Source of the DNA: Pseudobdellovibrionaceae bacterium
Lineage (GTDB): Bacteria; Bdellovibrionota; Bdellovibrionia; Bdellovibrionales; Bdellovibrionaceae
Assembly: GCA_044359815.1 (NCBI GenBank)
Contig: JBIKLL010000034.1
Span: 1-26,019, forward strand
Reading direction: 5' to 3'
Length of the DNA: 26,019 nucleotides
A program made the translations under genes and the position numbers. The notes beneath the pieces are model-generated. The model worked only from the letters and a program-made list of their open reading frames with translations, did no database searches and was not told the origin of the DNA. Below, piece by piece: positions 1-26,019 of the stretch. How positions within the stretch are numbered: position 1 is the first letter of the stretch; every line of letters begins with the position of its first letter.

Positions 1-165
1 TGTGTCATTTATATTAATCAGTTTTACGATTAATAAATTATCATAAACCTGATTAATATAAATGACACAACACCAGATATGCCATGCGCGCTCGCAAATG
101 TATTCTCAAGATGTAAAAATATAAAAATATTTTTGGATACAGTTTTTAAAATTTTCTTTTGCAGA
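1..165. repeat. Modular palindromic element, copy 1 (5' part outside the window)
   Basis: 21-bp perfect inverted repeat 1-21/49-69, followed by core half B' CAACACCAGATATGCCATGCGCGCTCGCAAAT (68-99) and GTATTC (100-105), as in the copies at 2814 and 13632. The right boundary is approximate because the partner arm is outside the window. Confidence 0.85.
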
Positions 166-175
166 TCTTGAGCGG

Positions 176-1132
176 CTAGATTATCGAGAGGCCGGCGGTG
201 ATGGCTTTTGAAAGCCAGCGTGCTGGCTTCAGGCTGCTGCGGTCTTGGGTCAGGTAACCCAGGTGTCCACCGTGGTTTTCGATGTGCAATAATATATTGG
301 GATTTGATTTAGCATTTAAATAAGGTTCCCAAGTAATAAATGGGTCATCCTTGGTTGTTACCAATATAGTGGGCACTTCGATCTGATCAAAGCTGTTATA
401 AGTTGAGCATTTGCGGTAATAATCTTCGGCACTTTTAAATCCACCCACAGGCGCTGTGTAGATTTGATCGATGTGATGCAGACGTGTAAAAAGTGGGAAC
501 TTAAAATCCTGATCAGTTAAAAGCTTGCGGTGTTTGATGTCCTGTTTGCACAGTCTAACAAATTCGTAATCGTAAATACGGTTTAATCCGGTGGTTAGTT
601 TTTTGCTGCATGAACTCAAATCCACTGGAGCATTGAAGGCCATGGCAAAATCCGGCTGATGTTGGCCACGGATTTTTGTTAACAAGGTCAGCAGTGCATT
701 AGCCCCTAACGAAAATCCCACAGCAAATATTTTTTTATGTGGCTGGTGCTGTCTTAAATAATAAATCACCTGACTGATGTCTTCGCCCCGACCTGAATGG
801 TAAGGATTTTTGGCAAGCCCCTTGCCCAATCCACAGCCGCGATGATTCACCAATAAAACCGAATGGTTTTTTTTAAGAGCTTCAATGGCCGTCATTTGCA
901 TGTAAATGGATTCAGCACTGCCAGTCAGGCCATGGAAGGCGACTGTGATAATCTGTGATGAACCCTGATAAAAATGCCCAACCAATGTATCGCCGTCGGG
1001 TAAGGGGATTTTAATAATTTCGCCCCGATTTTTTAGTTTTTCAGAAGGTAGAAAAAATCCTAACAGCGTTTGTTTGTGACCGCCATGAGCCCATAAAGGG
1101 GGATTGCAAGGTTCAATTGAAAGGCTTTGCAT
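176..1132 (-). CDS. YheT-family alpha/beta hydrolase
   Basis: Motifs GHKQT, HGLTGS, NHRGCG, nucleophile elbow GFSLG, acid DDPF and GGHLG His. Confidence 0.9.
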   Translation of the reverse strand: MQSLSIEPCNPPLWAHGGHKQTLLGFFLPSEKLKNRGEIIKIPLPDGDTLVGHFYQGSSQIITVAFHGLTGSAESIYMQMTAIEALKKNHSVLLVNHRGCGLGKGLAKNPYHSGRGEDISQVIYYLRQHQPHKKIFAVGFSLGANALLTLLTKIRGQHQPDFAMAFNAPVDLSSCSKKLTTGLNRIYDYEFVRLCKQDIKHRKLLTDQDFKFPLFTRLHHIDQIYTAPVGGFKSAEDYYRKCSTYNSFDQIEVPTILVTTKDDPFITWEPYLNAKSNPNILLHIENHGGHLGYLTQDRSSLKPARWLSKAITAGLSII

Positions 1133-1161
1133 TTTAATTTTTTAATGACTAAATTGCCCCT

Positions 1162-1836
1162 ATGTCTACAGCTAAAAATTATTGGGATAAAATACACAGT
1201 GAAAAACCAAATTCAGACGGACCCTCTGAATTATTAAAATCCATGCTGCCCAGGCTGCAAAAGGGCAAGGTCTTGGATATCGGTGCAGGGCTTGGCAGAA
1301 ATTCAGTTTATTTAGCTAAAAATGGATTTCAAGTCACTGCAGTTGATATTTCCACAGTGGCAATCAATCAGATCAATCAATTGGCGACACAGAACCAAGT
1401 TTCCATCGAATCCAAGGAAGTCGACATGGATTTTTTTATGATGGGTTTAATGACCTATGATTCGGTGGTGATGACAAATTTCAAACCACCGCTTCCCAGA
1501 TATTATAATGAAATCATCAGGGCACTAAAACAGGGTGGAACCTTGTTGGTTGAATCCATGATGGTGCAAGAACAACCTGAAGCTTTGGGTCCAGAGGACG
1601 CTTACAAAAATTATTATTTTAATTCTAACGAACTGATCAAAGATTTCGCAGGACTAAAGTTTTTGTATTATCACGAGACTCTGATTGACGGAAAGCATGT
1701 GGTTCAATTGTTAGCGCAAAAGCCATTGGATAAAGACGCTGCAAAGTATAATTTATTTGATATGAGCAGTGGATCGACAGAAAAACCCAAGGACCGTCAT
1801 CGCGAATTGGCCGAGAATCTGTTTAAAAAAAGCTAA
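1162..1836 (+). CDS. Class I SAM-dependent methyltransferase (TehB-like)
   Basis: SAM motif I VLDIGAGLGRN, VTAVDIS, and LKQGG post-motif. Confidence 0.85.
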   Translation: MSTAKNYWDKIHSEKPNSDGPSELLKSMLPRLQKGKVLDIGAGLGRNSVYLAKNGFQVTAVDISTVAINQINQLATQNQVSIESKEVDMDFFMMGLMTYDSVVMTNFKPPLPRYYNEIIRALKQGGTLLVESMMVQEQPEALGPEDAYKNYYFNSNELIKDFAGLKFLYYHETLIDGKHVVQLLAQKPLDKDAAKYNLFDMSSGSTEKPKDRHRELAENLFKKS

Positions 1837-1943
1837 AATTATTTTTACCATTCTGATTCATTGATGTCCCCAGTCATAGAGTTTTTCAGTCGCCTAGACC
1901 AAGGATCGGAAGATTTTAAGTCCTTAGAACCGATAGTAAATTA

Positions 1944-2856
1944 ATGAATTTTCGATCTACACACGTACGAACTGATATGTTTTTGAGTCTGCACACTATC
2001 GTGTCTGGCTTGATGATTTTGTTTGGTTTGGGATTTTTTTTGCATGGGGCAAAGCTGGCTGGGTCAATTATGTACCTGGATCTGATTTGCCTGTGTCCGT
2101 TAATTTATTATTTAGAATCTAAAAATCATAATTCCTTGGCCAGGTATTTATTTATCACCATGGCGCTGATTGGGGCCGCGGCTGGTAAAGTTGGTCTCAA
2201 GCAAGACGTTAACGGAGAATACTTTTTTATCTCGATTATGATGGCTCCGATTTTGATTTTTCACTACAAAGAAAAATTTCAGATTCTGATCGGAATGGCT
2301 CTACCGGTTTTAGTTTGGTCGGTGACTTTTGCAGAAATGATCCCAGTGTTTGATGATCATTGGTATCCGGTCAATTTTCCCTATCAATTATTTAACGGGT
2401 TAGATTTCTTGGGTGTCAGCATAGTGACTGGATTTTTTCTGTACCGATTTAATTCTGATCTGTCGTTGATGTCTGAAAATCTGGCGCAGGCAGCCTGCTG
2501 ATATTTCGCAGATGATCGAAGAAAGCATAGAACTGTGCAAAGAAAAAATTCGATTTAATTCTATTGATCTGCAGGTTGATTGTCCCATTGGTTTAAAAAT
2601 CGATTGCAGATCAGGACAGATTTCGCAGGTGATTTTGAATCTGATTGGCAATTCCATTGATGCCATTGAAAACAATGCAGACAAATGGATTAAAATCCAA
2701 GTTTCTAATGTGGCAGAACAGGTCCAAATCTGTGTCACAGACAGCGGTTTGGGAATCTCGGCAGAAATCGCCACAAAAATGCTGCAGCCATTTTTTACTA
2801 CCAAAGAAGTCGACCACTTTGTTTTTTTAAATATTTCTTTGTTTTATACCTTTTGA
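1944..2856 (+). pseudogene. Disrupted membrane sensor histidine kinase (TM sensor 1944-2501; HATPase_c fragment about 2491-2813)
   Basis: A multi-TM N-terminus ends NLAQA. The second frame has the N box QVILNLIGNSIDA, G1 box DSGLGI and F box PFFTTKEV. There is no HisKA H-box, and the G2 box is replaced by the palindromic element starting at 2814. Confidence 0.75.
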
Positions 2857-3198
2857 ATACCCGCTAACGGCCACAAGCTCATCTCTCGTATTGCATAAAT
2901 GCAAAAGTAATTTGTTTTTACTGTTTTTAGACACATTCAGCGAGCGCGCGGGGCATATCTGGTGTTGAGTCATTTAGATCAATCATTTTTATGATAATTT
3001 ATTAATCGTAAAAATGATTGATCTAAATGACTCAATACGAGAGATGAGCCCGCGGCCGTTAGCGAGTGTCTAAAAATAGTGAAAAAAATTACCTTTGTAT
3101 TTATGCAACACCAGATATGCGGCGGTAAATTAACCGTCGCGCTCGCTGGATGTATTCAAAAGGTATAAAACAAAGAAATATTTAAAAAAACAAAATGG
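2814..3198. repeat. Modular palindromic element, copy 2 (double, nested; two cores in opposite orientation)
   Basis: 43-bp perfect outer arms 2818-2860/3152-3194; A 2861-2893; imperfect ~43-bp arms 2891-2934/3066-3108; B 2935-2967; 27-bp perfect arms 2965-2991/3009-3035; A' 3033-3065; B' 3106-3151. Confidence 0.95.
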
Positions 3199-3207
3199 CA
3201 GATCTGA

Positions 3208-3642
3208 TTAGGAAGCTTTGATTCCCTGGTTCATCAAGACCTCCAGGATGTGGGCTCTTGTGACGATGCCATGCAGTTTGCCGCCACCATCTGTGACGTA
3301 AACTCGCTCGATGGGATTCATCAAAAACTTTTTATAGACATCGATAAACAAATCAGATTTTTTGACAGTGATCAGTTTTTCAGTGGGGATCAGTTTCTCC
3401 ATACATTGGCCAATTTTTTTATCAAACCCATATTGGACCACCAGTCTGAGCAAATTCCCCTGACTAATGACGCTCACGATTTTGTTTAAACTATCAACCA
3501 CAGGACCGCCAGAAATTTTTTTGTCCTTAAGGGTGTTGATGGCTTCTCGGATTGTCATTAGCTGGCTAACCGAAATGACCTCTGCATTCATAAAAGTCTC
3601 GACAGGTATTTTATTGATTTCGGCACTTAAAATATCGCTCAT
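3208..3642 (-). CDS. CBS-domain pair protein
   Basis: Two CBS repeats: VETFM..ISGGPVVD..IVSVIS and IERVYVTDGGGKLHGIVTR. Confidence 0.85.
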   Translation of the reverse strand: MSDILSAEINKIPVETFMNAEVISVSQLMTIREAINTLKDKKISGGPVVDSLNKIVSVISQGNLLRLVVQYGFDKKIGQCMEKLIPTEKLITVKKSDLFIDVYKKFLMNPIERVYVTDGGGKLHGIVTRAHILEVLMNQGIKAS

Positions 3643-3676
3643 GATAAATCCTTTTGATTAAGGGTCTAGATAATTC

Positions 3677-3703
3677 TTATCGGAATCTTAATAAATTTTA
3701 TGA
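3677..3703 (-). promoter_or_regulatory. Putative sigma28 (FliA) promoter of the CBS gene
   Basis: Minus strand reads TCAT-N15-TCCGATAA against the consensus TAAA-N15-GCCGATAA. Confidence 0.4.
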
Positions 3704-3871
3704 CCCAGAAATTTGTCAGGATTTCTTATGAAACTGTATCAAGAAAGCCCTCTGGACATTGGTGTGGCTGTAACAAATGTCAGTCGATTTGAGGGCTAAA
3801 TAAATTGATAATGGTGAAAGCGTACCAGTTTAAATCAAGGATTCGATGATCCCATCATCAGGAGATTTTTT

Positions 3872-4651
3872 TTGCGACTTTTGTTTTGTCTAAACCTGAT
3901 ACTGTTTTCAGCTATGGCGATGGCTGCAGAATGGGATCTGGAACAAGGCTGTCAATCAATGGGGACCTGCAACTGGGTCAACAATAAAGCCAACAGATTC
4001 AGATATGAATTCAATCGACCATTTACCAATCATGCTGACTGTTCCCTATCACAATTTATTGAAACCTACGGGAAGTTTCCTTGCCCAGGACAGATGACTT
4101 GGGTGTGCAGCACGAAATACCAAGTGAACTTTTGCATAGACACAAATTTGAGGGAAGACCTTTGGGGGAACCCTGACGGAAACTTTTCGCGCAATCGTTG
4201 TCAGAGTTTGTGCCAAAGCCAAGGCTACGATCTGCCCACCAATAATGAATGGTTGGTGGCAGCCAACGGCACCCAATTTAAAGACTGTGATATTAATATT
4301 CCCAATCCCTGTGCATCCGAAAATTATTCCAACGAATGTCTTAAGCGAAATTTTAATTACATTCCTGGGTCAGTGCTGCGGCCAAATTGTGTTTCAAACT
4401 TTGGAGTTCGCGATATGGTTGGTGTGTTGGGGCAGTGGGTCCTGGAAACCCATGAAGGCAATGGATGGAAATCTGCAAAACGATTTGATCAGGCACCAGC
4501 CCCCAGGGGGTTTTTTAATGGGGGATTGTGGCCGCAAAAGTATTCGACGGTGTTTTATCAGACCAGGGCCCACGGGATACATTATGGGGACTATTCTATT
4601 GGTTGCCGGTGTGCGAGTATGACCCGAATCAGTGCTGTTAGGGACAATTAG
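3872..4651 (+). CDS. Secreted Cys-rich FGE-sulfatase (SUMF1/CLec fold) domain protein
   Basis: Signal peptide and AGGAG SD. Motifs CQSQGYDLPTNNEWLVAA, NFGVRDMVGVLGQWV and SIGCRC correspond to the family motifs RLPTEAEWE, DMxGNVxEW and GFRC. Confidence 0.75.
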   Translation: MRLLFCLNLILFSAMAMAAEWDLEQGCQSMGTCNWVNNKANRFRYEFNRPFTNHADCSLSQFIETYGKFPCPGQMTWVCSTKYQVNFCIDTNLREDLWGNPDGNFSRNRCQSLCQSQGYDLPTNNEWLVAANGTQFKDCDINIPNPCASENYSNECLKRNFNYIPGSVLRPNCVSNFGVRDMVGVLGQWVLETHEGNGWKSAKRFDQAPAPRGFFNGGLWPQKYSTVFYQTRAHGIHYGDYSIGCRCASMTRISAVRDN

Positions 4652-4724
4652 TCACCAAAATTAATATACATTCTAAGTCTCAAAGCCCGATGTTAATATT
4701 TGGTTATACATACCGGAGGTATTT

Positions 4725-4928
4725 ATGAAAAAGAATGTTCATCCCATCGAAAGAATCATCAGAGTGGTAGTTGGTGTGGGTTTGATTTCAATGGCCTTTG
4801 TTGGCCCAGCAAATCCTTTATTTTTTTTAGGGGTTGTCCCATTGCTGACAGGTCTGATGGGCAGCTGTCCGGCTTATACGATTTTTGGCTTTAGTACCTG
4901 CAATTTGGGTAAAGCTAACACCAAGTAA
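4725..4928 (+). CDS. DUF2892 (YgaP-like) small membrane protein
   Basis: MKKNVHPIERIIR..G..LLTG...CPAYTIFGFSTC signature and a GGAGG SD. Confidence 0.9.
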   Translation: MKKNVHPIERIIRVVVGVGLISMAFVGPANPLFFLGVVPLLTGLMGSCPAYTIFGFSTCNLGKANTK

Positions 4929-4969
4929 TTGCTATTCTAAGTCTGAAATTATAGTGCTACTGTTTAAAC

Positions 4970-5251
4970 ATGAAAATTCACGTAGCTCATATTTTAGTGC
5001 AGCATAAGTACGAAGCCGAAGACCTGGTAAAAAAACTGAAATCAGGTCAGGCCTTTGAAACTTTGGCTCAGAAATATTCAGTTTGCCCCTCTGCAAAATC
5101 AGGGGGCGATTTAGGATGTGTCGAAGAGTCTCGTTTAGATCCAGATTTTTTAGAGACAGCCAAAGTCTTAAAAATAAAGGAAGTATCAAATCCAGTCAGA
5201 ACCCGGTTTGGTTATCATCTTATTAAGAAGCTATCTGATCCTGGATCTTGA
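4970..5251 (+). CDS. ppiC: Parvulin-type peptidyl-prolyl cis-trans isomerase
   Basis: Motifs HILV, FETLAQKYSVCPS..GGDLG and PVRTRFGYHLIK; single-domain, 93 aa. Confidence 0.9.
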   Translation: MKIHVAHILVQHKYEAEDLVKKLKSGQAFETLAQKYSVCPSAKSGGDLGCVEESRLDPDFLETAKVLKIKEVSNPVRTRFGYHLIKKLSDPGS

Positions 5252-5281
5252 ATAATCTGCAGATATTTCAGACAATAGGGT

Positions 5282-5755
5282 ATGAAAACCCTGAAGGTCG
5301 AAGTTCAGAAATTTGGAAACACTTGGATCTATCATTTTTTTGGTTATTTAAACGAAGACGCAAAAATCCCTTTGCTGGATGATTCTCAGGTATCAGATAT
5401 ACAATTGAATCTGGAAAAACTGTCGCGGATTAATTCAGTGGGAATCAGAACCTGGTTTAAGTTTACCAAATCCATCGGCCCCCAGGTGTCAGTGCAATTA
5501 AGCCAAGTCCCCAAAATTTTGATTTTACAAGCCAACACAGTCAGTGGATTTTTTCCTAAAAACAGCCGGATACAAACATTCGAAGTGCCCTTTATCTGCG
5601 AAAACTGTGATGTGTCTGAATCCCTGTATTTTACCCCCGAGCAAACCCAGAAGGGTGCAATCACGCCCCCAAAATGCCGTAAATGCAAAGCCGACATGGA
5701 ACTAGACGCCATTGCCGATATGTATTTTAGGTTTTTAGACAGTTTGGGTAAATAG
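5282..5755 (+). CDS. STAS/anti-sigma-antagonist-like protein with C-terminal CxxC..CxxC
   Basis: LNLEKLSRINSVGIRTW resembles the STAS phosphoserine loop; CENC and CRKC pairs. Confidence 0.65.
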   Translation: MKTLKVEVQKFGNTWIYHFFGYLNEDAKIPLLDDSQVSDIQLNLEKLSRINSVGIRTWFKFTKSIGPQVSVQLSQVPKILILQANTVSGFFPKNSRIQTFEVPFICENCDVSESLYFTPEQTQKGAITPPKCRKCKADMELDAIADMYFRFLDSLGK

Positions 5756-5867
5756 TCCTTACGGATTTTCTACATCCTAATATGGCCCTTATTGATTTAA
5801 TACAGCCTATCCCTGATAACAGTGATCGATAATTATTTTTGCTGTCAATAAACCCTTCGGAGCCTTT

Positions 5868-6293
5868 ATGAAATCATTTGTTGTTTTTGCCCTTACAGTT
5901 TTGGTTTCCGCCACAGTTTGGTCTGCGCAAAATAAATGTGTTCAGTTTAAACCCAATTTTTTACAATCAAAAAATATCAGAACTTTTATAATTGCGACTC
6001 CGGTAAAAACCTCGTCTAAAAAATCAGCCTTAGTTCGTTTGATCGTTCAGGATTCGGGTGTCCTGGATAATGATGGCTATGTTAATTGTGAACACGTAAA
6101 AACCAAATGGCATTGTTCGATTGATGATGACGGTGGAAATTTTGAATACAATTCTGCAACTCTTGAACTGACCACCAGTTATTTTGATGTTGGAAATATT
6201 GAATCAGATGCTGATGGTTCTATCGAAATACCAACTCACCAACCCTTTGTACTGCAGGGCAAGCGGATCCGCTGCCCCAAAGCAGACTTTTAG
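5868..6293 (+). CDS. Secreted hypothetical protein
   Basis: Signal peptide, GGAG SD and four Cys. Confidence 0.7.
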   Translation: MKSFVVFALTVLVSATVWSAQNKCVQFKPNFLQSKNIRTFIIATPVKTSSKKSALVRLIVQDSGVLDNDGYVNCEHVKTKWHCSIDDDGGNFEYNSATLELTTSYFDVGNIESDADGSIEIPTHQPFVLQGKRIRCPKADF

Positions 6294-6491
6294 TTTCTAC
6301 CATCTGATTAATTCACAAGTATTAAATTAGTTTTTAAAACCACTAGATCAGACCCTTTCCCAAAATTGACATCTATCTGTGATTTCTGTCAGGTCCTTTC
6401 GTTGTAAGGTTTTGTGACCAAGGATAACTTTGGTTTCAAGATTAAACACATAAACGAAGCTTAAATTACTAAGCTTCAAGAAAGGAAACTT

Positions 6492-6986
6492 ATGAAAAAT
6501 TTAATCGTTACACTAGCTACTGTTTTTGCTGCTTCTTCTGCTATGGCCGTTGATGGTCCGTTGTGGAGCTGCGACCTGAATGCGAAACTGACTGGTAAAG
6601 AAGTCGGTTTGGTATTGGCTACTAAATACCTGAAAGGACCAGGCACACTGTCATGCACAACAGTGGATGGATCCCGAGAAGCTAACATTCCTGTGAATGT
6701 TAAAATCAAAGGCTTGGGATTAGGCCTTGGTTATTCGGTGACTGAAGAAATTGACATGATCGCAATCGGTGTTGGATTAGTTAAAAACCCAATGGTTTTA
6801 GCTGACAAATACGCACTGGGTTTATCAGCAGGTGTCACCTTGATTTCTAAGGGCGTTGAAGCTGACGTTGCTTTTGCAGCTAGCGGCCGTGGCGGTTTGG
6901 GTTTTGAATTTGGTCTGATTGGCAAAGACGCAAAAGGTTTCTCGGCCAGCGTTCAAATCCAAAATATGCACATCACAGTTCGATAG
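6492..6986 (+). CDS. Secreted Gly-rich beta-strand hypothetical protein
   Basis: Signal peptide ending AMA, AAGGA SD, and a downstream terminator. Confidence 0.75.
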   Translation: MKNLIVTLATVFAASSAMAVDGPLWSCDLNAKLTGKEVGLVLATKYLKGPGTLSCTTVDGSREANIPVNVKIKGLGLGLGYSVTEEIDMIAIGVGLVKNPMVLADKYALGLSAGVTLISKGVEADVAFAASGRGGLGFEFGLIGKDAKGFSASVQIQNMHITVR

Positions 6987-7030
6987 GCTTTCTAAGCTTG
7001 AAATTTTGTTAGGGGAAGTTCTGTTTCGTC

Positions 7031-7062
7031 AAAAGCCCGGCTTTAAAAACCGGGCTTTTTTT
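7031..7062 (+). terminator. Rho-independent terminator (possibly bidirectional)
   Basis: AAAAGCCCGG-N9-CCGGGCTTTT with a T7 tail. Confidence 0.85.
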
Positions 7063-7119
7063 CCATTTTCAGGGGTGCTTTTAAATTTTGTATTGTGTGA
7101 ATTTCGATAAACACTTAGA

Positions 7120-7584
7120 TTGCGCCTTATGAACGCTCAATACATTCTGGGACAAAAAGTCAATTTAGTCATTTTACGCAAAACCGATTTAGGTTTTGTG
7201 GCAAAAATCAATCAGGTCGATGAAGGGCTTTTGTATCATTCGGAAATTTTTGAATTATTAAGACCTGGTCAGGAATGCCCAGGCTACATCAAAAAAATCC
7301 GCGAAGACGGAATGATTGATCTGCAGTTGCAACCCTTTGGCAGTCTGGGGGCCAAGGAACACGGGGTCAGGATTTTGTCAGAGCTGACCCGCCAGGGTGG
7401 GTTTTTACCGATCAATGACAAAACCTCGTCAGAAATAATCCATAAATTATTTGGCCTTAGCAAAAAGAAATACAAAATCGCTTTAGGTGGGCTTTATAAG
7501 GCCAAGCAGATCACAGTCAATTATGACGGGATCAGACTAGTGACAACACCTCATGACAAAAATGTTTACTGGAATTTAGATTAA
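7120..7584 (+). CDS. CvfB/YitL-like S1 plus winged-helix RNA-binding protein (short form)
   Basis: TDLGF..GLLY, GYIKKIREDG.IDL and FGLSKKKYKIALGGLYK match the CvfB C-terminal half. The start may be the ATG at 7129. Confidence 0.8.
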   Translation: MRLMNAQYILGQKVNLVILRKTDLGFVAKINQVDEGLLYHSEIFELLRPGQECPGYIKKIREDGMIDLQLQPFGSLGAKEHGVRILSELTRQGGFLPINDKTSSEIIHKLFGLSKKKYKIALGGLYKAKQITVNYDGIRLVTTPHDKNVYWNLD

Positions 7585-7665
7585 TTTTTTATTTCAAGGC
7601 CCTATCGGTCGAAAATAAAATTCTTAACTTTGATGAATGAAGTTCTAACATCCTAGAGCTTTTGT

Positions 7666-8190
7666 TTAAGCAGAAATCTCGCAGCATTTTTTAAATTTTT
7701 TGCCACTGCCACAGGGGCAGGGATCATTGCGGCCGACCTTGGGTGCAGCTCGAACCACTGTTTGTGGTTTTGCTTGATGGGGGTTTTCGCCCTCGTTGTG
7801 AGTGTGGGATTCGCCGTCCACAAAAACCCAATGGCCTTCATCATTTTTTTTAAACTGACTGACCTCGTGGTGATCTATTGTTTGGCTGTCGACTGTGTAG
7901 GTGGCAATAAATTCAACCATGCCTTTTGTGTCGCCAGATTGCCCGTTTTCAGTTTTTAAAATCTTAAGGCCCTTCCATTTTGATTTTTTGGCCCATCTGA
8001 GTGTGTCTGCAAAATCAAAATCGGATTGGGATTCGTGGGCCAAAGTGCTTTTTAAATATTTAACTTCGGTTTTAACAAAAGCCGTGTACCTGGAGCGCAT
8101 CAATTGTTCAGCGGTGGTTGGAAAGGCGCTTCCCATAATAAAGGGTTCGCAGCAGTTTTGATATTCTGATCCAGATCCGCATGGGCACAT
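7666..8190 (-). CDS. ychJ: YchJ (UPF0225) family protein with SEC-C motifs
   Basis: N-terminal [39 protein letters not shown], and C-terminal [20 protein letters not shown]. Confidence 0.9.
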
Positions 8191-8361
8191 ATAAAGTCCT
8201 TGGTTTTTATTTAATCAGCCAACTGGTTGACCTGATCCATGGAATCATAATCCCAGCCAAAGGTCCAGACCTTATGTTTAAGTCCCTAAAAACTCTGTCA
8301 ATTAAAGCCTGCATTCGTAAAATCAAAAGGGGTTCATTCAATACTTAAGCACGGAGGGACA

Positions 8362-9231
8362 ATGTCATTAGTTACAAAAATTTTAATAAGTGGATTTATT
8401 TTGTTAGCCAGCGGGCAAACTGAAATGCACAGATCAAATCACCATTGCCAGGGATTTATGCCAGAAAATGATTTGTGGATTGGTGTTGATGATAAAAATG
8501 CCGGCGGAGTTTCTGAACAACAATTTAACGATGTGCTCAATAAGCTAGAATCTATTTATAGTCCTATCATCCAAGCCAAAGGCGGCACACTGGTGATGAG
8601 CAAAAATTGGACTGACGGTACTGTGAATGCTTCGGCTTCGCGTTGGTGGAACAGTTGGTACGTCAATATGTTTGGTGGAATGGCCAGGCACCGGTTGATG
8701 ACGTCTGACAGTTTTGCAGTGGTTGCCTGTCATGAACTAGGTCATCATTTAGGTGGCATCCCAAAAATCAGCGGATGGATGAACAGTTGGGCATCGGTCG
8801 AGGGCGAGGCAGATTATTTTGCCACACTCAAATGTCTGAGAAAACTTTTTGCAGATGAAGACAATGAATCCGTTGTTAACAATATGGAAGTAAAACCCTT
8901 AGTCAAAGAATCCTGCGAACATCAACACACAGATCGGGCGTTGCAATTGATTTGCATCCGTTCAGCCATGGCATCTGAGCCTTTAGCACAACTGTTGGCC
9001 GAATTAAGAGGCGATGGAGTTCCTGATTTTTCAACACCAGATGGATCCAAAGCCAGCAGAACGGTGCAATCACATCCTCCGGCGCAGTGCCGATTGGATA
9101 CTTATTTTAACGCCAGTGTTTGCACAGCGGATTCAAATCAAGACCTTAGCGATTCAGAACTTTATGTGGGCGCTTGCAAATCAGATGTGCAACCCAGTGG
9201 TGCGCGACCACTGTGTTGGTTTGCACCTTAG
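8362..9231 (+). CDS. Secreted zinc metalloprotease-like protein (HEXXH)
   Basis: CHELGHH motif with downstream EGEADYFA and SHP (M48-like pattern); GGAGG SD; signal-like N-terminus. Confidence 0.75.
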   Translation: MSLVTKILISGFILLASGQTEMHRSNHHCQGFMPENDLWIGVDDKNAGGVSEQQFNDVLNKLESIYSPIIQAKGGTLVMSKNWTDGTVNASASRWWNSWYVNMFGGMARHRLMTSDSFAVVACHELGHHLGGIPKISGWMNSWASVEGEADYFATLKCLRKLFADEDNESVVNNMEVKPLVKESCEHQHTDRALQLICIRSAMASEPLAQLLAELRGDGVPDFSTPDGSKASRTVQSHPPAQCRLDTYFNASVCTADSNQDLSDSELYVGACKSDVQPSGARPLCWFAP

Positions 9232-9237
9232 ATTTAT

Positions 9238-9675
9238 TTAAGAATTAAAAAACACAAAATAAAGCAACAGGCTGTGGGCAGACCACAACAGGGTGCGGGG
9301 CCAATTGGTAAACACTAATTTTTTATGCAATTCGGGATTCCAAGTGGTTGCCAGTTTATTGTGAATGGGCACTGAAACTAAAAAGGTTAAGGCAAAGTTT
9401 GCCAGGCTTAGTCCCAACCATAAATAATTAAACTGACTGACCCAAAAGCTGGTTGCCAATTGTAAAATCATTGTGGGCCCAACGACGTAAGTTATTTTGT
9501 TGGAATGTTCTAGATGAAATTCTGCAAAAAAATCAGGGTGAACTTTGGACATTAATGGGTAATGGACAACCTGAATGATCCAAATTACGCCAGTCATAAA
9601 ATAAACTGAAAAAATGTGTAAACCATCGATGTTAATTGGCAGCTGGTTTAAAAATGCAAAACTGTCTGTGTTCAT
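9238..9675 (-). CDS. Integral membrane hypothetical protein
   Basis: About four hydrophobic segments with GVIWIIQVVHYP, VPIHNKL and NWPRT. The start overlaps the stop of the upstream gene. Confidence 0.75.
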   Translation of the reverse strand: MNTDSFAFLNQLPINIDGLHIFSVYFMTGVIWIIQVVHYPLMSKVHPDFFAEFHLEHSNKITYVVGPTMILQLATSFWVSQFNYLWLGLSLANFALTFLVSVPIHNKLATTWNPELHKKLVFTNWPRTLLWSAHSLLLYFVFFNS

Positions 9676-10502
9676 AAAAAATATTTTTCTGGATTTTCAA
9701 AAACCTGTTTGAATTTTTGATTCATGGCAGCTGCGTGGACTCCATCCATAAATCTGTGATCAAAGGTCACACCAATTTTTACCGTGGGCCTGGCCAAAAC
9801 CTGATCATTTACAACTACGGGTCTGGTTTGCACGGCTCCCACAGTTAACAATAGCGGAACCCGTGTAAAGGGTATCAGTGGAGCCCAGGCGACCTCTAAA
9901 CCCAAACTGCCCACGTTGGTAATCATGCAGGATCCAAAAGCGTCTTTGGGCATTCCTGCCCAGGCCATCGAAATCCCTAAATCATAATTTATATAAGCTG
10001 AAATATTTAAAACCCATTTCATCAATGACCAAGGAACCTTGGACAGCACTGAAATTGAATGGGTCAGCTCACCCCTTTGTTCCTGTCTGAGTGCTGAGGC
10101 CTTGGTGTGCAGTTGTTGCGCGATTTCTGTAAGGCTTAGGTTTTCAGCCTGTCTGACTGTACAACCGGTCAATGCAGCAGTGCCCACTGGGTCAGGGGAT
10201 TTGCCAGGTATATTGACCTGATAAAACAAATCCACGTGGGATCTTTGGTAAATTTTGTTACAGCGAATCAGTCCATTGATTTCGGGCCTTTCGGTTAAAC
10301 AAATGGATATGGCTTTACCGACTAAATGGGCAGGAGTGATGTTTGAAAATTGTGCGTGGGATTTTAAAAAATCCAAAGTCTTAGTCATGTCAATTTCGAT
10401 CAATCCGTACACCGAGGGATCGCCCGCATTCCACCAGCTTCCCATGGCAATTTTTCGAAACACGGATTTTGTTTGGCTGACTTTCCAGTTTTGAGCGCTC
10501 AT
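9672..10502 (-). CDS. 2-oxoacid dehydrogenase E2-type acyltransferase, catalytic domain only
   Basis: ITNVGSLG and catalytic TFDHRFMDG; no lipoyl domain. Confidence 0.85.
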   Translation of the reverse strand: MSAQNWKVSQTKSVFRKIAMGSWWNAGDPSVYGLIEIDMTKTLDFLKSHAQFSNITPAHLVGKAISICLTERPEINGLIRCNKIYQRSHVDLFYQVNIPGKSPDPVGTAALTGCTVRQAENLSLTEIAQQLHTKASALRQEQRGELTHSISVLSKVPWSLMKWVLNISAYINYDLGISMAWAGMPKDAFGSCMITNVGSLGLEVAWAPLIPFTRVPLLLTVGAVQTRPVVVNDQVLARPTVKIGVTFDHRFMDGVHAAAMNQKFKQVFENPEKYFL

Positions 10503-10607
10503 CAGTTAATCATTGGTAATACGGATCAAATTAGCAAGACGATAATTCACGATGCAAAGGTGAAGCTTGACTGTTGTTGCTGCTGATCGGAAAACTGGTG
10601 GCCTAAA

Positions 10608-11447
10608 ATGAATCATAAATCTGGAATGCTTTATATACCCAAGTTTTTAAATGCCTCGGACCGCCAGGTGTTTGTCAGTTATTTGACAAGCCTTTATCCG
10701 ATTTGGGAAATGAGATTTTCAAAATCCAATCCTCCACCAGAAAATGAACCCAACCGTCAATTACTAAGACCTGTTTATTGGTTGGGTAATTGGCAATTTG
10801 CTTGTTTAAATTATTATCATCCGCCCAAAGGCATTCAAAATCGCTGTGTGCTGGCAGAAAGCTTTCCAGATTTTATGCAGGCCGTAGTTTCTAAAATCGA
10901 AAGCCTGGTGTTATCGCATTTTGATCAAAGGGATGTTCCCTACAAGTGGCATTTAAATACTTGTTTGATCAATTATTACGGTGATCATTTGGTTAATGGT
11001 AAAAAAACCGATTGCGCCAGGGTTGGCGAACACAAAGATTTTGAACCGGGACCGGTCGCATCGATTTCGTTTGGCGAAAGGGCCATGTTTCAGTTTGTGG
11101 AAAGCCGGTCCAAGGCTGACCAAAGCAAAGTGGTACAGCAAATGTGGCTTGAAGACTGTTCGCTGCAGATTTTTGGTGGCGACAGGTACAAAAAAAGACT
11201 GTTTCACAGGGTTCAACGGGTTGAGCGAAAGCTGGGTCAGCTTTTTACCACAAATACCGATGGCTTTGAAACCCGCAGGATCAATCTGACTTTTAGGTTT
11301 GTGCCCAGGGACCACATTCAAGAGCTACACAGGTTTCCTGAAAACCTGCAACAAGATGTCGCGCCCTACATCGCACAGCTGGCCAGACAGTCAGAGTTTT
11401 TCAAACTGGCTCAGCATAGCATCAATGCAGAAAAATTTAAAATCTAA
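10608..11447 (+). CDS. AlkB-like 2OG-Fe(II) dioxygenase
   Basis: NTCLINYY, HKD facial-triad start, ASISFG, distal H in LFHRV, and RRINLTFR. Confidence 0.85.
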   Translation: MNHKSGMLYIPKFLNASDRQVFVSYLTSLYPIWEMRFSKSNPPPENEPNRQLLRPVYWLGNWQFACLNYYHPPKGIQNRCVLAESFPDFMQAVVSKIESLVLSHFDQRDVPYKWHLNTCLINYYGDHLVNGKKTDCARVGEHKDFEPGPVASISFGERAMFQFVESRSKADQSKVVQQMWLEDCSLQIFGGDRYKKRLFHRVQRVERKLGQLFTTNTDGFETRRINLTFRFVPRDHIQELHRFPENLQQDVAPYIAQLARQSEFFKLAQHSINAEKFKI

Positions 11448-11572
11448 AGGACTATTCTTATTTAAAAAGGTCACGGCCTCCAGCCTCTGCCGCTCGGGCA
11501 AAGCCCCCGCCATCCATGGCTCCGCGGAGAACCTTTTTAAATAAGAATAGTCCTTTAGATTTTAAATTTTTC
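11430..11572. repeat. Palindromic element type 2: 42-bp perfect AT-rich arms around a 59-nt GC-rich core
   Basis: 11430-11471 is the exact reverse complement of 11531-11572. The core contains the GCCATCCATGGC and GGGCAAAGCCC hairpins. Confidence 0.9.
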
Positions 11573-11686
11573 AACCCTGAGGCTTATGACTAGGTCATTT
11601 GATAAAATCTAAAAAAGATCTGGCGCCACTGTGCATGAATTAGGCTTTAGCTTTAAGAATAAGCAAAAAAGCCGGATAATAAATGG

Positions 11687-12409
11687 GTGCAGACAGAATT
11701 TATATTATACAAAGATTTAAAGATTTTTATTAAGCGAAAGCCCAGGCAAAAAAGGCTTTACCTGTATGTAAAACCAGGCGGGCTGATTTTAGTCTCGGCT
11801 GCAAAATCCACCAGCAGCCCAATGATAAAAAGTTTTGTGGCTAAAAACGAACCTTGGCTTAAAAAGTCTTTGGATAAAATGCAGAATGTTGTGCCAGCAG
11901 AAGTTATTCAGATTTGTGATGGTGCCATGGTATTGTTTATGGGCTCCAGCTACAAATTGTCGGTGCAAAAATCTGGTAAAAATAATGTTTTTATCGATCA
12001 GGCAGCTGCTGAAAAAATTATTTGTATGGAATCCAGAAAAACAGATCCTACCAGTCTGAAAAAGCAGTTACGAGAATTTTATAAAACCAGTGCCGAGAAT
12101 TTGTATCAGGAATTGGTTCAAAAGCTTAGCCGGCATTTGAATCTGAAAATTTCCAGAGTCCGCGTTGCCAACCAAAGATCCCGTTGGGGCAGCTGTTCGT
12201 CAGCAGGTGTGATATCGTTAAATTTGAAACTGATGGCAGCACCTGTTGATTCAATTATTTATGTGGTGATCCATGAGGTATGTCATTTGATCCATCCTAA
12301 TCATGGGCCGGGATTTTGGAAGCAGGTTGAAAAGCTTATGCCCCATTATCAGGTCCACGAAAAATGGCTAAAAGACCACGCACGCGATTTAGATTTTTTA
12401 AATGACTGA
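11687..12409 (+). CDS. YgjP/DUF45 (SprT-like, M48) metal-dependent hydrolase
   Basis: QRSRWGSCS and YVVIHEVCHLIHPNHGPGFW. Confidence 0.9.
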   Translation: MQTEFILYKDLKIFIKRKPRQKRLYLYVKPGGLILVSAAKSTSSPMIKSFVAKNEPWLKKSLDKMQNVVPAEVIQICDGAMVLFMGSSYKLSVQKSGKNNVFIDQAAAEKIICMESRKTDPTSLKKQLREFYKTSAENLYQELVQKLSRHLNLKISRVRVANQRSRWGSCSSAGVISLNLKLMAAPVDSIIYVVIHEVCHLIHPNHGPGFWKQVEKLMPHYQVHEKWLKDHARDLDFLND

Positions 12410-12410
12410 A

Positions 12411-12458
12411 GGTTTTGACCACGTACGGTTTTGGCAGTGTCGGGTTTTGACCGCGTCA
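12411..12458 (+). repeat. Imperfect 16-bp tandem repeat x3
   Basis: GGTTTTGACCACGTAC / GGTTTTGGCAGTGTCG / GGTTTTGACCGCGTCA. Confidence 0.7.
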
Positions 12459-12514
12459 GAAATTTTGAAATTCATTTGTAGCCTAGTGACGAAATTAATC
12501 TTTATAATATTCTT

Positions 12515-13606
12515 ATGGGGATTCTGAAAAATTTAAAAAAATGTCTGCCTATAATTTGGATTTTGATTTTTCCGCTTTCATTGTGGGGGCAGTATTTACC
12601 AGTTGGAATGTATGAAGGATTTTTAGGAAATTCTGGCACTGCGATGACTGACAGCAAGGCCGCCAGTTTTTATAATCCCAGTTTGTTGTTGGAAAAAAAG
12701 GATTCCAGTTTTTCACTGGGTGGATCGACGTTTTCCAGCTACAGAATCAATTCTGCTTTTGGCAGTGAGCGCAGTACGGCCTTTGCCCCCAGTTATTTGG
12801 GTTCAGTGATTGTGGGGACCAATTTAGTCCATGAGTTTTTTTATTGGACAACAGGTGACATCAAGCTGTCGCTGGCTCAGGAATCAGCATCAGAAAATCT
12901 GACCCATGATTATTCCAATTCAGAGTCTGCACTGGGATATTCTATGGCTTTCAGGTCAGTGCCTCTGGCGATGCAGTTTGGATTAAAGTATGCTGAAAGT
13001 CAGAATGATACTCTGCAAATCCTGAAAGACCCCACAAACAATGTGACTGAAACAATTCAATCCCGATCAGAAATTCAAAGTGCGATATTTTTATTTGGGA
13101 TGTCGACCTTTCAAAGATTTGGTGGCTATGGTTTGGGGTTTCAGGTGCAGCCAAACAGGCTTAAGCTTTTTGAAAATAAAAAAATGAACAGCAGATCCAC
13201 CAGACATTCAGGCACCAGCATTGTTGATTCAACTTCAGATGGCGCTGTGCAAAGTTCATTGCCAGGCGTGATGATCAGGATAGGGCATTCGTTCAGAACC
13301 CACAGTCATGAGTTTTTAACAGACACAGTGCTGAATGAAAGCATTGCTGGATCTGATTCCTATAAAACCAGGCAGAGTTTTGGTTATCGATTTATTGGTA
13401 ATGATGTGTGGGAGTATTTTTGTGGCTTGAATCGAGGGATTGGCAAAAATTCTTTGAGTTTTTCAGAAGACCAATATGTGTCCACTGGGTTTTCTTGGCG
13501 AACCAGGGCCTCGCGATCCGCTGTAGGAATCTATTATTCCAAAAATGAAACTGATGTGTTGTTTGAATCCACGGGATTAAATTTTTCAACCGAGTTTACT
13601 TACTGA
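12515..13606 (+). CDS. Putative outer-membrane beta-barrel protein (FadL/OmpP1-like N-terminus)
   Basis: Signal peptide; GNSGTA..D..ASFYNPSLL resembles the FadL hatch NPA motif; aromatic C-terminus (EFTY). Confidence 0.6.
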   Translation: MGILKNLKKCLPIIWILIFPLSLWGQYLPVGMYEGFLGNSGTAMTDSKAASFYNPSLLLEKKDSSFSLGGSTFSSYRINSAFGSERSTAFAPSYLGSVIVGTNLVHEFFYWTTGDIKLSLAQESASENLTHDYSNSESALGYSMAFRSVPLAMQFGLKYAESQNDTLQILKDPTNNVTETIQSRSEIQSAIFLFGMSTFQRFGGYGLGFQVQPNRLKLFENKKMNSRSTRHSGTSIVDSTSDGAVQSSLPGVMIRIGHSFRTHSHEFLTDTVLNESIAGSDSYKTRQSFGYRFIGNDVWEYFCGLNRGIGKNSLSFSEDQYVSTGFSWRTRASRSAVGIYYSKNETDVLFESTGLNFSTEFTY

Positions 13607-13631
13607 TTATTATTTTTAACTTGCCGATTCG

Positions 13632-13900
13632 CTGTGGTTAACTTGAATTTTAAAAAAATATTTCTTTGTTTCTATACCTTTTGAATACTTGCTAACGGCC
13701 GCAAGCTCATCTCTCGTATTGTGTCATGGGGTTATTGATTTATCCCGAATATCAAAAGGTATTTATATTTTACTTTGAAAATCAATAACCCCATGACACA
13801 ACACCAGATATGCGGCGATAAATTAACCGTCGCGCTCGCAAATGTATTCAAAAGGTATAGAAACAAAGAAATATTTTTTTAAAATTCAATTTAACCGCAG
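13632..13900. repeat. Modular palindromic element, copy 3 (single unit)
   Basis: 46-bp perfect arms 13643-13688/13844-13889; A 13689-13721; 23-bp perfect inner arms 13719-13741/13779-13801; B' 13799-13843. Confidence 0.95.
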
Positions 13901-13983
13901 GCAAGCGGGCCAGCTGGTGATAATCTTGTCTGTAAGTTATCGAAAAAAATTTGGTGAAACTGTGGCAGCCTTAAGAAAGCAGT

Positions 13984-14508
13984 TCACAACTCTAATTCAT
14001 AAACCCAATTAAGGCTTTCTGTGGTGGCCAGTTTAAACATTTTTGTACCGATTTTCTTAAAACCACTTTTTTCATAAAACCGAATTGCGGGTTCGTTCAG
14101 GGTATAGACGTTGAGCCATAAGGATTTAAAACCTTGCTGTTTCAAAATTATTTTGGTCTGGTCTAAAACTGCAGACCCGACTCCGTGGCCAGTTTGATTT
14201 TTAAGTAAGTAAAATCTTTCGATTTGAATGGTAGGTGAGTTCACAGTGGGTAGCTCTGGCAATATTGGATTGATTTTGACGTATCCAATAGGATTGTTGT
14301 CTTTTTTAACTATGTAAAATTGAAAGTTTTTGTCATCCAGTTCACTGAATATCTGAGTTTCTGAAAATGCTTTTTCAATGTATTTAAGTCTTTCAAGGTT
14401 TTTTTCTGGCTCGTATATTGAATGAGCCTCCAGCCAAGACTGAGCGCCTATTTTACAAATCAGATTGCAATCACTGATTGATGCTTTAATTAATACTATT
14501 GAATTCAT
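13984..14508 (-). CDS. GNAT family N-acetyltransferase (PaiA-like)
   Basis: IERFYLL..QTGHGVGS acetyl-CoA motif and LWLNV...NEPAIRFYEKSGF. The start is placed at MNSIVL (14508) to avoid overlap with the PAP2 gene. Confidence 0.85.
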   Translation of the reverse strand: MNSIVLIKASISDCNLICKIGAQSWLEAHSIYEPEKNLERLKYIEKAFSETQIFSELDDKNFQFYIVKKDNNPIGYVKINPILPELPTVNSPTIQIERFYLLKNQTGHGVGSAVLDQTKIILKQQGFKSLWLNVYTLNEPAIRFYEKSGFKKIGTKMFKLATTESLNWVYELEL

Positions 14509-14560
14509 AGGATTTCGTATATCCGAACTTTTAGCAGATTTAAAGCCGTGACAATTATTT

Positions 14561-15253
14561 TTAAAATACAAAACTGACCGAGGCACCAGAAAGCTTTCCC
14601 TGTTGGAAATCCAAAACCGGCATGCTTATTCGGTGGTGTTTAAACCCTGCGCGACCGAAAAAAATTCCCAGTGTAGAGCCAGCAACAACATCACTGAGCC
14701 AATGTTTGTCGTCAGCAATTCTGGACAAACCTGTCAGTGCGGCCATTCCCCAAAACGGAAGGGCTGTTTTGATGCCGTAGGATTCTGTCATGCTGGTGGC
14801 CAAGGAAAAAGCTGCCTGTGAATGCCCTGAAGGCATGGATACGTTTTCGCTTTTGTCAGGGCGTTCCCGCCTTATTGAATATTTAAAAACCTGCACGACA
14901 GCTGAGCCCATTAAAAAGCCCTCGGTGGCTGGGATTCCGTTTTTTGGATCCCAATAAATCTGACCGGCCAAGATCAATACTGAACCTTGACCCCAGTAAT
15001 CACCAATACGCGAAACACTGGAGTGCATTTGTTGATTGTTTGTCCAGGAATCCCTGACGGGATTTTCAGTTTGATGAGCCAGGACTGTTAACGCCATCCC
15101 TGTCCCCAATATCCACAGGCCTGTTTTATCAGCAGAGTCCAAAAATGTTTTTTGGGCATGGGTTGGCAAACTGTGTAAATCAATACCGTCTTGAGCCAAG
15201 GCGGCAGAGCCTATAAAAACCAAATGGGCAAAAATCATTAAAATGCGCATCAA
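14561..15253 (-). CDS. PAP2-family phosphatase
   Basis: K..IRRERP, SMPSGHS and SRIADDKHWLSDV motifs. Confidence 0.9.
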   Translation of the reverse strand: MMRILMIFAHLVFIGSAALAQDGIDLHSLPTHAQKTFLDSADKTGLWILGTGMALTVLAHQTENPVRDSWTNNQQMHSSVSRIGDYWGQGSVLILAGQIYWDPKNGIPATEGFLMGSAVVQVFKYSIRRERPDKSENVSMPSGHSQAAFSLATSMTESYGIKTALPFWGMAALTGLSRIADDKHWLSDVVAGSTLGIFFGRAGFKHHRISMPVLDFQQGKLSGASVSFVF

Positions 15254-15357
15254 AATAAATTAATGCTTAATCAATAATTTTTCATCTGAAATCTGGTTTC
15301 AAATGGTGACAAAAAATTAAACTTGGATCAGTCTGTCTGCAGACGTTTGGGGGATAA

Positions 15358-15846
15358 GTGAAAATTTTAATAGCAGCAGTGATATCATTATTTTTTAGCG
15401 TAAAGGGGTTTGCCGTGGATTTAAAACAGTATCAGGGAAAAGTCGTTTTGGTGGTCAACATTGCAACCAGATGTGGGTACACAGGCCAATTGGAAGGGCT
15501 TGAGGCTATTTACAAAAAATACCAACAACAGGGTTTAGTGGTATTAGGTGTTCCTAGCAATGATTTTGGGTCACAAACTCCTGAGGTTGATGAAGAGGTC
15601 AAGAAATTTTGCAAGCTCAATTACGGTGTGAGCTTTCCGCTGACAGCAAAAACCGTTGTCAAAGGTTCTGGCAAAGATCCTGTGATTGCAGAGTTATTGA
15701 AAGCCAGTGGGAATAAAGAAATCGAATGGAATTTCGAAAAATTTTTGGTTAATCGATCAGGCCAGGTCACCGAGAGATTTTCATCCAAGGTCACGCCTCA
15801 GGATTCTAAATTAGTGTCAGCAATTGAAGCGGCTCTGAAAAAGTAA
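15358..15846 (+). CDS. Glutathione peroxidase family protein (Cys-type, likely exported)
   Basis: VNIATRCGYTGQ, GVPSNDFGSQ and WNFEKFLV. Confidence 0.92.
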   Translation: MKILIAAVISLFFSVKGFAVDLKQYQGKVVLVVNIATRCGYTGQLEGLEAIYKKYQQQGLVVLGVPSNDFGSQTPEVDEEVKKFCKLNYGVSFPLTAKTVVKGSGKDPVIAELLKASGNKEIEWNFEKFLVNRSGQVTERFSSKVTPQDSKLVSAIEAALKK

Positions 15847-15896
15847 GTTTGTTTGAATTGCTTTAGTCCCAATAGATTTTTACTGATTGAATTTTA

Positions 15897-17402
15897 CTAT
15901 TTTAATCCCGGCTTGCTTTGAGATTTAGGCTTCAAAAGGGGGTTGTCAGTTGGTTTTTGAACTGGGTCTTTTTCGCGGGGTTCGCTGAATTTAAAAGTAT
16001 CTTCAGTTCTTTTGACCCAAACCAAGGGTCTGATTTGTGGGTTGGCTTTTGCTTTTTCAATCAATTCACAATCCTTTGAATGCAGTTCCTGATAGCTCAT
16101 GGGGCTGCAGTTGTTATAAGCAAATCGCGATCCTATGATGTGTTGAGATTGTGTCCACTGAAAATCCAACATCCAAGTTTTAATCCGGTGTTTTATTCTT
16201 TTACAACTTTCTGGAGCGATAGTAGGTGGACAAGGTTTAGTAAATATTTTTTGCAAATCAAACTCGGTACGGCCAAACAGATTAACATTTTTATTGCCAG
16301 GAATATCATCGCTATTACCACAATTGTTTTTATAAAAACTAGGATCGACCATATTGAGATAATATGAAACCTCTTTATTTCTTTCGATTCTGTTCATTTC
16401 AGAATTGTTCTTATTCAAATCTATTAGCTTTGCGTAATGTTCTTTTACTTTTGAAATCCCCTGTGAGTCTTTGTTATCAGGGGCGATCGGAGATAAAAGC
16501 ATATTGCACAGTCGTCGGCCCCTGTAAATGGATGCAGATGTTCCCGCAATCATCTCTAGTCCTAAACCCGTGGGTTCTGTAAAACCATTTTGTACCATTA
16601 AACAGCTGGAATAAGCGCTGGCAATAAAGTGATAGGATTTTGAGCTTAAGTTTTCTGCCCCTGTTTTTGGATGCATGGTTTTACCCAATCTGTTTTTAAA
16701 AGTTTCAGCAATATCCACACCGGGTAATGAATTGGCCAAAAAGAAAACTGAATTTTTTTTAGGACACTCCATCCTCATATAGTCTTTGATATAAATGTTG
16801 TTGCTCAAATCATCATGACCGCAAACGTTCAGGATTTTTAAAGCTAAATTTTTATTGTTATTAGAGTATTTTAAAGCCAATTCCCAAAGCCACCCCTCTT
16901 TGGGCATCCCGGGGCTACCTGCGGATTGAGTTAACTTTGAAAAGTTTGGGTTCCCAATCGGCTTCATTTTAATGATTTCTTGGTTCTCTAGTTCTTTGAT
17001 TTTTTGATAGAAATTGTAGGTCAGCTCACTAAAGCAAGAATTGTTTTTTAGCTCCTTGCGATTATAGTTCAAAATCCCTTCGTTGTTTCCAGCGCTGACT
17101 TCGGTCCCCAAAAGTTTCATATATTCGGTCAAAGCTTTTTTATAAGGAAGATTATTTAAAGCAAAGTCTTGTGCGTCTTCAATACTCATGGCGGGTTTGC
17201 GATCCTCAAGTGTTGGCATGGCTTCTTGGGCCGTGCCCCAGTCGGCAGTTCCCCAATCTGTGGAATCTTCGTCTGCGTTTTTGGCAGCAGCAATCACTGT
17301 GTCTTTGATTTCTGTTTTTAGGGTGTTGTTTCTGGCAACCAAAACCAGTGCTATCAAAGCAAAAAGCGCTAGCATATTGAGTCTGGGTTTATTGCTATAC
17401 AT
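15897..17402 (-). CDS. Hypothetical N-terminally anchored or exported protein
   Basis: 501-aa ORF with a hydrophobic N-terminal segment; no recognised domain. Confidence 0.7.
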   Translation of the reverse strand: MYSNKPRLNMLALFALIALVLVARNNTLKTEIKDTVIAAAKNADEDSTDWGTADWGTAQEAMPTLEDRKPAMSIEDAQDFALNNLPYKKALTEYMKLLGTEVSAGNNEGILNYNRKELKNNSCFSELTYNFYQKIKELENQEIIKMKPIGNPNFSKLTQSAGSPGMPKEGWLWELALKYSNNNKNLALKILNVCGHDDLSNNIYIKDYMRMECPKKNSVFFLANSLPGVDIAETFKNRLGKTMHPKTGAENLSSKSYHFIASAYSSCLMVQNGFTEPTGLGLEMIAGTSASIYRGRRLCNMLLSPIAPDNKDSQGISKVKEHYAKLIDLNKNNSEMNRIERNKEVSYYLNMVDPSFYKNNCGNSDDIPGNKNVNLFGRTEFDLQKIFTKPCPPTIAPESCKRIKHRIKTWMLDFQWTQSQHIIGSRFAYNNCSPMSYQELHSKDCELIEKAKANPQIRPLVWVKRTEDTFKFSEPREKDPVQKPTDNPLLKPKSQSKPGLK

Positions 17403-17409
17403 ACTGATT

Positions 17410-17436
17410 TTATCGGAATTATGTATTCAAATTTGA
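17410..17436 (-). promoter_or_regulatory. Putative sigma28 (FliA) promoter
   Basis: Minus strand reads TCAA-N15-TCCGATAA directly upstream of the 501-aa gene. Confidence 0.55.
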
Positions 17437-17658
17437 TACAAAATTACGGGGGAAAGATCATGGATCTGGACGTTGCTTTGCCAGATCCTTAAAGCAGGAT
17501 TCGGGCGCTAACCAGTTACGGTTTTAAGGTATGAAAACATTGGTTTCTCAGTACTTAGGTCTGAAGGCCGGTATTGATGTCTTTGTCGAATGTCCTTAGA
17601 GTTACCGGAAACCAATGTTCACAGAAATTAAGCTTTATTAAAACGCTAGCACTGACTA

Positions 17659-18930
17659 TTACCTGCTGATCACTATCCCGCGGACTTCGTTGCTTTCGCC
17701 AGATTGTGAATCTGTGAAAACTTCGGTTGGACCCATGGTCACAGTTTTTTGAAAACCGCTATTGATGTAACGATCGTGCAAGATGCAATTTTCAGCAGAA
17801 TAATCGTTGAAACAATTGATGTTGTTATCAACTAAATTCCAAATGCGTTTTGGATCGTACAATTTCAGTTCTCGGTTTTTGTAACCTTGATGAGCATAGT
17901 TCCAGTCCTTGGCCAATGAATGATTAAAAAGCTTGGTCAAAAAGTCCCCAGGGAACAAATCAAAAATGCTGGATGGATCAGGCAACAGATCCAGAGCTAA
18001 TAATTTTGATACGGGGACTTTTCGGATGTCGCCGGTTTTATCATCAGGGATTCCGCCGATCAGTTTTTCAGAAACACCCACATATCGTTTCCAGTGTTTT
18101 TCATAAAAGGGCTCATAGAATCCTGCCATTTTTACCAGTGCAGCTCCAAAGGGTGCGCAACCGCCGCCAACGATGGACGTGGGCTTTTTACCCTGACTCA
18201 GTTCTGATTGGCGTTTCAAATAGGTATCGTAGGGATCCATGGTGTTGAAAAACAAATTGTTCATGGGGCCTCGGGCATTTAATTGTTCGATCGTAGTGCC
18301 CTCAGGAAAATTAAAGCCTTCAAAAAAGCTGATCATTTTTGCAAGCTTTGCGCAGACTTGTTTTTGTTCGCGGTCAGTGCCCAGCATAAATCGCATGTAA
18401 TAAGGCTTCTGTGCTGAAACATTTCTGTAGTTTGAAATGCGGACTTTGTTTTCAACACCCGAAATTATGTGACCATCATTGTAGTCATAAAATAAAACCC
18501 CAAGGCCTAATTGTTTTTTAATCAGGTTTTCTTTATCAACAGAAACAAAATTCTGTCCTGAAAAGCTGGCCCATTTGTCATAGATTCGACCATCAGGAAG
18601 TTCGCAATACACATGACCAATGGTGTGACCCATTGATGAAAAATATCTGGTCGACAGAGCGCCTGGCTGCCCAAAATCAGAGCTGAATTCGATGTCGTCT
18701 TCGCCATTGATAAATTTCATAAAAGTGCTGTTGATCAGGGCCTTATCGACTTCGGAAAAAATAAAACTGTAAAGCAATCGACCGGGGCTTTTCCAATCCA
18801 GGGGTCTGGAGGGTGGATACATATAAACGGTGACTGAGGGCTCAGTGACTTCGCCACCGCTGACAGCGGCATTTAAAGCCTGAGGCAGGGTTAGGGCAGT
18901 GATTAACAGGGTCAATATCAGGTTTTTCAT
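17659..18930 (-). CDS. Secreted hypothetical protein
   Basis: Signal peptide and AAGGAG SD; 423 aa. Confidence 0.75.
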   Translation of the reverse strand: MKNLILTLLITALTLPQALNAAVSGGEVTEPSVTVYMYPPSRPLDWKSPGRLLYSFIFSEVDKALINSTFMKFINGEDDIEFSSDFGQPGALSTRYFSSMGHTIGHVYCELPDGRIYDKWASFSGQNFVSVDKENLIKKQLGLGVLFYDYNDGHIISGVENKVRISNYRNVSAQKPYYMRFMLGTDREQKQVCAKLAKMISFFEGFNFPEGTTIEQLNARGPMNNLFFNTMDPYDTYLKRQSELSQGKKPTSIVGGGCAPFGAALVKMAGFYEPFYEKHWKRYVGVSEKLIGGIPDDKTGDIRKVPVSKLLALDLLPDPSSIFDLFPGDFLTKLFNHSLAKDWNYAHQGYKNRELKLYDPKRIWNLVDNNINCFNDYSAENCILHDRYINSGFQKTVTMGPTEVFTDSQSGESNEVRGIVISR

Positions 18931-19069
18931 TTAGGTCTCCTTGGGTTTGCCATTTTGTAGCAAAGCCCAAGGAACTTTGAAAGCGTCGGTGTTTACAAAA
19001 AACACTGATTTCTGTAAAACCATGCGGTGATTAGGTAATTTATATAGACCTAATCAGTCTGCTGGCGGG

Positions 19070-19288
19070 TTACTTTCCTCGGAACAGAAATCCCAAGATC
19101 AGTCCCACACCTAAAGCCGTAAACATAATCGAAACTGGGTTTCTTCTGACCAAGGCTAAGCTTGATTGATAGGCGTCCACGGTTTGATCTTTGAGATGAT
19201 GGGCTTCTTCAGATACTTGACGTCCAAATTCTGAATTCGAATAAAAGGGGCTCTTCTGTGTGTTTGTTGTTTCGCGGCTGGAGTCCAT
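19070..19288 (-). CDS. DUF883/ElaB/YqjD-like tail-anchored protein
   Basis: C-terminal VRRNPVSIMFTALGVGLILGFLFR pattern and AAGGA SD. Confidence 0.75.
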   Translation of the reverse strand: MDSSRETTNTQKSPFYSNSEFGRQVSEEAHHLKDQTVDAYQSSLALVRRNPVSIMFTALGVGLILGFLFRGK

Positions 19289-19345
19289 AAATCGTTGTCC
19301 TTTCGGTAAGTGGTTAGTGGTTTCAAATCAATGTTTGAAAATAAA

Positions 19346-20268
19346 TTATTGAGTGATAATCACGTCGACTCGTCGGTTCTGGGACCTGCCCAAGGCAGTT
19401 TTGTTACTGGCAATGGGTTTTGAATCCCCAAAACCTGTGGCTGTTATTTGCTCGGCGGTGGCGTCCTGGTTTGAAACCAAATATTTTTCTACGCTTTCGG
19501 CTCTGGCAGTGGACAGGTTGTCATTCAGTTTTTTATCACCCAGGGAATCAGTATGGCCTTCAATGACAATTTTGCTGCTGCCGATCTGATTGATGACCTG
19601 TTGGACCTTCGCCAACAGTTTGAAATTGGATGTTTGAATGGTTGAATTATTGCTGGCAAAGGTTAAACCCTTAAGTCTTAGCAGGATTTTGTCGCCCTGT
19701 TTGTAGACCTCGGCCTCATCTTTTGCGAACTGGCTTTTTGCCAAAACGTAACTGCGCTCTAGTGAGGATTCTGATTCCAACCTGGTGTTTTGATTGTTAA
19801 CTTTTACCAGATTACTATTGGTTTCTGACAGCTCGCTTTTTGTTTGAGTCAGTTCATTTTCGAATCAGCTTTAGCAAACTCTATGGGCAGGTTTCTGTGG
19901 CCCTTGGCTGTGATGGAGTCTTTACGTGCCTGAATGGGTTCACGCAGTATCTGATACGAGATCTGGGATGTCTGTGTTGCAGTTTTTAGATGATCTTTTG
20001 ATACTGAAAGTTCGTGCAAAATATCTGATTGTTTTTTGTCAGATGATCTGGCTTTTACAGCAGATTCCCTGGCTTTCACTGCAGCCTCAAAATGTTCTGG
20101 GGATAAAATATTAATCTGATTTTGCTCGGCTAATGCCAGATCAGCATCCAGTTTCTGCAGCTCTTGCTGGGGATTTGCAGTGCTGGGTAGCTCCGAGATT
20201 TTGCTGTCGCTGGCACAGGAGGCAGCTGATAAAAATAAAACGGATATTAGTAAATTTCTGAGACTCAT
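19346..20268 (-). pseudogene. OmpA-family lipoprotein split by a frameshift near 19860
   Basis: The upstream ORF has a lipobox (AASC) and ends KMN*. The shifted frame continues NELTQTKSEL.. into an OmpA_C domain (IEGHTDS, NLSTARA, NRRVDV) whose ORF has only a TTG start and no SD. Confidence 0.7.
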
Positions 20269-20401
20269 CGTGAACTCCTAGGTTGATTTGTTACTTGAGA
20301 TTGCAAATCCAGAATCAAGCTCAGTTGACATCGGTGGGTTCCCCAGAATTCCCAACAGGTCAGATTGACCGATGATGGATAAACTGATCCCAAGGTGTCT
20401 G

Positions 20402-21523
20402 TCAGCTTGCAGATGCAAAAACAGATTCGCAGATATTTTTGGTTTTCAGTATTTGATGGGGGATAATTTTAAACCCCTTAGCCTGCAGTAAATCCAACAG
20501 TGAAGGATAGTTTTCGGCGGATACGACATGATCCAAACCAACAGCAATAAAGGCATTTCCTGTTTCAAACTCGTTTTGAATTCTGGACATCCAGGCAAGG
20601 TGTCTGGTGGTGATGGCATGACTGATTTCCCGTTCGGTTGAAGAAGCGTGCTGAAATGAGTGTTCTGTGGCAGTTTGAATTTCAGTGACGGAACTGTAGT
20701 TTTGATACAGATCACCCAGCAGGGATCCGATTTTCTGATCGTTTGTTTTTCTGGCGATTAGATTTATCAGTGAATCAGACATTTGAGAGGGGTTTTTAGT
20801 TTTCGAGATGCTGACCATATCCAAGTCCAAAAAATTTCCTGTGATCCACTCGGATATAGCCTTTGATGAAATCGATTGATTATAGTGTTCGATCAAAGGG
20901 TACAGTTCCATATCAAGGGCGATGATGGGAATTTTGTGATTCCTGGCCTCGCGCTCAATCTGAGCGTCAAAGACCAGTGGTGTTTTGATTTGCAAATCTG
21001 AGATCGCATCCGCATCGCTAGTTTTTAGACGCTGCAAATTATTGTCCATTATTAAATAAGCCATACGGTTTTGAAATTTACCCAGAAGGCTAAACAGAAA
21101 ACCCCTGGAAATGTTTCCCTTTAATACTCTTAGACGCAAATTTTCAGACATAATGTTTTCATCAGAAACAGACAGAATTGTTTGAATCCGAGCCAGGGCA
21201 TCGTTGGTTAGCTGATTGGAGGTGCTATCCGAGGTTAAGACGGGATCGTTCAATATGGCAGGATATTCTTGCGCAGCAAGGGTTTTGCCAAACTGTGCGG
21301 ACTCTAGCAGTACAATCCTGGATTGGGTGATTTGCTTTTTAACCAATGGCAACAGATTCAGATCGATGGAATTAATGTGAACGGTCCCTAGAATATAAGA
21401 GCTAACTCCTTTTGAATTAACAATTTCATAATACGGAGTCTGGCGATCGTTTGCCAGGGCCATTTGGTCAGCGAAAAATAACAAAAGCAAAAATACCGAA
21501 GTTTGATAAATAGAAAATTTCAT
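20402..21523 (-). CDS. TraB/GumN family protein
   Basis: SYILGTVH and R..AW..I...GNAFIAVGLDH...SLLDLLQAKGFKI; signal peptide from the ATG at 21523 (GTG at 21532 is an alternative). Confidence 0.8.
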   Translation of the reverse strand: MKFSIYQTSVFLLLLFFADQMALANDRQTPYYEIVNSKGVSSYILGTVHINSIDLNLLPLVKKQITQSRIVLLESAQFGKTLAAQEYPAILNDPVLTSDSTSNQLTNDALARIQTILSVSDENIMSENLRLRVLKGNISRGFLFSLLGKFQNRMAYLIMDNNLQRLKTSDADAISDLQIKTPLVFDAQIEREARNHKIPIIALDMELYPLIEHYNQSISSKAISEWITGNFLDLDMVSISKTKNPSQMSDSLINLIARKTNDQKIGSLLGDLYQNYSSVTEIQTATEHSFQHASSTEREISHAITTRHLAWMSRIQNEFETGNAFIAVGLDHVVSAENYPSLLDLLQAKGFKIIPHQILKTKNICESVFASAS

Positions 21524-21558
21524 AATCCCCACTTTTAAATATTGTTTTCCTTGGCAAT

Positions 21559-21574
21559 AGCAACAGTGATGCCG
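21559..21574 (-). promoter_or_regulatory. Putative sigma54 -24/-12 promoter of the TraB/GumN gene
   Basis: Minus strand CGGCATCACTGTTGCT matches YGGCA-N6-TTGCW with exact GG/GC spacing. Confidence 0.55.
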
Positions 21575-21588
21575 GTTTCGCGGGGCGA

Positions 21589-21996
21589 TTAATTGAACTT
21601 CAGGAATCTGTGCGGGTCAGAAAGTTTGTTTCGGGTCAAAAAAGCTCTAAGTCCTGGGAGTATTCCCATCATTGGTGATAGTTGCGTGTTTGTTTTAGTT
21701 CCAATGCCTGATTCCCAATCCTGATTGTGACCCAATAACAGTTCATCCAGATACTTAGTGTCCTCTGCCATCAAAATTCTGGTCGAATCCACGTCCCAGT
21801 TAGGTGTGTACTGCAGATAGTTTTTAATTTTTGATAGTCTAAGATTGATATTTTTATCACTTAGAATCTGCAGATTTTCGATAAAACTGTTCAAAAACAC
21901 ATTCGCGGCTCGCATAAAGTCACCGTAGTCGTGTTCAGAAATGTCATTAATGTTTTGCCTGAATTCCAGGGTATCAAAGCCAAGCTTGCATCTCAT
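21589..21996 (-). CDS. Hypothetical protein
   Basis: 135-aa ORF with an AGAGGG SD. Confidence 0.6.
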   Translation of the reverse strand: MRCKLGFDTLEFRQNINDISEHDYGDFMRAANVFLNSFIENLQILSDKNINLRLSKIKNYLQYTPNWDVDSTRILMAEDTKYLDELLLGHNQDWESGIGTKTNTQLSPMMGILPGLRAFLTRNKLSDPHRFLKFN

Positions 21997-22080
21997 TTTG
22001 CCCTCTTTGTTGAGCCTCGTATGTATAGGGAAGGTTACTGTAGTTAAAAGGCATTTTGTTTCTCCAGAAATTAGTCTCGC

Positions 22081-22638
22081 CTACGTTGGCAATGACTGAT
22101 TGAGTTCCAAATCTTCCAGTTCGATTCTTTCCAGATTGGCGTCAATCCAGGTTTTTTCTTCGTTGATTAAATGTATGTCTTGCCCACCAGTAGCAAACAG
22201 GACTTCCTGTGCTTGATGTAGCTGTTTCGGGTTATCACTATGGACTGATAGCAGTATCCCACCAGACTTAAGATACTGACCGTATCTTTTTGCTACAGGA
22301 ACCGGAGTTCCAATACCAACCAATGTACCTCCAGCTGCGCCAACTATGGCCCCTAGGATGATGCTAGCCAAAGCCAGAGCCCACTGATTCCCCGGAAAAT
22401 GATGTTGGTTGAACAAAAAGAACGCGCCAAATATTAGGGCTCCAATAACCGCTCCGATCATAGCACCATTTTTAAGTTGGCTATTTTGAAATTCATTAAA
22501 ATCTTGGTCTCCGTTTTGATTGGACTGAAAGATCCAAAGCGCTGATTTGTTAAAACCCAATTTTACAAATGATCTTACTGCTAGCTTGATTTCATCTTTG
22601 TCGCGAAAAATTGCAAAGGTTGCGTTCTTTGTACTCAT
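22081..22638 (-). CDS. Gly-zipper membrane protein (general stress / DUF3341-like)
   Basis: GAMIGAVIGA..GAAGGTLVGIG and AKRY...LKSGGILLSVH; the start overlaps the ferritin stop. Confidence 0.7.
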   Translation of the reverse strand: MSTKNATFAIFRDKDEIKLAVRSFVKLGFNKSALWIFQSNQNGDQDFNEFQNSQLKNGAMIGAVIGALIFGAFFLFNQHHFPGNQWALALASIILGAIVGAAGGTLVGIGTPVPVAKRYGQYLKSGGILLSVHSDNPKQLHQAQEVLFATGGQDIHLINEEKTWIDANLERIELEDLELNQSLPT

Positions 22639-23204
22639 GGTTCAACTCCCAGATGTTTTTGCTCGACCGCACTCATTAGGTCTGCCATTTCATTAGCATG
22701 GTCTTCCTCATCAGCTAAAATCCCTTCAAGCATGCGTCTGGTGGTTGGATCTTCGGATCCAAAAAACTGAATGTTTTTGCGATAGACTTCGATGGCAATT
22801 CTTTCTGCTACCAAGTCTTCTTTGATCATCGACAACAGATTTTCAGCTGTTCCAAATTCTGTTGAAGCATTTGCAGTTATGTTTGCCGGATTGAAATCAG
22901 CTTTACCGCCTAGTTGGCTGATCCTTGTTGCGATCATCAGGGCATGTTGGTCCTCGTTTTCAGCGTGTTCTTTGAATTCAGCTGCGACCTGCGGATAGTT
23001 TATCCCCTTTGCGGCCATTTGATGATGACGATAACGTAAAACACACAAAAGTTCGCTGGCAAGAGCCTGATTCAAAATTTCGCAAGCTTTTGTCAGATCT
23101 AAAGTATAATCATTTGTGACTGAACCTTTGCTGATTGAATGGTTGGCATTTTTTCGGACTTCTTGTGTATTTGTGGTGGAGTTATGTTCTCGAGCAATTT
23201 CCAT
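22635..23204 (-). CDS. Bacterioferritin/ferritin-like di-iron protein
   Basis: LNQALASEL..Y, EDQH, EDLVAERIAI..Y, DPTTRRMLEGILADEEDH. The start is moved to MEIAR (23204), which has an AAGGAAG SD. Confidence 0.9.
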   Translation of the reverse strand: MEIAREHNSTTNTQEVRKNANHSISKGSVTNDYTLDLTKACEILNQALASELLCVLRYRHHQMAAKGINYPQVAAEFKEHAENEDQHALMIATRISQLGGKADFNPANITANASTEFGTAENLLSMIKEDLVAERIAIEVYRKNIQFFGSEDPTTRRMLEGILADEEDHANEMADLMSAVEQKHLGVEP

Positions 23205-23279
23205 AGGAACTTCCTTAATCTTAGAGTGTTTTAAGCTGTGTTCAGCAGCCATATGTTCAAGCCTTTTGTTCAAGGCACT

Positions 23280-23295
23280 TGCAAGACAGAGCCCA
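23280..23295 (-). promoter_or_regulatory. Possible sigma54 promoter of the ferritin operon
   Basis: Minus strand TGGGCTCTGTCTTGCA has correct GG/GC spacing but a weak -24 context. Confidence 0.35.
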
Positions 23296-23594
23296 AATCC
23301 AACCATTCCTGTTGTGGGTTTTAGTCGTTGCCAGCAGGAAAAATCGATGACGGCATAAAATCTTGAGGCAAAATTGTCCATGGCAGGGTTTAAAAAGACC
23401 CATCGACATTGAAATAAAATAGGTAACCAATTTTGGGCTTAAAATCTGATGGCATAAACGCTTGTAATTTTTGATCTATCAAAGATTGAAAAGTCCACCG
23501 TACAAAATCATAACATCTAGGAAAAAAAAGGGGGGGGGTATACTGCATTCAAATTAACTAATCAACCAAGCTTTTAAAAAGCTTAGAAAAGGAA

Positions 23595-23885
23595 ATGAAA
23601 ATGAAATCTGTTATTATTGGATTACTGTTAACATTGACTGCAAATGCTTTCGCAAATTCAGAAAAGGAAGCGACAGCTCGAGAGTTAGTCCGGTTACGAG
23701 CTCAAGAAATCACTTTAGATTTTCTTACGGATAAAGAAATGAGTCTAGCGCGAAAGTGCTTCTTGGTGGGTGAAATGAAAGGGCTGGTAATTGCCATAGA
23801 CATGACAAATCCAGATTTTGATCTTGAAGTTTTAAAAAAGACCCTCAAGGTAAATACTGGTGATGAGATAAAAAATTGCAAATAA
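23595..23885 (+). CDS. Small secreted hypothetical protein
   Basis: Signal peptide ending AFA and AAAGGA SD; the start is possibly the second ATG at 23601. Confidence 0.75.
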   Translation: MKMKSVIIGLLLTLTANAFANSEKEATARELVRLRAQEITLDFLTDKEMSLARKCFLVGEMKGLVIAIDMTNPDFDLEVLKKTLKVNTGDEIKNCK

Positions 23886-24003
23886 ATTAGAGTTTAAAGC
23901 CAATCTTGCATTTTATTTGGCTGTCCGGTCGGACGGAGTGATTCTTCAGTTTTTAAATTAAACAAATCTTTTCTGGATAAATTCTAAGTATGTAGATAAA
24001 GGA

Positions 24004-24025
24004 AAGGCGATCTGTAGATCGCCTT
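24004..24025 (-). terminator. Hairpin, probable minus-strand terminator
   Basis: AAGGCGATC-N4-GATCGCCTT, followed on the minus strand by TCCTTTAT. Confidence 0.5.
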
Positions 24026-24058
24026 CCGAGGACCCTCCACTTACAATGGAGGTTTTTT

Positions 24059-24166
24059 ATGAACCTAAACATTCATAAGAAATATCGGAAAAAGCGTTGG
24101 GATGTTGAACGGATTTTGCGAATTATTTTGCTGATCCTTCATATCCTGACATGTTTGATCGGGTAG
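24059..24166 (+). CDS. 35-aa basic/hydrophobic peptide, type I toxin-like (not in the ORF track)
   Basis: GGAGG at 24048-24052, 6 nt before the ATG. Translation: MNLNIHKKYRKKRWDVERILRIILLILHILTCLIG*. Confidence 0.6.
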   Translation: MNLNIHKKYRKKRWDVERILRIILLILHILTCLIG

Positions 24167-24237
24167 TGTACTGTAGCAGGGCTTAAACAATAGACAAAAG
24201 TCTGTGGTAAACCTGGAGGGTGGCGGTCTGCAGGTCG

Positions 24238-26019
24238 CTATTGCGCTAGATTGAATACGGAATGGCAAGAACCTGCGGGCCAAAGTGTTTCTGGTGATCC
24301 TTGCACGACCATTAGTGTTGATTCAAAAAGCTTCAGTGCATTTTCCAGTAAAAATAAATCATTAACAGCTGATTGCTTGGCCGTGGACATTTTAGTGTTT
24401 TGGATTTGCTTAATCAGTTCTTTTGTTGATTTAATTTTTTGTTCAATCAGCTTAACCAAGGATTCTTTTGTTTTTTGATCATCATTTTTTGATTCATTGG
24501 TAATCAAATATTTTTTAAATTCTAAAAGCAGATCAGAGGCTGTCAATTGGTCCTTAAAAAACCTAGCGATCAGCATGGCCAGTCGGTTTGCCTGCAGCGC
24601 TGGATGGGTCTGGTCTTTGGAATGCTTCAAGAACTCTTTAAGGGCATCATTCAAAACTAAATTACTTCTTAACTTATCAAGGGTCTCACTGGCTTTGATT
24701 TTATCCCAGGTCCTTTTCTGCTCAGACTTTATGTAGGTTTCTTTAAAAGTCACTTTTTCCAAAATTTCTTTTCTATAGGGAGTCGGATCAAAAACCGCAA
24801 TCAGCTTTCGGTCTACATAATACCCAATCTGTGCATGTCTTATTGCAGAAAACCAATCGCCGTGTTTGTCGTTAAAGGTTGTTAATATTTTGAACTCAAT
24901 ATTTCTTTCATCATGATAGGCAAACCTGAGGATTCTGCTCATTAGGTCAGCAGCCCCATTGCACTGAAAACAGAAGATTCCGTTTTCATTTACGAACGGC
25001 TCCAGTCCCGAAAAGATATTTGCTGATCTGTCGGTACTTTGATTTTTAGCGGTGTCGAAACTATACAATGAGTTTTCTGATATCAGATAGCTGAGCTCAT
25101 GAACCGATAAATTTTGGTTTTTACTGAGCGCACTTTGGATTTCCGTAGCCAAAACAGTGGCGCCAATTTCATTTAGATTATTGATGATTTTTTGTAACCT
25201 ATGTGTGTTGGCATTAACTGCCACGCTTTGTTTTGGTGCAGAGTAAAGTTTGTAATCAATGTGCAGTTCAAGTTTTTTGCTATCCTGGGAACTTATTTGT
25301 ATTGCGTAATCCCTGGTCCAAGAATCCTGAATGATTTTATAATTTTTAAACTCTTTACCAGTTTGGACTTCAATTGCTTTTAAACTTAGAATTTCAGAAT
25401 GTCTTGGCTTGATTAATGGGTGCAGTCCGTTTGCATCAAGGATCAATGGTTCGGTCTTAATTGAAATATCGGGTTTTGAAACAAAGCGTTTGACCAATGA
25501 TAGGCCATTTTTTTGTGATTCTGGGTCAAAATACGACAGATCAGCCAAATCAAAGTATTCTACCTTGTTACCATAATAATTCGCTGATTTGATTGAAAAA
25601 AACTTTTGCTTTTTTAATTCCTCTTGTGATTCTTCAGAGCTGTTTTCAACAGTCTTTCTGCTTTCTACTAGTCTTAAATTATTGCTGTCTGAGCTGCCGG
25701 ATATTCTGTCGGCTTCAAAGCGTTTTAAAAACTCTGGATACCGGGCAAAATAATTTTCAGCTTGTTGTTTTACAACTTCAAAAATTGAGGGTTTATTGTC
25801 TTGTGTTGCTTTCTTGGAAATATCGGCCCAGTACTTGGGTGATTTTAAATACCCGTACAATCTGATTGTTCTTAAACTTTCAAAGTGGTCACCGCTGCGG
25901 TTCCTGGTCGTGAATTTTATAAAGTAATCTAAGGTTAAAATATTTTTAACCTGCAAATTGTTAATGATTCCTTTCAGAAATTTCAATTGATTTTCTTTGT
26001 TGTAACGGAGGATGTAATC
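24238..26019 (-). CDS. Large protein with a transglutaminase-like Cys-His-Asp domain (5' end outside the window)
   Basis: The frame is open to the window edge (DYILRYNKENQLK..). Motifs FQCNGAA, RHAQ and FDPTP appear in the order and context of the TGase triad. Confidence 0.7.
   Translation of the reverse strand, partial: DYILRYNKENQLKFLKGIINNLQVKNILTLDYFIKFTTRNRSGDHFESLRTIRLYGYLKSPKYWADISKKATQDNKPSIFEVVKQQAENYFARYPEFLKRFEADRISGSSDSNNLRLVESRKTVENSSEESQEELKKQKFFSIKSANYYGNKVEYFDLADLSYFDPESQKNGLSLVKRFVSKPDISIKTEPLILDANGLHPLIKPRHSEILSLKAIEVQTGKEFKNYKIIQDSWTRDYAIQISSQDSKKLELHIDYKLYSAPKQSVAVNANTHRLQKIINNLNEIGATVLATEIQSALSKNQNLSVHELSYLISENSLYSFDTAKNQSTDRSANIFSGLEPFVNENGIFCFQCNGAADLMSRILRFAYHDERNIEFKILTTFNDKHGDWFSAIRHAQIGYYVDRKLIAVFDPTPYRKEILEKVTFKETYIKSEQKRTWDKIKASETLDKLRSNLVLNDALKEFLKHSKDQTHPALQANRLAMLIARFFKDQLTASDLLLEFKKYLITNESKNDDQKTKESLVKLIEQKIKSTKELIKQIQNTKMSTAKQSAVNDLFLLENALKLFESTLMVVQGSPETLWPAGSCHSVFNLAQ

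Follow-up and report, generated by a model that had tools for sequence, protein, structure and literature searches.

Among described repeats, the REPINs mobilised by RAYT transposases come closest to the family analysed here, in which two half-motifs, A and B', enclose a variable hairpin and are themselves enclosed by matched arms. REPINs are outlined by Bertels and Rainey 2011 (PMC3116915) as gene-less, extragenic, inverted motif pairs that fold into one long hairpin and are dispersed with lineage-specific copy numbers and in higher-order clusters, all of which also applies to the A/B' family. The A/B' unit likewise is an inverted doublet forming one hairpin, with high copy number and an extragenic location mostly downstream of genes. 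However, the conserved parts of REPINs are the 20–40-nt REPs at the ends (PMC3116915), whereas in the A/B' family it is an internal mismatched kernel. REP halves are self-palindromic with an unpaired GTAG-type tag, whereas A and B' pair with each other and no such tag occurs in the alignment. Furthermore, RAYT genes are flanked by their own repeat, but no RAYT gene flanked by A or B' was found, and unlike REPINs the A/B' family has arms that are up to 130 bp long and can be mirror copies of flanking host DNA.

Related systems are the TIR repeats and TIRtrons/TIRYT, described by Di Nocera 2013 (PMC3733652) and as subclass 2.1 by Quentin 2018 (PMC6006769). As in these systems, the Y1 genes of the order studied here have terminal inverted repeats on both sides, which likewise constitute repeat families; between such Y1-flanking repeats lie some kernel copies of genome G575 as well as a sister family (core-3), and the loose end motif of the A/B' family resembles the GGGGWSAS motif (PMC3733652, PMC6006769). 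Unlike TIRtrons, the A/B' copies of this genome lack the repeats flanking its resident RAYT-like gene in all of the 143 element flanks, and some carriers have no Y1 gene; the accessible parts of both descriptions mention no conserved internal kernel. The CGTC-tagged REPs similarly have CGTC beside a short stem-loop and, according to the same account, no known dedicated transposase, with CGTC standing unpaired at one end of an 8–9-bp stem with a CCA tail (PMC3733652). The A/B' CGTC, in contrast, is paired inside a long rod, covaries and changes to CATC with compensation. TwoAYGGAY (Rfam RF01731; 10.64898/2026.09.22.753630) is characterised in the available text by a conserved structured tip on an elongated basal stem, strongly fluctuating copy numbers, doublets and a mover that is not known, as is the A/B' family, which however reaches at best 28.3 bits of 43, lacks AYGGAY loops and has nested doublets. 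Template-switch correction of imperfect inverted repeats, as summarised by Lavi 2018 (PMC5941160), accounts for arm-to-arm copying and compensatory changes without selection, but would erase the kernel mismatch, which persists, and leaves dispersal unexplained.

The A/B' family differs from classical MITEs by lacking conserved terminal inverted repeats and a visible direct target-site duplication (direct flank similarity in 2/41 units). Integron attC sites are imperfect palindromes in which unpaired bases are conserved and the tip varies, defined by RYYYAAC paired with GTTRRRY. The A/B' family shares this general architecture but has neither the RYYYAAC/GTTRRRY pair nor a cassette array nor an integron integrase. 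It is classed here as a new, REPIN-like variant of non-autonomous palindromic repeats. In agreement with the original prediction, there was no Rfam match at gathering threshold, and no description of the family was found in the literature covered; subscription papers, ISfinder and repeat consensus lists lay outside this scope and may bear on novelty.

Units of the window and their folded kernel

The window, i.e. the whole analysed stretch of 26,019 nucleotides from a Pseudobdellovibrionaceae contig, contains three A (31 nt) and four B' instances at the predicted places, whereas none was found in 100 shuffles (Table 1). The predicted layout of arm, A, variable hairpin, B' and arm was recovered for each unit. 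Two units are indeed present within 2814–3198, but they are nested and antiparallel and do not stand side by side. Unit 1 is truncated by the contig start; contig C95 carries an A half with a 95-nt inner part identical to that of unit 1 and a 76-bp arm matching the arm of unit 1 at 73/76 positions. Judged from this overlap, the C95 half is probably the missing one, and unit 1 would then probably also lie between convergent genes.

Table 1. Features of the A/B' units in the window (strand "." where none applies).
Feature	Position	Strand	Remark
Unit 1 inner hairpin	1–69	+	contig begins here; A half missing, probably on contig C95
Unit 1 B' half	68–95	+	motif match
Unit 1 right arm, 76 bp	100–175	+	abuts stop codon of hydrolase gene 176–1132 (-)
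Nested element, outer left arm	2814–2860	+	overlaps truncated end of histidine-kinase fragment (2512–2856)
Outer unit A half	2863–2893	+	motif match
46-nt spacer: outer inner-stem and inner-unit arm	2894–2939	+	pairs with 3064–3105
Inner unit (antiparallel) B' half	2940–2967	-	motif match
Inner unit variable AT-rich tip hairpin, 65 nt	2968–3032	.	fold
Inner unit (antiparallel) A half	3033–3063	-	motif match
Nested element, right spacer	3064–3105	+	fold
Outer unit B' half and small side hairpin	3106–3146	+	motif match, fold
Nested element, outer right arm	3152–3198	+	10 nt to stop of CBS-domain gene 3208–3642 (-)
Unit 4 left arm	13624–13688	+	begins 18 nt past gene 12515–13606 (+)
Unit 4 A half	13691–13721	+	left strand of kernel 13708–13713
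Unit 4 variable inner hairpin, 77 nt	13722–13798	.	fold
Unit 4 B' half	13799–13839	+	right strand of kernel 13807–13812
Unit 4 right arm	13844–13913	+	loose family end motif at ~13903–13913; then GNAT gene 13984–14586 (-)

DNA folding gave z = -16 for a 291-nt and z = -23 for a 391-nt region. A and B' had been described as not simple reverse complements, which is true insofar as they are not perfect ones; still, A ends in a stretch of 14 bases of which 10 can pair with the beginning of B'. The two halves are imperfect inverted repeats and therefore fold into a rod interrupted by internal loops. Thus, the proposal that the folded A/B junction is the functional unit is supported with respect to the pairing, by compensatory changes and fixed mismatches, but the structure is a bulged rod and not a branched junction. 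Its kernel comprises 6 bp, C[G/A]TCTY paired with RATA[C/T]G, with a single fixed C.T mismatch, and is retained in 131/132 A and 125/127 B' halves of this genome. The mismatch is kept in 59/60 sense rows of an alignment of 11 genomes and one metagenome contig, as well as in all 30 copies of genome G569, five of which carry compensatory changes within the kernel. Covariation amounts to 0.48 and 0.54, whereas slid pairs do not exceed 0.10 and 0.11. Since template switching by itself yields compensatory changes, covariation alone does not prove selection, and the case for selection rests on the survival of the kernel mismatches. Between genera, near-invariance of A and B' was borne out for the kernel and the GC stem under it, in contrast to the arms, the lower loop and the tip, all of which are replaced, and to the GCTAAC and GCGCTCGC parts, which are exchangeable. 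As to which strand is functional, the commonest tip is a 3-base loop and the more stable fold is that of the reverse strand in 41/42 rows as DNA and in 34/42 rows as RNA, but wobble pairs are about even between strands.

Copy number, placement and arms

The Bdellovibrio-like genome, which is 91% complete, contains 132 A and 127 B' halves in 90 loci, 37 of which sit at contig ends; both halves occur together in all of the 53 loci away from contig ends. Antiparallel nested doublets make up 34 loci, and 30 loci have one common spacing. Convergent gaps hold 34/52 copies (vs 411/2503), and divergent-gene gaps hold 3/52 copies here and 7/57 rows in relatives. No strand bias relative to transcription was observed in tandem gene pairs (14:9, including some duplicate rows, and 9:5). 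IS608-type behaviour predicts a lagging-strand bias, which is absent from the replication-strand counts (9:11 and 27:27). Sites are not common to orthologs (2/11 vs 153/822) and presence among genomes is patchy, which together with the unrelated sites, mostly at gene ends, agrees with the predicted dispersed, gene-less and mobile-like element. The contigs of four public runs revealed no empty site, excision joint or circle.

The arms had been regarded as interchangeable stems. They do vary and stay matched, but they are family-derived, self-corrected versions of a fuzzy consensus of ~70 bp in this genome. Departures from this consensus are present on both arms in 92/122 cases (a count that omits units with more than 10 differences), as are 4/14 private changes (35/41 units); the arms are copied from one another. 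In the flanks 75–115 nt out, inverted similarity exceeds the cross-copy 95th percentile in 17/41 units, whereas direct similarity does so in 2/41; no direct target duplication was seen in this comparison, which very short duplications could escape given the lack of empty sites. At locus L060, an arm of 126–130 bp mirrors the end of the neighbouring gene. Arms can thus incorporate adjacent DNA in the form of an inverted duplicate, without clear direction (of 47 cases, coding DNA lies in the A-side arm only in 11, in the B'-side arm only in 6 and in both in 12). The ends are loose, with an end motif in 50/143 flanks against 9/143 in a control zone.

Model searches, which scored 25–150 candidates per genome, so that absences in relatives carry little weight, identified the kernel in ten further genomes of the order, from several related genera, where it carries compensatory changes and the arms are unrelated. 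A GTDB-wide pattern scan returned at least 36 stretches, among them 4 real ones and 32 without the fold. There was no match in viral contigs, phages and plasmids, and two metagenome searches yielded 0 matches and 1 match, respectively. The lower motif of the sister core-3 family also bears the kernel in G009, G044 and G051, and 15/18 long core-3 hairpins of this genome lie within repeats of the Y1-gene-flanking type. A separate core-2 family scores 34.5 of 43 against TwoAYGGAY.

Candidate movers and alternative explanations

The original prediction expected an enzyme acting in trans and suggested looking for a copy flanking an HUH/RAYT, tyrosine recombinase or RT gene. Neither such a copy nor a partner gene was found, and no enzyme gene recurs next to the element. 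Six mobile-element families were tested; RT, IS110 and DDE_Tnp_1 had no match in this genome, and GIY-YIG was represented by one 650-aa frame. Two tyrosine recombinases score best as XerC/XerD, reaching 123.5 and 80.2 bits as integron integrase at a cut-off of 265. A multi-copy HNH-type family was rejected as partner, since an A/B' locus or relic lies within 1.5 kb at 2/12 of its places, which is about chance. None of the nine Y1 hits here and none of the 18 RAYT-like loci of relatives is flanked by a unit, and RAYT-like genes occur in 10/13 genomes without a match versus 8/11 with one. In G575, 3/8 loci end in exact repeats flanking its Y1 transposase gene; the checked loci of G009, G569 and G582 had no resident-Y1 repeat ends. 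Of a family of 206-aa Y1 paralogs, 2/10 lie no more than 2 kb from a B' relic or an orphan end, versus 9/423 control genes, a weak post-hoc signal; the DNA upstream of these paralogs has no arm-profile match and the family is missing in 5/11 carriers. Neither Y1 profile detected a gene in G053 (~30 copies, 99% complete) or in the single-contig genome G044 (13 weak matches). Support for a Y1 mover of the RAYT/TIRYT kind is thus only partial. SbcD scored above cut-off in 0/24 genomes versus 8/14 controls; SbcCD seems, from these searches, to be missing from the order, whereby long palindromes could persist.

We consider it rather probable that the family is a non-autonomous, gene-less mobile DNA element whose working form is a folded single strand. 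In this view, the mismatched kernel would be recognised, in cruciform or single-stranded DNA, by a nuclease or transposase specific for the structure, which would cut nearby, and the hairpin would join a new site with no direct duplication of the target. The arms would then be equalised by template switching or fold-back synthesis, which could also copy flanking DNA across. Where a unit inserts into the tip of another one already in place, antiparallel doublets would arise, which may then spread as one unit, as the spacing common to 30 loci suggests. A tentative guess for the enzyme is a RAYT/TIRYT-like HUH/Y1 transposase that either works in trans or has meanwhile been lost.

It might also be that there is no dedicated transposase and that the kernel either attracts repair or replication enzymes of the host or is self-cutting, with fold-back synthesis doing the copying. 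We regard this as unlikely, although high-copy or near-identical families exist in G053 and G044 without a detected Y1 gene, RT, IS110 and DDE_Tnp_1 are unmatched here, the ends are loose with inverted flank capture, and three damaged A halves all break just before the same CCGC. Against it, only the six families were tested in an incomplete genome, transposases can disappear after a burst, and the three G575 copies have exact transposase-type ends. The fuller version, a hairpin replicator whose kernel directs host-enzyme cutting or is itself catalytic DNA or RNA, with fold-back synthesis building arms from adjacent DNA, with kernels, lower loops, arms and ends recombining as modules and with antiparallel nesting placing one kernel per strand, seems improbable to a similar degree. 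A structured, TwoAYGGAY-like RNA element of 3' untranslated regions, with an RNase III or stabilising stem, a protein-binding or catalytic kernel and spread as a side effect, is not a likely explanation either. The marked preference for gene ends and the covariation are in line with it, one kernel pair shows a C-G to T.G to T-A series compatible with the A-to-B' strand, doublets would give each convergent transcript one sense copy, and TwoAYGGAY repeats are likewise reported, in the text available, to occur as doublets and in varying copy number (10.64898/2026.09.22.753630). However, tandem gene pairs show no orientation bias, divergent-gene gaps are also occupied, wobble pairs are about even between strands (55:49), and the family has no Rfam match at threshold and no AYGGAY loops.

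An ordinary MITE, with a passenger core between ends that serve a DDE element as terminal repeats for transposase binding, would fit the loose end motif located ~70–75 nt from the core in 38/143 flanks, its similarity to G569 ends (16/60) and its presence at 7 core-2 sites. Yet the ends are least and the core most conserved (identity to consensus 90% for the arm, 99% for A), direct duplication was not seen, arms are unrelated between genomes and a search for a gene flanked by the end motif found none, which makes this reading very doubtful. Two further readings, recombination sites similar to integron attC and a fold-back artefact of the assembly, are largely refuted and highly improbable. A opens with a TAAC motif after gene ends, but no GTT faces the AAC, TAAC varies in relatives, there are no arrays, and both tyrosine recombinases fit XerC/XerD best. 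The many loci at contig ends and the C95 join, which looks chimeric, would suit an artefact; however, unique-sequence contigs enter the arms in 4/4 public runs (region 1–14800), where none of the listed pieces spans a whole element, and the same design is found in a 7-contig and a 1-contig genome.

How REP-type repeats spread, and by what those without a cognate transposase are moved, is stated as open in the available accounts of the CGTC repeats (PMC3733652) and likewise of the TwoAYGGAY repeats (10.64898/2026.09.22.753630). If the A/B' family were only a REPIN-like family with a lost transposase, its interest would be moderate. Here, the recognised signal is narrowed to a mismatched duplex of 6 bp, which can be synthesised as a 40–80-nt oligonucleotide and for which natural compensatory and corrected kernel variants could serve as controls, and G044, as a small single-contig carrier without a Y1 gene, is suited to a hunt for the partner. 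The footprint of the family is unusual in that flanks are captured in inverted orientation instead of being directly duplicated, which points to fold-back synthesis.

The A/B' element in the window and its assembly

The three A and four B' halves that the original prediction had placed in the window were all recovered at their positions, and none appeared in 100 shuffled sequences. The paired halves form a rod with internal loops, and the two complete element regions folded far above shuffled sequences (z = -16 and -23). The window is the entire contig C9 of G000, a genome of 2.95 Mb and 91% completeness. An assembly fold-back, by which the palindromes would be artificial, is countered by four of four public runs, in which contigs of unique sequence enter the element arms; read depth over the window elements is many-fold higher in these runs. 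No joints skipping an element occurred in the contigs of the four runs, and none of the pieces listed from them covers one whole element; support for the nested layout thus comes from its recurrence. The A half missing from unit 1, which lies at the contig start, is probably found on contig C95; its 76-bp arm agrees with the unit 1 arm at 73 positions, and both arms end at a stop codon. This case also shows that the assembler is capable of mis-joins at A/B' repeats, and thus some of the three-half loci may be chimeric.

Features in the window and in the genomes compared
Feature	Location	Observation
Unit 1	window 1-175	own A half missing
Sensor and kinase sequence	window 1944-2856	membrane sensor frame and kinase ATPase fragment; frames differ
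Nested element	window 2814-3198	
Core 2 hairpin (second family)	window 11418-11584	54-bp arms, GC-rich branched tip, one AYGGAY-type loop
Unit 4	window 13624-13913	
RAYT/TIRYT-like gene	G000 C8:9501-10136	own terminal repeats, forming doublets genome-wide; about 25 long hairpins
Decayed A/B' unit	G000 C8:5314-5471	directly after one gene with HNH-like motif
Three tandem decayed B' halves and full arm	G000 C56:2378-2630	350 bp upstream of a 206-aa Y1 paralog
Y1/HUH family, about 190-210 aa	G000 C23, C47, C48, C49, C56, C100, C125, C8:23373, plus C116, C123	multi-copy; without terminal repeats, often alongside simple tandem repeats
400-460-aa proteins	G000 C35:422-1780, C19:583-1965, about ten further places	multi-copy; C-terminal HNH-like motif
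Core 6 hairpins (fourth, small family)	G000 C30, C33, C58, C75, others	about 9 sites; conserved GC-rich tip
Minimal kernel units (L191, L193)	G044 C1:848154-848935	tandem array adjoining a tRNA-like gene

Copies, sites and arms of the family

G000 contains 132 A and 127 B' matches at 90 loci, 37 of which lie at contig ends. Both halves were present at all 53 remaining loci, in line with the expected co-occurrence of A and B'. Four halves are found at 34 loci, antiparallel and nested without exception, with spacings of 46 and 55-56 nt (30 loci) or 102-106 and 117-122 nt (4 loci). These two fixed spacings suggest that two composites arose and later spread whole. There are also eleven single units with short tips, which look older. 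The loci are concentrated in gaps between convergent genes (34/52, vs 411/2503 gene pairs; P about 1e-14). The loci do not occupy sites shared with orthologs, and the kinase gene in the window looks broken because its ATPase fragment ends inside the left arm of the nested element; both fit insertion.

The original prediction had named a non-autonomous element or a structured RNA, and we favour action at the DNA level. In tandem gene pairs the core is oriented both ways (14:9, with some duplicate rows, and 9:5). Copies of it are present between divergent genes as well, and the inferred leading strand is not preferred. The comparison with Rfam yielded no family at threshold.

The arms of 49 complete units have a median length of 58 bp with 3.5% mismatches. 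They are copied from each other, since departures from the loose arm consensus of about 70 bp recur on both arms (92/122), as do 4 of the 14 changes private to one copy. Outside this consensus, the flanks show copy-specific inverted similarity in 17/41 units and direct similarity in 2/41. A loose end motif is present at 50/143 flanks vs 9 in the control zone, 38 of the 50 being 70-75 nt out. Arms in relatives reach about 130 bp and are unrelated from copy to copy; one mirrors the end of the adjoining gene.

Core 2 has about 50-60 copies in G000 and scores weakly against TwoAYGGAY (34.5 of 43 bits); seven of its sites have the A/B' end motif in common.

The conserved kernel

Covariance models built in this analysis were searched against 39 relatives and then 149 genomes of the phylum. 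Among the relatives, matches were obtained in G569 (32), G053 (30), G575 (8), G582 (4) and G408 (1), counts that include a few reverse-strand echoes, as well as in G009 (4 loci), G044 (13, weak) and G051 (1); the 149 genomes added G140 (1) and G169 (10). All genomes with a match belong to the same order as G000, and the exact A motif was found in none of 400 genomes. The constant parts are GC[A/G] and, after a short block of variable pairs, the kernel, a mismatched 6-bp duplex of C[G/A]TCTY with RATA[C/T]G. Its C.T mismatch is present in 59/60 sense rows of the alignment, 13 reverse-strand rows having been set aside. In G569 it is retained in 30/30 copies, of which three changed CGT/ACG to CAT/ATG, as the main family of G000 also did, and two altered the first pair. 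The spacer within the kernel ranges from 7 nt (G044) to hundreds, and the lower loop is exchangeable: in G009, G044 and G051 the kernel sits on the lower motif of core-3, another hairpin family of G000. G009 has antiparallel nested doublets of its own. G044, a single-contig genome with no Y1 gene detected, carries tandem pairs of minimal units at other places too.

Fitting alignments A4 and A7 to the model biased them in favour of the structure. As described in PMC5941160, template switching yields compensatory changes for free; the case for kernel function therefore lies in mismatches that survive where the arms get corrected.

Candidate movers and relation to known repeats

The single RAYT-like gene of G000 (72.5 bits; cut-off 80) is flanked by its own repeats, which enclose 15/18 core-3 hairpins and occur at 0/143 A/B' flanks. 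In G575, repeats of the Y1 gene terminate 3/8 A/B'-type loci, which would be the pattern of a Y1 mover. Neither of two Y1 profiles matched in G053 or G044, and RAYT-like genes fail to track the core, being found in 8/11 core-carrying genomes vs 10/13 without a core match; both points count against a Y1 link. G000 also has eight Y1 paralogs of 206 aa. In relatives, the family of Y1/HUH proteins (about 190-210 aa) reaches 17 matches; it was not matched with a described subclass. RT, IS110, DDE_Tnp_1 and integron integrase genes were not found in G000, and no gene recurs beside the A/B' element. SbcCD destroys long hairpins; of 24 genomes from the order, none gave an SbcD match that reached the family cut-off.

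In its way of working, the A/B' element is like a REPIN or TIR doublet, as described in PMC3116915, PMC3733652 and PMC6006769. By the features tested it is neither a REP (PMC3116915) nor a CGTC-REP (PMC3733652), neither a MITE nor an attC site, and at threshold it is not a member of TwoAYGGAY (10.64898/2026.09.22.753630) or of any Rfam family. Literature searches found no published description of the family. Overall, the A/B' element is real, a non-autonomous palindromic repeat of a variant kind with a conserved kernel undescribed before, whose mover stands at candidate level.
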